DNA of 63,482 nucleotides, filler included, from Hyphochytrium catenoides (lineage: Eukaryota; Protista; Hyphochytriomycota): NCBI GenBank assembly GCA_900088475.1. It is 9 parts of 9 records of this genome, joined end to end, with 100 filler letters (N's around TTAATTAATTAA, not from the genome) between each part and the next. Parts side by side here need not be neighbours in the genome. Positions count along the whole stretch, not along the records: positions 31,102 to 38,604 come from FLMG01003533.1; 8 more parts are not named here. The stretch is one strand, 5' to 3'. The notes beneath the pieces were generated by a model that made no database searches, had not been told where the DNA came from, and was given only the letters and a program-made list of their open reading frames with translations. A program made the position numbers and the translations under genes. Of this stretch, positions 1 through 63,482 are shown one piece after another (positions within the stretch are counted from its first letter, which is position 1; each line of letters starts with the position of its first letter).

Positions 1-659
1 TGCACCGTTTAGCGTGACAGAGTCAAGTATGAAAGGAGAGACAGAATACGGAGAGGTAGGTAGTACGTCAAGACAGAGCGTTGTAGAAGAGAGACAGAGC
101 GACGGGACAGAACATGTTAGGGGACAGCCATAAAGTTCTGAGGAGTCTGTCTGAAACGGTTAGTGTTCCCCCTCCAAAGGGGGCCAAGCGAACGGAGTGT
201 ACATACACTCGACAACAACAACTACAAATGGTGCGTACCTTCGGCTACCTAGGTATCCATTTGCCCCATCCCCGTGTTAACCTTAAACCACGGTACTCAC
301 CACCTATGAGACCAAGGATCCTCAGACGATTAAGGGTCAATCCCACACTTTCCCCAGGATCTTATGTGTGGGGGACCCAGAGTTTCCCCTCGTCCTCAAC
401 ACAAAAAAGTACTCGTAGGTTTGGTACTTTGGTATCAAATCAGCAGCCATATCTCTCAATGCGGGTTGCATATCTCCTCAGGGAGCTAAACCTCTATCTT
501 ATTGTACCAAATGCCTCCTCTAGCTTGTCCCTTAGACAGCTCTGTCTCGTAGGTTGAAGTTGGTGGAAAATAAGTTCAGAAGGGCCAGCAGGAGGGCGGG
601 TGGGCGGTACATACAGGCCAAGGCGGGCATTCTCTGTAGGAAGCAGAGATTCTCTTTAC

Positions 660-886
660 CTCACCTCTCTCTCTCTCTCGCTTCTCTTCCCTCTGTCTCA
701 CTCCTCTCACTTCTGTCTCTCACTCTGTCTTCCTTGTTTCCATCTCTTTCTCTCCATCCTCTCTCTCTTTCCTTTCCCTTTCTGTCATCTCTCTCTCTCT
801 TTCTCTCCCTCTCGCTCTTTCTCTTCCGCCTCTCGCTCTTTCTTCTCTCCATGTCGCTCTCCCTTTTCTCTCTCTCTCTCCCTCTT

Positions 887-917
<31 letters not shown>

Positions 918-1708
918 TAGGAATATCCACCATTTCCTACCTTTGGAAGATGGTTCTTTCCTGCGCCTGCATCTTGGAACCGCCATCGCCTGGATTCTCT
1001 GGTCTCTCTCCCTCGTCAGGTCCCTGCGCACGTGTGGCTGCTGCGGCATCTGCTCGAACCTCATGGAACATCACGCTTCCCATTGGCCCGATGGACGTCA
1101 TCTCCTTCGCTCAGGGACGCGTTGCGGCTCCCAATGTATTTTCCTCCCATCTACATGGCTGGCCTCTGTCTACCATCATCATCGGTCGTCTTATCGTCAG
1201 CAGCTGCCGGCCACAGACCTTCAGTTTATCCGCTGCCGCCAGCCATGCTTCTCTCTCTTCTCGGAGCGTCCAATGCTGGAGCTTTGGGTTCAGTGAGAGC
1301 ACCGGAGGCAGTCGACGGACAAATCATGACGAGGCCAAAACCTTTCATTAGCAAGTTCTGCCTCTCTCTCTCTCCCTCTCTCTCTCCCTCTCTCTCTCTC
1401 TCTCTCGCTCTCTCTCTTAATGTATCTCCCTTTTCTCTCTGTCTCTCTCTCTGTCTCTCTCTCTGTCTCCGCTTGGCTGCCTGGACTTAGCAGAAGAAGA
1501 GCGGGCTGTCCGACATCATCGCTCTCCGTCGTCTTCTTTCTTGGGACGCTTTGCATTTCTCGCTCTCTTCTCATGAATAGTTCTAGATTGACGCTCCACC
1601 ACCTTTTCCTACCAGCACCCAACCTGCTCGCCGACCACGCTCGTTTTTTTCCCTCTCAAACTCGTTCTCTCTTTCTCTCTCTCTCCCTCTCTTTCTTTTG
1701 TGCTCTCA

Positions 1709-1764
<56 letters not shown>

Positions 1765-1900
1765 TGTCTCTCTACTTTTTATCCTTAGCCGTCAACCCAG
1801 CATCCTCTTTCCCTTCTGTCTATCTCTCTCTCTGTCTTTACTCTCTCCCTCTCTCTCTCCCCCTCTCTCTTCTTTCTCTCTCTCTCTCTCTCTCTCTCAG
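660..1900. repeat. (CT)n-rich microsatellite / low-complexity tracts
   Basis: Long imperfect CT runs at about 660-918, 1361-1468 and 1665-1898. Similar tracts at 8680-9250, 15345-15440, 29860-30060, 43190-43360, 54950-55900, 56277-57450, 59280-59370 and 60500-62323. Confidence 0.95.
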
Positions 1901-2371
1901 TTTAGGTCTTTTTGGCGGTCTGCTGGCTGTGCATGAGAGTCTCTCACTAACGGTCAAGTATCTCCTCTGTTGATTGTTCTCATCTTCTTGTTCCTATGAA
2001 GAAGTCACAAAGAAGTAGGAGACGAAGCTTCTTGCGCTCAAGTCAGAGCCGCGTTATCCGCTCACTTATCTATAAGAGAGAGAGAGAGAAAAAAACTCTT
2101 TCTGAGCTCTGACCACTGGACACTGAATAAAACACATAATAAACCGACAGAGAAAAGGCTTTCTCTCTCCTCTCATCTCGGCCTCGTCTCTTCTTTCTCT
2201 CTCTCTCTCCCTCTCTCTTGTCTGCACCTCATTTTCTAATCTTCCACCTCCTGCTCACGTTAACCACCTAGTAGACCAACCAGGAAGATTTAGATGACAA
2301 AGAGGTTGACCACAATCTCCTTCTTAGCTCTATAAAATCACCATCGATCTCCATCTGCCTGGGCTTCTGCG

Positions 2372-5300
2372 ATGCTATTGTCTCCCTCTTCTCTTTCCTC
2401 CTCGCTTTGTTCCCAAGCGTCTCCTCTTTCCTCTGCGTCGTCCTCCTCTCGTCGCAACTCTCCTCTGTCGTCTGGCGCTGAAGGCAATGAAGGCCGCCTC
2501 TCTCAAGTGAAGAAGAATGCAACCCAAGAAGACAGTGCCTCTGTCAGTCTCTTCCCTTCGTCCTCGCTCTTTGCTTCCAATCAGGACTTGGACTCTTATC
2601 GAGCTATCCCCTTCACAACTGCTGGAGAAGAAGGAGAGACGGAATATGATGCCGGAAGGAGGAGAGAGACAAGAGGAGCAGACGTAGAAGACCACAGCGT
2701 CTCTACTGTCGGACCTTCTTCCTCCTCCTCTTCCCGATCAGGCGCAGTCAACATCGCTAGCCTTGGCGCTATCCCGTCGTTGAGTTCTCTGCCCCGCCAT
2801 CCTACGGCGCTGGCTTCTGAGCCCTCTGCTGAGGGAAGCAGAAAGCGAGAAAGCAGTGCAGCTTCTCAGTCGTCGTCTTCTCTCCCACATCGGAGCTCTT
2901 TCCAGAGCCAGAGAGCCGTCGCCGCTGCTCGCAGCTCTTTCCATGGATCTTTCCACGAGCATCTGCAGGACTGTGACTATCTAGGAGGATATGTCGGAGG
3001 AGATCTCTTCTATGGAACCAAGCCGTCTCCTAGTCCAACGTCCTCTCCTTTTCCTGGGCTAGAAGACGTTACCAAGCGCGTGGAGAGGAATAGTAAGAAG
3101 AAGATAGGGTTGAGAGAAGAGAGGTTCTCCAGCAACGCAGCAGAGAGAGTTCTCCTAGAGACAGGAGACGATGAAGCTCTTACGAGTCACTACTACGCAG
3201 CGGTGGAGGAGGGCAGCGCGGAGGGAAGCCCTGGAAGAGAGAGGAGTACGTCCAAGACCCTCTCGCCCACTAGCACTCTCTCTCAACTGGAAGAAGAAGA
3301 GAAGAAGATCCCGTCTGCCCATGTGTGGCACACGCTGGACCCTGAGACGGCGGCTCTTGAGCTCTCGACTGATCTGCAGACAGGCTTACCTTCGGCAGAA
3401 GTGGAGAGAAGGCAAGAAACCTACGGTCCTAATGCCTTAGAGAACGAGAAGCCTCCCGGACTGCTGACGATCTTCTTCATGCAGTTCTGCAACCTCATCA
3501 TTCTGCTCCTGGCCGCAGCTTCTGTGGCCGCCTTTGGGATTGGCCACACAGCGGAAGGGGCGGCCATTCTCTTTATTATCCTTCTCAACTGCTCCATAGC
3601 CACAGCGCAGGAGAGACACGCAGGAAACGCCCTCGCATCTCTCGCAAAGCTCTCTTCTACGCTGTGCGTAGTGCTGAGAGATGGCGTGAAGATGTCTGTG
3701 GACACTGAGAGCCTCGTGCCTGGAGATGTGGTCCTTCTAGTGGCCGGAGACATTGTCCCTGCAGATCTTTTACTCATCTCTGCTGCTGATCTGCTAGTCA
3801 ATGAGATGGTGCTGACAGGAGAGTCCACAGATGTGCGAAAGTCGACTGTCAGAAGGGACGGCAAGGGGAAGAAGAAAGCAGACAAAGACGCTTCTTCCAC
3901 AAAGCTGCTCCCGCCTAACATGTGCTTCTCTAGCACCATCGTGGCAGAGGGAAACGCCAGGGCTCTAGTGGTGGAGACCGGCATGCGCACCAAAGTCGGG
4001 AAGATTGCTGCCCTTCTCAAAGGAGAATCAAGCAGTAGCACCAGGGGAGCCCATCCTTCTTCGGAGGCAGAGAGAAAGAAGAGAAGGCACTTTCGACTGA
4101 TCCGGAACTGTTGGGCACGGTTCTTGAGGCCTTTCCAAGAGGCGAAGAAGAAGGAGACACCTCTGCAGCGCGGCCTGCACAAGCTGGGCGTTATTATCGG
4201 CGTCGGGGCAATCATTCTCGCCGTTGTTGTCTTCGTTGTGGGCCTTCTACGCGGTACTCGAGACCCTCAGAATCCTGACTCTCCCGTAGCCTTTACAATG
4301 CTCATGATCTCTGTAGCAGTGGCTGTCTCTGCCATCCCTGCAGGCCTTCCTATGGTGGTGATCATCTGTCTCACGGCGGGGACCGTGGAGATGGTCAAGA
4401 GACACGTGATTGTTAGGCGTTTGGCTGCGGTGGAAGTGTTGGGCTCTGCCAGCATTATCAACACGGACAAGACGGGGACGCTGACGCAAGGCAAGATGAC
4501 TGCGGTTAAGCTGTGGGCAGACTTTCAGGCCTTTGACGTCACCGGGAAAGGCTACACTCCTGAGGGAGACATTCTTGTCGAAGGGGAGTCGCAACTGGTG
4601 GAGGACCAAGAAGGGAAGAAGAAGCTGGGCCATCAACTGCTAGAGAGAATGTTGACAATGGCCGTGCTGTGTAGCAACACTTCCTTAGTGCGAGACAAGG
4701 AGGAGAAAGAAGAGATGCCACCATCGCGAGGAGGAGAACAGAAGGCGGCAGCAGAAGGGGCAGGAGAAGAAGAGGCAGGCGATGGCCCATGGAACTGCAT
4801 AGGAAACACAAGCGAAGCTCCTTTGATCGTCTGTGCAGCCAAGGCAGGGATCTGGTCTCGGGACGTCTCTCAACAAAATCCGCGCGTCGCTGAGATCCCC
4901 TTCTCCAGCAAACGCAAACTCATGGCCACTGTGCATTCCTTCTCCTCCCAGAAGATGACTGCTACCAACCATGACGGATCATCGGTATTGCGGCCTTTGG
5001 CATCTTCTGGAGACGAAGGAGCCAAGCTCTTGGCGGTGGTCAAAGGTGCGCCAGGCAGACTCTTAGAGAAATGCACCAGGTATCTCACCTCAGATGGACG
5101 GATTGTGCCTCTTTCTCCTTCGCACAAGGCTGAGATACTGCGGTTCATTGAAGAGATGTCCAGCGAGGCCCTCAGAGTGCTTGCTGTGGCCTTTCGGCCG
5201 CTCCACAGGCTGCCCTGGGAAAGCAAAGAGCGAGAAGACACGACGATGGCAGGAGGAGAGGAGCCACTGAGCGCCGATGACAAGGCGGATCTGATTGCTG

Positions 5301-6628
5301 AGGACCTCGTTATGGCGGGAATGTTTGCTTCCATTGATCCTGAGCGGGATGGCGTCAAAGAAGCCGTAGAAGTAGCTAGGGAGGCTGGGGTGCGGACAAT
5401 CATGATCACCGGCGACTACATAGCAACTGCGGTGGCCATCGCGAAGAAGATTCACATCTTCCCGGATGAGATAAGAGATCCAATGGGAGAGGGAGCTGCC
5501 AGAGATTGTTCCAGTCTCTCTTCTGACGGTGAGTATCTTCCCGACGAGGAGATTGATGAGATCACAAGGAGTTGCTATGTCTTCGCTAGGGCGACACCGG
5601 AGGACAAGCTCGTCATCGTGCAGTCTTTGAGACGTCAGGGATTTGTCTCTGCCATGACGGGAGATGGTGTGAATGATGCCCCAGCACTGAACGAGGCAGA
5701 TATCGGCTGCGCCATGGGGATCACAGGGACAGAGGTGGCTAAAGGAGCAGCCGATATGATCCTGACGGACGATAATTTTGTCAGCATCGTAGGGGCGATC
5801 GAACGAGGAAGAATCATCTATCAGAATATCCAGAAGTTCGTCATCTTCCTTCTCTCAACCAACTTGGCAGAAGTCCTTCTCATCCTTGTCGCCACAGCTA
5901 TTGGCATGCCCATCCCACTGGAGCCTCTGCAGCTTCTCTCTCTTAATCTTCTCTCTGACGGACTGCCCGCTGTGGCGCTGAGTATGGAGAAGGGAGAGCC
6001 CACGGTGATGAAGGCAAAGCCGCGGCCGAAAAATCAATACATCATCCATGGCAAGCTGTGGATCAGCCTCCTTCTTAATGCAATGGCGATTCTTCTCTCT
6101 ACCTTCATGGTCTATGCGGTGACTCTTTACCTCGCAGGAGGCCACATCGTGCAAGATGAGCTCTTGGACTTTGACCAGATTGAAGATCCAACCTACAGCC
6201 CCGTCTGCAGGCGCTTCACGGCCTCGGACGGATGGGTGGACGTGGCCGGGTCGCCCGACAGTGGTCCTTCCATCGAGAAGATTGAGCCTAACTGCGCTCA
6301 GACGGCGGTGCAGATGGCGCGGACGGCAACCTTCATCAGTATCACCGTGGCGGAGGTATTCAGAGCGTTCACTGTGAGATTCTTCACGCGTCCAGTATGG
6401 TACAAGTTCACTGAGAATAGGTACTTGCACGGGGCGGCGCTGGCTTCCTTTGCTATCACGGCTCTGCTGGTGAACACTCCGGGGATCATGGACGTCTTCA
6501 ACTTTCACTATCTAGAGCTCTGGCAGTGGCTCTTTGCATTGTCAGGCAGCGTACTGACGCTCGTCCTTGCTGAGGTGATCAAGGCCGTGCTGCTGCGCTT
6601 GATCGGCGATCCCAGTATCAGCACGTAG
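2372..6628 (+). CDS. P-type (type II) cation-transporting ATPase, ATP4/ENA-like putative Na+-ATPase; intronless, long Ser-rich N-terminal extension
   Basis: 1418-aa ORF with LTGES (A domain), DKTGTLTQGKM (phosphorylation site), KGAP, MITGD and TGDGVNDAPAL. TM segments RDP..IPAGLPMVV, LNLLSDGLPAVAL and EVFRAFTVR resemble apicomplexan ATP4 as I recall it. Confidence 0.92.
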   Translation: MLLSPSSLSSSLCSQASPLSSASSSSRRNSPLSSGAEGNEGRLSQVKKNATQEDSASVSLFPSSSLFASNQDLDSYRAIPFTTAGEEGETEYDAGRRRETRGADVEDHSVSTVGPSSSSSSRSGAVNIASLGAIPSLSSLPRHPTALASEPSAEGSRKRESSAASQSSSSLPHRSSFQSQRAVAAARSSFHGSFHEHLQDCDYLGGYVGGDLFYGTKPSPSPTSSPFPGLEDVTKRVERNSKKKIGLREERFSSNAAERVLLETGDDEALTSHYYAAVEEGSAEGSPGRERSTSKTLSPTSTLSQLEEEEKKIPSAHVWHTLDPETAALELSTDLQTGLPSAEVERRQETYGPNALENEKPPGLLTIFFMQFCNLIILLLAAASVAAFGIGHTAEGAAILFIILLNCSIATAQERHAGNALASLAKLSSTLCVVLRDGVKMSVDTESLVPGDVVLLVAGDIVPADLLLISAADLLVNEMVLTGESTDVRKSTVRRDGKGKKKADKDASSTKLLPPNMCFSSTIVAEGNARALVVETGMRTKVGKIAALLKGESSSSTRGAHPSSEAERKKRRHFRLIRNCWARFLRPFQEAKKKETPLQRGLHKLGVIIGVGAIILAVVVFVVGLLRGTRDPQNPDSPVAFTMLMISVAVAVSAIPAGLPMVVIICLTAGTVEMVKRHVIVRRLAAVEVLGSASIINTDKTGTLTQGKMTAVKLWADFQAFDVTGKGYTPEGDILVEGESQLVEDQEGKKKLGHQLLERMLTMAVLCSNTSLVRDKEEKEEMPPSRGGEQKAAAEGAGEEEAGDGPWNCIGNTSEAPLIVCAAKAGIWSRDVSQQNPRVAEIPFSSKRKLMATVHSFSSQKMTATNHDGSSVLRPLASSGDEGAKLLAVVKGAPGRLLEKCTRYLTSDGRIVPLSPSHKAEILRFIEEMSSEALRVLAVAFRPLHRLPWESKEREDTTMAGGEEPLSADDKADLIAEDLVMAGMFASIDPERDGVKEAVEVAREAGVRTIMITGDYIATAVAIAKKIHIFPDEIRDPMGEGAARDCSSLSSDGEYLPDEEIDEITRSCYVFARATPEDKLVIVQSLRRQGFVSAMTGDGVNDAPALNEADIGCAMGITGTEVAKGAADMILTDDNFVSIVGAIERGRIIYQNIQKFVIFLLSTNLAEVLLILVATAIGMPIPLEPLQLLSLNLLSDGLPAVALSMEKGEPTVMKAKPRPKNQYIIHGKLWISLLLNAMAILLSTFMVYAVTLYLAGGHIVQDELLDFDQIEDPTYSPVCRRFTASDGWVDVAGSPDSGPSIEKIEPNCAQTAVQMARTATFISITVAEVFRAFTVRFFTRPVWYKFTENRYLHGAALASFAITALLVNTPGIMDVFNFHYLELWQWLFALSGSVLTLVLAEVIKAVLLRLIGDPSIST

Positions 6629-9020
6629 TTCCCCTACAGCCCACCTTCTAGCAGAGAGACAACCCTCATCCGCCTTTACATTTGGCTGCTTGTTTGTGGG
6701 GCTCAGGCAGTCACCATGAGAGAACGAACAAGCTGGAACAGATGTCGCCTGGTCGCTTGTGGTCTTTGATGTCAAGCAGCGTATTTCTTTGCCGTTTTTC
6801 CTCTGCGTCTGTGTGCCTGGGGCCTTCTTCTGGTCGTGGTGGTTTGCTCCGAGGAGAGATAGTTGTCTAACTTAGTAGCAGTGTCGTGCATAACTAGAAA
6901 TAGAAGAAAACAACGCGGACTCACTCTTGCTATCCTCTTCTCACTTGTCTTCTTCCTGCTTCTTCTCTCAGTCTGCTCCCGACTGTGGCTCCTGCTCCCT
7001 GCTAATGCAATCTTCGTGGTCTCTCCCCTCTCACGCTGCTCCCTCAACTTCAAGATTTCATGTTCCTGTTTATGTGGGCGTGCTGCTCTTCCATCTTCTC
7101 CCGTTGCATGACTGATCTGGCGCCCTCTCTCTATCCTGCCCTCCTACTGGGCGCTTTCTTTGGCTTACTTCTTCCCATCCTCGTCCCTGGTTCGCCAAAC
7201 AGCAGCGCTCTCTCTCGCCTCTCCTCGGACCGCGTTGTTAAGAGTAGATACTAATGAAAGCACAGAGCCCACCTTCCTTGGTTTGTCCCTAGGCGGTAGA
7301 ATCGTTAGGAACTTAACAGCTAGGTCACTGGGACAGGACGGAGGAGGAAAAGGCTTCTCTGGGCAGAGTCCGCATGCACCAATCGAAAGATAACGGGGAT
7401 GTTACATCTTATACGTTGTTGCTACTGCTTCCGGGTCTTGTCCTCGCTCTCAGACAGGAGAAGTTGGGCTTCTGTCCATGAGAACAGCACATAAACAATA
7501 AACTGCAGGCGTCAGTCTCTCTCTCTCTCTCTCTGATCGTCCGCCTACTATTAGCCTTGCCCCTAGTCTCTGTGCTCTGAGAAGGAACCTCCTTGCAGGA
7601 GGACTGCTCTTTATTTACTACGCTGCTAGTATAAAGGAACTCGATGTGTCACGACCAGACCTCCATTATCCCCAAGACTCAGTTGTCCTCCCTCTGTCTG
7701 GTGGCTGGCCGCAATATTTTAGCATCTCTCCCGTTCTGTCTCTCTCCTGCCCCTCTGTCCTCCCTTCCTGTCCATCGTCGGCAGCCATAGAGCCTCTCAA
7801 CATTCGGGAGAGCTTCCAATCACTCTTGTCCCGCCCTAGCATGCATCGACGTAGGGCGGGCAGGGACGTCGTGCAGAAGGTGCGAAAAAGCACGAAGAGC
7901 GAAGAGAAAGGATGTAGCTGTAGCAGCAGACCAAAGACACCCATTGTCACGCCCAAAGGCGTACTAGCTCTATAACATTTACAAGGGAAGAAGAAAGAGA
8001 AAGAATGTAAACGCTACTTGCTCATGACCTTCACCCTCTGTCTTTTGCTCAAAATCCTCAGTGTTACCTACTGCTCTCAGTCCTGCAGGTGCTAGGCCTC
8101 AGCCTTCCAGTCAAGATGTGTCCAGCAGGAGAGACAAGGAAATTTTTGATGTTGATGCAGTTCTAGTCATCTGCAGGAGCAGCTACTGAGTGAGGTTGCT
8201 GTTCCTTCTTTAAGATGACATAGCCTCCTTCCCTGTCCTACGAACAGGGTTTTTGCCGAATTGCAGACAGTAGAGTTCCCTCTGTCTACCGACAGAAAAG
8301 AGCTGCTTTCCCAGCTTCCCCTAGAGCTGTGACAGACAAAGAGTAGCATGCACGATCAGAAGGAGGAGCTTTATTCCCCTTTGTCCCAAGAGGAGCTACA
8401 CTGCTAGCTCCTTGTCGTGGCAGCAGCTAGCGGTACAGCGGCAGGAGGAGATGGTGGTGCACCTCTGCTTTGAAGGGGAGCTTCAACTTCCTTGGCTGCT
8501 CATCAGTCAAGAGTCTTCTGTCGTCTCTGGATGACAGAACTACCCCGTTCCCTCATCTGTTGCCTGTCTATCCTGCCGCTTTAGCTCTCTATTTTGTGCT
8601 CTCTGTCCCTTCGGCGGTTCAAGTTTATTCTTCTGTCTCACCTCTCCCTCTGGACCTCTCTGTCTCTGTTTGTCTGATTCTCTCTCCCTCTCCCTCTCTT
8701 CTCTCGCACTCTCTCTGTCTGTTCCTCTCTCTCTTTTCTCTCTCTCTCTTCTCATGGACATTAGAGAGGAAGAGAAGGATGCCTTGCGCTTCGAGAAAGA
8801 TGGGACAATCTGATGATGGATACTTTTCAGGACACTAATTGTTTCCCATACTTTCCATTTAACAAAGCCTTAAGCACTTGAGGCAAAATACGAATATTCC
8901 GTAGAAACAATTGGGCAGTTATTCTGCCTGCACTGACCACTTTTGCTCCTCTCCTCCCGACTGTGCGAGCCCCTTATCACTCTTCCTCCTCTCTTTCCCT
9001 CTCTCTTTCTCTCTCCCTCC

Positions 9021-9051
<31 letters not shown>

Positions 9052-10311
9052 GCTCTCGCTCTGTCTCTCTTCTTGCCCTTTTCCAAGCCCTTGCTAGGAT
9101 GATAATAGATACGGCCATCAGGAGGTGCACTAGCCGCCAGCAGCTCAACCCAATTGCAGGTGTAGGTATGGACTGAACACCTCTGACCAGCGCTTCCTGG
9201 CTCCTCCACTCTCTCACTCTCTCTCTCTCATCTCACTTTCTCTCCTATACTCTTTCTCTATTAGCACTTCCTTCTCCATCAAGCGGGGATGTATGTCAAG
9301 GGTGTAGATGGGCGATGACTCGCTGAAAAATAGAAATGCACTGCGACCAAAGGACATGGGTAAAACGTCTGTCAATGGCAACATGGATTAGATCTCCTGC
9401 ATAGAGAGCACGGAGAGGAGTGAGCAACGGCATCCTTGTTGGAGAGCATCCTCCTTTTCCTGTCTGTACTGTCCAGCGTACGCAGCACTGTCGTGAGCAG
9501 CCGGAGGACAAGCCAAAATATAAGTTAAGACATACAAGGATTCAGTCCGGCTCGTCCGTTACAAGCATGTGCATAGCTAGAGCCTGCACTCCTATGCCTT
9601 AGAGACTTGAATGTCATTCTTCTGTTCCGGTGACTAGGAGTGACTGCCTCCTGGCACATAAACATCAAACAAGAGAGGCGCCCGACAGAGAGCGGAGAGG
9701 TGACGGTCTGTAGCCCTGAAGCTCCTCCTCTATCTGACCTTCTCTTGAACGCTCTGGCAACATGCTGAGCGCACTGTTGAGCAAGGCTACAATGTGACTG
9801 TCGCCGGACAAGCAGGAGCCAAGGAAGGCTCGTAGGCCCAACGCTACAGCGTCAAACACGTGCTACTATACTTCTTATCCGGGATCCTCTTTCCCTCGGA
9901 GCTCTCTTTCCTCTCTTCTCCTCTCCGCCTTCGCCTGTGAACATCCTTCCATCAGGTAACTTTGAAGTCGAAGAAGGCGTCCGAAGAAGGGAGAAAGAGA
10001 CAGTTACCCTTCTTCCCTTCGCTTCCTCCTTTGACCTCAAAGGGGACGTATCTTCAAGGTTGATTGCCAACCTTGAGGTACAATCATACATCATGGGCGA
10101 TGAGAGAGGAGCTGCCCAGTAATGAAGTCCCTTACGACAGTTTTCTATTTGACGGCCAGCAGTCACGTCTCACGCCACAGTGAGAGAGACAAAGAGGATT
10201 CGACCTTTTATAAAAGCTATACCTTCTCTATTCCTCGGCTTTATAGTAACAGCGAGAAAGAAGACGTTTTGTCTCAAACTGATACTCTCCAGTCGAGGAA
10301 GGGCTGCTGCC

Positions 10312-11226
10312 ATGACCTTGGACTGTGCTTATAACTCTATGTGCAACGGTCATCAGCAGCAAGGAAGCTCCCTGGTGACCGCTGAGTATTCAGGCGGTGC
10401 ATCCCGGCGCCACAGTCCTTTTCCAAGCTTTAGAAAGCCTGACAGAAGAGAGCAATGTGTGAGACGACAAGAAACCTTATCGCCAAGCCCTGAACGGACT
10501 CTAAGAAGAGAGATGTCCAAGCGGCCGCCCCCACCTTCAAAAGCAGAACCCAAATGGGGCACCGTGGGAAGAAAAGCTAGAGAAGGGCCGAAACGCTTGG
10601 CTCTTCCTCGTCTAGAAACCTTGCCAGCTGCAGGTGCCAGTTCGCCGCCCGCTGCCTTACCCTCTTCTCAACAAGCAGCCAGCGCTGCAGGCGGCGTACT
10701 GCCTTGCGGAGTAACAGGATGTGGCCAACCCTCTCTCGGCTCTGAAGGTGTCTGCGAAGCCCACCATGCTGCCTCCTCCTCTCCTCAAAGCTCTAGTACC
10801 AAAGGAAAACATCCGCGATGCAGACAAGAAGGTTGCAAGAAGCAGGCCGTCAGAGGAGGAGTCTGCATATCTCACGGCGCTGTTGTCAAGTACAATCGCT
10901 GCAAGACGCCCGGCTGTCAGAAGTACGCCCGATCACAAGGCGTTTGCGTCCAACATGGAGCAAAGAGCCCGCGTTGTCGCGTGGAAGGGTGTATGAAGCA
11001 AGCCGTCCAAAAGGGCATCTGTATCGGACATGGCGCGCGTGTGAGCTATAAGCGCTGCGCCATCAGCGGCTGCCATGCCCACGCTAACAACACTATAGGC
11101 TTGTGCGGGAAACATCAGACACCGGACCGCTATGTGCAGTGCGGAGTGACGGATTGTCCACGGTATGCGAAGATTAATGGTCGCTGTTTGGAGCACCAGA
11201 AGCAACTGTTCAGTCCGGGAGCCTAA
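10312..11226 (+). CDS. Cys/His zinc-finger repeat protein (WRKY19-like C-x4-C...C-x2-HG repeats)
   Basis: About six tandem repeats such as CRQEGCKKQAVRGGVCISHG, CKTPGCQKYARSQGVCVQHG and CRVEGCMKQAVQKGICIGHG. Start codon uncertain. Confidence 0.8.
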   Translation: MTLDCAYNSMCNGHQQQGSSLVTAEYSGGASRRHSPFPSFRKPDRREQCVRRQETLSPSPERTLRREMSKRPPPPSKAEPKWGTVGRKAREGPKRLALPRLETLPAAGASSPPAALPSSQQAASAAGGVLPCGVTGCGQPSLGSEGVCEAHHAASSSPQSSSTKGKHPRCRQEGCKKQAVRGGVCISHGAVVKYNRCKTPGCQKYARSQGVCVQHGAKSPRCRVEGCMKQAVQKGICIGHGARVSYKRCAISGCHAHANNTIGLCGKHQTPDRYVQCGVTDCPRYAKINGRCLEHQKQLFSPGA

Positions 11227-12449
11227 GGAACTACTATTTCAGAGGCCATAGCCTTTATGGTCCAGGTTCTTTGTTAGCTGGCACCCATTGCCATTTGTTC
11301 ATATTGCAATGACGGGCAACGCGGCGGCGTATGTCACGATCTCCCCATCATGGAAGGGAGGGGAAGAGGAGAGGCTAGTATGTCCCTGTGCTCTACCGCC
11401 ACCTTCCACTGTTTTCTAGATGATTGGGATATTGTTACCTACTAGACCGTTGATGCGCCCGCTGCTCCCTGCTGCATATATGGCATGCGACAGGGAGTAA
11501 ACTTATATATAAGCGTTTTACTAGCACTGCTGATTTTAAATAAACAGAGTGAGCCTATTCTCCCATGAAACTTCTTCTCATATCAAATTCTCGGGGTCTG
11601 AAGCGAGGGCTCATATCAGAAGCCGTTGGTCGCTTCCCTTAGTACCCTGGAGGACCCGGAAGGCGGTCAGCGCCGAAGGGGCGGGCTGGGGAACGGCAGC
11701 GGCGGTGGTCGAGCAGGCAATAATACTCGAGAAAAGAAAGAGAAGTAGGACTCCTGGTGTCAGCAGGCAGAATGGCGGCAGCCCGCAGCACGCAGCTAGC
11801 AGTAACAGCGTTATCATGTCCAAGCCGCGCCGCAGGCAGGCGGCGGCTACCCTGACCTGACCTGAGCTGCACTGACTCTCGAGCTCTTGTGACGAAGGTT
11901 CGTAACATCACAGCATGTCCCTTCGCTCATGGAAGGTTATCGAATATACACTCGAACTAGTTATCAGAAAGAGATTATCAAGTTCGGATGCCGAGAGACA
12001 CAGCCGTTACTCGTCACAGTACATCAGAGAATCTCTGTCTTGTCTGGAAAGGGCAGGAAGCAAGAAGCTTGTTGATCCATGATAATAGGGATCCTTGCAC
12101 AGTGGTAGAGAGTAGTCCTCGAGTTAGTAGACTGATGACAACCAGTGCACTCCCAGCTGGGCTCAACAGAGGGCTCAGAATGTCAATCATACGTCGTAGA
12201 AGTATAGCAAGGAGAGAGGGAACCAGCAAGGAGGGATCGAGGCTTTGAACTACAGCGGCTATCGTTTTAAGATCCAAGAGCTAGAATTCGCCATTGAGGC
12301 GCACTTGCCTAGAAAAGAAAAGGGCGCTATCAAGCCTTTGAGCCATCAGGACGGCCACATATTCATGCCTTTACGTCCTTTGGCGGTCAACTGACTAGGA
12401 CACAAGCGGAGGACTTGCCTGCATTTACTTTGCTAAACGTGGTGGTATC

Positions 12450-13472
12450 ATGAAGCTTCAATTTTCTAAGCCAGACACCAAGGGCAAAAAGCCTGAAGCT
12501 AGGGGCGGACACACATGTATCTGGGTGCAGGACCAGCTTATCATCTTTGGCGGGCACTTCTATAGCGGGAATGGCTCCTTTACCTATCTCAACGACGTTC
12601 ACCTCTTTGACCTACAGACCAACTCTTGGACAGAAGTGAGAACAAACGGCCTCCCGCCAAAGCCTCGATATGGCCATACAGCTGCCCTTTGCGGCAAGAA
12701 GATGTATGTTTTTGGTGGCAGAGGCGCTGATGGCCACGTCTTTCGTGACATCTACTCCTTGGACCTAGCGTCTTGCGAGTGGGAGGAGATCACACCTACC
12801 ACTGTGATACCAGCCCCAAGGTTTGGCCACTGTGCGGTGGCTGTGGACGAGAAAATAGTGGTTTTCGGCGGCTGGGACGGGCAGCAAACGTTGCCCCCAG
12901 ATATATGGCTCTTTGACACAGTCAAACATATCTGGGAAAACCCCGAGGTATCAGGTTCGCCGCCTTCGTCGCGCCATGGAGCCACCATGACAATGATCAA
13001 CACCGGTGATAGGCGACAGTTGTACGTCTTTGGCGGTTATAATGTGCAGAAGGGCTCGAACCCCGTCTACACGCGTGACATACGATATCTAGACTTGGCC
13101 GATTACTCCTGGAACCGGCCATATGAGAGGGGCCAGCTGCCGGGAGGTAGATTCGGTCACCAGTCCCTCCTCTTAGAGGGTTCTGGGTTGATCCTGACTT
13201 TGGGCGGCTGGACGGGCCAGAAGGATCAGTACATATGTAAGGTGGAGGATGCTGTCATCAAAGCCGCTAAATTGCAGTCCTACAAATCTGACATGGTGAA
13301 GATCTTCGCCTTGGAGTTCGCCGAATGGAAGGACGCGGAATGTTGGTCCAAGGGCTCTGTGCAAAATCGGTACGGTCACACGGTGGTAGGGAAGGATGGA
13401 GTCTACTACATGTTTGGGGGCTGGGATGGCAATCGAGCGCTAAATGAGCTGTCCGAGATTCGATGCCAGTAG
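12450..13472 (+). CDS. Kelch-repeat beta-propeller protein
   Basis: 340-aa ORF with six R-x-GH...FGG...W Kelch repeats; intronless. Confidence 0.92.
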   Translation: MKLQFSKPDTKGKKPEARGGHTCIWVQDQLIIFGGHFYSGNGSFTYLNDVHLFDLQTNSWTEVRTNGLPPKPRYGHTAALCGKKMYVFGGRGADGHVFRDIYSLDLASCEWEEITPTTVIPAPRFGHCAVAVDEKIVVFGGWDGQQTLPPDIWLFDTVKHIWENPEVSGSPPSSRHGATMTMINTGDRRQLYVFGGYNVQKGSNPVYTRDIRYLDLADYSWNRPYERGQLPGGRFGHQSLLLEGSGLILTLGGWTGQKDQYICKVEDAVIKAAKLQSYKSDMVKIFALEFAEWKDAECWSKGSVQNRYGHTVVGKDGVYYMFGGWDGNRALNELSEIRCQ

Positions 13473-13834
13473 AAAGAGAGGCACAGTACCATCCAAAGAG
13501 AAGAGGCATGGCACACCGCCCAATGTACGGAGAAATGGTTCAGATTAGATAGTGAGAGGCAGAAGAGTGGTAGAGTTCAACATCAAGAAGAGGATGGAGA
13601 GAGGTAACATGACCGCAGCAAGCTTGTCTAGCGTGGTACGAAGGGAGAAGGGATAAGGAGGGTATTTATAAGGAGTCAGTGCAAATATATATGTGGCTGT
13701 CCAAAGAGAGAGGTATCGAGGGGCGTATCCGCTGGGCTAGCACCGCCGGTGACCAACACTCTGTCTTGGAACGTCCCCTATTCCAAGCATCAAGCCCTCT
13801 GTCGTCATCGCATCGCCAAAGTGTGTTCCCATGG

Positions 13835-14915
13835 TCAATGATGGTCATTGGCTTCATGTTCTTCGTCATTAACGCCCTCAGCGTCGTCAAACTGTCCTTC
13901 TTGTACTCTCTCCTAAGGAGAAGCAGATGGTTGTTGCTAAGTCCAGGTCGCAAGGAGAATAGAGAAAAAGCGCACGTCTCCTTACCTCCAACCCTGGGTC
14001 AATCTGCAGCACGGAGTCCAAATGATCCAAAACTTCTTGCTAGGGAAAGAGGGAGAGAGAGAAGATCTTGTCAGCGACAGAGCCTGATGGATGGAACTCA
14101 TGCCTGGCCATGAAGCTGACCTCTCGGGCACCCAATTGAACTTCATCCGCGTTATAGATCCATTCGTCGTCTTCATCCTCTTCTACAGTTGAGAGAAGAG
14201 ATTAGTACAACGGCACTGGGCGACCAAAAAAGCGCTGGAGCCTGACTGTTACCTTCGGAATCGGGGTTTAGCTCTGCACACTCTGACATCACGCTAAAAA
14301 TAGTGCTAACTGATAAAAGAGAGGGTCCATATGGGAGTTGGGAAGTGGTAAGCTCCTAGCAGTAACTGATAAAACAAAGTTCATGTAAAGCCTACGTTGT
14401 TCTGCGCTGTCTTGGGGCACTAATCGGATCTCGACTGTGTCCTCTGAGTCCAGCTGGAAATAGTGACATTGACGCAGTGAGCCATGCATTCGAAAGAAGA
14501 TGGAATTTAAGGCATGGAGCTGCACCGCGGCAGGCATACCTGGCAATAGATGCAGGCTTCAGGAAACGCCTCAAGATCTCTAGATACCGCGTGCAGCAGA
14601 ATCGCACGAAAGTCGCACGAGACTCCTCTACCAGATTTGTCATCAGCAATCCAGACCACCCTCCTACATCGCAGGCAGACTGGGCTCAGTTCTCCACTAT
14701 CTACTCTTGCGAGGTTTGACTGACCTGGTAGTGACTATAAATTCCCCTTCGCCCTCCGGAACCGTCTCTCCTTCAGCATTGCAGCTAAAGAGCTTAATGT
14801 GCTCGAACTTAGCCCGAACTTCCTCTACCTCGCCCTCCTCATCCGTTCGAAGATGCAGACCTTCAGAAGAGACAATATCGTCTAAGCGCTCAATCATAGG
14901 CCGTGATCTGAACAT
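13835..14915 (-). CDS. CLNS1A: pICln / Voldacs-domain methylosome subunit, 7 exons (missed as a unit by the ORF track)
   Basis: Manual GT-AG splicing gives ...EGEGEFIVTTR|RVVWIADDKSGRGVSCDFRAILLHAVSRDLEAFPEACIYCQ|LDSEDTVEIRLVPQDSAEQ|LSTIFSVMSECAELNPDSE|EEDEDDEWIYNADEV...|...GQFDDAE...HH*. These are hallmark ICln motifs (LHAVSRD, CIYCQ, ECAELNPD, GQFDDA). Confidence 0.9.
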
Positions 14916-15396
14916 GATTATGTCCTGACACACTATATCAGCTTAAGGAGTTCAAGACAAAGCTGCCTAGCTCGCTTATCCTCTTATAAAAGCTTCAGAA
15001 TGAGGCGTGAAGAAGCTCTGTTGAGCTCTCTGTTGAGCTCTCCCCAGCTGCTTCTGATTCTGAAAGACTCATCACCGCTCCCTTCCCTTCCTATCAAACC
15101 CCTCACATCCTCACACTACTCCCCCAGGAGTGAGCTCCAATTGAAGCTTTTTTCTCATAAAGGCCACTTCGCTTGGCCTCATCAGCTTAACTGTGTGATA
15201 ACCTGAAGGTGAAGGGACTTGCAGGGGAAAGGAGGCGTATAGTATATATTTGCCATCAAGTGTGGCAAAGAGGATCTTGATGTTGGCATCTCCCCCAGTC
15301 CTCCAACTCTGTCTCTTCCTCATCGTTCTGTCAGTGTGTACACAATATCTCTCTCTGTCTTTATCTCCTTCTCTCTCTCTCTCTCCTCGCTCCCTA

Positions 15397-15443
<47 letters not shown>

Positions 15444-15548
15444 CTGCCTCTTCTGCTCTCTCCTCTGGGAAATACCTCGTTCCTTGTCTCTTATGCCCCA
15501 TCAGTCTTTCCTTCCTTCAGTTCCCCCGCGTTGCCGTCTTCTTGACCT

Positions 15549-16816
15549 TTGCATGCCCTCCTGCTGGTCGCGCTACAGTGCCATAAGCCACCTAATCAGC
15601 TGCGAAGTCTATCTCTTCTCTTTATTTCTTCCGTTGCCCTTGATAGAACAAGCTGGTCCATTGTTCAAGGCACCGCCGAGGCCAAGTGTGTGCATGTCAT
15701 CATGCTGCCACGAGCCGGGAGAGCCATGCGAAGAGGAGCCGCACTTGGGGCGATCTCTCATTGCTTCCCCCATCCTTACTGCCACATCAGCAACAAGGCC
15801 CGATGCCTCTCTTTCAACGCGAAGGGTCACGCTTTAGCCAAAACCTCTTACTCCTTGGCTGCTGGGGCAATGAGTGTCGGACTTGCAATGTCGGGCGTGC
15901 TGTTCTTATATTCGCCTATGACTCCCGAGTCCCCAGCCTGTGAAGCTCCTCCCACCCCTTCATCCCCTTCAGGACAATGGAACGACAACTGGGATCATCG
16001 TCACTCAGATAGCCCACCTTCTGATGATGCCCAGACAAGGACTCTGATCCTTGTTCGGCACGGCCAGTACGTGGCGGCTGAGAAGGCAGAAGACCGTGTT
16101 CTGACGGAGTTAGGGCGATGTCAGGCAGAGATGACTGCCGAGCGGTTACGCTCGTTGGGACTCAACATCACTGCCATCTATATCAGCACCATGCCCAGAG
16201 CCCTAGAGACTGGACAGATCATAGCCAAAAAGTTTGGAGCTACCCCTGTGAAGCTTGACGACAATTTACAAGAAGGCATCCCCGCATGGCCCCTTCCGCC
16301 GCTAGAGAACTATCCTCTCGAACCGCACAAGGTCTTCCAGCAGTCTGGTCGTATAGAGGCGGCCTTCAGAACTTACTTCTATAGAGACGCTGGGAGGATA
16401 AAGACTAGCTCAGCTGAAGATCCGAACAGCGACGTGGCTGGTGTCCCGGCTGGCGCTAGTCCCACAGCGCCACCAGCACCCTCTGCTGAGAATCCTCCTA
16501 GTCAGAAACTTACTAGCAGCGCGAAGTCCAACGGCATTCCGCCTCCAGAACGAGTTGAGCTCGTCGTGGCGCACGGTAATGTTATAAGATATTTCCTCTG
16601 CCGCGTACTGCAGCTCCCTCCTGAGGCTTGGCTGAGGTTCGCCATTTATAATTGCGGGATCTCAATAGTGAAGATTAGGCCCAATGGACGTGTATCAGTC
16701 GTCAGCATCGGGGACACAGGTGAGCTTTCTGTCATTGACTCATGAGATGGCCCTTCTGCTCTAACGTGGTCTTTTCTTTAGGACATCTCCCTTCCCACAT
16801 GATCACATATTCCTAA
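15549..16816 (+). CDS. PGAM5: PGAM5-like mitochondrial Ser/Thr/His phosphatase (histidine phosphatase family), 2 exons
   Basis: N-terminal TM segment, WNDNWD (WDxNWD) motif, LVRHGQY, LQEG and AHGNVIRYF. An intron at about 16720-16781 joins GDTG|HLPSHMITYS*. Start uncertain. Confidence 0.9.
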
Positions 16817-17219
16817 ATGTTTAAGGTTGGGACGTGGGCGATTTGCAAGTCAGCTACTACTACCACTCAAAGACCATGATATGTGACAAAAACAACAAGG
16901 AAGCACTTTGAGCGCCTGGTATCTGGACGGCTACGAGGCTGAACATCTCCGCAGGCCCGCCTCAGAGCTGTAAGCCAGGGTGCCAAATGGTAAGTATGTG
17001 GATGCCTAGAAGCGCACAGAGGGGTTCAGCCTGGCTGTTCATTAGTTCTACTTTCATCAAACTGCGTAGCAACGGACTCCACAGTGGAGCATCAGATTGT
17101 TCAGAAAGTGATTGACGGGTGGTAAGTGACCAGATGAAGAGGTTGAAAAGGCAAAGAGAAAGTAGCAGCAAGTGCCTAAAAAGCGCCGTAAGGTCACTGT
17201 TAATGAGTGACTCCTGGCA

Positions 17220-17741
17220 TCAGCTCCTTTTGTCATTCGTTTGCAGGCCTACCACCGTGGCAAGAGTATAGTAGTTAGGCATCCATAATGACTGACGAGT
17301 ATTGGAAGATAACTGTACACGCGGACCCTCCTCACCTTCATCCACCCTGACCTTGCTCTCAACGCTCCGCAGCCGGTACATATGAGAGGGACCGTCAGCC
17401 GGAATATCTGCGAGACTAGACTGTGTCACACGCAGCTCGTATCGGAACCCTTCTTCGTAACTGAATCCGACAATCTGCTGATAGAGTGGATAGTACCCGC
17501 TCTGTTCCGTTTCACTGACAAGAAGGCACTTCATAGGGCTTTCTCCCACGCAATCAATGAGCTGTGGTCCCACGTATAGCGTAAACTCTCGTTCTGGTAC
17601 CACGCCATCTGCAGCCGCCATCCTGACGGCGAGTGCAGAAATGCTTCCCGGTTGAAGGAGCAGCAACGATACGAACAGCAGGCAAACCGAACCAGGGAAG
17701 AGTCTTCTAGCAACCCCTTCGGCTGTTCCGTGTCCAAGCAT
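17220..17741 (-). CDS. Secreted DUF4377-domain protein (bacterial-type)
   Basis: Hydrophobic N-terminus, then TLYVGPQLIDCVGESPMKCLLV...YQQIVGFSYEEGFRYELRV...PADGPSHMYRL, matching the DUF4377 pattern; intronless. Confidence 0.8.
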   Translation of the reverse strand: MLGHGTAEGVARRLFPGSVCLLFVSLLLLQPGSISALAVRMAAADGVVPEREFTLYVGPQLIDCVGESPMKCLLVSETEQSGYYPLYQQIVGFSYEEGFRYELRVTQSSLADIPADGPSHMYRLRSVESKVRVDEGEEGPRVQLSSNTRQSLWMPNYYTLATVVGLQTNDKRS

Positions 17742-19503
17742 TATTTCTTGGAGTCTGATGCTTGAACTATAGACTACTTTCGAGGTTCTGCTGATGAGAA
17801 GCGAAGCACGGTCACGTCCTAAAGCGGCTCGGCGGATGATAAGAACTGAGTCAGAGGGTCCGAGTCATTCTCGGCTCGGCATGAGTAGGACCTCGACGGC
17901 GCTGAGCAGGAGAAGAGCTTGAGCGCTAAACGTCATGCAATGACCTTTCTAATTTCACGTCCTCCCTGTCTCTTTCCCATTGCCCTGTCGTGCTCTCTGT
18001 CTTGCTCTCGAGATGCCGTGCTGCTCATGCCGAGGCCCAAGCAGGGGAAGGGACATCGGCCTTGGAAGCACGGAACAGTAACACCCGAAAAACCCTTCAA
18101 GCTCCACCCTCACATCACCTTCACTTACTGGTTATCAGACAGTTAGTTACCAACCGCTTATGACCTTCATCTCATCACTATCTGTCACGCTCTTGGTAGA
18201 TACAGAACTACAGACACACCGATCAGCAAATCTCAGCCCCAAGCAGCGCAAAAATCTCCGTCTGCTGTCTCTTGCCTCTTCCTATCCGCTTTTTCTGAGA
18301 TTGATCTAAGAAGGGACCTTATCCCTTTCTTCGTCTTGATGACATGGCATTGACGATCAGAGTGGAGCAGTAGGGCATTCATGGTTTTCCAACAATCTTC
18401 GTCTGTAGGCGTTCTAACTCGTGGCAAGCACGTCTCTAGAGTCAGAGGGCAATAGGGAGGTCCATGTAGACCTCTTCGGCGGAAGGCACTTAATCCTTCG
18501 AGTCAGTCCGCTCTCCAATAGAGATGTTTTGATGAGTTTACATGCCAATTTTGGTGACCGATAAGGTGGAGGTAATAGCCACGGTCCACCTCTATCAGCT
18601 TTGAAGAAGCGGGTCTATCCTGATATTTCGCCTTGGTGCTGCAGCAACTTCAACGATAACCTGACGAAGAAGTCCCACGCTGGGGTTCGACGTGGGCATG
18701 TTTATACGGCGGCCAATGATAACCATCGTCACTAGGGGCAAAAAGAATTGATAGCTGAGCTGATTTCTATAGTGATTATAAGTATCAGACGTCCGAGCTG
18801 GCTTTCTGACTTATGCCTTGGCACGAGGAGGAATTTACGACTGAGATGTACTCATTGCCATAACTTAGGCTTCTCTTTGTCTTTTAAGTTAGCGCGCTGC
18901 TCCGGCGGTCTGGAGGTGGCAATGCTCCGATGGTGATGAAACACCCTTTTGATCTCTGTTTTTTTGATGACGAAAGGAAGGCGAGGTGCCCAGGAAGACA
19001 GAGAAGAGATGTAATCTCGCGACTTTGAATTGAGCAGCAGGTCTATTCAACGAGAGTCTGCCGGTGGAAGAATGGGCTTGGTACGACGACGTTGCCCCTA
19101 TTTGGGGTTGCCGAATAGACGAGAACTTCATGCGCTGGTTTCACCCTTCTTGGTAGTCCAGGTTGAAGCCTTGAGCTATGTGTCCTCCTAGCGCTCGTCG
19201 CAACCGTATGCTCATTAGAGCCTGGCCGACGCCCGTTCGTTCTATGATTGACTGCGAGCTTCAACCAGAGCGTAGTTCTTCTTGCCATCCCGCCTGAACA
19301 CCTTCGCAAGTAGATAGAAACGGGCTTAGTCAGGCGACAGTGTACCTTCATGAAGTAGAAAGAAAAGGCTTGGCCCAGCGAAGAGGAAAGGGGTCTATGC
19401 ATTTGCCGGATATAGGAAGCCAAAGGATAGAGGAAGGTCCATCTGTCGAAAACCATGACGCATCCACAGAGAAGCTCCAAAGCGCTACTCCCCAAGCTAC
19501 AAG

Positions 19504-20533
19504 CTAGAGTCTGGAGCTTGTCATGGCCAGCCTGGTAAGGCCAGCGCCAAAGAGATCTCTTCGCAAGTTGTGCCTAGCGAACTCCCAATCTACCAGGCGG
19601 AACCAGCCATCCACATATCGTTCTACTTCCCATTCATAGTCAAGGAAGAAGGAATGCTCCCACAAATCACACACCACAAGGCTTCGGCCCATTCCTAGCC
19701 GTTCTGGCACTTCTGAGTGTCCAGTGCGAACGATCTGAAGCCTATGAGGAGCTGAAGACGTAAGAATGAGCCAGATCCAGCCTGAGCCGACAGTGGGCAA
19801 GAGGGACGCCTCTCGCTTCCAATGCTCAATAAACAGCGGAAAGGAACCAAAATCCCGTGCTATCAGCGTGGCCAACTCTCCTGTAGGGACATTAAGAGTA
19901 TAGGAAGACTGGACAAGCGGAAGATGTAGCTCTCCCCTTCTGGCTCTCTCGCTCGAGGGTGTGCCCACAGGCTTCATGCTATGCCAAAAGACAGTGTGGT
20001 TCCAGACCTGAAGGCGTACATGAAAGCATTGGCATCAGAAGTCGAGACCATCGGACATTACGAAAGAGAGAGCGGCAGGGAGAATTAGGACATGAGTATC
20101 GCAACCAGGGGACGAGGACAAGAATGAGAAATATTTCTAGGCCCGATTGGACCAACAAATGAGACAACGAGGAGAAGGAGGAATGGGATCAGATACTCGT
20201 CGGCGTGGTAGATGTCGAGAGGGCTAGTATAATGGAAACGACAGCACCCGCACGGGAAGATCTATCAAAAAGCTTTGACCAGGGAAATGCCTTTACCTGC
20301 ACAGCGACGAGGTAAGCCTCGGAGGTGGTTGGATATGTAGCGACTATTCGTTCCAAGGAGATCGTAGCGCTAGTCTGGCCCAGCAAGGGAGAAGGAAGAT
20401 GAGGAGTCACAAGAGCATTCAATTTCCGCACTAATTCTGCCTGGTGGAACATGTAGTGAACGCGGACGGCTTCGGTTGATAAAAAGGGTTCCAAAGAGTC
20501 ACAAGGGTAGGGCAATGGCGGCATGGACACCAT
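19504..20533 (-). CDS. Fe/Mn superoxide dismutase family protein (Fe-type signature), 2 or more exons
   Basis: LPYPCDSLEPFLS..VHYMFH, AVQ|VWNHTVFW across intron 20008-20296, GSGWIWL and CDLWEHSFFLDY. All four metal ligands are present. An upstream exon is possible. Confidence 0.85.
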
Positions 20534-23359
20534 GTTGGACGCTCCTTTGTTGTCAAGTGCTCTGCAATGCCATCGTTGCTGCAAAGGCTGACATGATAAG
20601 TGGCCAAAATTGTTAGGCGCGACAAATGACGCCTGGCTGGTGTAGCCGCTCTAGTGATGTCGGCAAACAGCGGTCCCTCTCTCCTCTGATCACGATGAGG
20701 CCGGCATCATCATCCAAAGGACAGAGCCGTAAAGTTCCTCATGGTCAGCACGGCCAACGACACCCTCAGCTTTGCAAGATCCCTCTTGACACCAGGGGTT
20801 CGAGTTATTAGGCTCCTCACTCGTCGGAATATTCAAGCATCCGCTGCGCGTCTTCTTCTCTTCAAAGAAGTGGATCCTAGCTCCTGCTACGGCTCTCAGC
20901 CATGCTCATCTGCGCAAGGAAGCTGCCTGTGTTCTACGCCCCATTCAACAGGGAAGATCGCAAACTCTCTCATCATCACTGTTCACTACCAGCAAAACGA
21001 AGCACGCAGTTAAAAGTGCTGTCTCATAAAGAAGACAACGCACGAATCTTCAGAAAGGATACGACGTGAAGGGTTGAAGCATCCTCGAGTAGTTGGTAAC
21101 TGGTAATTGGTAACTAGTGCAAAAGTTGCTGAGGGCAAATGTATGGGAATCAGGGGGAAGGAAGAGAAAAAGAGCGGAAGGATTGTGTACCGCTGTCTAC
21201 TGGTGAAGAACGAACACGACGAGTGAGCAGCAGCAGCGTCGGAGGAGGACAGCAGCAAAGGCCAAGAAGAGGATTAATCAAAGCTCAAGAATGGACAAAG
21301 GAGATGAAGTTGTGCCGATACTGACTTGGCTGAGGCCGAAAAGTCATGATCAAGGGAGGGGTGTTGGTGGTAGATAACAAGATCGACAGCATGCTGGCAC
21401 GCTGCGTCAACAGCATGCTGGCACCGCTGCTCTGTCCTTCATCAAAGGATTGCCTCTCCATGACTTTTATGAGGTTTGAAAGCTTCATACCGCGCAACGG
21501 ATGTTGTTGGTCTCGTTGGCACGGAAAGAACGTCGTTTAGGTCAACCAGAGCTCATGATTGTATGAATGAGGTCGCTGTTTTGCCAGTGAAGCTAGGAGA
21601 TCTTTTATAAAAGTAAGGATGCTTAGCTGTCATGCCGGTCAGCGTGGACAGAATGAAAGGTTCACCAGTAAGTAAAAACGTTCTGCATGGTCTAATGAAG
21701 CGATGAAGGAAGAGAGCGCTGGAATAGACCACGGGAATAAGCGATGGTCTGATATTTATCTTCTTGAGGCGTATGTGTCCTCTGTCCCATTTTATCAGAA
21801 TCGCTTAGCACGGACTTCGAAGCATCCAATATCTCTCTTGCTGAATTGATTTAAGTGTCCATGCAGGGCTCCACAGCTCTTACCGCAGCACACACGTTTT
21901 ATCTAACCTTGAAAATTGGGAGTTGGTGATGGCACACATCTTCCAAGCGGACCCATTGTCCTCTTCCTGCTCTGCCACCAGCTCCAATTACCGTCTGTGA
22001 ACATTACATTTGCTACATTGAGAAGAATAAGAGGTCAAAGCTCAAGGACTCAACTCCATTATTATCCAGTTTCCATAGCATAAGCTGCTACCACGGTCCT
22101 AAATGCTTGCTTCTCGATCATTCGCCACGCCTAAGTCCACAACCTCTTGTGCAACCATCTTAGTGGTTCTTCTGCCACTACTCAGCCACTAATCATACGA
22201 CTTTCAGGAGCGATGCTGCTGTGCGCCCCACCAGTGCTGGTTCTCCAGTGCTGGTCTGCCACTACTACGTCTTTCAGAGGCGATCCTCCTGGCGCGTGAC
22301 TATTGACATATGAGCGGTTGGAGACAAATATCCCCTTGCCGACATAATAGGCTTTCACTTGGTCCTTTTCCTATTCGAAGAAACAAAGGAAGAAATAGGT
22401 GCTATCAGGCTGCAAATTTCATCCAGAGCAAATCTCTGGGTCCACAAGCCACGAGCACGTGGTTGATCACGGTCGGCTGTGAGCCCCACGCGGTTATGAT
22501 TCCCTTAATGCAGTAGAGGGAAGAGCCCAGCTACTGGTGGAAGCAAACAGCAGCGTGGGGAACCCGAGCGAGGGCACTATGATCAAAGAGATTTAAAAAA
22601 AAATGACGATGGCGCTGAATGAAGATTGGCAGCGGTCCGCGGTCTGTCATCAGTGCACCAGCAGCGTGGCACACAGCACATTTCATGAAAGATCTTTGCT
22701 GATGCCAATCCCTTAGATTCTCCCAGATGTAACCTCACAAAAGTTATGTTTTGCCTTTTAGATATTGATATAGGAAACTAACATAGTTTTAGGCAGAACC
22801 GCATCTCTGAGGACCGCTAACGTCATTACATTTCGATTGGCCTACGATGCTAGCTCATGACTGAGGTTGTCCTCATAGGGAGTCTAGGCCAATGAAAGCC
22901 GCCTAGAATCGGCCGGAAAGCTTGCGAATTATGGCCAAGCGGTATGTTTCCTTTAGAAGGCCCCCCGTGAAAGAGTATTTCTAGTTCCTTGCAAGCCTCA
23001 AGGACCTCAGGATGTTAAGGTCAGTGCCTATCTTTCTGAGGTCAGCAGACAAGTCCATCTCTCAATCTCTCTCTTACTCACATTCTCACTATCTTTTTCT
23101 ACTTTGCCCCCTCTCTCTGTCTCCCTCTCTGTCTCGTCCGAAGTTCACACTCTGTCTCTCTCTCTCTCTCTTGCCGTCTGCCTTCCATTCCGTCCATCCA
23201 CTGCCAGGGCCGAAGAAGTTCAATCTGTCTGGCGGCTTCTCAAGCCTTTCCCATCGGTCTCCACACTCTGCAGCCTGCTTGCGCCGCCTTTTGAAGCTTT
23301 TCTAAAGCTCAAGCTCCGCTTTAGGTCTATCTCACAGCTCACAGTGATCAGTAAGAGAC

Positions 23360-25967
23360 ATGTCCGCAGCCGTAGTGCACAGGTTCTTGGGGAACAAGGC
23401 CAATCTGGCCTCCCGCCTTGCTTCTCTCACTTTGAAGCACAAGGCAGCAGCCGCTCCAGCAGGTGAGCGTTGCATGTGGAGAACTGGTTCTTGAAAGACA
23501 TCCATGATAATGCGACAGACTGATCAAAAAGTGTCGATGAGGTCATGGTGGCTGACCCTACCTCTCCCTATCTCTGACAGTGGGCCAGTTCCGCTGTGTC
23601 ACATTTGACCGTAGCAAGCCCCATCTTAACATTGGAACCATTGGCCATGTCGATCACGGCAAGACAACCTTGACTGCCGCCATCACGAAGGTATGCTGCC
23701 TGAAGGAGACGTGCCTACGGGACCAGAGTTCTTTCCACGCTCCGTTGTCTCTCTCGTGGCGGTGCCTCTTCTCTTTCCCTTCTGCAGCTCTCTCGTCTAT
23801 CGCACATATCACCATCTTATGTTCTGAGCTTTGTCTCTCTTAGATACTTATCTACTCCTGGGCTCTGCCATGTCTCCTGACTCTCATTGATTCTCAGGTG
23901 CTTGCTGAGGCTGGTGGCGCGAACTACACCTCCTATGACCAGATTGACAAAGCTCCAGAGGAGAGAGCTCGTGGTATCACCATCAGTACCGCTCATGTGG
24001 AGTATGAGACCTCAAAAAGACATTATGCTCACGTCGACTGCCCCGGCCACGCTGATTATGTGAAGAATATGATCACTGGTGCCGCGCAGATGGACGGCGC
24101 TATCCTTGTCGTCTCTTCTGCTGATGGTCCTATGCCTCAGACGAGAGAGCACATTCTTCTGGCTAGACAGGTGAGATAACATGAAGGACAAGGTTTAGCC
24201 TTCATAAGGACGGCAAGAAGAAGTCATCCGTGCACTTGAGGAGAAGCAGAGACCAAGAGAGAGAGGGAGAGTGAGGGAGACAGAGGAAACGGGGAAGAGG
24301 TTGGAGAATGGTCAGCCGCGTTTGCAAAGAGTTTAAGGAAGAGAGATTTGACAAGAGAGCCCCAAACAGTATGGCAAGAGCCTTGAAGACGATGTCGTGG
24401 TCTTCAGGCCTAACCTATGCCATGCTCATCCTTCTCTCGTCCTTTTTGCCTCTCTATTCCTTCAGGTTGGCGTTCCGTCTCTGGTCGTCTTCATGAACAA
24501 GGTAGACATGGTGGACGATCCTGATCTGCTGGAGCTGGTGGAGATGGAGGTGCGCGAGCTTCTGGACTTCTATGAGTTCCCAGGTGACTCCATCCCAGTC
24601 ATCAAGGGATCAGCTCTCGCTGCTATTGAGGACAGAGATCCTGAGATTGGTAAGTTGGCTGTGAGATCCTTGAGAGCTGGCAAGCTGAAGTAGGGATGAG
24701 CATACGGAGAGAAGAAGATTGTGGACCAAGGAAGAGAACTTAGGCGAGCAACCAGAGAAACGTTCAGCTGCCACGTCTTCTGCGCCTCGTATATTCTGTC
24801 TCTCAGTTCTCTCTCCCCTACCCCACCCCACCCCTTCCTTTGTTCCTGTCCTCCATCCTCTGTCACTGAACCCTCCTGCCCTTTACAGGCAGAGATGCAG
24901 TCCTGAAGTTGATGGACGCTGTGGATGCGGAGATCCCTAATCCTGTCCGTGATCTGGACAAGCCTTTCCTCATGCCGATTGAAGATGTCTTTTCCATCTC
25001 AGGCAGAGGTACCGTCGTCACAGGCAGAGCAGAGCAGGGCATCATCAAGGTGAGACAATGGCAAGGCGGGAGAAAGAGACAATGGCAAGGCGGGAGAAAA
25101 CAGTTACAGCTGAAGACAGGAGGTGTGAAGAGAGAGAGAGAGAGAAAGAGAGAAACTTTCCCTTTTTCTCTATGTTTCTTGGCATACGATGCTCAAGTCT
25201 TCTACTACCATCCATCAAGGCGTGAAAACAATGTCTAATAGATGACGTATCGGTCTCGACTCTTCCGTGACGGCAGGTTGGTGATGAGGTGGAGGTAGTG
25301 GGCATCCGCCCCCAGAAGATCAAGACAACGTGCACAGGCGTAGAAATGTTCAAGAAGCTTCTTGACCAGGGACAAGCAGGAGACAATGTTGGCGTTCTTC
25401 TGCGCTCTGTGAAGAGGGAGGATGTGGAAAGAGGACAGGTGCTCTGTGCCCCTAACACTGTGACTCCTCACAAGAAGTTCGAGGCTGAGGTGTACGTGCT
25501 AAAGAAGGAAGAGGGAGGCAGACACACTCCTTTCTTCTCCAAGTACCGCCCTCAGTTCTTCTTCAGAACTGCTGACGTCACTGGAGACATCAACCTCAAG
25601 GAAGGCACGGAGATGATTATGCCTGGTAGGAGACTCTTACTCCTGTCTCTCCGCAGCACCTCTTTCTCTGTTGCACTCCTTCCTGCTTGTGAAAGCTAGT
25701 AGGCTCTCCGTGCCTAATTAAGGCTCCTTACTCTTAAAGCTCGTGGTCTGCGGGCCAGTATTTCTATCATGACAGAGACTTTCTGGCTCTTCCTCGCTGT
25801 TTCTTTTGCAAATAGTGCCCTCAACGCTAACATTTGTCGCAGGTGATAACGCTGCGATTGAGGTCGAGCTTATCTCTCCAGTCGTCATGGCACAGGGTCT
25901 CCGCTTCTCTATGAGAGAAGGAGGAAGGACTGTCGGTGCTGGTGTCGTCGCCTCCGTGAAGGACTAA
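23360..25967 (+). CDS. TUFM: Elongation factor Tu, mitochondrial (7 exons, N-terminal targeting peptide)
   Basis: Exon 1 [20 protein letters not shown]... (presequence-like), then [44 protein letters not shown] and [10 protein letters not shown]. Six GT-AG introns. Confidence 0.96.
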
Positions 25968-26495
25968 AACTGAAGGGAGACTTAGGAGGCAAGGGCGAGA
26001 GACATAGGAGCTAAGCACATATATTACTACGCTGTATCTTGCACAGCCTGTGAATCTCTCAGCTCAGCTCTGGAAGAAGTGAAACAGCCTAGGGATAAGA
26101 GAGAGACAGACGAGGGGAGAGTGTGCTAGCCACTAGCAGAGAAGGATATGTATAGGAGCGCAAGCTGAAGCTAATAAGGAGGACAATAAAAAGCTTCCTT
26201 TCACTGGCAAGTCTGTCTTCCTAGATCTCCTTTCTCTTAGCGAAAGAACAAGGAATGTCACTCAGCTCTAACGGCAGATAGCGACTGGCGTGAAGAAAGG
26301 AAATGAGGAAGAAAAGGAGCCACAAGCGTATACTGATGAGCTTAGGAGAGAGAAAGAGCGCCATGAGATGGGCAGAGTCAGCAACATTTTCCTTTGCAGT
26401 CACTCGATGTTAGAGTTTAGCGGCTATTTTGATAGTCAACTACTCTCTATCCTTGGCCTCTACTTCCTAGACTGCTTTGACTCTGTCTTCTTGAG

Positions 26496-29400
26496 CTACG
26501 AGAGGGCTGATACTTCAGACACTGCAGCGACCTTGGGGCTATCTATCTCTTCGTCTGGCCCGCTCCCCTCGGCTCTGGCACTGAGAATTTGCTGCTTTAC
26601 GTCTTCGTCAAGTGACTGCACTCCCGGTGTCATATCTTCTTGCTCGGCTCCACCTAAAAAGTACCGGAGCGCTGTCCACTGCTCCTCCACCGCCTGGAGA
26701 TAGGGATCAAGAAAGGAGATGATTCCTTTCCCTCGCGCGTCTGCTGCTCTGTCTTCCACTTTGGGCAAGAGTCCGAGATCCAAAGGAATGCGGAACATAT
26801 TTCTGTCTGCAGCTGGATCCGTATCCGTCTCTTCTTCTGCGGGTAGGACTCCTAGCTCTACCGTCATGGCCACGTAGGCGCTATCGCCCCACTCATGCTC
26901 TGCTGTCCTGTCCTCTTTCTCCTTCTCCGGATCCAAGAGCGTGCCGAAAGCTTGCAGAATGCTGTCTCTCTCTTGAGCTAGCTCGGCCCATGCATCTTCT
27001 ACCACCTCTTCCACTGGTATCCGCAACAGTGCCTCCACGGGGCCCTCATCTGTTTCTTCGTCTGTCTTCCCCTTCTCCTCTGTCCCGTCATGATCCTTCA
27101 CAAGCCAGACCTCGTCCAACAGCTTCCCATCTTCAGCCCCATAGAATTCCCATTGCAGGGCAGTATGATTGTGAAGGGTCAGCACTGAGTAGCCAAAGTG
27201 CTCATCGTCTCCAAAGACATGCCAGGAGGGACGATGAGAGGAAGGAGGAAGGAGAGAATGGAACTCTGACGTGCCTGCTGCTCCTTGAATGAGATAGACA
27301 GGGCAAGCGGGATTGCTATAAAGGGACGAGGGATGGGAACGCGGAGAAGCAGGAAGAGTGAGAGGGAAAGAGGAAGGCTTGTTCCGGCAGATGGCGGCCT
27401 GCCTCTCATAGTTATGCACGTGCCCGCTGAGGTAGAGGTCAACCTTATGGGACATCAGGAGCTCCTCGATCGCTGCCTGCAGCCGGGCGGTGTCCCCAAC
27501 AGGCACCTAACACAGAGCAGACCAAACGGAAGAAAATTGAGGCCCAGAGAGTAGCAAAATAGGAGGCGGGGTTATGTCAACACAAGGGAGAGCTACTGAT
27601 GAACAACATCATCCAAGCTAGAGCTCGCGCCCACGGAAGCCAGCGGATCACGAGAGAGGAGAGAGAGAGACAGAAATAGAGATAGAGAGATAGGAGAGAG
27701 AGAGAGAGGTAGTGAGCGGGGGGACAGAAAAGGAGACAGATGGATAGATAGGTAGATAGATAGATAGAGATAGAAAGTATCTGAAAAGAAGAGAGGGACG
27801 CTGCTTGTACAGCCTGCTTACCCCATCCTTGCTGTGCTCGGCTTGCGCTGAGTAGATGGGTCTGTGCCCGGAGACTATTATCCATGACCGCTTTCCCTCT
27901 TCCCTCTCCCTCACTGCCTCCTCCAGCTCCCTCTCCAGCCACTGGATCTGGTCCCCAAAGCCCCCCTGCGGCACGCCAACGAACGAGTCATTGGGATGCC
28001 CAGGAAAGTCGGTCTCTGTGTTGATCGAGATAAAGCGGGCTGGGCCAAGGCTAAAGGAGTACCACATATTCAAAGATCCTCCGCTCTCGGCGCTTGGCAT
28101 GCGGAACCTATGAAGCAGAGTTAGCAACGGGCAGACAGAGTGTCCTGCCTAGAATGAGCTTATAGAATGAGACACAGGACAGGGACGCTAGCATTGTCAA
28201 TGACCACAAAGTCTTGGGCTTTAATAGACAATGCTTGGACCCTGACATGGGCGATAGCATTGGGAGGAAGAATCACACCGCGATGGGAAGAAAAAGGAGC
28301 AAACTTTCTGGTTCCAGCTGAAGACGCAAAGGGCGCTGTCGCAGGTAGGTTCTTGATTAACAAGGAAAAGAGGAAGAAGTGTCAACAAGGGAGAAACGAA
28401 ATCTAACCTGTTATTATAGGTGCTAAAATTGCCAAACGTTTCCGCGATCTTCTTCATTTTGAGGCCAAAGAAAGGGGAGTGCTCCTCTGCCTCGTGGTTT
28501 CCAGGAAGAACCATATATGGGACTGACGCCACGATGTCCTCCATCTCCCTGAGGAAGGAGTTCCAAGTCCGCTGATAGTCAAAGGAGAAGAGGTTATGCA
28601 AAAAGGCGTCGTCTGCGTAGGAAATGTCTCCCAGATGGTAGAGAAGGTCAAAGGTATTGGCCTTCTTCTTGAGTGCAGAGAGTGTCTCTGCGCTCTCATA
28701 GAGACCCATGTCCCCTATGACTCCAACTCGGAGAGGGCCATGAGTAGAAGAGGAGAGAGACATAGCTGGAGTCGTGAAGGAAAAGACTCGAGAGGAAGAG
28801 ACGTTATTATAGACCTGATAAAAGTACTTTGTCCTCTCCTTCAGACCACGGAGGAGAACGACGTGGTTGTACGTGGTTTGCACCTTGATTTCTCTCTTCT
28901 TATATTTGACGGTGCCGATGTCATCGTAGGTGGAGCTCTGACCTTCTGCTTCTTCCCGCAGAAGGGAGGGAGAGAGACCATATCGAACCTTGGACGTGGT
29001 TGGCGCCTCTGTGAGCCAGACGACACTGATGCTATCGGAATAGCCATCGCTGTTCTTCCCAGCCAACGCGATATGCACCTGCTGAGGCTGAGCAGGTGGG
29101 ACTGGCGGGAGATCTGGAGGGCCATGAGGTGAGGGGATGACCTCAGGTGGGAGAGGAGTGGGATATGGAGCAGCCGAGCAGCCAGTTTGGAAGTGGCACC
29201 ATTTGAGCTTCAGGTTTGCCAGGCTCACAATGTAGCTGAGCGGCACGCCCTGGATCATTGACGATTAGAAGCCGAAACATCAGGTTACAGAGATGTCAAA
29301 GAACTGTTGTCACTGCACTCGCAAGGACGGAAACGCAGCTTGAGAGGTGAGAATAACGGAAACAATCTTCAGAAGAGTTAGCATGTAGGTGTAGTTCACC

Positions 29401-30660
29401 TTATAGTGAAGCTCAAAGTAGTCCAAGACGCCGTTAAACTCTCTCCCGCGCGCCAGGAGCTGCTGCACGTACTGCCCACAGCAGTCCCAGTCTTCCTCCG
29501 CCTTTCCGCAGCTGAGATACTTGGAATAGCTTCGGTGGTGCAGATAATCGTCCAGGAAGCCAGAAAGAGTTTTCGAGCCGCAATAGTCTTGAAGATTGTC
29601 AGCTGCAGGAAGTAGACGTGACTCTTTCTCCACTTTGGCGCAAGCAAGATTGAGACCAAGTTTAAAGATCTCCATCAGGTTTTCCTTGGAGAAATCTTCC
29701 TTGATGGAGGCGAAGGGCTTGCAATAGACTTTATCGTGGAGCCCATTGAAGATGATGTCCGACACTTCATTGAGACAGGGAAGAGCTAGGCTCTGGGATA
29801 ACAGTTGACAGGATCGGGTGCGGGGAGATAGGAAAGGAAGCAAGAGAGAGAACCGGGGGGCCCAGGGGAGAGAGAGAGAGAGAGAGAGAGCAAAAGAGAG
29901 AGAGAACAGCGAGAGACAGAGAGAGAGAGAGAGGCAGACAGACAGACAGAACAAAAGTGAGTGAGAAAGAGATAAACAGAAAGAGAAACAGAAACAGGAA
30001 GAGAGAGCAGACAGAGAGAGAGAGAGAGAAAGAGACAGAGACAGAGACAGGAAGAAAGAAGCAGCGATAGAGAAGGTGTGAGTATCAGGCCACCATAACA
30101 TCTTCAAACACCAGTCTATCGGGAAGAGTCATAAACGTCTTGTAGCCTTTTGCCTGTACCTGGAAATCCGAGCATATCGAGGCCATTTTGGCTCTGTCTC
30201 GTAAGATTGTGACCACCGCAGAGTAATTCCTACGACGAAGCTCATGCAGAATATCTCCCGAGAAGTTTCCAGTCTGCAGAGCATAGCGCAGGGGCCTACA
30301 GCGAGAGGAGCGAGAGAACTGCGTCCAGAAGAGGAACTCATGCTTCTGCATGCACTCGCTCAGATCGAAGAGATGCCCACGCCAGGTAAAGCCCAGCTCA
30401 TCGTTATATGAAGGAGGAAGTAACAGCTCAGACACGAGCGCATCTTCTTCTCTACTCTCCTCGTTTGAGGGCTCAAAACGCCGCAACACTGGTTGACTAG
30501 AGCTTGCTGTCTCTTGGAGCTTGAGCTCAACGGATTGCCTCAGGCTGCTCCGCTGGCCCAAACCATGTGCTGCTGACAGGCCCTGTATAGCAGGACTCCG
30601 GTGCGCCACCAGCAACACGAGCGGCCCGAGCAGGACAGGATAGATAAAGTGAGGAGCCAT
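26496..30660 (-). CDS. Secreted purple acid phosphatase with a large uncharacterised Cys-rich N-terminal region and an acidic C-terminal extension (about 5 exons)
   Basis: PAP motifs PQQVHIA (FN3-like N domain), GDMG, GDISYAD, PGNHE, SGHRPIY, SGHVHNYER and FGYSVL. Phase-0 GT-AG introns at about 29793-30093 and 29250-29399 join upstream exons that begin with a signal peptide (MAPHFIYPVLLGPLVLLVA). Confidence 0.8.
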
Positions 30661-30939
30661 GCCTGGTCCTCTGGCCGCTGCGCTCACTGATCTCAACGAC
30701 TTTGACAGCGGAAAAAGCCGTCCGGAAACTTTTCGAGCTGCTTCTGCTGCCGCGTCGGTCTCTCTGGCTCCTCTCCTTCAAGAAGGAAGACTGTCTCTGA
30801 ACCGCGTCGTCTGAAGTCCGGCTGAGTGGCAGTTTGTGCGCCGCTTCTACGAATCTGTTGCCTGCACCGTTCCCGTTGGCAATCCTCTTCGGCAGGTCTC
30901 CTGTTCCTTTCTCTTGCTTCCTCTCTCTCTCTGTCCCTC

Positions 30940-30973
<34 letters not shown>

Positions 30974-31001
30974 CCGCTCACTCTCTCATTCTCTCTCTCT
31001 C

Positions 31002-31101
31002 NNNNNNNNNNNNNNNNNNNNNNNNNNNNNNNNNNNNNNNNNNNNTTAATTAATTAANNNNNNNNNNNNNNNNNNNNNNNNNNNNNNNNNNNNNNNNNNN
31101 N
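31002..31101. other. Artificial contig linker N44-TTAATTAATTAA-N44 (also at 38605-38704, 46215-46314, 52325-52424, 54487-54586, 56177-56276, 60585-60684, 62324-62423)
   Basis: Identical 100-nt spacer with stops in all six frames, repeated eight times. Confidence 0.98.
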
Positions 31102-32000
31102 CAACCTCTTATTCGTATGACCCCTAAATTATGAAGCAAAATTTAGGGTCCTCTTAGCCATTGATTTAATGCTGTCCAACCCATCCTATCTTCCCCCCTT
31201 GCCACACCTTTTGTAAGCGACACAAGTCAGGCATGAAAGCGTCCTTTCCAGCGGACCCAAGCGTGAAGTGGATGATGGGAGCCATTTTCAGCGGCTTTTC
31301 TGGGGAATAGTGTGCAGACTCATCTCAGCCCTGTTGACCAATCAGAGGCGTCAAACAACTGTGATTGACGTTAGCACCTGCGAAGTGACAACTTTGAATG
31401 CCGTTAGCCCCTATCTGAGGACCTGCCCAACTCCTGATTGGCTGAAGTCCCTGCAGATGGGTTCCTCTAGAAGGCGGCCGCTTGTAAGAGCTGGCCGCTG
31501 AAGCTTTGGGCAGGGTTTAGCTGAAGAGTGGCATCGGGTTGATGAGGCAGGGGACATCCGAGGAGGGGCCGTTACTGTACCACTGAAGAGTTGTATGCAT
31601 GAGCAGAACTGAAGTTCGTGAGAATGCATCATAGTCGGTCTTCCTCGTCCCTGTTTTCCCTTCTGGCTTCTAGCAAGCTTCTACGGTAAGTGGACCGCAA
31701 TTCTTTGGCAGCAGGAAGAGAGGAAAGAACATCATAGCTACTGTATAGAGACTAATCGGCGAAACAGAGCACGAGCACACGCCCATTACGTTTTCCTTCA
31801 GGAGCGAAGAGCAAAGGGATGCTATGACTTTCTATGTACGGAATACACCCCGCTATTTCTCAATATAGTTCTATTAGCACTTCTTGTCAATCTATATCTA
31901 GCGAAGAAACGTCTTTCAAATAGTAAGGGTGACCCAGAAGACGGTCTTCTTCTCATAGTCGGAGTGGTCGCTTGAATCGTGAACACTCTAGCCAGCTTAA

Positions 32001-35000
32001 TTATCTATCAAGGGCCCTTTCGATGAGTGAGATGCTCCCGTCTATGATAGATAAAGCCATCAGGTCGCGGAATGCAGAACAATCTTCTCCTCTAAAGTGT
32101 TTGACGAAGTCCTATCGTAAAGAGCAAGGACTGCGGTCAGGCACTCCTACCTAGGACGGCATGAAAGAGATCATTTCTACCACATAAATTTACCTGGGTT
32201 CGAGATGCAAAATAACAGTAGAGGCATATAAAAACCCCACAATCAAAGGAGTTGGTTTGGCGTGGGGCGCTTGGATCTGTCTGGCCGGAAAGCTTCCATC
32301 CTTCCATCAAACTCGTGTTGTGGATACCTCGTGCCATAGCCTCTTCCTTTAGGTACCGATAAAGCTTGTCAACATACTCCTGTCCGTTGCCATGAAGGGA
32401 GTCATAGTACTTGATCTCTTTTCCGTCAAAGTCCAGAAGAGCAATAGTCCAGTGGTTCCTATTGACGTTAATAGGGACAAACAACTTGGACAAACCTAAG
32501 AGGTCAACCTTGTGTCTTGAAAGCCAGTTTCTCACATAATCATAACCGTTCTTCTCGTATTGAGGGTAGAAGTGCGTAGATAGAATGACTACAGCGGTTC
32601 TCCTTTCACCCTCTGGAACATCATCTGTCAAAGACATCTCTCCCTCGAGCATTCGACAGAACACGTTGATGACCTATGAAGAGAGACGTTCATAGCGTTA
32701 AAGGTTAGGAACAGCAGGTCCCCCAAAGATTGACATTTAAGGACGCACCTCGTCATTTAGCCACTTCTTTGGTGCCAGACTTCGAAGCTTGCTAAGAGCC
32801 ACCTCGTAGGGACCAACAGTAGCCGTCGGGTCACTTGAAGATAGAAGAACATCCGCGGCACGCCTCTTCTGCTGGTCTGTTAATCTAAATTGAGAGATAG
32901 TGGCAGAGGGTGCATCTTTTCGTCTTCTTTTCGTTTGAACACCTTTGCAGGAGGGAGAGGGCGGTGGCAAGCAGGATCGTAACGCTCCTCTAGTTACATC
33001 AAGAATGGCAAATGGAAGCGTACCTGAGCTGCTTTCAAAGTAGTTCTGACAACGAGGACAGGTACAAATACCATCTCGCCCCCTTGCACGCTTCGCAGTG
33101 CTGCTCAGAGAGTGCCAGCCATCTCGGACGGCCTTACAGGTACATCCTTTGCCATACAAGTGATACTCACGGAAAGCAGCTCTAAGATGACCACAATGCT
33201 TGCATGTTTGCAGGCTTTTGTCCTTCCGGCCCGGAGACAACTTTTCCACTACTTTCGCTTTGCCATTGATTGGTATGCCCTTTACGGAGCCAATAAAGGA
33301 CGGCATAGACAACCTCATACTTTCTCGGAGTGTGGCGCTCTCTGTTTTACTCAGAGCTGGCACTTCTTGACGCAAGTGGGTCTCCTTTCCAGAAGGAAAA
33401 GATGACCGCCCCGATGACGCAACCTTGAAGGAAAGTGTTTGAGGTCGCCTTAGCGTTTGACGAAGTTCCCGGTTCTCGTCATCCTTTGTTGACTGCCCTT
33501 CAGACGGTTGAGACATGGTTGCGGCCATATTCTCAGCGTCCAAGAAGACCTCATGATACTCCTTCAGATGCTTCTCCGTCTTCCTTGTTACTTGGCCCGA
33601 AAGCTCCTCTGCTGAGTTCCAAAAGGCAGCAAAAGCAGCAAAATCCATGTAATTCTTACACTTAGTACCGTGGCTTACAAAGAACTGCCTCCATATTGAG
33701 CGGTAGACTAGCTTATCTTCAGGGGTGAAGATGCGAGAGGCAAAGCTATCCTTCATCCTCTTCACAATCCATCTGGACGACGCACTAGACTTTCTAAAGG
33801 CAGGAGCAGCGTTCCTCGGCCATTCGGGAGTAGAGCCTGCACCAGCTGCGCTAGATCCACTTTTGTCATCAACCACTGGCGGGCATACATAATGTAGACC
33901 TGGAGGAGCAGGGCATGCAGAGGGGAGAGGGTACAAACGTGTTAACTCCAAAAGCAGTCTGTGATGAGTACGCATTTCGCACCAAAACTCTCATTGGTGT
34001 CCTTGAAGTGCCGCGTCGAGAGCCATTCTGGATACGGTATATTGGCTGATTCAGGAGCGAAGATGTCCAAAGCAATTTCTTGGATATCCTCTATTAAAAA
34101 CTGGTCTGTGAAGCCTGCAAGCTCTTCATCTAGTCCACAGTGCTTCTCGGCCATCCTGACGATGTGAGAGACGAGATAAGAGCTCCAGGTCCTCTGTACC
34201 AGAGTGGGGGGATGACGCCACAGGACTCCTACCTAAGGTTCCATCTGAAGCAGAATTCCTTCAAAATGAGGATCGCCAACCTATGAGAACTTGATCCAAC
34301 AGCAAGAAGGTTTCTTATGTGGCGATGAAAGCCTTCTGAAGAGGCGAGTATTTAGTGATGTGACTACTGACGTGCAATTAGGGTCTGTGGCTAACAAGCG
34401 TCCTACCGAGATCTGATGTCCCACGAATGCAGCTGAGTGGCCTAGTCTCCCCTGGGAAGAATGGACATCAATGTGATTAATTTGCTATGGCAGCCTTTGA
34501 AGAAGTAAGGAAAGGACCTGCCTCCGAGCAGGTATACCTGAATACTCTTTTTCGTCTCTATCTATATACAAAGAGATGGTAGGGTGATCTGAGAGACAGC
34601 CCTTTGTGACATGGCCCATCAATAGATGCCACTGTTTCTCCGCCTCAGCACTGAAGAGTTTACCCTTTGTCCTGTGATCTGTTATATCGTTGTAGACCTC
34701 ATAGAGCCGCTGAAGACGTGCATACAGCTCCTTTGGCGGGGGTATTCGGCGTCTAACTCTTGCAAGAACGAAATCATAGTCTTGGGCAAACTTCTTCTCA
34801 ACTTCATCAATACTCATTCCTTCTGCAGAGGGCGAAAGAAAAGCAATTAAACAATGGAAGAGGTGGTGAGGCCCATGACAAGGGAGAGCGTTCAAAGGAA
34901 TGCTCTTATCGAAGAGAGTGTTGAAGCTAGAAAGACAGAGAGCCAGGCACACATACAGTGACTAGAGTATAGACCGACTAGTAAATACGCCACCGACAGA

Positions 35001-38000
35001 AACAGTTTGACGCAGACAAAGGGAGCTCTCATCGCACGAGCAAAATGAGAGGGCATCGGATTGTTGTCAAGCAGCTATTCAATCAAAGTTGAACGCAGAA
35101 CTTCTTCTTGATTCCTCAGACCTTTCAGTAGCTTTTGCCTAAGAGCAATCACATCCTCCTTGTTAACAACAAAAAAAGCATCCTGCAGCCTTCGGCAGAA
35201 CATTTTGAACGCCCCGTGCTTTTTACTGAGAGCCCTTGTTATGCGCATCATCGCGTGCAAGGCGTCCAACTTAATCTGGGTGACGTATACCGAGCAAGTT
35301 AGTGAAAATTAGATTCACCAGGTGGCGTGCAAGGTAGCTCATAGACTGGACACTACCTTCACTTTCAACCATTCTTCTTCGTCTGCAGAGGCAGCACCAG
35401 GGCCTAAATTTATAGGGACATCTTCTGCGTCTGCTCCGTCACCATCCGCTGCACCGGTAGGACCAATGAACCCCTTTCTCCCTTTACTTTTAAGAGGGAA
35501 TAACCCAACACCTTCGCATAATCCCGGTGATCCACCAGTGGAAGCACCATTATTCTCCCCAAAGCGACAACATAGACATTGTTGCAGGTCAAATGTTGCA
35601 TCATCTTCATCCTCTTCATCATCAATCTCCAGGTCGTTTGGGTCCAGTGTCCCGGCAGTTTCATAAAGTTCTCGAAATGTCCTGTCATCACTGGTGTCGA
35701 ATTCCTCAGAAGTACCGGCATAATCCTCAGGCTGGTGTTTACCTTGGTTAGTGGTAACTTGCGGCTCTTCCTGCCCTTCGCCAGGGGGCACAATTCGTAG
35801 ACAACGAATAGGCCAAACCACAGAGCTGTTCACCGCCATCTCCATCGATATTCCTTGGAGGCCTTGAGTGGCTTCTTCAACGTACAAGGGAAGGATGCTG
35901 CCAGACAGATACGCTTTGGCAATCCTCACAACGACACGCTTCTTATTAACGACGATAGTTCTCCCGAAGACTGTATGCTGCTTTCTAGTCTCAGACCGCC
36001 GCCGACCGGCTTGCTGTTCACACACCTGGACCAGCTGAGCTTGACCAATGACTTTCCTCTCGTTTTTCGACAAGAGGTTCACCTTGATGCCCGGTCGTAG
36101 TTCCGCAGCTGACGGTCTAGCCTGTTCATGGGTAGCCCTTGTAAGAATAAGCTTCTCGTAGATTTCCAGCGACACTGCAGCATCCTTTGCTGCATAGAGC
36201 ATTTGCTTCTCATTTAGCTCTCTAGCCTCCCAATCGGAAAGTCTTACGTTCTCGGACTTGTCTAGCCACGCTCCATTGAGAAATACCTCGCATAGCACCC
36301 GCAATGAGCTCTTTCTGTGGTTTAGGAAGCCTTTCTGCGCCGCCAGCTCTGCCAGCTCTATGGAGCCATGGATTGTAACACCAAAATCCTCCGTCATTTT
36401 CTTAGCATCTTGTCCCACGCAGCGGCCAGCCTTTTTGATGGACCCATCCCGAAATATTTGGCCCAGCTTGTAAGGCAATCGCCTTTTCAAGCTACCCTCC
36501 TTGTCAAAAAGTTTACGGGTACGGAAAAGGTAGATGCGAAGCTGACCGGTCTGTCTGCTTCTATAGGCCACCTGAACCAGGGATATCTTTCCTCTATGGC
36601 CCCCACCGTTAACAACCCATTCAATGTCAAACCCAATTTCCTTTACGCCTTCGTTGAGAAGCTTCTCACAGAGATGATTCGCAGCAGCATCACTAGTCTC
36701 AGTTCCGTCCAGATCTATCATCTGGATCTGTTCTGCAGAGAGCTGGTATGGCTTTCCTGAGGGCACCTGTCTGGTATTGGTAGAAGAATCTCCTCCTGAT
36801 GATAACGATTCAAAATGGCGAGAGAAGACATCAAACAGCTGGCAACAATTATCAACGTAGCATACTTCCGGCTTCTCGAAGCCGTTAAGTTCGCAGCGGT
36901 TCTTGATGCCTTCGAGAAGCTTTCCAATCTCCTCGCCTGATTCAGACTCCAGGAAGGTGAACCCAGCTACCTGATGATACTGATTGAGCACAGTGTAGAG
37001 TAAAGAGTGAGGATTCTCGCCCCCGACTTGAACCCTCTTCGCAATCTTATAACTCCCATCGGCTTTGATAACCTGTAGACCGCTGACCATCTGCATCCTT
37101 CTATCAAGCCACTTCTCTCTTCTCTCAAGTGCCTCAATAAGAATAGACATAAGGTATGTCTCTGAAGGGATGCTACCACCGTATTCTTTGCTAAAGAAGA
37201 GGGGAAAGTCGTTAGGGTTCTGCAAGAGATCCCGAATCTCGTCGGGAGAACTACGAAGCAATTGAGAAAGAGTCGGCTGATACCCAGTTTCCTTTTGGAC
37301 TGCCATGGATGATCTGCCTACAGCTGATATGTAGGCTCGGAATAGCCGGGCGTGCGTTTGCAGGTAATTGTCCTTAATGAAGGCATGGAAAGAGGAGACA
37401 CTGAGTCCGGGAGAGAAGGTCACTAGCTTCCTTAGGGTCTCGCAAAGCTCTATACTGACTGCACCTTTGTGGGTTATAACGCAGGGGAAATCATCCGCGA
37501 TATCAGGAGCCATCATGTCAATCACTTCTCTGGCGTAGCCGTTATACGATTTCTTACAATCGCCGCATCGATAGCGTTTACAGATGATGAAGAAAATGTC
37601 ATTAAGCCCATACACCTGACGTGGTCCATGGGGGTTGAAGCCTTCACTCTTAACATTGTCAGCCTTCTTACACCAAGGACATGGAAGAACACCGAAAGGG
37701 TAGACCTGCTGCTGGACATACTCAGGGACCCATACAAAAAGCTTCTTAAGGCATCGCTCCATAGGGCGGAGCGACCTGCCATCATCGCCGGGCTCAGGAA
37801 AGTTGACATTGCGAGGTCTCACCCAATAGCTACCTTTATGCGGCCAGGTTCCTTGTACTCGGATACTGTTCCGCCTTGGACCCTTAACAAGCCGAATAGA
37901 TTCCTTGATGGTGGTCACGGCGTCCTGCATCCAGATTTTCTGAAAGGATGGGATAGCTGCTTCCTCCTCGGCCCTGGGATCATCCTCTAGAAAAACGCTG

Positions 38001-38437
38001 GGTTCCTCAACTTGCTCTTCAATTGGGAATACTGGCTCCTCCTTCTTCGCCTTCTTCGAGCCCACCACCTTGGCGGTGGCATTCTTGGGTGCTAAGTAAT
38101 CGCTACCAGCATCATCATCCGGAGGCGTTGGACTCGCTGCTAGTGTTGTTGGGCCTGCGTGCAACTCAGCAGCCTCCCTACCAGAGAAAAGAGAGCGATT
38201 TGCTGCGTCGCCAACAGCACCACCATTACTAGTAAAAGCCTTCTCTACCGCCTCTACCGCTGCCTCCAATCTACGCTTTTTTGCCACCTGATACTCCACT
38301 CTCTTGCTCTTCTGCTTGTTCGACAAATTTTCTTCAGCAGGATCTCTCCAGGGACAAGTGGACCTGTAATGCTGGGGGCCCGGTGCTCGGTTCTTGCACA
38401 AGCTGCAAGTTCCTCCGCTTCCCTTAGCACGTCCCAT
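32001..38437 (-). mobile_element. Intron-containing DNA-transposon polyprotein: Zn knuckle + DUF6729-like region + Mutator/ISL3-like DDE transposase with embedded DEDDy 3'-5' exonuclease + Ulp1/C48 protease
   Basis: Eight exons splice in frame at GT-AG. Motifs in order: CSLC..H..TC; CPWC..GPRQVYGL..YRCGDC; KADGSYK (D1); YVDNCC (D2); GFDIEW / VGQDAK / YAAKDA (ExoI-III); KLDALHAMMR; GCLSD; RGTSDL|EGFH (E); RWN; WLNDE|VIN; NHW, YYDSL, QTNSFDCGVF (C48 catalytic residues). Confidence 0.88.
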
Positions 38438-40104
38438 AGTCCTATGTGGTGATGGAAAGCAAGATGACGATAAAACTAGTGACGATGCCGCTCGCTGGTC
38501 CCGGTCCTGCTGCTTGATAAGCTAGTACGTACTTATCAGCAGTGTAATGTAATGTGTGTTTGACCAATTTGTGCTGCTTCTGTCTGCTTGCTGGAAATAT
38601 TGTCNNNNNNNNNNNNNNNNNNNNNNNNNNNNNNNNNNNNNNNNNNNNTTAATTAATTAANNNNNNNNNNNNNNNNNNNNNNNNNNNNNNNNNNNNNNNN
38701 NNNNATTAGTTAGGACTCCCCCGAACAAACGGAAACAGTGGTCCTTACTTCTACGTGTCGACCGTATTGCTTTTTGCTGATGTTGCATTCTACGGCCACT
38801 ACTGCTGCTGTGTTGTCACGCTGTAAACCTAGTTTAGCTTAAGTTTTTCTTGATCTTTGGGGAACAGCAAGTCACGTCTGTTTTCCCGAGGTTTAAGCCT
38901 CTGTGAGTTGCTGAATAAAATATACCTATCGAAGCGAACTTGGACGAGTCCCTCAGATGGCGATGGGTGCCTCTTCATTATATCTTGAAAGCCTTCCCTT
39001 GAGCCTTCTGTTGGCTGCTGTTGGTAATAGAGACGAGCGGCACAATTGTCCACCTATCAAGCTTCTTGAGCGAACGTGCCGCCATCTCTGTGAGCCATCT
39101 AAACCTCAAACATGGAGCAGTACAGCTGTGAAGAGTCCTATAATGGCAGCTGTGACCCATACCATCGTGTCTCTGAATTTCTCACCAGAACCATTGACCA
39201 ATATTACACCTAAGGCTTTGGAATACGTGCCTTCCTATACATTGAGGAGTGTGGCTCATGGGGCGGAGATTGATGGTGCAGGACAGACAGCTTTCGGCAA
39301 CTTTAACCTGGCGCCAAACGAACACATTATAATGGAGGGCCAATGGAGGAGTTTATCCGCGCTTGAAGTCTGTGAGACTTTGGATTGATTGACCTAAGCC
39401 GCGCTAAGCTCTGCGGAGCAGGAAATGGCTTGGGTGCTTGATCTCAAGTTATACCGGGCGGCAGGACTACGTCAACAGAGCTCTATTTTGTTCGATCTAA
39501 CAAATGTACCATCAGGGCCCTTCCTCATCACGACACATAGGGTTTCGTCGACACTCCGGCGCCAATTCTGAGAGCCAAGAGCAGCCCTCCAGCTCTTTCT
39601 AAAAGGCACGGTCAAGCTTTGGTAGTAAGGCAGAGAAGCCGCCGCCCACCACTCTTGCGAGAGCATACAGTGCAAGAAATAGCTTCTGCGCTTTGAGGAC
39701 TTTCGTAGCCAAAGGAAGAAGGACGTACGGTTCTGACAAAGAGGCTGGCTGTAAAAGAAATCTTGTCGATTGAGGACATCGAGAAGACAGGTTCTAGACG
39801 AGTTCCATTCAGCCTCATTGAGGACTTGCTTGAAGATCGAAGGGTCCCAAGTACTAGGAGTCGGGCCTCTCATAGGGTGAAACAGATCTAGCAATCATCT
39901 TGTGAACCAGGTAGACAATAAATAGAATAAGATAGAGGAGCAAGCTCTGGAGCTCGCCCTCTGATATGAGTAATCCAGTCCATTGGCCTGAATTAGGTTT
40001 TGGATGTTGTCGAGTGGATTCTGAATAGGAGGAGGTGTACTGTAGAGAGAAGAGAAAAGAGAAGGAAGGAGAGAGGAGAAGAGGATACTATCCTCTTCTC
40101 CTCT

Positions 40105-42022
40105 CTAGGCATCGTCGGAACCTGTGAGGTTTGCCGAGTATGCGGAGAGGCGCTTCATAAGATTCTGCCACGTATTATCATGGACCATTTGTCGCAGCTC
40201 GTCGAGAGTAAGAGCAGCATCGCCAGGGTTCTTCTTCAGGTAGATGGTGGCCAGAGACAGAGTTCGATGACGCCTAATTCGATCATTCATCCAGAACTTG
40301 AAGCGATCATGTTCTGCAAAGGGATAGTAGAGGTCTCCACTGACAGGATCCTTCTCTGCGTACCGCATCAGATGGGCCGTGGCATCAGTCTCGGATACGG
40401 CGTGCATCCTATCTAGCTTGGTAGGATCCCCTACTCCAAGAGGAAACAGCTTCACAAACGCCATCGAAGCTAACGATGGAGTGTCAAACTCGTTTATAGC
40501 TTGAGAACCAGCTTCAGGCCAAGCAAAGGCACGATGCAGTCGATCTAGTTCCAGTGGCTCATTGCCACAATCCTGCACGAAGGAATAGTATGGGGAGCTA
40601 TCTTCATCGTCAAGCTCATCCTCGGTACGAGCAGGGATGGGACCTTGATCAGGTTCCTCCTGTGGACAGTCATCACTCTCAATAATTTCCGGCAGACTAA
40701 GAAGAATGCCATCTTCAGGCAATGTATTACAGTTCTCTTGACTAAAGGTGATATTTCGTTTGATGAACTCAGGATGATGCCGTACCAGAAAGTGCCCAAC
40801 AGCCTCGACGCGTACTCGGTTCACTTTACACTCAGCGGAAGTATTCTCTTGGCCATTCCTTTTTACAATTATGACGGGCACATTCCCGGCTGAGCGAGGA
40901 ACCTCGTTGATGAAGGCAATAGAATCCTGACGAAAGTTCGCAACATAACCTCGATGAATGTTCTGACCACTCTTGAGCTTAAAAACAGACATAATCGGAA
41001 GAACAGGCGACAGTAGCATCTCCTCGACCATCGTCAGTTTTCTCAGATGGACTTGAATCTCCGCAGGAACCGTTGTGGAAATACTGGGAAGCATGCCATT
41101 ATCACTTCCAAACTTGGCCCCAGCTGTGTACAAGGGAAAGCGAACAAGCAGAATGTTAAAAGATCTTCACCATTCTTATTACTGCCAAAGAATGCACCTT
41201 TCTTGCAACGCCTGCATTTGTAATTTGGAGAGGCAAAGCTCTTGTCAGTTGTAGGCCAAAGTTCCCGACAATTGATGCAATGGCCCTGATTATACTTGTC
41301 CATATTCATGTGGAACTTGCGCATCGCTTCCGTACACCATGGTTGTTTGTGAAGTGGACCATTCACAGCCGCGTCAAACCTTTCAAGATAAGCTGTCTTG
41401 GACATCGGAGCGGCCCCAGCTTCAGCCGCAGAATTTATCACTGTTCTTCGAGCATCTCTGTCGCGAGCACGTCTTACCTCCCGCTGTGCAACAGATTCGG
41501 CATTTCGGCGTGCGACGGCAGCTGTCATTGAGATCCTAAAGTTAGTTGCATGAAAGCATGACCTGCGACCTCAAGAAAGAGACAAGCAGCATAATATATA
41601 CCACGAGCATTTTGAACCCGTCTTGCTTGAGCTTGAGCTTCTGTCTCAGCGTGACGGCGAGCGGCAGTGGCTTTCAGCGACACGCAAAGAGGAGTATGGT
41701 TAGGAAGCGGGCTGTGTGTAGAGTCCTAGTGCTAATCGTCACAAAAGTGCCGTCTATCTTAATAACAGGCCACGCTGTCAAAGGACACATAATGGAGAAA
41801 CAGGCGGATAAATAGAACAACTTGACCGCTACCTGCTGCATCCTGCTGACGACAAAAAGCAGCACGACTTGAGTTTCGTCGCGCTCGAGAGTTTCGCACC
41901 CGACGTCTATTTAGGCACCGGCGCTTGGTATTCGGAGTTTCCGCATATTCCCGGGTATCGATGGGCAGCAGCAGCCGTCTCGCACCCGTCCTAGCGAGGG
42001 GTGGAGTTTCTAGCGCCGGCAC
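40105..42022 (-). mobile_element. Helitron-like Rep gene, N-terminal part only (Zn finger, DUF6570-like region, start of Helitron_like_N); 3'-truncated
   Basis: CINC..CRRC, LTMVEEMLLSPVLP..GQ..GYVANFRQD, VNRVRV, INEFDTPSLASMAFVKLFPLGVGDP and FAEHDRFKFW...NLTGSD. The frame stops exactly where the conserved GS-x-x-YW is expected. No HUH/Y2 or Pif1 helicase motifs follow. Confidence 0.82.
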
Positions 42023-44069
42023 TGCTTCACCTGCGCCTTCGTCCTGCTGTTATCGTCTTCATTATTCATCATCACTACCGCAGCGCAGGCTTGTTGTTGA
42101 CCACCATCGTTGTCTTAATCCCCAGGCCTCGTCGCCACCATCATGCTTCTTCCTTCTTGCCTTTGATGAGAATCTGCTCTTTCTCTACTATCATCTCCTT
42201 CTTCCTGCTATCGGACGAGTGGTGACGTCTTCTACTGCTTGCTGCCCTCAGCAAGCCTTCCTGAGAAGACCTCCCCCCACCCCTATCTCCCTCTCCTCTT
42301 TCTCACTAGGAAAGGCTACGAGTAGAATGAAGAAGTGGCTTGAGTCAGAGTGACGCGATGGGTAAAGTAATCAAGGACTGGGTTACTGAAGTAATCACGG
42401 GCTGGGTGGATGGGAGCCACCTGCAACCTGGCCTATCCATCCCAATTTGTGGTGACGTATATCCTCCCTCCGAGAGCTGTTGTTGGCTTGGGCCTCAGGG
42501 GCGTGATGCATCTCGAGCATTACCGACACACAGAAAATGGAAAGGATGATCTTCGCCTTTCACTTCAGGCACATTCACTAATAGCTTCGCCCTTCGGGCT
42601 CGCAATTATTGTCTGGGGGAAGGTTGACAAGTTGGTAGTAGTAGAACCACCATCAGAACCCACTACTTTTATTGACCACTCTTAGAAAGCTCTTACTAGA
42701 ACCCACTGCTATTAGTCTGCTTACAGGCCACACAAGCGGACAATTGGACAGTGCTGTTCTCCCTTAGAAAATCGTTGCTGAGAGAAAGTCTTTCCTGGGG
42801 TTCTTATTACGATGGACGATGTAGAAATTATCTTTATTAGTCAGCACAATGTTCAAGAGAAAGAGAGGGAGAGATTGAGATCATCACCATTGTGTTGGAT
42901 GTTGGAAGCCAGCAAATCCTCCTCCTGCCCTGCTATGAGTAGTTCTATTGTACCTAAGAAGTCAACCGTGAGAAGAAAGAGTTACCGTTTATTCGCTGCT
43001 GCTGCTGCTGCTTTCTGGCCTCGATAAGACCGGGCGTCACTAACAATAATAATAAATAAGTCTCTACCTCGCGAGTTTTCAAACGGACCGCTACTATTAC
43101 CGCGGTAGACTAAAGTTGATTTTATTGTTATTATTGGTGGTATGATCTTTGTCGCTCTATTGAAGGAGTCGAAGAAGAGGGAGAAAGTAAGGAAAGGAAA
43201 GAAGTAGATAGATAGATGGAAATAGATAAGCCTTAGATAGAGTGAGTGGTGAGAGAAAGAAAGAAAAGAGAGAGGACAGGGAAAGGGACGGAGCAAGAGA
43301 GAGCGAAAGAGAGGTGGGAGAGGGAGACAGAGAGACATACAGACAGAGGAAGAAAAGAACGGAGAAGATAAAGCCCCATAGCGCCTTCGTCTCGTTCAGC
43401 GCATCTTCTAAGTGAAGAAATTGACTAAAAGAAGATCGACTTCGGACTTGCAGTGACGTGCCTATCTCGTACAATGAGATAGTCGTTCCCCCTCTCTCTT
43501 CTCGTTCATGCTGCCTCTCGTTCTCCCTCTCTCTGACTTTCTTTCCTCTCTTCTATGCTCTCCGTCCGTCTCTCTCACTACTTGCTCACTTTCTTTCTTT
43601 CCCCACCTCATCATACTTTTATCCCTTCCTTCCTCCTTTTGCTACGTACCGTCGGACGGCGGAAACGCCTTACGTGCGGTCTCTTGTCATGAGTTGAAGA
43701 AAATACGAAGGGAGAGGCCAGGAACAGACGACGTCTGCGCTCTGGCCCTCAGTCTCTTCGTGAGCTCTGTCTTTCTCCCTGCTGCCAATCTTGGCTGCTG
43801 TCCTCTTCATCAGTGTTTTCCCCTTCTCGAGTTCGACTGTCTCTAGAATGCCTTCTATTCTCTCTCTACCTTCGGTTCGGAGTAGAAGCCCTCAGCTCTC
43901 GTTCTCCTTCTCTTCACCATTCTCTCCCAATCTAATCGTCCACTGTTGTTGTTGAGAGTGACAATCCCTCTGTCCGCTCACAATCCAAGTCTCAATCCGC
44001 CAAACAAGTCAACCCCCAACCAAGTCAACCATCTCCGGCACCGTATCTACTGCTCCAAGTGTAAGAAAT

Positions 44070-44447
44070 ATGGCTCGTATCCTCGCTCTTCTCACAGCTC
44101 TCGCCTCGGTCGCTCAGCTGGCCACCAGCACCACGACCATCACCGTCAACTGGAACACCTCGTTCGGCAAACAAGGACTGGCGGCTTTCCCTGGCGACGT
44201 GATTGACTTCAAGTTTGGCGCTGCGCACAATGTATGGTCTCACGCAACTCCCGCTGACTTTGAGAGCTGCAGAGCAAGCAAGCAACTCGCTCGCACTGGG
44301 TCTTCAGGTTTTCAGTTCACCGTGCCCGAGACAGCTAGGGCCGGAGATTCGTACTACTTTTCCTGCCAGACGACCGGCCACTGCAGGAATATGAGACTGG
44401 AGGTCCTTGTTGGCACTACAAGGCTCAGAGGTGAGAAGCAGCAGTAA
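44070..44447 (+). CDS. Small secreted phytocyanin/plantacyanin-like blue copper protein (cupredoxin)
   Basis: Signal peptide, GDVIDFKF..AHNVW, FESC and YYFSCQTTGHCRNMRL. This gives His/Cys/His/Met type-1 Cu ligands plus the phytocyanin disulfide cysteines. Confidence 0.85.
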   Translation: MARILALLTALASVAQLATSTTTITVNWNTSFGKQGLAAFPGDVIDFKFGAAHNVWSHATPADFESCRASKQLARTGSSGFQFTVPETARAGDSYYFSCQTTGHCRNMRLEVLVGTTRLRGEKQQ

Positions 44448-45548
44448 AGAAGCCACATTCATAGCGGGATCACACGTCATATCCCTTTCCGAGGGTCCGT
44501 TTTTTGCTATCATTTTTTTTATAAAGATACACCTTTCAGCATAATTCCCAGTGGTCTTCCTTGCTAATAGCTAAGGAGGAAGTAGAGACTAGGACGACAC
44601 ACGGTCGGCTACGAGTTATTCGAGGTTGCCGCTTCTCAGGGGTATGGCCATCATAATAACGAAATAGAGGAAGATATCCAAGAAGACAAGGCAGAGCGAT
44701 ACTTCTGTCTTTAGAAACCCAGGCAGTGATAGCTTGCGCGAGAGAGACGGCCGTAAGATACGACGGAAAAGGCCGTCTGGGCGAGAGAGAAGACTAGCTT
44801 GAGACTAAGAAAGGACAGAGCGAGCAAACAGCCACAGGGCGACGACAGCCACAACATCCGGGGCGCTGGTACGTGTCATCAAGGACAAGGAGTAAGCAAG
44901 AAGAAAGTAGGTTCACTGCCAGCAATAAGAGGTAGAGACCTGCCATCATAAACAACTACGACGGAGGAAGATCTGCGTTGAGAGGAGTCCATTCTTACCC
45001 TCTAAGCTGCTACTACAGTGCCGGCCGCTAACAAGCGTTTTGTAGGGCGGCCGTTGATTAACATCACATTTGGACTTAGGTCGCAACCGTCGTTGAGGTT
45101 CCCTCGCGAGGAAGTAGTCGGATGGGCTTCAAAATTGGACACTAGGCCTGCATGAATACAGAATTGCAGCACCTCACCTCTTTCCTCTTTGCCTCTCCTG
45201 CTAGCCGCGGGTGAAATCGACGGCGGATAAGATGAGATGGGCGGTGGGCATCACGCCTCTCCGACGGTCATCCAATTCTTAAGACCGATATCAAAATCTT
45301 TTTCAGAAGACATTGAAGAAGGCGTTACTGACAAAAAGAAGTGCTTCTACGTCCTTCTTACACTATTAATAGTGGTAGCGGGCCTGAGGAAACGCTTCCT
45401 CCTCAATCTCTACCATCCACTGTGGTTGGAGGTGGGAATGGCATCGTCGGATGAACAACTCCAACTGCTTCTAAGCCTAAGCTTCCCACTTAGTCTTTCT
45501 TCTAGTCCAGCTCCTGCATTATAGTCCTCTTTCCTTATAGTCTCTCCA

Positions 45549-46214
45549 TTATTCACTGACCCCTTGAAGCTTGTCAGGCGGTGCCACATCTTCCTGTTGA
45601 AGGTCTGGTTGCGGACTGACGCTGCTCCCTTTCCAATCTCCGGCCGCTTTAATGTGGGAGGCCATCGGAATCTCTAGCACTCTGACCCTGCTTCTAATAA
45701 AGACACAATCGTTGGGATGTTTCAAAGCCAGGTAGCTTGTCCGAATCATCAGTAACAGCAGCGTAAAGCCTCTATTGAGGCACATTTCCTTGACTGAGAT
45801 GCTCCAAGTAGAGCGAGGCACTCTATTGTCTGCCGCGTCTACAAGTCCGTGCAATAGATCTCAGTGGTAGTCGCACATTTGAGCAGGGTACTCAAAGTAG
45901 ATGAAGGGGAGGATCATTGCCCAGCCCAAGCTCCAAATGACAAGTGGCACTCTCATCCCTTTTCTGAGACTGACAGGGTAGCCGTCATACATTAGGAAGG
46001 TCTGAGCAGTCGACAGGAAAGTTATGAACGTCATAAGGATTTGGGAAAAGCGAAAGCAGAGTACCGCTGTTAGAGAGATTGAGAAGAGAAAATTCTCCGC
46101 CATGAAAAGCATTGCACCTACAGACCACAGCGCCACAGCGCCCTGACGAATAAGCTAAAGATTGCAAAGGACGACTGTCGAAGCATCACGAACGCTGCGA
46201 AGAGAGCGTACAGA
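45549..46214 (-). pseudogene. Fragment of a multi-pass membrane protein interrupted by an in-frame TGA
   Basis: ORFs 45861-46136 and 45549-45854 are in the same frame, separated by TGA at 45861-45863. Several hydrophobic segments; no family recognised; 5' end cut by the contig edge. Confidence 0.3.
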
Positions 46215-46314
46215 NNNNNNNNNNNNNNNNNNNNNNNNNNNNNNNNNNNNNNNNNNNNTTAATTAATTAANNNNNNNNNNNNNNNNNNNNNNNNNNNNNN
46301 NNNNNNNNNNNNNN

Positions 46315-49300
46315 GCGTCCAGCCGGCGCCGCACAGACTGCACAGGCAATTACCAAATAAAGGAAAACAGAGAGAATAAGACCGCCAGCGGAAGCTCATA
46401 AGAAGCACTCCTAAAGCGAGGCAAACAAGACCACAGGAGTAGAGGGAACATATGCGCCACATTGGGTAGAAGCGAACCTGGTAGAGCGGCTCTGCGTAGG
46501 GAGAGACATCGAATGACTGGTCGAGACCCCCGGTGGCAGAATCTGTCGGTCTCATAACGGGCACCAGGCTTGCAATAACTCTCAAACCCTATTCAGGTCA
46601 CATGCAAGGGAGAAAGCAAGATCTGAGCAGCTTGCACTCGGCGTGGGTATCAAGTAGCATTATAGGGCCTCACTACCGACAAGAGGTATAGCAAAGAGAG
46701 AGAGAGAGAGAGGTACTTATAGGGACAACGGGTTAGAGATGGTATGCCAGAGGTAGGTTCAGGGGGCGCCTTCTACCTCCGCGATAATCTTGTACCAGTC
46801 CTCCGCCACGCATTGAACTACTAGCGGACACAACTCCTTAACATAAGGCTGAGCAGCCTGTGGCGGGCTTCGCGTCACCAGGACTTTTAAGAATAGCAAG
46901 GCATCCAGCTTTAAGCTTGAGTTACTGCAGAGCAGCATTTGGAGAGGTTGTTAAGAAACAGTATTGTACCGCCAACCCTTTGACCTTGGTTGTCTTGCTC
47001 TTTATGTTGTTTTTCCGACTCTCTCCAGTGTTCGTTACTCCCTATCTCTCCATCCATTTCTCCTGCACATGCCAATCTCGTGGGATGGCATACGTGTCAT
47101 ACACTTCTTCTTCTTCGGCCCCTGCCATGGCAATATCACTTTCATAACCTACCGATCTTGGAGTGTCTTAAGAGCTGTGGAGATAAGCACAGGAAGATGC
47201 TCTGCCAGAGCTCCTCGTTGAACTCCTCCCAGCTCCCTAAGCAGCTGCAAGGTCGCTGCCTTGACCTTAACGCTACTTCTAGGGCCAAGCTGCTTGATGG
47301 CACTCTTGATGATGCTTCCTACCTAAACAGAGGAGTCAGAAAATGGATTCCAACTAGACAAGAACCGTCCACAAAGAAGAAGTCAAGAGCTGGAAGGGAG
47401 ATGCAAAGCAGCGACAGTGGACAATTGGAGACCTTAAAACTGTAACTAGTCTAGTCTTGGAAGCCGTTCCGAGCTCTAGTATCGGTCTTGCTCCCAAAGA
47501 CCATAGTGTAAGCTGCGACAGAGTTCAAGGAAGTTCTTGATAAGCTAACCTTCATATTCACAGAAGTGGGCCCCGAGATTTGGCGCTGGAGCTTGGCAGC
47601 TGCGTGTAGCCCTTTGGCAGACTGCCCTTCTGCCTCCCTTTGCCTTTGCTCTTGGGCCAACAGGCCGCGTAACATCTCTGTGAACGCGTTGATAACATCA
47701 ATGCGCACACTCTCCTCTCTGCAGGGAATGAATAAATCAAAGGCAGGAGAGATAAGGTGGCTGAACAGATGCAGTATCGTCCACCAATTTGCGGCGCAAA
47801 CGGGAGTCATACCTCTCCTTGAACCTATTAACGAGCAGGTCGCCACATGTCTGATAAAGTTCTTCTAGGAGCTCGGATCTCGAGATAATGACGGCGTGGA
47901 TGACTCGGAGAGCTGCACGGCGCACTTTCCAGCTGGTATCATCGTCATCACTAAAAAGTCAGGATTTTTGGAATAGGAAGCTACGTGAGCAACAAGCTTG
48001 TCGTATCTTGGCTGAGAAAAGGCGTTTGACTATCGCTACTCCTGTAAAACTGACTCTCGCTACTCTTGTGAGCAATAGAAAGACTGAAAAAGGGACTCGG
48101 CTTCGAGAATCATAAAATGAGGGCGGTCTGCAGGAAGAAGACTCCATAGGTTTCGAAGGCTCACAAGGATGTTCACCTGTAGTCATCAACATCTTCATCG
48201 CTGAACTCCTCCTCTTCCTCCTCCTGCTCCTCCTCGTTGTCCGTGTCGTAGGAGTAGTTCGGGTCGAACTTCATAAAGTCGAGAGACACCTTCAATATCT
48301 TTTGGAGGTGCGGCGTTACCTCGCGGTGACATCGCAAGACGAACGACTCAAAACCCTACAGCGAAAATTAAAGAAAATGCAGGTGACATATCAGTACACA
48401 ACGGAGCCGCCATATTGTATGGCTGTTTGCCTGAGACTGGAAAGCAGGATGGAGCACATGGGGGGAGAAGCCGAGAGCGGGTGTTAAGTTGGGATGGATC
48501 GTTGGCCCTTTCTGCTCTCGTTAGCTCTCCTTTCCAACCTGAAAGCAGTTCTCTCTGAGGTCATTGACTCCATCGTTGTGGAGCGAGTCATCCTCAGGAT
48601 CCCCAATGAAGCGAAGAAAGATGGGCACTATCCGATCTAGGTGACGCCCTAGCCGATAGCCGACTGTGCGAGAAATGGAGCCGATAGTCTGGATTAGCGT
48701 GCGGACGTCCTGATTCTTCTTCGGCTGCTCAATCTAAAGTGGATACCGCATGTAAGAGGGCCGATCAGGTGAAAAACTAGTAAAAGACACTCAAGCTCGC
48801 AAACCACCGGAGAAGAGTGAGGAAGCTGCCCGCGCCCTAGTTCTAAATAAAAAGCGTAGAGGCTGAGGCCCTAAAAGGCTCATCATGGACGCTTTAACAT
48901 TCGTCATACAAGGTCCAACTTAGAAGGCCCACCCCATACCTGATTCAGTAGAGTCTCGGTGAGACGATTCAGCAAAGAGTCTGAGAGAACGACGGCTAGA
49001 GCGCCTAACGCCGCGGTTGCTCTCTTTCTGACCACAGGTTTTTCATGGTTGAGTTGAGCCAATATTGTCATCATCACGGTCTAGGAGCACAAGAGGAGAG
49101 ACAGGAAGGGTATAAATATAAGCATGAATACACCGGGAAGGAGCCACTAGAGCATCAGAGTTCAAATGTAACGCTGGCCACTGACCAGGGCAGTAGGCAA
49201 TACCTCGTGCTCTTGGTGAACCTCTGTACCGAAGCGCTTTATGAGGTCTGTCATGTTATCCAGGCTCTCCAGCTTGATCTCTGGCACCTGGATATAAAAG

Positions 49301-50072
49301 ACGGTGAGACAGCACCAAGCAAGAGTGAGGACAATGAATTACCTTCTCCTGAGAGATGCCGCCTATTAGCCGATGAACAAGTCTAGGAGCAATAGCGGGC
49401 CCCATCGGCTCAGGTACGTCAGAAATAAGAGTCTTCAGTCCGATTGAGTAAATATCTCTTGAAAGGTAGAGGGGTCGGGACATTGGAAGAAGAAGAGGCA
49501 GAGAAGCCAGTCAAGCAGGGAGGCGCAAGCGCTCATAAGTTAGAGGTTGCGAGGCAGTGTTTCGCGCAGTGGAAGCCCACCTGAGCTCCTCCTTGCCATC
49601 TAGAAGCAATGAGCACAACTTATCGCAGATGTCGGTTACTTGGGCCTGCTGGACCTTGGTAACCAGAATGCCTAGACTGGAGGGAGAACTGTGGGTCCGA
49701 GGGCATATACGCACAGAGGCTTGTTCGAAAATCTTACCACTTCACCGCGATGGACTGCACATCGTTGGATGTGTCATCGAGTTGTCGCAAAATCGCACCG
49801 CAGATGCTGCGGTGTCCAGGGGTTTCGTATAAGAAACAAATTGCCAGCACAACTGAGAACTGCACCTACCGCTTCTCTAAAGCAGCTTCAAGCTTCAGGT
49901 CTTTTTGGAGCTCATTGCAGAGATCAGATGTCGCCATATACCGCTCATCCTTGTCATAGTGTGTCGTCTATTGGACAGTTTTTAGTGCCTCATGCACGCT
50001 TATGGCATGTCAATTATGCGGATCAAACACTGCTACCTTTTCTAGGATCTGAGTAATATTGACCTTCTCCAT
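46315..50072 (-). CDS. CAND1: Cullin-associated NEDD8-dissociated protein 1, 5' portion (many short exons, truncated at contig end)
   Basis: Spliced exons [73 protein letters not shown]|[27 protein letters not shown]|EESV and EDWYKIIAE. All splice sites I checked are GT-AG. Start uncertain. Confidence 0.93.
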
Positions 50073-50690
50073 TGGTCCTTCTATCCTTGCCTAGACAGTT
50101 CCGTCAATGGTCCTTGGGTTGCCAGTTATGGATAGGATGGAGCAGCTGGTGGCAGACAGATCCTTATGGTGCTTCCACCGGGTGTGGAACTTCACCTGGT
50201 GCTGCTGTGTCTTGCGTTCTACCCTTCGCCGTTTGGAGCTTTGTCTCCGTCTCATGAGTTCTTGAAGATGCCACAGTGCCACAGGTCCTCGCTTGGATCT
50301 TCGACTCTTCTGATGAAGCGCATCACCGAGCTCCAAAAGAGAAGATCTTCCATCGTTCACAGCAACACAAGAAAATCAAATCTACCGATTATCAATCTCC
50401 GTCGGCTTCTCAGTTTAATGGACGTTAGCGTCCCTTTTGCCCGCTAACGGTCGCATTGCTTTGGCTGTGAAGATAAGAATCTTGTCCGTTTCAAATGTGT
50501 TGCCTGCAGCAGTCGCGCGGGCGCGGGAGGACAATCCTCATCATGAGAATCATCATAGTGATAGAATAACAGAAGGCCAACCCGCCGCTCTCGTCGGCTC
50601 ATTTGTTGAGGCCGATGGCGTCGTCCTCTATTTGCTACTTCCCAATTTGTGAAGAGCGTTGCGCGGAAGGAAGTGTCAGACCAACCGTGA

Positions 50691-51205
50691 ATATGCGTAC
50701 CGTTAGATCCAGCATGCCTGATTCCTTTGACTCAGAAGATATGCGTCTAGCCATGCGCGCCGTGAAGGATAGTGGCTGGTCACTTAGTAAGATTTCAAGG
50801 GCATACAATGTTAGTCGCAGGACCCTCATGAGGTATCTGAATGGAGACTCGGTGCCGGGACAGGTTCGCATGGCACCCCAGTATTCTCAAGAAAAGAGAC
50901 AGAGGTCATCGTATATGGTATCATTGAAGCTAAGCGTAGACACCATGCTATGAGTACAACGGATATACGAGTTGGTGTTGGTCAGGCTTCATCTAAATAG
51001 CCCGGAAAGGAAGAACTCCAGCATGCCATACCCGGCCGTGCGCGGGTGGAAATTGCAGCAGCAATACTGGGACCAGATCTCTCTTCGAAAGCCCTCGACT
51101 CTGGACAAACTCAGGGTCAATGGCCAAGAAAACCATGATGACATTGAGAGTTGTTCCTCAGATGTTGGTACTGAGATCAACAAGATTGTATTGAGTATGG
51201 ACTAA
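50691..51205 (+). pseudogene. Decayed pogo/Tc5 (CENP-B-like) transposase N-terminus
   Basis: HTH_psq-like FDSEDMRLAMRAVKDSGWSLSKISRAYNVSRRTLMRYL, followed in another frame by GWK...ISLRKPSTLDKLR (Tc5 HTH end). Stops and frameshifts present; no DDE domain seen. Confidence 0.65.
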
Positions 51206-51237
51206 GCGGTCCTTGAGACCCTCCTGATCCAGATAAG

Positions 51238-51288
51238 GTTCACATCGGCATGGCGTTCAGATCAGCATGGCGTTCATATCGGCATGGC
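51238..51288 (+). repeat. 17-bp tandem repeat, three copies
   Basis: GTTCAC-ATCGGCATGGC, GTTCAG-ATCAGCATGGC, GTTCAT-ATCGGCATGGC. Confidence 0.85.
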
Positions 51289-52043
51289 GGAGGGCAAAAG
51301 ATGACTTCTACGTCACCCCTAAGACAAAGTGTGCTAAAGGAGGATCTCATACCCCTGTTTATGAGTCCTGCTGTGACGCCAAAAGGCCCCTTATACAGTT
51401 GAACTTCCCAAAGGTAATATCAGTGAGAACCACCGCCTCCAGTTCTCCCCCCCCCTGATACTATGCGCTGTTCCCAGGACCGGAGTTTAGCCATCCTCGG
51501 TGGACGGCATTAAGGACAGGCATTTCCTATCAATGGCAGATCGGGACCAGGAGGCTCTCGCACGGGTTAGGCGAAGTTATTTTGAAGAGGCAACTTTTGA
51601 AGGACAGACTTCGGCTGAATGAGATATCGTCTCACAATAACAGACATATTGAAGGATCGGGAGCGTCTATGTAGGTCGGAGCTAACAGCACACGAGGTTC
51701 CTAATCATCATCAGCAAGGTGATCGCATGACACTGCCGCAAGAAGAATGAAGTAGATTATGGTGAAGACCACTAAAAGTCACGCTGTTAAGGTGCCCCAA
51801 TGCTTTTGATTGTTAATGTCATGCATCCACCTTCTCCCTTATTCCACTGAGCACCACTCCTTGCTATTATCTTATCGAAGATTGGGCGAATATGTTCCTA
51901 AAAGCTCAGAGCAGGAACATAAAGCTTACCTCTTCTCTACCATTCTCCCCGTATGGCTCTAGAAGCGTGCTCAATTTAGATTTGGGAGTAGAATGGAACC
52001 AAACATCAGCAGCAGAGCCTGAGATCTTGCATAGTATATATCC

Positions 52044-52282
52044 CTACTCAAGCTTGTATCGATCTTCCTCCGCATAATAATCGTAGAAGCCAACGATATG
52101 CTTCACCTTTATGGCAGGTGTGAGACACTATTGCTTGTAACTGGATCATGGGTGACCTTACCTCCTCAAAGTCCACAAGGTGCGAGGATTCTACATTGCC
52201 CTGCTTGAGTTGCTCAAGCGCTGTCTTCATAGCTAGAATGTTCGCGTTCAGCAATGTAATTGGGTAGGCTGCTATCTTGTAG
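52044..52282 (-). CDS. Last two exons of an isocitrate lyase/PEP mutase family enzyme (2-methylisocitrate / dimethylmalate lyase-like)
   Basis: Splicing gives YKIAAYPITLLNANILAMKTALEQLKQG...DFEE|VKHIVGFYDYYAEEDRYKLE*, the typical C-terminus of this family. The 5' part lies beyond the contig edge. Confidence 0.75.
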
Positions 52283-53118
52283 CTGTCGGCAACATAGACA
52301 ATGGTCAGGATGAAGGAATAACTGNNNNNNNNNNNNNNNNNNNNNNNNNNNNNNNNNNNNNNNNNNNNTTAATTAATTAANNNNNNNNNNNNNNNNNNNN
52401 NNNNNNNNNNNNNNNNNNNNNNNNCATAGTATAAAAGGGAAGAGGTTAATAGCAGCAACAATAAGATCGTAGTTTTTACTACTCTGCCACAAGGAGGAGG
52501 GCAGAAGTAATCGGCTAGCTAATGAGTAGGACGAGCCTTCTTCAATTCTTCGTTCCCAAGCGGGATGTCCTCATGACAACCTCCGTGCATGGCCAACGAG
52601 GAGAGTCAAGCCACAACAAAAAAAAGCCTCTCTATCTATCTTCTATTACTAGCAGATCAGACGAGCTGTACACTGCGCGAAGCATCATCAATAAATTGAA
52701 GATCAATGAAAAAACTGGAGCTTCACCAGCCGTGCGACACAGCAACAACACTAGTCAAGAACAATTGATGACGGTGGTGGCATAGCGCCGCCGCCCCGCC
52801 GCCCTCCTCCTCCTCCTCCTGCACAACTCCCGACCATAACCAAAGGGACAACAATTGCCGCCTCCCAGCCTTCAATAATCCTACAGCGCGCTAGCGATCT
52901 TCATAATACTTGACTATGGTAGAGCATATATCTGCCCCGTCTACTTGCCTTCCTGACACTAGGAGGAGCAACTACCAGTTGTAAGAAGAAAGAGTAACAG
53001 AAAGAAGAAGAAAGGTCGGGCAACATCATCTTCGTTGATAATCTTCGAACTTCAAGAAAGAATGCAAAAATATGTTGAGATTAGCATCGCCGATGTTGAG
53101 GAAGATTTATAATAAGAT

Positions 53119-53189
53119 TACGCCGACCGGGAATCGAACCCGGGACATCTGAATGGGAATCAGAGATTTTACCACTAAACTATCGGCGT
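53119..53189 (-). tRNA. tRNA-Gly(CCC)
   Basis: ACGCCGA TAGTTTAGTGGTAAAATC TCTGA TTCCCAT TCAGA TGTC CCGGG TTCGATT CCCGG TCGGCGT A. Perfect acceptor, anticodon and T stems; A and B boxes; anticodon CCC. Confidence 0.93.
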
Positions 53190-53700
53190 TGGTGTCGTAC
53201 CGGAACCTTGTGTCTTGAGGCTACTTATCGGAGGGGCTCTACTAGAGAACAGAGGACCAGCTCTCTGTATATGTCCGAAAGGGTCCTCCATCCTCTACTG
53301 TCGGTCGTACCTAGGATCTCTCTTTCTATGCATCTCCTCCTCCCAGGGCCAGGCGGCTGATCACTCCTCTGCTCCTCCTCATAACTCCAGACTCTATGCA
53401 AAGGAGCTTTGCTTGTCGGAGCCCGGCCTTTCCCTTCTTGTTCCCTTCTCCCGTGAGTTCATCTTTCCTCTGGAAGAATAGAACTATCTTTGCCTAAGAG
53501 GTCGGCCTGCGTCTGGTGAAAGCCCTATCAGTTACTCTGGTTTGAGCTATAATATAACACAGCTCCTGTTGGTTTGCATGGATGATTCTGTATGAGTTCT
53601 AATAATAAGAAGGTTAACTGGTTTGCTTATTATCCTGTCCATTACGGCAGTGTGATCTTAGACCTTATGCGTATAAGTCTTTGCAGAGGATACTGTTTAT

Positions 53701-53995
53701 CGGCATAATAGCTCGGCTCCGTCCGGCATAATAGCTCTTGGTCCCCACGGAACCCTTCTTTCTTCTCTTCTCTGAGTGACTGATCGACCACGCGTCATCA
53801 GTCATCAATCATCAGGAACTCGAGAACTACGAGTTCTGGACGACCGTGCAGAGGTTACTGTTCATCGGCATAGCTTATTAGGCATAGTAACCTTTAGTAG
53901 CTCTTGGTCCTCACGGAACTCTTCTATCCTCATCTCTGAGTGGTTGATTGCCCATGCGTCAGCAGGAACCCGAGAACTACGAGTTCTAGACTCAT
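53701..53995 (+). repeat. Imperfect direct repeat (two copies of an approximately 100-nt core, about 170 nt apart)
   Basis: TAGCTCTTGGTCC(C/T)CACGGAAC...TCTGAGTG...CAGGAAC(T/C)CGAGAACTACGAGTTCT occurs at about 53730-53838 and 53898-53988, with GGCATAATAGCTC sub-repeats. Confidence 0.85.
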
Positions 53996-54752
53996 AGACC
54001 TCTTTCTCTCTACAGGTAACAGAACTCGACTTCCACGTAGAGGAGGTTAAGGAACCGGGAATAAGGACCTTTCCTCAATCTAGGATACTCCTCGCCCTAA
54101 GAGGGCAACCGGAAGTATCGCAGGTTCTCTTTCTTGTTGCAGGGGACACACGTAGTGAAGGAGGTAAGAGAACAACCAGATTTGCCGTCAGCAAGTGGTG
54201 AGGGGCGTGTGGGGCGGTGGTCCTGCCTTCTGGCAATGTAGAGAGAGATCTGAGAGGGTTAAAATCCAACTTGTCCTAGTAAATATTGTCAGCTTTGGAG
54301 GTTTTTTCTACCTTTGAACTTAGGTCTCCTCTCTGTCTCTCCGATCTCTTCCTCTTTATGCCTTTATGTTCCTCTCTCTCTCTCCGTTCAGTTGAAGTGC
54401 AAAGCCTCAAACTTAGATCCTCTTCTCCACCACTCGGTTGAGGCAGCCCCTTTATGTCTAGGGTATTCAACGCAAATGTTATACGTNNNNNNNNNNNNNN
54501 NNNNNNNNNNNNNNNNNNNNNNNNNNNNNNTTAATTAATTAANNNNNNNNNNNNNNNNNNNNNNNNNNNNNNNNNNNNNNNNNNNNAGCGCTACGCTGGC
54601 CACTCTTCTAGGGTGCAGCGTGTGTAGAGACGGGAATAGGGTGTATGTAAGGCCGGGAGCAGGAGGTGATTTTAGGGAGACGGGAGGCAAGACGTAAGCT
54701 TAATTGAAGACTTAGCTCAGGTTCAAGTTGGACGTCTGTACCGGCCGGATTG

Positions 54753-56044
54753 ATGGATATTGACGCAGAAATGCAAGAGGAGTCAGCGGAGGAAGGCTCA
54801 ATATCTTTTGAAGTGGCAAAGCCAGGGGACTGGGGCATTGAGAAGATGCGGCGCCTGGTCAAAGATTGCATGCAACGGAATCAGACGGAGATGGCCCAAT
54901 ACTACTGTGAAAAGCTGGTCCGTTCCCTACTTTTGAAGTTTAATTCTCTTCCTCTCTCCCTCTCTCTGTCTGCCTGTCTGTCTCTCTCTCTCTCTCTCTC
55001 ACGCTCTCTCTCTCTCTCTTCCTCTTCCTCTCCTTCTCCCCCTCCCCCATCTCTCTCCGCGCCTCTCTCCTTCTCTCTCTCCACGCCGTTGTCCCCCTGT
55101 CGACTTCTTGCCTGCTTTCTTTTCCAGAAGCCTCTCCTCCCCTGCAGCTTTAATCTAACAGTATCTCCGTCTATGGCTGCCTCCTGGCCTCAGGTTGCTG
55201 CCTGTCCTGAGGAGGAGAAAGACTTGAAGACCCTGCTAGAGATCTATCTTGGGCGCAACCAGCACCGCCGCGCTCTTCATCTTCTAGAGAAACTAGGAGA
55301 AAGGCTGGAGGGTGCTCGGCCTAAGGATTACTTTGGCTTAGAGTTCACTTATCTAGCTGCCAGGTGTATGGTGAGTGCCAGTGACTGAGAGGAGAGAGAT
55401 GGACTTGTCTCTCAGACCATCCTTTTTTCTCTTTCTCTCTCTGTCTCTCTCTGTCCGTCTTATCTCCCACCTTCTCCACTGGTCAAGAGGTCTGGTCTGA
55501 CATTCTCTGTCTTTCTGCATCTTTGGCTGAAGCTTTGGCCATCTTATTGATTTCTGTAGGTCAGCGAGTCCTCGGTCTCCTCCCTCTTCTTTAGTTATAC
55601 TCTCTTCTTTTCTCTCTCTCCTTCTTTCTCTCTTCTTTCCCTGTTCTCTCTCTCTGTCTCTTCTCCTTCTCTCTCTCAGTGGGATTTTCGTCGACTAGAA
55701 GCACTCCAATACTTCCCTCCCACCTTCTTCTTTATACTCTCTCTCTCTATTACTTCTCTCCCTCTTTGTTTCTCTCTTTCTTTCTTTGTCGGCTCTCGCT
55801 CTCTCCCTCGATTTTCTCTCTCTCTCTCTCTCTTTTACTTTCTCTCCCTCTTTCTTTCTCTCTTTCTTTCTTTGTCGGCTCTCGCTCTCTCCCTCAATTT
55901 GACTAAGTAGTTACGTCTGTCTTCAAGGCAGCAGCCAAGGAGTGGGAAGATTGTATTGCTATGTTAGAAGAATCGCTCCCAGAAGAGGAAGACAATGTAC
56001 ATAATCTTGCCAGAACTGTCTCTTCGCAAAGTGAAGGGATAAAT
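54753..56044 (+). CDS. CDC16: Anaphase-promoting complex subunit 6 (CDC16/Cut9), first three exons
   Basis: IEKMRRLVKDCMQRNQTEMAQYYCEKL|VAAC...QHRRALHLL...YLAARCM|AAAKEWEDCIAML matches the APC6 N-terminal TPR dimerisation region. Truncated by the contig end. Confidence 0.75.
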
Positions 56045-56486
56045 GTAAGGCTTGTCTCGCTCTCCGTCTCCCTTCTTCCCCTTCAATTATAACCATCTCT
56101 CTCCCACCCGACTCGTCAATCTGACCCATTCTCTCTTTCCCTAGCTTTCCCATTCCTTTTCTCGCCCTCGGTCGCTNNNNNNNNNNNNNNNNNNNNNNNN
56201 NNNNNNNNNNNNNNNNNNNNTTAATTAATTAANNNNNNNNNNNNNNNNNNNNNNNNNNNNNNNNNNNNNNNNNNNNAGAGGAAAGAGGGAGAGAAGAGAG
56301 AGAGAGAGAAAGAGAGAGAGAGAAGAGAAAGAGAAAGGGACGCATTTTTTCTCAGATTCCGCTAAGAGATGACAGACTGCGGATGGAGAGACGAAGGGAA
56401 AGAGACGGATGAGATTGAGCAGAGAGAGAGGCAGAGAGAAGGGGGAGACAGCAAGGAGACAGACAGAAAGGAAAGAGCAGGAAATG

Positions 56487-56523
<37 letters not shown>

Positions 56524-56534
56524 AGAGAGAGTGA

Positions 56535-56566
<32 letters not shown>

Positions 56567-57110
56567 TGAAAACCGAAGAATCAGGAGGGTCTATGCCGCG
56601 ACGAGATAAAGAGGAGGCACCGAAGCCGTATGTAGGGAGAGAGAAGCATAAGGAGAGGAAAGAGAGAGGCGACGAGAGGAAAAGAGAGAGAGAGGACGAG
56701 AGAAACGGAATCAGCTCGTACAAGGGATTGAAGACAGAGACAAGAAAGAGGGGATGGGGTCATGGTCATGTTAGGGTCAAAGCATAGTCTCTATCCAAAA
56801 GAGAGAGACAGACAGAGGGAGAGAAAGAGAGAGAGAGAGGAGAAAGAGTGAGAGGGGGGAAACGGAGAAAGGAGAGAGAGAGAGAAAGAGAGAGAGACGG
56901 AGAGAGAGAGACAGAGGAGGGAGAGAAGAGGAGAACTAGATAGAGGGAGAGCCAAAGAAACCAAAAACCGAGATCCTAGCAGTTAGCGGCTGTCGGTAAG
57001 AATCTATACAAAGAAGCCTGTCTCTTCGTCTCTCCTCCCTGCTGCTGACTGTTCGCTGATGATTGAGTTCTTCCTTTCTTCTTCCTGTCTTCCGCCCAAT
57101 GCTGTCTCCT

Positions 57111-57143
<33 letters not shown>

Positions 57144-57492
57144 NNNNNNNNNNNNNNNNNNNNNNNNNNNNNNNNNNNNNNNTCTCTCTCTCTCTCTCTC
57201 TTCTCTCTCTTTGTCTTTTTCTGTTCTTCTCTGCGTCCCTTGTTCGCTCCTCCTATAACCCTGCAATCAGCTATCTTGCTGCTTTGCTGCTCTCTCTTTC
57301 AGGAGTTGAGAACATTTTGCAAATCTCTCTCGCCTTCCCAAGTCGCTCCATCCTTTCCCTTAAACTCTCCACACGTTCTCTGACAGGAGACAGACGAAGA
57401 ATACTGCAGTCTTTCTTTTCTCTTTCTCTCTTCTTTCTCTCTCTCTTTCATTCTTTCACCAGCTCTATCTTGTCTAATAAGAAATAAAAGTC

Positions 57493-59180
57493 ATGGCGCC
57501 ATCTTCTTCTTCCTCTTCTCTCTCTTCGGCCCGCCAGTTGCTGGCTCGAGGCGTTGGTCGTCTCTCTGACTTGGTCATCTCTCGCGGCTCTGGCTCGTAC
57601 GTCTGGGACAGCTCTGGGAAAAAATTCTTAGACTTTACCTCGGGCATCGGTGTGACTAACGCTGGGCACTGCCATCCAAAGGTAGAAAGAAGTGCCTTCT
57701 TCTTCATCAAAGAGAAAGATAGAAGAGGAGATGGAAATCTTCTCCGCTTCTCTCTCTCCCTGGGTTTTCTCCCTTCTTCTTCCACTTCTCTCCTCTTCTT
57801 CCCCTTTATTTCTCGTGCTCTGCGCTGGTTTGCCCACCGTCATCTTTGAGGTTAGCTGAGAGTCTTCTCCTCTCTCTCNNNNNNNNNNNNNNNNNNNNNN
57901 NNNNNNNNNNNNNNNNNNNNNNNNNNNNNNNNNNNNNNNNNNNNNNNNNNNNNNNNNNNNNNNNNNNNNNNNNNTCGCCTCTCCCCCATTCCCCCGCCGT
58001 CCTCTCTCTCTCTCTCTCTCTCTAGGTGGTCGCCGCTGCCCAGGAACAGTGTGCTCGCGTTATCCATTCTCAAGCCAATCTCAGCTATCACGAGCCCGGC
58101 CTCACACTCGCCCAGGAGCTGGCCCAGATCGTCCCAAACGGCCTCGATTGCTTCTTTTTTGCCGTCACAGGCTCTGAAGCCGTAGAAAATGCGGTCAAAC
58201 TGGCCCGTCACGCCACGCAGAAGCCTAATATTATTGCTTTCCAGGGCGGTTATCACGGACGGACGGTCGGTGCCATGGCCTTGACCAGCAGCAAGACGGT
58301 CTACAGAGCCGGCTTCGGTCCGTTGATGGGCGGCGTTGCCGTGAGTCCGTTTCCTTACGTCCGACATTGCGCGCCTCTTCTCTCTTCTTTCACGGGGAAG
58401 AAGGAGAAGAGAGAAGAGAGAGACTCTCTTCTTCAGGAGTGGGCTCTGACGCAGCTCGAGCTCGTCTTCAAGCAGCAATCTGCACCATCTGAGACCGCGG
58501 CGGTCATTATGGAGCCCGTCTTGGGCGAGGGAGGGTACGTGGTCCCTCCTCTCTCATTTATGAAGGAAGTGAAGCGCATGTGCAAGGAGAGAGATGTTCT
58601 TCTCATCGCCGATGAGGTGCAGACAGGCTTTGGCAGAACAGGAGAGTACTTTGCTTGCTCTTCTCACTTCTCCACGGTCCCGGATATTCTTTGTATGGCG
58701 AAGGGCCTGGCCAACGGCTTCCCTCTCTCAGGTATCGCCAGCAGAAAAGAGCTGATGGATTCTCAGCCGCCAGGCTCCATGGGCGGGACCTACTCGGCCA
58801 ATCCAGTCGCTTGTGCAGCAGCTCTGGCCACGCTGAAGGTCTTAAAAGAGGAGAAATTATTAGAGAATGCGAAGAAACAAGGGGCAAAACTCCGTGCTGA
58901 TCTGCAGAAATCTGCAGATTTATTTCCAGAGATTGTAGATGAAGTTCGAGGGTTGGGGCTGATGGTGGCGGTGGAGTTCAATCCTGAAAAAGTATCGAGA
59001 GGAACAGCTGCGGCGGTGAGTGGCGCGTGTCTGAAGAGAGGCATGCTGCTGCTGACGACCAGTGCCTTTGAGACCTTGAGATTCATTCCTCCTCTCTCCG
59101 TCTCAGGAGAGGAAGTGGAGAATGCTGTTGGGATAGTCACAGACGCAATGAAGGAAGTTTTTGGGGAGAAGAAGAAGTGA
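57493..59180 (+). CDS. Class-III PLP aminotransferase, 4-aminobutyrate aminotransferase (GabT/PuuE)-like, 2 exons
   Basis: [18 protein letters not shown]|[41 protein letters not shown] (PLP lysine) and GGTY. Confidence 0.9.
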
Positions 59181-59279
59181 GGGACAATGAGCGAGATCAA
59201 AGAGAAAGATGTTGAAGAATAGAAAAGGGCAAGGCATAAGAACCGAGAAAGGAATGGGGTGAAGAGTAATAACGGGAAC

Positions 59280-59351
<72 letters not shown>

Positions 59352-60060
59352 GAAAGAGAGAGAGGGAGAGACACTCCGATCCTTCTCTTCATAGCCCGTG
59401 AGGCTCTGCGCATGGCGGGTAAATGCTAGGAGCTAGGAGAGCGGTTGAAGTCGCTGAAGTGTCTTAGCCTTTACACTCTTCAGGAAATGGAGTGCTGTTT
59501 CCTCTCTTTTCTCTCTCTCTTCGCACCGCACCTATAACTCTCTTCTCCCTCTCTTTCCCTCTTCTCTGTCTTTTTCCTCTCCATACTGTCATCTACTGAC
59601 ACGCATGTGCTCTTTCTCCTTCCTCTTTGGAGATATTCAATAAATAAGAACCAGTGTCTCTCATCTCTTTTCTCTCTCTTCCCTGGGCAAAACCACTGTC
59701 TCTCTCTCTCTTAAAGTGATCGCACGGTACCCGTAAAGTGTCTCTTTTGCCTAAGAAGAGAGTATCGCGAGGAGGAACTTGCCCTTGCTCTCTACTGCGG
59801 AAGAGAGAGGAAAGTTCTTGATTGCGTCTCCTACCACCTCCGCCGCACCTGCGGTGACTGCTAACGCTGTGTTTTCGTCTGGTCGGCGAGAGAGAGAGAG
59901 AGAGAGAAGAGAGAAATATTCTGATCAGCAAAAAAGCAAAGACTAGAGTCCCATGGCGACGACGACATCAAAGAGCATAACGCGTGGGATAACAATGGGG
60001 GAACCAAACCGAAGGTAATGGGATCTCTTTCTCTCTCTCTCTCTCTCTCTCTCCAGAGCC

Positions 60061-60312
60061 TCAACTCGCTGTCTCTACACAGTTAGGTAAAGCAATGAGG
60101 AAGAAGCGGAAAGGGAAACGAGACTTACAAGTGAGGTAAGGAAAGAGAGAGAGAGAGAAAGAGAGAGTAGTCGCTCTGACCATGGTTGGCTGTTATAACC
60201 GAAAGAGTCCAGATGCCCTCTCCCTGCACTTCCTCCTTTTGTGGGTGCGCCTTCATGCCCTTCACCACCGAGGCTAACACGCCGGTCTCTCCAGCGCGGC
60301 GTTTATTCAAGG
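60061..60312 (-). CDS. 3' end of an armadillo-repeat protein gene (one 132-nt ARM exon plus a probable tiny terminal exon)
   Basis: AG|...NKRRAGETGVLASVVKGMKAHPQKEEVQGEGIWTLSVITANH|GT, then a CTAAC branch point and AG leading to ETAS*. Confidence 0.55.
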
Positions 60313-60987
60313 CTAGTGTCGAGAGAGAGAGAGACAGAGAGATAAATAGAGAGCGAGAGGGAGAAGAGAACGAGAGAGAGTTAATAAGAAGGCAAGTTAG
60401 ACGCACATGAGAAGCAAAAAGAGAGTGACAATGAAGAAAGAGAAAGAGGGCGATTTCCGCCGAGGGATGACCCAGCCAGGAGACAGCACAAATTCCGAGA
60501 TTAAGAAAGAGAGAGAGAGATAGAGATAGATAGAGAGATATAGCGAGAAAGAGAGAGAAAAAGAGAGAGAGAAAGAGAGAGAGANNNNNNNNNNNNNNNN
60601 NNNNNNNNNNNNNNNNNNNNNNNNNNNNTTAATTAATTAANNNNNNNNNNNNNNNNNNNNNNNNNNNNNNNNNNNNNNNNNNNNTTGTCTCTCACTGCCG
60701 CTTCTGTACTCTCTTCTCTCTCTTTCTCTCTCTGTCTCTCTCTCTCTCTCTCCCTTCGTCGCTTCCTCTCTCCCTCTATCTTTCTGTCCACTTCTCTTTC
60801 CTGCTTTACAGCAAACTTTGCGCTGGAGAAAAATCCACCCCCTGCTCAGATACAGAAACATTCCGAATGTGGATAGCTATTCCAGACATAGGTTAGAGTT
60901 CAGGGAGTGACATGGCTGTTATTATCCTGAATCTTGTAATAAGTGACAAGTGTGACGCAGCTCTGCAACAGGATTTTCTGTTCATGG

Positions 60988-61018
<31 letters not shown>

Positions 61019-61051
61019 NNNNNNNNNNNNNNNNNNNNNNNNNNNNNNNNG

Positions 61052-61082
<31 letters not shown>

Positions 61083-61896
61083 GAGAAAGAGAGTGAGCTT
61101 GTAGCAGAAGGGGCCATCAGCAGTGAGGAGCATGTCTTGCAAAACTTTATAAAAAAATAAGAGGAAGAGAGAGGAGAGAGAGAGAGATCGCGGCCTGATC
61201 AGAGAGGGGAAGAGGAAGACAGAGGGAAATGGAGCGAGAGAGAGCTTGAAGATCTAAACAGTTGGCTGCCTGGATGGTTAGAATCTATCTTCCTTTCTCT
61301 TCCTTTCTCCTTCATCCTCCTTCCAGCGCCTGTTCCTCCGTCTTGAGATCTCCTTTGCTTCGATGAGTGCGAACATTCCATCCTCTTTCCCTCTCTCCCT
61401 CTCTCTCTCTCTTTCCCTCTTTCCCTCTCNNNNNNNNNNNNNNNNNNNNNNNNNNNNNNNNNNNNNNNNNNNNNNNNNNNNNNNNNNNNNNNNNNNNNNN
61501 NNNNNNNNNNNNNNNNNNNNNNNNNNNNNNNNNNNNNNTTTACTCCCTAAGAAAGGGCAGAGAGAGAAGAGACCGATCGAAAGAGAGACAGGATCAGAGA
61601 GAACAAGATAGAAGAGATAGTAGAGAAAAAATATGGAGAGAGAGAAAGAGAGAGAAGAGAGAGGGAGAGACGCGCGCGAGTGATAAGAAAGGATAAGGGA
61701 AAGAAACAGAGAAGGGTCAAGGAGAGTGGGCGCCGCAGAAGAAGAGATCACTCTCTCAGTAGCACCGTTTCTCGATGTAGTCTTTCTTTCTCTTTCTTTC
61801 TCTCTCTTTTCTCTCTCCCTCTCTTTTAGTCAATCCAATCAGCGCGCACTAATCGCTGTTCAGGGACGGGCCGCTCAATAGAGAACATAGTGGCAG

Positions 61897-61936
<40 letters not shown>

Positions 61937-62423
61937 GCCTGGCTGTCCCCACCTCTCTCTCCCCGCTCCTGCTCCTCGCATGCCTGCCTCAGCTCTTCCT
62001 ATTCTTGCTTGTTGCTCTCCTTGATAACTCCTCTCTCTTCCACTTCTCTCTCTCTCTTTCTTCTTTTCTCATTTTCTTTCTCTCTCTCTCTCTCTCTCTT
62101 TCGCCCTCTCTCTTTTTCGCCCTCTCTCTCCTTCTCTCTCAGTGTTGGCCGGACATCTGTTAGCTCTATCTCTTCTATTTACATTGTTACTCTAATTCTA
62201 TGTACACTACTAATCTGTCTCTATACTACATGTTGATATACAGGAAAATTATTCTTCCAGCAGTCAAAGGGTTCTCTCTCTCTCTTTCTCTTTTTCTCTC
62301 TCTTTCTCTCTCTCTCTCTCTCTNNNNNNNNNNNNNNNNNNNNNNNNNNNNNNNNNNNNNNNNNNNNTTAATTAATTAANNNNNNNNNNNNNNNNNNNNN
62401 NNNNNNNNNNNNNNNNNNNNNNN

Positions 62424-63463
62424 GACTCTTCGGATGTAGCTAAGACCTCTTGGAAGAGCCTTTTAGGCAAGCCTTTCAGCGCGATAAGTTGGGGGACTGT
62501 CAAGTTGCACCACTCTCGAACCTTATCCCACTCCAGATAGGCGTGAAAAGCGTTACGTCGTCCTGTCGCCACAGAGGTGGGAAGACGATCTGGGCTGCGT
62601 ACCCTCTCAATCTGCTTCTCTATCTCTAGCTGAACCGCGGCGTCAGCGGCAGTTCTCCGTTCATATTGACCGCCGTGAGAGTTTGCATTAGAGGGGTTGT
62701 TTGATGATGAGACTTTTTCTCCGCTACCAACGCTCCCATCGACGTGAGTCATGCCATACATGACACCAAAATACTTCTTATTCCTGCTTAAGAGAAATTG
62801 AACTGGAACGCGTGCAAAAGAAACAGTTTTTCCCTTGTGAGCATTTTTAAAATGCTGTGCCATCGTCCCTTCAGTCCTACAATAGTAACCTCCATCCAGG
62901 TCACTTAGCAAGTTACACTCGCCACAGGAAAATCCGTTAGGATGAATAGGCAATCCCTGGACATGAGGAACCAGAAGTCTTCTAAATGGCGGACGGTAGT
63001 TGGGATTGCACGCAGCTTGCCAGCTGTCCTCGTTCTGATAAAGAGTAAGGGCCAGTTTGGTGAGTTCTTCCTGCAACTCCTTTCTCCGATAACCCCTCGA
63101 CAGGTGAGCATGTTTCTCGCGGATATGGTTGTGAATGCTGTCAACATTTAGAAGCAAACCGGACTTGCACGTGGTGCATATGGCAATCTTAACGTCGGTG
63201 TTGATGAGGACATTGAGGCTCTGGAGAAATGGAGTCACTTGATAATGATGCAGCAGGAACATGATGAAGGAGTCGAGACACATTAGTGGTGTTAGTCTAT
63301 CGCTTTTGTTGATTGATAGGAGCTGGACAGGCTGCTTACCGATTAATTGATCTCTCTGACTGCCGATAGAGTCATCGTTAAGTGCAAAAGACGAAGTCGT
63401 AGCAGCAGCACCACCAGTAGACCTCCTGTTGCCGCCGCTATTCACTGCTGCAGCTTCCATCAT
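62424..63463 (-). CDS. DUF3505 (OrsD-like) zinc-finger protein, N-terminal part; family linked to telomere-associated RecQ helicase genes
   Basis: IAICTTCKSGL...IHNHIREKH and GLPIHPNGFSCGEC...YYCRTEGTMAQHFKNAH...VPVQ...KYFGV. Open reading frame up to the contig edge; intronless. Confidence 0.7.
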
Positions 63464-63482
63464 TCCCCCTCCTAGTACTACT

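Follow-up and report, generated by a model that had tools for sequence, protein, structure and literature searches.

[quoted passage not shown] The criteria given by these authors further include a TSD of 6–7 bp and tRNA or snRNA genes as insertion targets (PMC3706591); the Dada-1 and Dada-2 families were left by the authors without a defined target (PMC3706591). In the Dada elements of Laccaria and Ectocarpus, and in this subgroup only, a DEDDy exonuclease has been reported that follows the second D and precedes DxxH. Introns are normal in Dada elements, and IS256 is among the C/DxxH transposase groups that the same authors named as distant relatives (PMC3706591). Ulp1/SENP domains occur in other mobile elements, namely Ginger1 (PMC2836005), plant and animal Mutator-like elements, Zisupton and the NeSL/Utopia retrotransposons (PMC4640811). 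In these elements the domain either forms part of the transposition enzyme, mostly as its C-terminal end, or is encoded alongside it.

The window analysed here is a 63,482-nt stretch of Hyphochytrium catenoides DNA (GCA_900088475.1), in which positions 31,102–38,604 come from one contig (FLMG01003533.1). Our analysis of this 7.5-kb piece identified what is, with high confidence, the gene of an autonomous Dada-superfamily transposon, which is structurally intact and encodes an exonuclease in the core and an Ulp1 tail. The order of parts in the predicted protein is CCCC finger, D, D, DEDDy exonuclease, DxxH, E, C-terminal region and a putative CCHC finger. This is also the order found in Dada-1_ES of Ectocarpus and Dada-1_LB and Dada-2_LB of Laccaria, with which all conserved blocks can be aligned and in which introns are present as well. 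Compared with these exonuclease-bearing elements, however, the H. catenoides protein has in addition a C-terminal Ulp1 domain of about 220 aa and a long acidic linker.

Gene structure and predicted splicing

The whole coding region (32001..38437, minus strand) was rebuilt by script as ten exons (38437–35357, 35275–35122, 34822–34538, 34451–34407, 34335–34233, 34155–33983, 33899–33024, 32942–32749, 32673–32194 and 32111–32001). In this model all nine introns are of the GT..AG type, eight of them 71–86 nt long and the other one 299 nt. The underlying minus-strand ORFs are located at 35339–38437 (1032 aa), 35075–35269, 34485–34952, 33942–34154, 32737–33975 and 32137–32664. The predicted product is 1,833 aa long and its only stop is the terminal one; keeping intron 7 would extend it to 1,860 aa. 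Intron 7 is a candidate in-frame intron of 81 nt (32943..33023, minus strand) with GT..AG ends and a pyrimidine tract, and the corresponding stretch (33023–32943) is not conserved in a related contig from a second organism (L001). The proposed start codon agrees with the N-termini of two relatives (P0002 and P0003).

We checked the splicing by a tblastn search of the model protein against four related contigs, L001–L004, whose identity to it is 33–44%. Breaks and frame changes were found at 1027/1028 and at about 1080 in all four contigs, and further frame breaks were found at 1178–1189 in L002 and at 1637/1638 in L001. These breaks coincide with exon junctions of the model, and as they fall at shared protein positions in the relatives, they provide comparative support for the predicted ten-exon model.

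An initial annotation of this DNA had proposed a single uninterrupted frame joined at GT-AG sites and encoding about 1,850–1,900 aa. The frame was recovered by our script and the estimated size was about right, but the term polyprotein, also used there, is a misnomer, as nothing points to cleavage of the product into parts. The D-D-E, DEDDy and C48 residues are all present in the spliced model, as had been claimed. So is the overall plan, in which one large transposase gene encodes a DDE core into which an exonuclease is inserted, after the second D and before the E, with an Ulp1 domain at the C-terminus. Exon 1 (35357..38437, minus strand; aa 1–1027) encodes a lineage-specific N-terminus, the DUF6729/CCCC finger, D460, D529, the nested exonuclease and, after the latter, a long, acidic, lineage-specific linker.

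Transposase core, zinc fingers and nested exonuclease

The predicted catalytic residues of the DDE core are D460, D529 and E1189, and the DxxH motif consists of D1031/H1034 (35255–35266). The N-terminal half of this RNase H-like core (36758..37120, minus strand) contains D460 (KADGSYK) and D529 (YVDNCC), and it aligns with 'IDHSHKI' and 'FTDN...RHFPSL' of Dada-1_LB. The C-terminal half (33871..35275, minus strand) is encoded by exons 2–6 and the start of exon 7, and contains the DxxH motif and E1189, whose codon is interrupted by intron 4 (34407 on one side, 34335–34334 on the other). It matches Dada-1_ES of the published Dataset S1 block by block and gave 74 phmmer matches among the relatives, with a best E value of 1.2e-58. 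In an alignment of 59 relatives (A1), the first catalytic D column (D60) and the E (E710) are near-invariant, while the second D (D138) and both DxxH positions (D553 and H556) are invariant.

The comparison with Dada was made by conserved blocks and word mismatches against the Dataset S1 rows Dada-1_ES, Dada-1_LB and Dada-2_LB, and the H. catenoides protein matched these rows in every conserved block. The corresponding motifs (H. catenoides/Dada) are KLDALHAMMRI/VRLDIFHALQRI, KKHGAFKMF/KSHGAFKPF, GCLSDHPTISLY/DCLSDPHGVPLYY, IRGTSDLEGFHRHIRN/VRGTNYTE..GYHRYLRR, FRWNLRMA/YRWNIRMA, SRHFESL/ERHFPSL, and YAAKDAAVSLEIYEKL/YAALDAWASLKIYEKL. Exon 1 also matches a representative protein (P0033; E 6e-30) that has six exact words in common with Dada-1_LB. 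The initial annotation had placed the gene in an unclassified lineage and regarded it as an undescribed system. The first statement gives way to the block-by-block alignment with published Dada transposases (PMC3706591), and the second does not hold for the DDE-exonuclease architecture, which already has a name, Dada.

A total of 419 representatives were related to the H. catenoides protein at E<=1e-10, and in these the blocks for DUF6729, DD, exonuclease and E are conserved together. The link between DUF6729 and exonuclease proteins in fungi, which had been noted in the initial annotation, is correct. Numerous "DUF6729 / 3'-5' exonuclease" hypothetical proteins from fungi, aphelids and marine eukaryotes can now be given the name Dada.

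The DUF6729 region (37298..37747, minus strand; aa 231–380, Pfam E 1.9e-11) corresponds to the N-terminal CCCC zinc-finger region of Dada. The finger consists of C253-x2-C256 followed, 35 residues on, by C291-x2-C294, and its cysteines are kept in two further alignments (A2 and A3). The spacing is similar to that of C389/C394/C429/C432 in Dada-U6_DR, and the pattern is also seen in the Dada-1_LB row. A model of DUF6729 (pLDDT 88.7) had no solved structural counterpart, the best match being Z 4.1 with weak helix-turn-helix-like rows only, and no mention of DUF6729 was found in the literature searched. The conserved C-terminal region of Dada (33025..33870, minus strand) resembles the C-terminal blocks of Dada-1_LB and contains a putative CCHC-type zinc finger with CKHCGH at aa 1513. 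It is 28% identical to the corresponding part of L001 (E 2e-29), where the C..CGH...H...C pattern is kept. The spacing of this finger (CKHCGH...H...C, from aa 1513 on) differs from that of Dada-U6_DR.

The DEDDy 3'-5' exonuclease nested in the core (36149..36694, minus strand) was identified as DNA_pol_A_exo1 by Pfam (aa 582–763; E 1.5e-16). It lies between D529 and D1031, with D604, E606, D677, Y748 and D752 as its exonuclease residues. It matches EXD2 (E 4.5e-18) and WRN (E 1.8e-12) with the catalytic motifs in register. The fold and the catalytic DEDDy residues are common to this domain and the WRN/EXD2 exonucleases. However, the latter are attached to a helicase or stand alone, whereas the H. 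catenoides domain is inserted within the catalytic domain of a transposase.

The fold was examined on a model (pLDDT 82.5) of residues 360–1175 of a marine relative, P0032, which is 27–38% identical to the H. catenoides protein. The exonuclease of this relative matched that of WRN with Z 25.1. The rest of the model matched the IS256-family transposase ISCth4 (PDB 6xg8; Z 12.9, 246 residues, rmsd 4.1), the sole non-exonuclease entry among its top 50 structural matches. ISCth4 is prokaryotic, it has no nested exonuclease, Ulp1 domain or DUF6729, and its likeness at the sequence level is undetectable by phmmer or Pfam. Any link to Mutator-like elements is only the distant C/DxxH-group relationship given by this structural match.

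A SUMO protease-like tail on a Dada transposase

The predicted gene shows an Ulp1/SENP-type domain fused to the C-terminus of a Dada transposase in this lineage. The domain (Peptidase_C48; 32004..32817, minus strand) is encoded by the end of exon 8 and by exons 9 and 10. It was identified by Pfam with E 5.4e-16, with residues H1711, D1728, Q1776 and C1782. It matches SENP1 (E 1.7e-19), and the catalytic residues are in register with SENP1 and Ulp1. Both Peptidase_C48 and DNA_pol_A_exo1 had been expected in the initial annotation, and both were found by Pfam.

No Ulp1 hallmarks were revealed by a motif search of the 36 Dada proteins published in Dataset S1, and a text search of the Dada papers covered here found no report of Ulp1. 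The C-terminal Ulp1 domain therefore appears to be the sole new feature when judged against these proteins and papers, although a Dada of this type may already have an entry in Repbase or Dfam, and no new kind of system is revealed. Neither the C48 ORF nor the 412-aa middle ORF had a match in a search of 5.8 billion proteins. This indicates that the domain is not a recent copy from other Ulp1-carrying transposons. A scan of metagenome contigs with alignment A2 gave no further tail-bearing relatives. The Ulp1-carrying transposons named above have integrase-like, MuDR or reverse transcriptase enzymes, in contrast to the Dada enzyme found here. Dada can thus be counted among the transposon superfamilies that acquired an Ulp1 deSUMOylase independently, and the idea that transposition is aided by SUMO removal gains support.

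The transposase is best explained as a DDE enzyme with an RNase H fold and as a member of the C/DxxH group, made up of IS256, MuDR, hAT, P, Kolobok and Dada. The CCCC region (DUF6729) and the CCHC finger would presumably contact the element ends or the target, and D460, D529 and E1189 are the predicted residues for DNA cutting and joining. From published Dada work, the WRN/EXD2-like exonuclease probably trims 3' ends exposed in excision or integration. By analogy with other Ulp1-bearing transposons, the Ulp1/SENP deSUMOylase may act on SUMO-modified repair or chromatin factors. The suggestion of the initial annotation that it could counter host silencing is speculative. The transposase apparently contains three intact enzymes, and each activity is separately testable.

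Copies, mobility and alternative readings

The 3' non-coding flank (31102..32000, minus strand), together with the last 500 coding nt, recurs in this genome in the form of partial, diverged copies. Short contigs of 86–93% identity cover 31138–32506 in three runs, with up to 3–4 variant contigs at some positions. Most of the loose ends of these contigs are not junctions but lead on into more diverged stretches of the same sequence. Such copies of the 3' 1.4 kb indicate transposon-like behaviour, as does an exonuclease-bearing relative (L005 and L009), in which a 5,040-bp unit that is 99.98–100% identical was found at different sites with 8-bp TSDs. As the copies seen in the H. catenoides genome are diverged and restricted to this part, the element is at most possibly active. 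The gene body is represented by one contig with zero differences in three runs and a depth similar to that of the flanks, so there may be only one full-length copy of the element. The two flanks showed no significant inverted repeat: the best local score was 18, and shuffled sequences averaged 18.5. The 7.5-kb piece, outside which the ends of the element, its TSD and its target lie, contained no tRNA gene or Rfam family, and neither did L001–L012.

The unvarying gene body and its flank-like depth would also be expected if this were a domesticated, immobile host gene derived from Dada, with its catalytic domains kept for a host function. The fully intact ten-exon frame, the intron positions shared with relatives that are only 33–44% identical, and the absence of visible termini or TSD in the 7.5-kb piece point the same way, and the dDada gene of cypriniform fish (PMC8869645) is a precedent. 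However, the several diverged copies of the 3' flank and last exons in the same genome fit a decaying repeat family, and the piece itself is a short contig that ends within repeated sequence. Introns are normal for Dada elements, and all residues needed for transposition are intact. We therefore consider domestication unlikely. It is very improbable that the Ulp1 part comes from a second gene next to the transposase and that the giant protein arose only from wrongly joined ORFs, although the joined transcript is a prediction from sequence and Ulp1 genes are common in eukaryotes. The first Ulp1 motif (KKWLNDE) shares the stop-free ORF 32737–33975 with the Dada C-terminal region and CCHC finger, so that this linkage needs no splice. 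The C48 domain is also carried by L001, from another organism, at 33% identity and with the same order and junction. Moreover, the predicted splice joining WLNDE to VINVF regenerates the canonical Ulp1 motif.

Membership of a different or new superfamily that merely resembles Dada (KDZ/Zisupton, Mutator-like or unclassified) is very improbable, too. In its favour, Ulp1 is also found in Zisupton and some MULEs, and P0032, which bears the exonuclease, combines short TIRs with an 8-bp TSD and lacks a small-RNA-gene target, in contrast to the 6–7 bp TSD, lack of TIRs and RNA-gene targeting of animal and Perkinsus Dada. However, a Pfam search (E<=0.01) of all exons and of six long relatives gave no match to KDZ (PF18758) or CxC, nor to MULE or Transposase_mut. 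Every conserved block fits the published Dada alignment, including rows that its authors classed as Dada.

With the assignment to Dada retained, we tentatively propose, as a reading we hold at somewhat less than even chances, that the H. catenoides gene and L001 stand for an old Dada clade, so far unreported, with a fixed deSUMOylase. In the same reading the DUF6729-exonuclease branch, judged by the short TIRs, 8-bp TSD and lack of an RNA-gene target in the marine relative, would be unlike the canonical Dada that target small-RNA genes and could merit a separate group. If so, Pfam DUF6729 would be annotated as the N-terminal zinc-finger domain of Dada, a fold without a solved counterpart.

Family membership of the window gene

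An exhaustive search of representative proteins returned 2,151 relatives of the window gene, 419 of them with E ≤ 1e-10, and many were 1,200–1,900 aa long. Named relatives came from Basidiomycota (Ephemerocybe, Termitomyces and Rhodotorula), Mucoromycota (Phascolomyces), chytrids (Podochytrium and Blyttiomyces) and an aphelid (Paraphelidium), and further ones from marine metagenomes. Searches with pieces of the model showed family-wide joint conservation of DUF6729, the exonuclease and both the D-D and E regions; the lineage-specific parts are the N-terminal 220 aa, the linker following the exonuclease, the protease and the middle region.

Previous work has indicated that in the DDE transposase of the Dada superfamily the second D is followed by a DxxH motif, that the enzyme bears a distant likeness to those of IS256, MuDR, hAT, P and Kolobok, and that introns occur in all Dada families but the Perkinsus ones (Kojima and Jurka 2013, PMC3706591). 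In a word-by-word count, the Dataset S1 rows for Dada-1_ES (Ectocarpus), Dada-1_LB and Dada-2_LB (both Laccaria) agreed with the window protein at every conserved block. The related protein P0033 had six exact words in common with Dada-1_LB, and window exon 1 matched P0033 with E 6e-30. Judged by these sequence comparisons, the window gene belongs to the exonuclease-bearing type of Dada element. The initial annotation had taken it for an unclassified DNA-transposon lineage, a claim left unsupported since the same exonuclease-bearing Dada architecture was already published in 2013 (PMC3706591). The zinc-finger region at the N-terminus of Dada is Pfam DUF6729, a practical point that is apparently new.

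The aphelid protein (P0040) derives from the Paraphelidium tribonemae transcriptome assembly in EukProt, which means that an aphelid transcribes at least one Dada relative with an exonuclease. The Podochytrium sp. JEL0797 protein (P0005), annotated with 3,352 aa, contains the D-D/exonuclease/E core three times in succession (at about 497–1134, 1608–2229 and 2703–3267), and it probably represents three tandem Dada elements fused in one gene model.

Gene structure, active sites and predicted fold

ORF listing and scripted exon joining revealed a single large gene on the minus strand of piece 31102–38604 (FLMG01003533.1). The largest ORF (35339–38437) encodes 1,032 aa and is followed downstream by smaller ORFs with shifting frames. 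Linking of the ORFs by script at GT..AG sites gave ten exons, all on the minus strand: 38437–35357, 35275–35122, 34822–34538, 34451–34407, 34335–34233, 34155–33983, 33899–33024, 32942–32749, 32673–32194 and 32111–32001. Eight of the nine introns are 71–86 nt long and the other is 299 nt. The spliced reading frame has 1,833 aa without interruption. Because intron 7 (33023–32943) is in frame and stop-free, a product of 1,860 aa retaining it is possible.

In public sequencing runs, the piece was found in three DNA runs of one study only and in no RNA run. The splice model was then compared by tblastn with four contigs from other samples (L001–L004), whose relatives are 33–44% identical over exon 1. 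Breaks and frame changes in these alignments coincided with the window exon junctions. Frame changes at junction 1027/1028 and at one at about 1080 were present in all four contigs, that at junction 1178–1189 was seen in L002, and that at 1637/1638 in L001. The window start codon falls at the same point as the N-termini of the related proteins P0002 and P0003. The first 30 residues (38350–38437) hold a zinc-knuckle-like C-x2-C-x8-H-x4-C motif, CSLCKNRAPGPQHYRSTC, common to P0002–P0004 and missing in more distant relatives.

Pfam searches identified DUF6729 at aa 231–380 (E 1.9e-11), DNA_pol_A_exo1 at aa 582–763 (E 1.5e-16) and Peptidase_C48 in the last large ORF (E 5.4e-16). The exonuclease aligned to EXD2 at E 4.5e-18 and to WRN at E 1.8e-12, its residues D604/E606, D677 and Y748/D752 being in register with both; the protease aligned with SENP1 (E 1.7e-19) and also with yeast Ulp1, with H1711, D1728, Q1776 and C1782 in register. 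The transposase residues were assigned as D460, D529 and E1189, with D1031/H1034 as the DxxH motif, and the matching columns were invariant or near-invariant among 59 aligned relatives. Intron 4 interrupts the E1189 codon in phase 1 (base 34407 plus 34335–34334), a position also occupied by an intron in L002, and the DDE active site therefore exists in the spliced product only. The splice model and the three Pfam domains confirm the earlier proposal of one gene with DDE, exonuclease and Ulp1 parts, and its statement that three catalytic sets are intact holds, as the DDE, DEDDy and C48 residues are all present. Domain order, intact catalytic residues and family membership are shown for the window gene.

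The fold was modelled on the core (residues 360–1175) of the intronless relative P0032, 27–38% identical to the window core, with the 59-relative alignment (mean pLDDT 82.5, pTM 0.78). By Foldseek and a wide structural search, its inserted domain matched the WRN exonuclease (Z 25.1, rmsd 1.7, 180 residues). The sole non-exonuclease entry among the top 50 matches of the core was the IS256-family transposase ISCth4 (6xg8_A; Z 12.9, 246 residues), a likeness in agreement with the published placement of Dada. Its alignment spans model residues 15–751, on both sides of the exonuclease, and the model by this match shows an exonuclease nested inside an RNase H-type transposase domain. The exonuclease may serve to trim 3′ ends. 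The window DUF6729 region (aa 170–460, 37058–37930) was modelled with pLDDT 88.7 and pTM 0.85; no solved counterpart was found among 48,161 chains, the best Z being 4.1, with weak helix-turn-helix-like rows.

Mobility of the marine and window elements

P0032 (1,516 aa) is encoded identically on several marine metagenome contigs, within a 5,040-bp intronless unit (L005:1180–6219, also in L006–L012). The unit is 99.98–100% identical between contigs with differing flanks, and two clean insertions carry 8-bp duplications, CGCTTCTT and GCGAGGGG. Exonuclease-bearing Dada relatives have therefore been recently mobile. Each terminus starts with GGCA, and the two make up an imperfect inverted repeat some 20 bp long, whereas canonical Dada elements have no TIR; the target duplications of the latter are 6–7 bp, and they target RNA genes, but no tRNA or snRNA gene was found near the unit on its contigs.

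For the window element, contigs from the three DNA runs were compared across 31102–37101. From about 32013 onward, each run represented the gene body by one contig with zero differences, at about the depth of flanking contigs. At 31138–32506, the 3′ 1.4 kb comprising the last protease exons and the 900-nt non-coding flank, there were additional short contigs of 86–93% identity, up to 3–4 variants at some positions, whose loose ends were mostly just more diverged continuations. The genome thus holds diverged relatives or relics of the element, with the full gene detectable in one version only. In runs X1 and X3, the long contigs end near 37745–37754, where the DUF6729 region starts.

No TIR was found between the two flanks of the piece, a result that carries no information, as Dada elements reportedly have none, and no tRNA or snRNA gene was found in 31102–38604. 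The element probably ends outside the piece, since one run's contig reaches about 570 nt past 38604. Transposition activity of the window element is plausible but unproven, and a domesticated gene, comparable to fish dDada, is a less likely but live alternative.

The C-terminal Ulp1 domain

The stop-free ORF 32737–33975 holds the Dada C-terminal conserved region, a CCHC-type finger and the first Ulp1 motif, KKWLNDE, so the Ulp1 link is independent of any splice. The same domain order was found in L001, from another organism, with 28% identity in the middle region (E 2e-29) and 33% in the protease, catalytic residues being retained. The fusion itself is real, and its retention despite such divergence argues for long-term selection on it.

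C48 was missing from six long relatives outside the window/L001 clade, and the window protease had no close relative in a large protein search. A motif search found Ulp1 hallmarks in none of 36 published Dada proteins, and neither the Dada papers nor a literature text search reported such a fusion. Judged against these proteins and this literature, a conserved C-terminal deSUMOylase appears new for Dada, and SUMO removal by this domain might play some role. In other transposons, Ulp1 is a recurrent accessory of Ginger1, Mutator-like elements and NeSL/Utopia.
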